DNA from: Zygophlyctis sp. KS116
Taxonomy: Eukaryota > Fungi > Chytridiomycota
NCBI GenBank assembly: GCA_054661495.1
Contig: BAAFSQ010000431.1
Span: 1 to 6,638, forward strand
Direction: 5' to 3'
Length of the DNA: 6,638 bases
The translations under genes were made by a program, and so were the position numbers. Within the stretch, counting starts at the first letter, position 1. Every line of letters begins with the position of its first letter. Of this stretch, positions 1 through 6,638 are shown piece after piece. The notes under the pieces were generated by a model. The model had not been told where the DNA came from. It saw only the letters and a list, made by a program, of their open reading frames with translations, and searched no databases.

Positions 1-247
1 TTGAAATATGAAATTAGAGATCGCTTGGTGGATAAAGATCTCCCTGAAGATTTGGATTCTTATGTTACAGCAGTTGTAGATTTGGATAATCGATTATATC
101 GGTTAAAACAGGATAAAAGGATAAATACTTTCAATTCTAATAGTTTTGTCCCTCGGTTTTCTACTGCCTCAAATAATTCTACGTCTTCTGTTGTTCCTAT
201 GGATATTGGTGCTTTAGAGTCAAGAAAAGCAGTTGTGGATAAACCCT
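1..247 (+). pseudogene. gag: Ty3/Gypsy retrotransposon Gag, C-terminal part (5' piece, interrupted by the DNA transposon; continues at 4884)
   Basis: Frame 1 reads LKYEIRDRLVDKDLPEDLDSYVTAVVDLDNRL...VVPMDIGAL, matching the fungal Gypsy Gag pattern (end of capsid region, 'D.RL', then the 'PMDI/PMEI' motif before the zinc knuckle). The stop at 250-252 lies inside the left TIR. Confidence 0.85.
246..247 (+). repeat. Putative 2-bp target-site duplication CT (second copy 4882-4883)
   Basis: Flanks read ...AAACC-CT|TIR ... TIR|CT-TCTATG. Keeping one CT gives AAA CCC TTC TAT GTT (KPFYV), in frame with both gag halves. Confidence 0.75.
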
Positions 248-279
248 CTTAATCGGCCGACAAAATTTCTCATGACGTA
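248..279 (+). repeat. Left terminal inverted repeat
   Basis: CTTAATCGGCCGACAAAATTTCTCATGACGTA versus the reverse complement of 4850-4881, CTTATTCGGCCGAAAAAATTTCTCATGACGTA: 30/32 identical. Confidence 0.93.
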
Positions 280-309
280 ATTAAAATTTGCTTATTACTC
301 TTCTAACCC

Positions 310-428
310 TTATACTCTCTTATACTTTATTATACTCTCTTATACTATTTGATTTCAATCTTCAACTTTCAACTTTCAACTTATTCTCTCTTATACTCTT
401 TGATTTTAATTTTCAACTTTCAACTTTC
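310..428 (+). repeat. Subterminal nested tandem repeats
   Basis: 10-bp unit TTATACT(CTC/TTA/ATT) x4 at 310-349; 48-bp direct repeat 330-377 / 381-428 (44/48 identical, period 51); 7-bp TTCAACT units at the end of each copy. Confidence 0.85.
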
Positions 429-637
429 GGAAAATTATTAGACTTTTTATTTTCAAGTCACAACTTATCACGGCTAGTCCTTCCGTCGATGGGCCCACCT
501 CCACTTCGTTCCGGACCCTTCGCGACGCGGACATGACGCCTTCGCCTGCGGCTGGCTCTTGGAAATAAATCAGGTCTTTCGTGACAATGTCCTAAATTTT
601 CGCTGGTACACTCAATATCATTGCATAAAAAATCAAA

Positions 638-2896
638 CTAATGAAACGTTGTGTATTTATTTAGATCACTACTCCAAGTTTGAGGAATTTTCTTTGAGTT
701 GAGGTATTCTTCCACATCATGCATGTACTGAAATGCACCTTTGAGGCTGGATTGCATAGCTTTGAGTTGCTTGAGGTCATTCTGATGTTGATCTAATTCT
801 TTTTTCAAGAAATCCATCAGAACAGCAATCTTTGAATGTGTAATGGCAGCCTCTTTATCTTTTTCTAATATAGCAGCTTCAAAAGTATTTTCTAAACTAT
901 ATGATTGAATAAGATTGCAGAAATTTGAAGTTGAGTCAATACATTGTAATTGATTCGCTTTTAAATCATTCAGGATAATAAAAGGATAATTATCTCTGAG
1001 AACAATTTCTGAAACAAATCTTGGTTTAAAATTTACTGCTGTCACCAAATGCTTGCATAGAAAGATTGTCGAGTAAAAAAAGTGGTTACAGCTGCAAAGC
1101 CATTTCTGAATATCAACAGTGGCGTTAGTTTCTTGATTTTCACTTTGACTTGCAATTTCCCATTCTCTTAGCATTTGTTTGAACCAAATTGGGTTCCTTT
1201 TTTTAATTTTGGTTTGCTCTAATTTCAATTGAAATGAGGGTAGTAGCCATTTACAAGTGATCATCAAACACGTTTTTAAATTCTAAAATTAGTAATTTAA
1301 TAATACAGGGCGTCCAAACATGGTAAAAAAATCCCTTTTGAGAATACGGAAATGAGATTCCGCGAACATTGAAGTTCTATATCTGCATATAGAATCTTCT
1401 CGTGCTGCTCTCATCCAAATTTTTGAGTAATTCAGAGAATACCATTCATGGTATAGATAAGAAAAGGCATCTGCCAGTTTTCTTTCTACACAGTATCTAA
1501 TAATTTCTTTAAAGGATTCGTTCCTTATTTCTAGGAAAGATTTTCCCAAATCCCCCAACATAAGTGAATGCCTTAGAAAATGATATTTAACAATATTCAG
1601 AATGTCATTCACTTCTTCTGTGGATGGAATCAAAATTTTTGCATTTAATTTGGCAGTTTTTATCAAATTGATGATATCTTTTTTTGCTAAATCATCTAAA
1701 AGTAATTCACTGAAATTAAAACAAAAAATAAGTATACACTGAGAGATCCATATCCTTGAGTTTTTTTGGATTAGATATCCTTTTTTTAATGGCTCTTAGG
1801 ACATGCCAAAGGCAAAGATTAATTGTGCTCTGAGGCCAAACTTCTCTAGCGGCCCATATCTGTCCTAAATCCTTGTCCATTTTTATAAAAGTGGGCTGCA
1901 CGCCATAAGAGTTTAAATAAGAAAACCTAAAATTATGCAACTATATATTACCATTCCTTTATAGCTATTTTTCTTTGAGTTTCTTGAACCTTTCTTTCCA
2001 AATACAAGTAGCTTGCGGGGTAACCTTCTCCACTATACAAAAGAATAATAACAAATAGTTCAAAACCTTCCCTATTTGATTTGAAAGTTGAATCGACAAA
2101 TAAGTATGTCGAATCCAAGTCTATAAATGATGTGAGGAAGCATATATGTTCTTGGGCCATATTTAATAAGATACTTGAATATTTATATGATTCCAAAATA
2201 GATTTTCCGTCAAAATTTTCATTTGAATTTACTTTCTGCCAAATATAATTTATCTGAAGTTATTAAGATGAGCTACCTGAGATAAAGTTAAATTAATAAT
2301 TCGATCTTGTTCTTCCCTTGATTTCAGCTCCTTAAAGATCAGTGCAGGAGGTAGACGATGACTTAAGTCTTGAATTTCCAACTTTAGGTCATCGGGTAGC
2401 CCATTAGTGTATGGATCATGACTGAGTTCGTGCTTTACCAAAATCGTTATATATATATCCGAAAAATGAACTTTAACTTCACCATTGCACAAAAATCTTT
2501 CTTTACCATAATTAAGCCGTTTTCTTTTTTTTGGCGATAAAGTTTTAAGAGCCGTTGATTGACAGCAATAGCCATAAAGGTGATCCTCTTTACTTTTATC
2601 AAATCTTTAATTAGAACATGTTATTACCTAAATTTAAATTTGTATTTTTCATATATTAATTCGACAAATTCAATGCCAAATTCTTCCAGAGTGTAATCCA
2701 GTAGCGCTTCTCTTGGGAGAAGAATATATGCTATAGGGAACAAATCAAGATTGATAATCGATTCCAAATTATCTTCAATATATAATGGTTCAACTAGAGG
2801 ATTTTTGAGACAGTGACAACATATTTTATTTAGTTTAGCTGTAGCACTCACATGTTTGTGAGGCAGCGTAAACTTTTCACATTTTGGGCAGTACAT
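638..2896 (-). CDS. Mutator-like (MULE) DDE transposase with SWIM zinc finger, ~711 aa; exons complement(2628..2896, 2277..2604, 1952..2253, 1738..1926, 1307..1709, 638..1282)
   Basis: Five GTA..AG introns (2605-2627, 2254-2276, 1927-1951, 1710-1737, 1283-1306) join six ORF pieces into 2136 nt in frame. Motifs: N-terminal CPKC..CCHC; FAR1/WRKY-GCM1-like YCCQ..RFLCNG..H..H; LFVDSTF (first D), KMDKD (second D), CLWH (Mutator CxxH), TSMFAESHF (E), SWIM CSC..CKH. Confidence 0.92.
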
Positions 2897-2951
2897 ATTA
2901 GAAATCACCTAAATACCCCTGAAACTTCAAAAACTCAAAAAACAAAAAAAA

Positions 2952-4700
2952 TTAATTAATCATTTCTTTATTTATCCTGTACAAATTAAGACGCGCTCTA
3001 CCTTTAGCAGTATTGCATATATCCATGCAATGTCTTTTCTTTAACATGAAAATTTCTTTCCCCAAATTTCTATTAGAAGAAGATATACTTACTTCCACAT
3101 CTGCAAATTCGATCATTTCCAATAATCTAAATAAATTGATAATTTGATATGAATCTTTTAAAATTTTAGATCTAATAATATCAGACACTGAGATTTCCCT
3201 TCCCTTTAAATACATAATTCTTTGAACCATAAAAGAAACTTCTGGCGGCGGATTAATTGCTAAAGCTTGCAGATCTCCGGATAGATCTAATTGTTCTTTA
3301 TCGAAGGAATTGATAGTTCCGTCTTTCAAAATAATCCTATATTTTTCAGTTTTTTGAGATACCTTTGACGCATAAAACATAAACCTAGTGCAAGTGCCTT
3401 TTCCAAAAAGATTTGGGAAATCATTAAATCAATATCATCACCTGCCAGGGCCTTAAATTTCAAAAAAGAAACAGCTTACTCCTTCTAGAACATACAAAAC
3501 AGCCGCCAATCTTAAAACTGTGGCAGGCAGTTTTGCATGTTCTGCAATGTAAAAATCATCGTTTGTGGATTTCCTTTTTTCGTTTATATTATTATAAATT
3601 TGATCAAAGCTTTTTTCCTCTGGAGCAAACACAATTTTAAGAGAATTTTCCTACCAATTAAATTATTAAATTACGTTAGAAGAAAAATCAACTTTTCGTA
3701 ATTTTGAATGGAAATTTTCATATATTGAGGTATACAAATCTGTCTCTTTAAAATAGAAAATACCTTCCAAAATACGGCAATCGAATTGATTTTGACGTAT
3801 CACGTCGAATGTAACAAAATCATTCGAAAAGCACGTTGATATAAATCTAGCAATTATATCCATCTAATTACCTTTCCATGAGCCCATCATGATTACGCTC
3901 ATCCATATTAAGATATCGAATAACAGTTTCCGGGTGAACGCAACCAACAAAATTTAATGAGACAGAGGGTATTTCAATTATTCCCTTAGTCTTAGTAACA
4001 TTCTTAAACTTTCCACCTCCATGAAAGTTGAGGTACATGTTTCGGTATTTGTTATCATCTACAATTTAAAATTAAATTTTACCTTTGACTGAATATAATC
4101 GATTAAAAAAATCTTCAGCCTCATTAGAGACTTGCAAAATTTCTCCTTTGTTTACACTTAATTGGCTTGTAAGACCTTCTAAAGTCCCATCTAAAAATAT
4201 CAAATCAACCTGACTTGATATGCCATCAAGTGGGGCTGTCAAAGTTTTTAAGATTGGAGTCTTTTTAGACCCCTTCTTCCCAATGAGTAAACTAAAAAAT
4301 ATAACGGGCTCTTCCCATGAAAGATTTGGATCGGGTTTGACGTAGCAGTTCGAACCCATTAATAAAGAAACAATGGGTATAAGTACGGCTAAAATGGCGA
4401 TGGGGTCTACTGCTAGTGAATCACCTACCATTAAAAAATCAAAATTACTTATTTTTTTCATTAATGAAGCTGTTAGAGGGCCACAACAGTTCTCAATTGC
4501 AGGCACAACTCCCAAGCAGTCATATATTCTTTTTTTTATAATTATTAAATTACCTCTGCTTGACAGTTTCATCAAAATCTTTTTTTACTTTTTTCTTTGT
4601 TGGCCTAATATATTAATTAATTTATATACGTTTCTAGACTGAGCATTGAAATGCTCCTTTTTAGCGTAGGGGTGGATTCAGAGTTTTCAGCCGTCATCAT
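2952..4700 (-). CDS. DUF3987/YfjI-like P-loop ATPase (helicase-like), ~523 aa; exons complement(4630..4700, 4554..4604, 4083..4528, 3872..4058, 3675..3846, 3480..3650, 3363..3451, 2952..3336)
   Basis: Seven GTA..AG introns (4605-4629, 4529-4553, 4059-4082, 3847-3871, 3651-3674, 3452-3479, 3337-3362) give 1572 nt in frame. Motifs in DUF3987 order: WEEPVIFFSLLIGKKGSKKTP (Walker A), DGTLEGL, LQVSNEA (Walker B-like), LNFVGCVHP, DGLMERF (Arg finger, created by splicing), KLPATVLRLAAVL; Lys-rich NLS-like PTKKKVKK near the N-terminus. The gene structure is more certain than the family name. Confidence 0.82.
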
Positions 4701-4849
4701 TTTAAAATTTAAATAGGGTTAGAGACGCGACGCGAAAAGCCGTCGGGGTTGTTTTTCAATGACGAAATACTTGTTTTAACCAATCAGAATAAAGATAATA
4801 TTCCGTAAATTCAAAGTTGAAAAAGAAAATTGAACGCGAGAGTTGAACC
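4701..4849 (-). promoter_or_regulatory. Compact putative promoter of the element, between right TIR and the ATPase ATG
   Basis: 149 bp. ACGCGACGCGAAAA at 4725-4738 (two ACGCG cores plus CGCGAAA, MCB/SCB/E2F-like), CCAATCAG at 4780-4787, another ACGCG at 4834-4838. Confidence 0.45.
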
Positions 4850-4881
4850 TACGTCATGAGAAATTTTTTCGGCCGAATAAG
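4850..4881 (-). repeat. Right terminal inverted repeat
   Basis: TACGTCATGAGAAATTTTTTCGGCCGAATAAG, inverted copy of 248-279 with 2 mismatches. Confidence 0.93.
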
Positions 4882-4883
4882 CT

Positions 4884-4984
4884 TCTATGTTGTGGATACA
4901 AAAGAGCAATGGGATGAGATTCGCAGAATGTACCCTGATGAAAGAAGAAAAACATGTTTTGAAGAAAATAGATGTCATTATTGC
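4884..4984 (+). pseudogene. gag: Ty3/Gypsy Gag continuation (3' piece), ending at a truncated zinc knuckle
   Basis: Reads (F)YVVDTKEQWDEIRRMYPDERRKTCFEENRCHYC, the typical 'ER.R....n.C.YC' lead-in to the CCHC knuckle; the H and last C are missing; frame stops at 5021-5023. Confidence 0.8.
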
Positions 4985-4988
4985 ATAA

Positions 4989-5099
4989 GGATCAAAAGTC
5001 ATTCCAGCAAAGGCTTTGGATGATTCCGGGGCTATGGGCTTTGCGTACATGGATAGTAAGTTTGCAGAAGAAAATAATCTTAGGCAAGATTGCATATAA
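4989..5099 (+). pseudogene. Retropepsin-type aspartic protease fragment of Gypsy pol
   Basis: GSKVIPAKALDDSGAMGFAYMDSKFAEENNL with the DSG catalytic motif at 5022-5030, matching 'ALxDSGA...FID..FA...NL'; truncated by a stop at 5097-5099. Confidence 0.8.
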
Positions 5100-5287
5100 C
5101 TACTTTCTTATCTCTCATTTATTCACATTTTTGATCGGTTATAATATTCTAAATATCTATCAGTAGGACTTCAGAATGCTATTAATTTGCCAGTTTCCCC
5201 TTGGATTTAATCAATATTTCCAAGAAGTTTTTACTGTGTAACTCAGTTTTCTATACAAATCTATTATGATACATTGGCAAAGATTAT

Positions 5288-5296
5288 AGGAGGGGG
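5288..5296 (+). other. Possible polypurine tract of the decayed LTR retrotransposon
   Basis: AGGAGGGGG followed by TG, downstream of pol remnants; no second LTR copy in the window to confirm. Confidence 0.25.
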
Positions 5297-5841
5297 TGAT
5301 CTCTCGCGCTTCAAATGGTTTAGAGCCTAGTTTGCTAAGATGCTAGATTGATCGTGATAAGTGGAAGCAGTGGCGTAGTTTTAGTTTGTATTGTCAACAA
5401 AGTTCTTTTGTCTTGTTCTTTGTTGTCTCAAACTCCGTCTTGGTCTCAGGCCTAGTACCTTTTTTCCCGTCTCAGGGTTTTTGATGGCTAGTAAGTATAA
5501 GGAACCACAAATATTCTTTGAGGCTTATCTTTATTAGGTGTTTTTAGTAGACTATCAATAAAATCTCTTGATCTCTCTATTTTGTTTCTGATTTGAATTT
5601 GTGATATCGAATTTGAATTATCTTTGATCTTAAATATCTGAATCTATTAGGTGTTCAAGTATAAGTAAAAGTTGAATTTATCAGTGGTAGCTTGGAAAAT
5701 GGAAGATTGATTAGTAGATCAGCGGCTAATCTCAGTCAGAGATTACTTTTGTAGAATCTATTGGACATCAAGCCCCGAATCTTACTTTGGCTCTGCCGGA
5801 ACGATAAAATGGAAGTATTGGCCGGTACAGGGACTTAACCC

Positions 5842-5992
5842 TTTTTCGACGATCCAAATGCACAGCGGCATGCCGCAAATGCATTGGCTAGATTGAAGCA
5901 AGGCAAAAAATCTTGTCTGGCCTTCGCTACTAAATTCAGAAAGCTGGCTAATGAGACCGGCCAGTAGCTTCTTCAGAAAGGGATTGAATGAT
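5842..5992 (+). pseudogene. gag: Second Ty3/Gypsy Gag (Retrotrans_gag-like capsid) remnant
   Basis: FFDDPNAQRHAANALARLKQGKKSCLAFATKFRKLANETG (stop 5965-5967), then frameshifted FFRKGLND; matches 'F.DP.....A...L..LkQG..S...Y...F..LA...G......F..GL'. Weaker upstream traces (KEPQIF ~5497, KVEFIS ~5668) may extend it to ~5485. Confidence 0.85.
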
Positions 5993-6275
5993 TTTTCACA
6001 ACAAAAATCCTTTGACAGACAATCATCTATTGAAAATTATTCCCAACAGAATAGAGATGCTGCTGTTCGTCGGTCGAACGAAGATGTAGGATGGGAAGAC
6101 GTGGATATTGATTACAACGAATTCTGGGAGGACTACCATCACTTGGATGTACAGGTATGTTTCATTGAATTTTTTCATCAAAAACAATTCTAATTTATTA
6201 TGATTTCTTTTGGTACTTGAATTATAGCATTTCCGAGTTAAATGTGTGTCCCAACTTGTAATGACGAGCCACAGG

Positions 6276-6626
6276 TTAGTCCCTAGTATTATGAAAATGA
6301 AACACTGTAACAGTCTTAACATTAGGGCACTTGCTGTTAACATACATACTATATAAACTACACATAAACTCTGATCGTCCCAGAAAAAAACGCCAGTGAA
6401 AAAGATCTTGATTCTTGATATCGTGCTGTTGCTTCTTTTTTCGAATTCTTTCGTTCGCTTCTTCGACATATTCCGATTTACTATTTCCATACAGAGGCTG
6501 CGAATCATAAATGAAGTTGCCCATTTTCTCTGGCGTACTATTAGAAGCTTCTTCTTGGTATTTGTCTTCCCCAGTAAACGCTCCTTCACTTTGCCATATA
6601 CTGCTCAGCTTCTTCCATCCTTTTTT
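6276..6626 (-). other. Unassigned open frame (possible exon or decayed coding sequence)
   Basis: Stop-free frame KKGWKKLSSIWQSEGAFTGEDKYQEEASN...EEANERIRKKKQQ...; protein-like charged composition, no recognisable motif; overlaps a second open minus frame (6023..6589). Confidence 0.2.
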
Positions 6627-6638
6627 TTAATACGACGT

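Follow-up and report, generated by a model that had tools for sequence, protein, structure and literature searches.

The window analysed here (a stretch of DNA of 6,638 nucleotides) harbors what is almost certainly a real mobile element, best explained as an autonomous two-gene Mutator-like DNA transposon that pairs a MULE transposase with a DUF3987 ATPase (Table 1). The element inserts with 9-bp target-site duplications (TSDs) at many sites, and its DUF3987 gene, which is under selection, has remained beside the transposase in at least six diverged families. The first-pass annotation had proposed a new transposon type, which is too strong, as the transposase and the 9-bp TSD place the element as a lineage inside Mutator/MULE; this lineage is new, and so is the kind of partner it carries. 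The belief that this pairing is undescribed agrees with the literature search (papers only; eukaryotes), in which neither a description of a MULE transposase paired with DUF3987 nor any DDE transposon of eukaryotes that encodes an AAA+ ring ATPase of its own was found.

Table 1. Features of the element and its flanks (positions in the window).
Feature	Position	Strand	Details
Whole element	241..4888	-	4648 bp; empty-site joint 231->4889, TSD registers, X3 contig end at 4888
Insertion target, outside element	1..231	+	high-copy gag-like ORF; frame resumes at 4898 after element removal
TSD, left copy	232..240	+	9 bp; empty-site contigs and TSD registers
TSD, right copy	4889..4897	+	9 bp; empty-site contigs and TSD registers
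Transposase-side terminus, outside TIR	241..247	+	AAACCCT
ATPase-side terminus, outside TIR	4882..4888	-	AT + 5 family-specific bases
Left TIR	248..279	+	32 nt, recessed 7 bp from element end
Right TIR	4850..4881	-	partner of 248-279
Subterminal repeats	309..438	+	10-mers, 51-bp duplication, TTCAAC motifs
Right subterminal copies	4795..4848	-	same motif mirrored
MULE transposase gene	638..2899	-	712 aa, 5 introns
Transposase exons	2899-2628, 2604-2277, 2253-1952, 1926-1738, 1709-1307, 1282-638	-	
Transposase motifs			N-terminal C4 cluster, C..C..HxxxH cluster, D254, D318, C339xxH342, W462, E481, SWIM from C561
DUF3987 AAA+ ATPase gene	2952..4700	-	507 aa, 9 introns, C-terminal winged helix
ATPase exons	4700-4630, 4604-4554, 4528-4449, 4424-4083, 4058-3872, 3846-3764, 3739-3675, 3650-3480, 3451-3363, 3336-2952	-	
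Walker A	4258..4281	-	G116-T123, GKKGSKKT
Walker B pair	4120..4125	-	N168-E169, NE instead of DE
Winged helix-turn-helix domain	2952..3336	-	last ATPase exon; model pLDDT 84; fold matches are winged helices

Element boundaries and target sites

Empty-site contigs from two runs join position 231 directly to 4889, skipping exactly 4657 bp, and on this basis the boundaries 241–4888 with a 9-bp TSD register were accepted. Ends at the tips of the terminal inverted repeats (TIRs; 248/4881) with a 2-bp TSD would remove only 4636 bp, and TIR-tip ends with 2-, 3-, or 4-bp TSDs, as in Kolobok-, CACTA-, or Harbinger-like elements, are likewise contradicted by the empty sites. Thus, the TIR-bounded element recognized in the first-pass annotation at 248–4881 stands, while its ends lie 7 bp further out on each side and its 9-bp TSD had been overlooked. 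The TSD, found at the window element, L013, and L006/L004, falls in the 8–11 bp range of Mutator/MULE elements and is variable in sequence.

The two TIRs match at 94% and are the top inverted pair within the window. Across families they measure 25–32 bp and are recessed by 7 bp, unlike the long (often >100 bp), end-reaching Mutator type; long TIRs are typical but not required, as short- and non-TIR MULEs exist (PMC6446971). The outer heptamer on the transposase side is identical in the sister families L004 and L013 and is not an inverted match to the opposite end. The subterminal repeats, also present in the sister families, are candidate transposase binding sites.

The interrupted gag-like ORF is inferred to be Ty3-like; the target piece 1..231 has no Pfam match. 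Other insertions also lie near repeats, with one end of L005 located 8 nt from the end of another family and L014 residing within another MULE relic.

Two co-inherited genes

As first annotated, a single TIR pair encloses two co-oriented genes, both on the minus strand and 52 bp apart, and both are open after removal of GT-AG introns of 23–28 nt. The introns are predicted, and their position and phase are conserved in sister families; none of the RNA runs searched for window DNA had a match. The element ends enclose these two genes only, with no linked AEP or DnaG primase. Database searches and fold predictions employed single exons or natural ORFs, the spliced models being joined only in local scripts.

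The protein assignments made at first, a MULE transposase with a SWIM finger and a DUF3987 protein of MCM-like AAA+ fold, are correct. The MULE profile (PF10551) matches a window exon at 3.4e-5 and the L013 ORF at 9.6e-10, above cut-off. D254, D318, and E481 are retained in all intact families, the CxxH motif is an invariant CLWH, and two invariant tryptophans precede the catalytic glutamate. Judged by sequence, the transposase holds the full MULE catalytic set.

The DUF3987 profile (PF13148) matches a single exon at 3.9e-7, above cut-off. Fold matches of the ATPase are all AAA+ but weak (Foldseek E near 0.01, highest Z 7.8), with MCM among the top; armadillo-repeat PDB matches were dismissed as summed weak repeats. 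The Walker A lysine, Walker B glutamate, arginine finger, and sensor II arginine are all conserved. The Walker B pair is NE in 25/25 clade members, where the animal-like kin and most of the bacterial ones have DE, suggesting that ATP hydrolysis may be slow. Scans of viral and prokaryote genomes with either gene as query returned no match.

The gene order and intron positions of the window element recur in five sister families recovered from other metagenomes of fresh water, and gene order and strand are conserved in 5/5 contigs able to hold both genes. The ATPase and transposase trees of the six families are identical (Mantel r 0.67, p 0.008). The ATPase is the better conserved of the two, with 46–68% identity to the window versus 39–49% for the transposase, and both genes are under purifying selection (dN 0.05–0.53 versus dS 0.4–3). 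In the dead copies L013 and L014, the two genes decay jointly. The five sister families, identical trees, and purifying selection indicate that the ATPase is very probably a dedicated partner, as had been supposed. All sister loci were found via the ATPase; therefore, close transposase relatives lacking it would be missed.

A bacterial origin of L016, which carries a Bacteroidota MAG label, was rejected, as it has spliced genes that do not differ from those of L004/L005. The first metagenome scan, in which one search pattern was intron-derived, returned no match, and the second returned one short locus. The source of the window element is a freshwater fungus-like microbe. A 7.3-kb contig of P0027 has an ORF layout like that of the window element.

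Possible roles of the ATPase

The transposase would bind the TIRs and subterminal repeats, cleave 7 bp outside the TIR, and join the ends to the target strands at points 9 bp apart. The DUF3987 protein would form an MCM-like ring that contacts DNA through its winged helix and serves as an element-encoded helicase or translocase on the transposition intermediate. By unwinding the nicked or strand-transferred element, it would allow host polymerases to copy out or fill in.

A helicase acting on transposition intermediates is the leading reading of the ATPase, held tentatively and at somewhat less than an even chance. It is favored by the AAA+ fold with its MCM match and by the winged helix, i.e., the layout of DUF3987 SF6 helicases, which combine an AAA+ core with a C-terminal winged helix (PMC4889955). 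One DUF3987 protein is a proven ATP-dependent 5′-3′ helicase (PMC11724360), and helicases are also present in other DDE lineages of eukaryotes (PMC9587614, PMC10045372). In the IS256 family, whose transposases are kin to those of MULEs, a figure-eight with a 6–8 bp spacer is resolved by replication (PMC7780238). Several points count against this role. The NE Walker B may slow hydrolysis, the element has neither primase nor polymerase, the usual DUF3987 partners, and circles or end-to-end joints are absent from the contigs examined, which is a weak test. Muta1, the only MULE studied in vitro, excises by a hairpin cut-and-paste route and needs no helper (PMC5499845).

The invariant Walker B D-to-N change, with other motifs intact, would favor a long-lived ATP-bound state, and the DUF3987 protein could instead act, like IstB, TnsC, or MuB, as a switch with slow ATPase activity: its oligomers on the target DNA would bend or mark the site and bring in or activate the transposase. 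This is possible but rather unlikely. The tied fold matches include TnsC and ORC/Cdc6 (Z 6.8–7.8), but these scores fail to separate AAA+ clades, and the sequence is DUF3987/MCM-like rather than of the IstB/TnsC clade. The insertions in or beside other repeats (the gag-like target, L005, and L014) would suit target selection, yet nested insertions arise by chance in repeat-rich genomes and the seven flanks seen have no target consensus. A relative in Clytia, moreover, retains DE.

Less probable still, the ATPase may work after or beside the chemistry, stripping the transposase from the product, clearing chromatin at the ends, or countering host silencing, as VANC or MudrB do for other MULEs. 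Such accessory genes are known (PMC6446971), transposase removal was previously proposed for the IEE helicase domain, and a module that accompanies MULE as well as KDZ transposases points to a job independent of the partner, but a specific partnership would account equally well for the strict co-divergence of ATPase and transposase. That the ATPase is a passenger, either picked up from a host or virus in the manner of Pack-MULEs or a selfish hitchhiker giving no help to transposition, is very improbable, and a one-off capture was rejected, given an intact transposase, a full-length, spliced ATPase more constrained than the transposase across six families, congruent trees, and joint decay in dead copies.

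Relation to known systems

The element shares with Mutator/MuDR (MuDR, Muta1, Mutyl, and VANDAL) the MULE DDE domain with CxxH and tryptophan, the SWIM finger, the 9-bp TSD, and subterminal repeats, and with Mutyl a second co-oriented ORF (mutB in Mutyl). It differs in its short TIRs, recessed from unlike ends, and in having an AAA+ DUF3987 ATPase as its second gene; a MULE survey nowhere mentions a helicase or ATPase (PMC6446971).

AcademH and KolobokH are likewise TIR elements with a DDE transposase and a helicase-type enzyme, the AcademH helicase being SF2. The KolobokH helicase is a RecQ (SF2) (PMC9587614), and AcademH makes 9–10 bp TSDs (PMC10045372). In contrast, a separate SF6/MCM-like AAA+ gene accompanies a MULE transposase here, and the variable 9-bp TSD, versus TTAA for Kolobok, also separates the element from Academ/Kolobok.

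IS256 (ISCth4) has a related transposase, an 8-bp TSD, and a 6–8 bp spacing between TIR and strand transfer. However, it has a single ORF, needs host replication, and takes its spacer from the flank, whereas the outer 7 bp are fixed per family here. Given this kinship, whether MULEs transpose by copying is a long-standing question; copy-out by bacterial IS256-family elements is left to host replication. The window element is small (4.6 kb) and intact with recent insertions, allowing a direct test of copying or ATP-controlled transposition in a eukaryotic Mutator.

IS21 (IstA/IstB), Tn7 (TnsC), and Mu (MuB) also combine a DDE transposase and a dedicated AAA+ ATPase in a single element, and in these systems the AAA+ partners govern target choice and activation. 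They are prokaryotic, their ATPases belong to another AAA+ clade than the DUF3987 family, and their transposases are not MULE-like. DUF3987-type ring DNA motors are known mainly from phage replication. Phage and integrative-element SF6 helicases (AgaPH and N4 dns) share the Pfam family, AAA+ core, and C-terminal winged helix, but the ATPase described here has no primase partner, a spliced eukaryotic gene, an NE Walker B, and a DDE transposase partner.

The marine DUF3987 contigs L008–L011, which are short or hold lone genes, gave no transposase or KDZ match. The Clytia relative lies inside a TIR element that also carries a KDZ transposase and has an 8-bp TSD, a pairing in an animal that, like the Walker B change, had escaped the first-pass annotation. 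The DUF3987 module thus occurs on at least two DDE superfamilies and is no quirk of a single lineage, and the Clytia element explains the "uncharacterised" DUF3987 genes of animals as belonging to transposons. It is speculated, with considerable doubt, that eukaryotic DUF3987/MCM-like ring helicases are an unrecognized portable transposition module shared by unrelated integrases (MULE here, KDZ in the cnidarian, and possibly Crypton tyrosine recombinases), through which TIR elements would encode their own replicative or ATP-regulated route, something known to date only from bacterial transposons.

Boundaries, mobility, and gene structure

The two-gene Mutator-like (MULE) transposon extends from 241 to 4888 and is flanked by a 9-bp target-site duplication (TSD), an arrangement symmetric about the TIRs. 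These boundaries fit the empty site (the target without the element) found in contigs from two runs, in which 231 is joined to 4889 and 4657 bp are absent. A 2-bp TSD predicts the loss of 4636 bp, which conflicts with this skip. Excision of the element with one TSD copy restores the reading frame of the gag-like target. Thus, the TIR pair of the first-pass annotation is retained, while its termini (248–4881) are replaced. The TIRs are set 7 bp inside the element ends, and the outer bases are not inverted. In a different sample, one contig stops exactly at 4888 and another has the left end joined to another flank; the family therefore occupies other sites in other samples. There, both genes are recovered on a single contig or across a pair of overlapping ones, with ~99.7% identity. 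The element is demonstrably mobile, with 9-bp TSDs.

The interrupted gag-like relic is high-copy and decays after ~121 codons; its sequencing depth is 500–980 vs 38 for the element. In the source run, contigs far deeper than the element match its subterminal regions and parts of the gene for the DUF3987 AAA+ protein (the ATPase). Those matching both subterminal regions are possibly short non-autonomous derivatives, and those matching ATPase parts are paralogous families. A 4539-nt contig of sequencing run X4 has only the element end in common with the window and likely represents another sister family.

As initially proposed, two co-oriented genes with tiny introns lie between the TIRs; 52 bp separate them. 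Their predicted GT-AG introns (23–28 nt) are recovered identically upon re-splicing with sister-family proteins; the intron at 3763–3740 is recovered with one of two sister queries, and its position is occupied in four sister loci. Among RNA runs, none containing this DNA was found. Database searches employed one exon per query, joined gene models being used only in local scripts. Single exons match DUF3987 (3.9e-7) and MULE (3.4e-5), in agreement with the proposed domain identities. The right-hand end of the window has short ORFs on each strand.

Coordinates of the element, its genes, and related features
Feature	Location	Strand	Description
Element	window:241-4888		9-bp TSD
TIR pair	window:248-279 and 4850-4881	inverted	32 nt
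ATPase gene	window:4700-2952	minus	9 introns, 507 aa; open start to stop after intron removal
Transposase gene	window:2899-638	minus	5 introns, 712 aa; open start to stop after intron removal
Intergenic gap	window:2900-2951
Intergenic gap, sister family	L018:2045-2051
Gag-like relic	window:1-231 and 4898-5100
Regions matched by deeper contigs	window:434-4813 and 4158-4374
Short ORFs	window:5951-6589	both
Head-to-head ATPase ends	L005:955-1046 / L016:2665-2690		8 nt apart
MULE transposase relics	L014:2065-3076 and 1-84
Clytia TIR element	L019:7710-13280		5571 bp; 38-nt TIRs recessed 4 bp, 8-bp TSD
Marine DUF3987 locus	L009:1-600 and 1401-3005

Sister families and co-inheritance

A search with ATPase exons, with the contigs fetched, yielded five further families harboring both genes (metagenome loci L004, L013, L014, L015, and L018). 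In every contig long enough for both, the transposase lies immediately downstream of the ATPase on the same strand, such that the adjacency is a repeated one. The intergenic gap (7–207 bp) is in most families too short for a promoter and terminator, which suggests that the two genes share a single transcript or that a promoter lies within the ATPase gene.

The ATPase and transposase trees are congruent, sharing the same three splits, and pairwise distances of the two genes correlate (r 0.67, exact p 0.008) in this small set of six families. Long co-inheritance of the two genes is shown; since every family was found via the ATPase, transposases that have lost this gene would have escaped notice. 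Of the two genes, the ATPase shows the higher conservation (68% identity between window and L004 vs 49% for the transposase). Both genes have dN values much smaller than dS (ATPase examples, 0.22/1.94 and 0.052/0.44), with dS close to saturation in most pairs.

L013 is a complete element with a 9-bp TSD. The L004-family end occurs in three different flanks, and the flank of locus L006 agrees over 9 bp with the one to the right of L004. The transposase-side terminus is AAACCCT in three families and near-identical in L015; the ATPase-side terminus begins with AT and is otherwise family-specific. Intron positions are common to the families (lengths 21–33 nt). Both genes are decaying in L013 and L014, and further MULE transposase relics adjoin the latter. 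The sources are metagenome assemblies, including aquatic ones, of tiny-intron hosts, and all may derive from one narrow host lineage.

In L005 and L016, which belong with L004, the ATPase ends of two families lie head to head, and the short flank there recurs after the opposite end in L015; this one case raises a possible target preference for element ends. L016 is a spliced eukaryotic element within a Bacteroidota-labelled MAG (GCA_039797175.1), a contamination that lends these proteins a false bacterial name.

The element represents a lineage of Mutator. In place of the "new DNA-transposon type" first suggested, it has a new class of partner and is not a new superfamily. Titles and abstract openings on DUF3987 point only to prokaryotic or phage contexts, a MULE survey mentions neither helicase nor ATPase (PMC6446971), and further literature searches, with most subscription papers outside their scope, did not find the pairing. 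It is doubtful that Repbase/Dfam or the subscription literature already holds it.

Possible role of the ATPase

The transposase retains D254, D318, C339xxH342, W462, and E481 as well as a SWIM finger. The ATPase retains Walker A, the Walker B glutamate, arginine finger R244, and sensor II R340; its Walker B is NE throughout the clade (25 of 25 members), and animal-like relatives have DE. A sister-ORF ATPase model (pLDDT 65) gives weak fold matches to AAA+ proteins only, among which MCM, ClpX, ORC/Cdc6, and TnsC are tied. The last ATPase exon is modelled as a winged helix (pLDDT 84). An AAA+ core with a winged helix is the arrangement of DUF3987 superfamily 6 (SF6) helicases (PMC4889955), one of which is a proven 5′-3′ helicase (PMC11724360).

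We infer that the ATPase serves transposition. Tentatively favored is a helicase that would act on a nicked or strand-transferred transposition intermediate, on the basis of copy-out in the IS256-family kin via a figure-eight resolved by host replication (PMC7780238) and helicase acquisition by other eukaryotic DDE lineages (PMC9587614, PMC10045372). However, this role is opposed by the NE form of Walker B, by the absence of a primase from the element, and by the helper-independent cut-and-paste of Muta1 (PMC5499845). An IstB/TnsC-like switch is somewhat less likely, a disassembly or anti-silencing factor is unlikely, and a mere passenger is highly improbable. The recessed TIR may merely provide a free linker that separates the cut site from the binding site; the 6–8 bp spacer of IS256 resembles the 7-bp recess, as a lead only.

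DUF3987 genes in other carriers

Within DUF3987, the clade of the element and the animal-like one both have good support and are widely separated, in a tree whose two bacterial rows are too few for inferring origin. At the marine locus L009, an intronless animal-like DUF3987 gene lies 3′ of tandem arrays (30-bp and 22-bp), and 6 kb of sequence contain no transposase; L009 is perhaps a non-autonomous or larger element. In Clytia hemisphaerica (L019), a DUF3987 gene whose Walker B is intact adjoins, in divergent orientation, a CxC5+KDZ transposase within an intron of a UBR gene, and the TIR element carries an 86-bp subterminal tandem array. The cluster of this gene includes four or more annotated copies from Clytia, located on contigs that differ in length, and the Atlas also has a rotifer-rich DUF3987 cluster.
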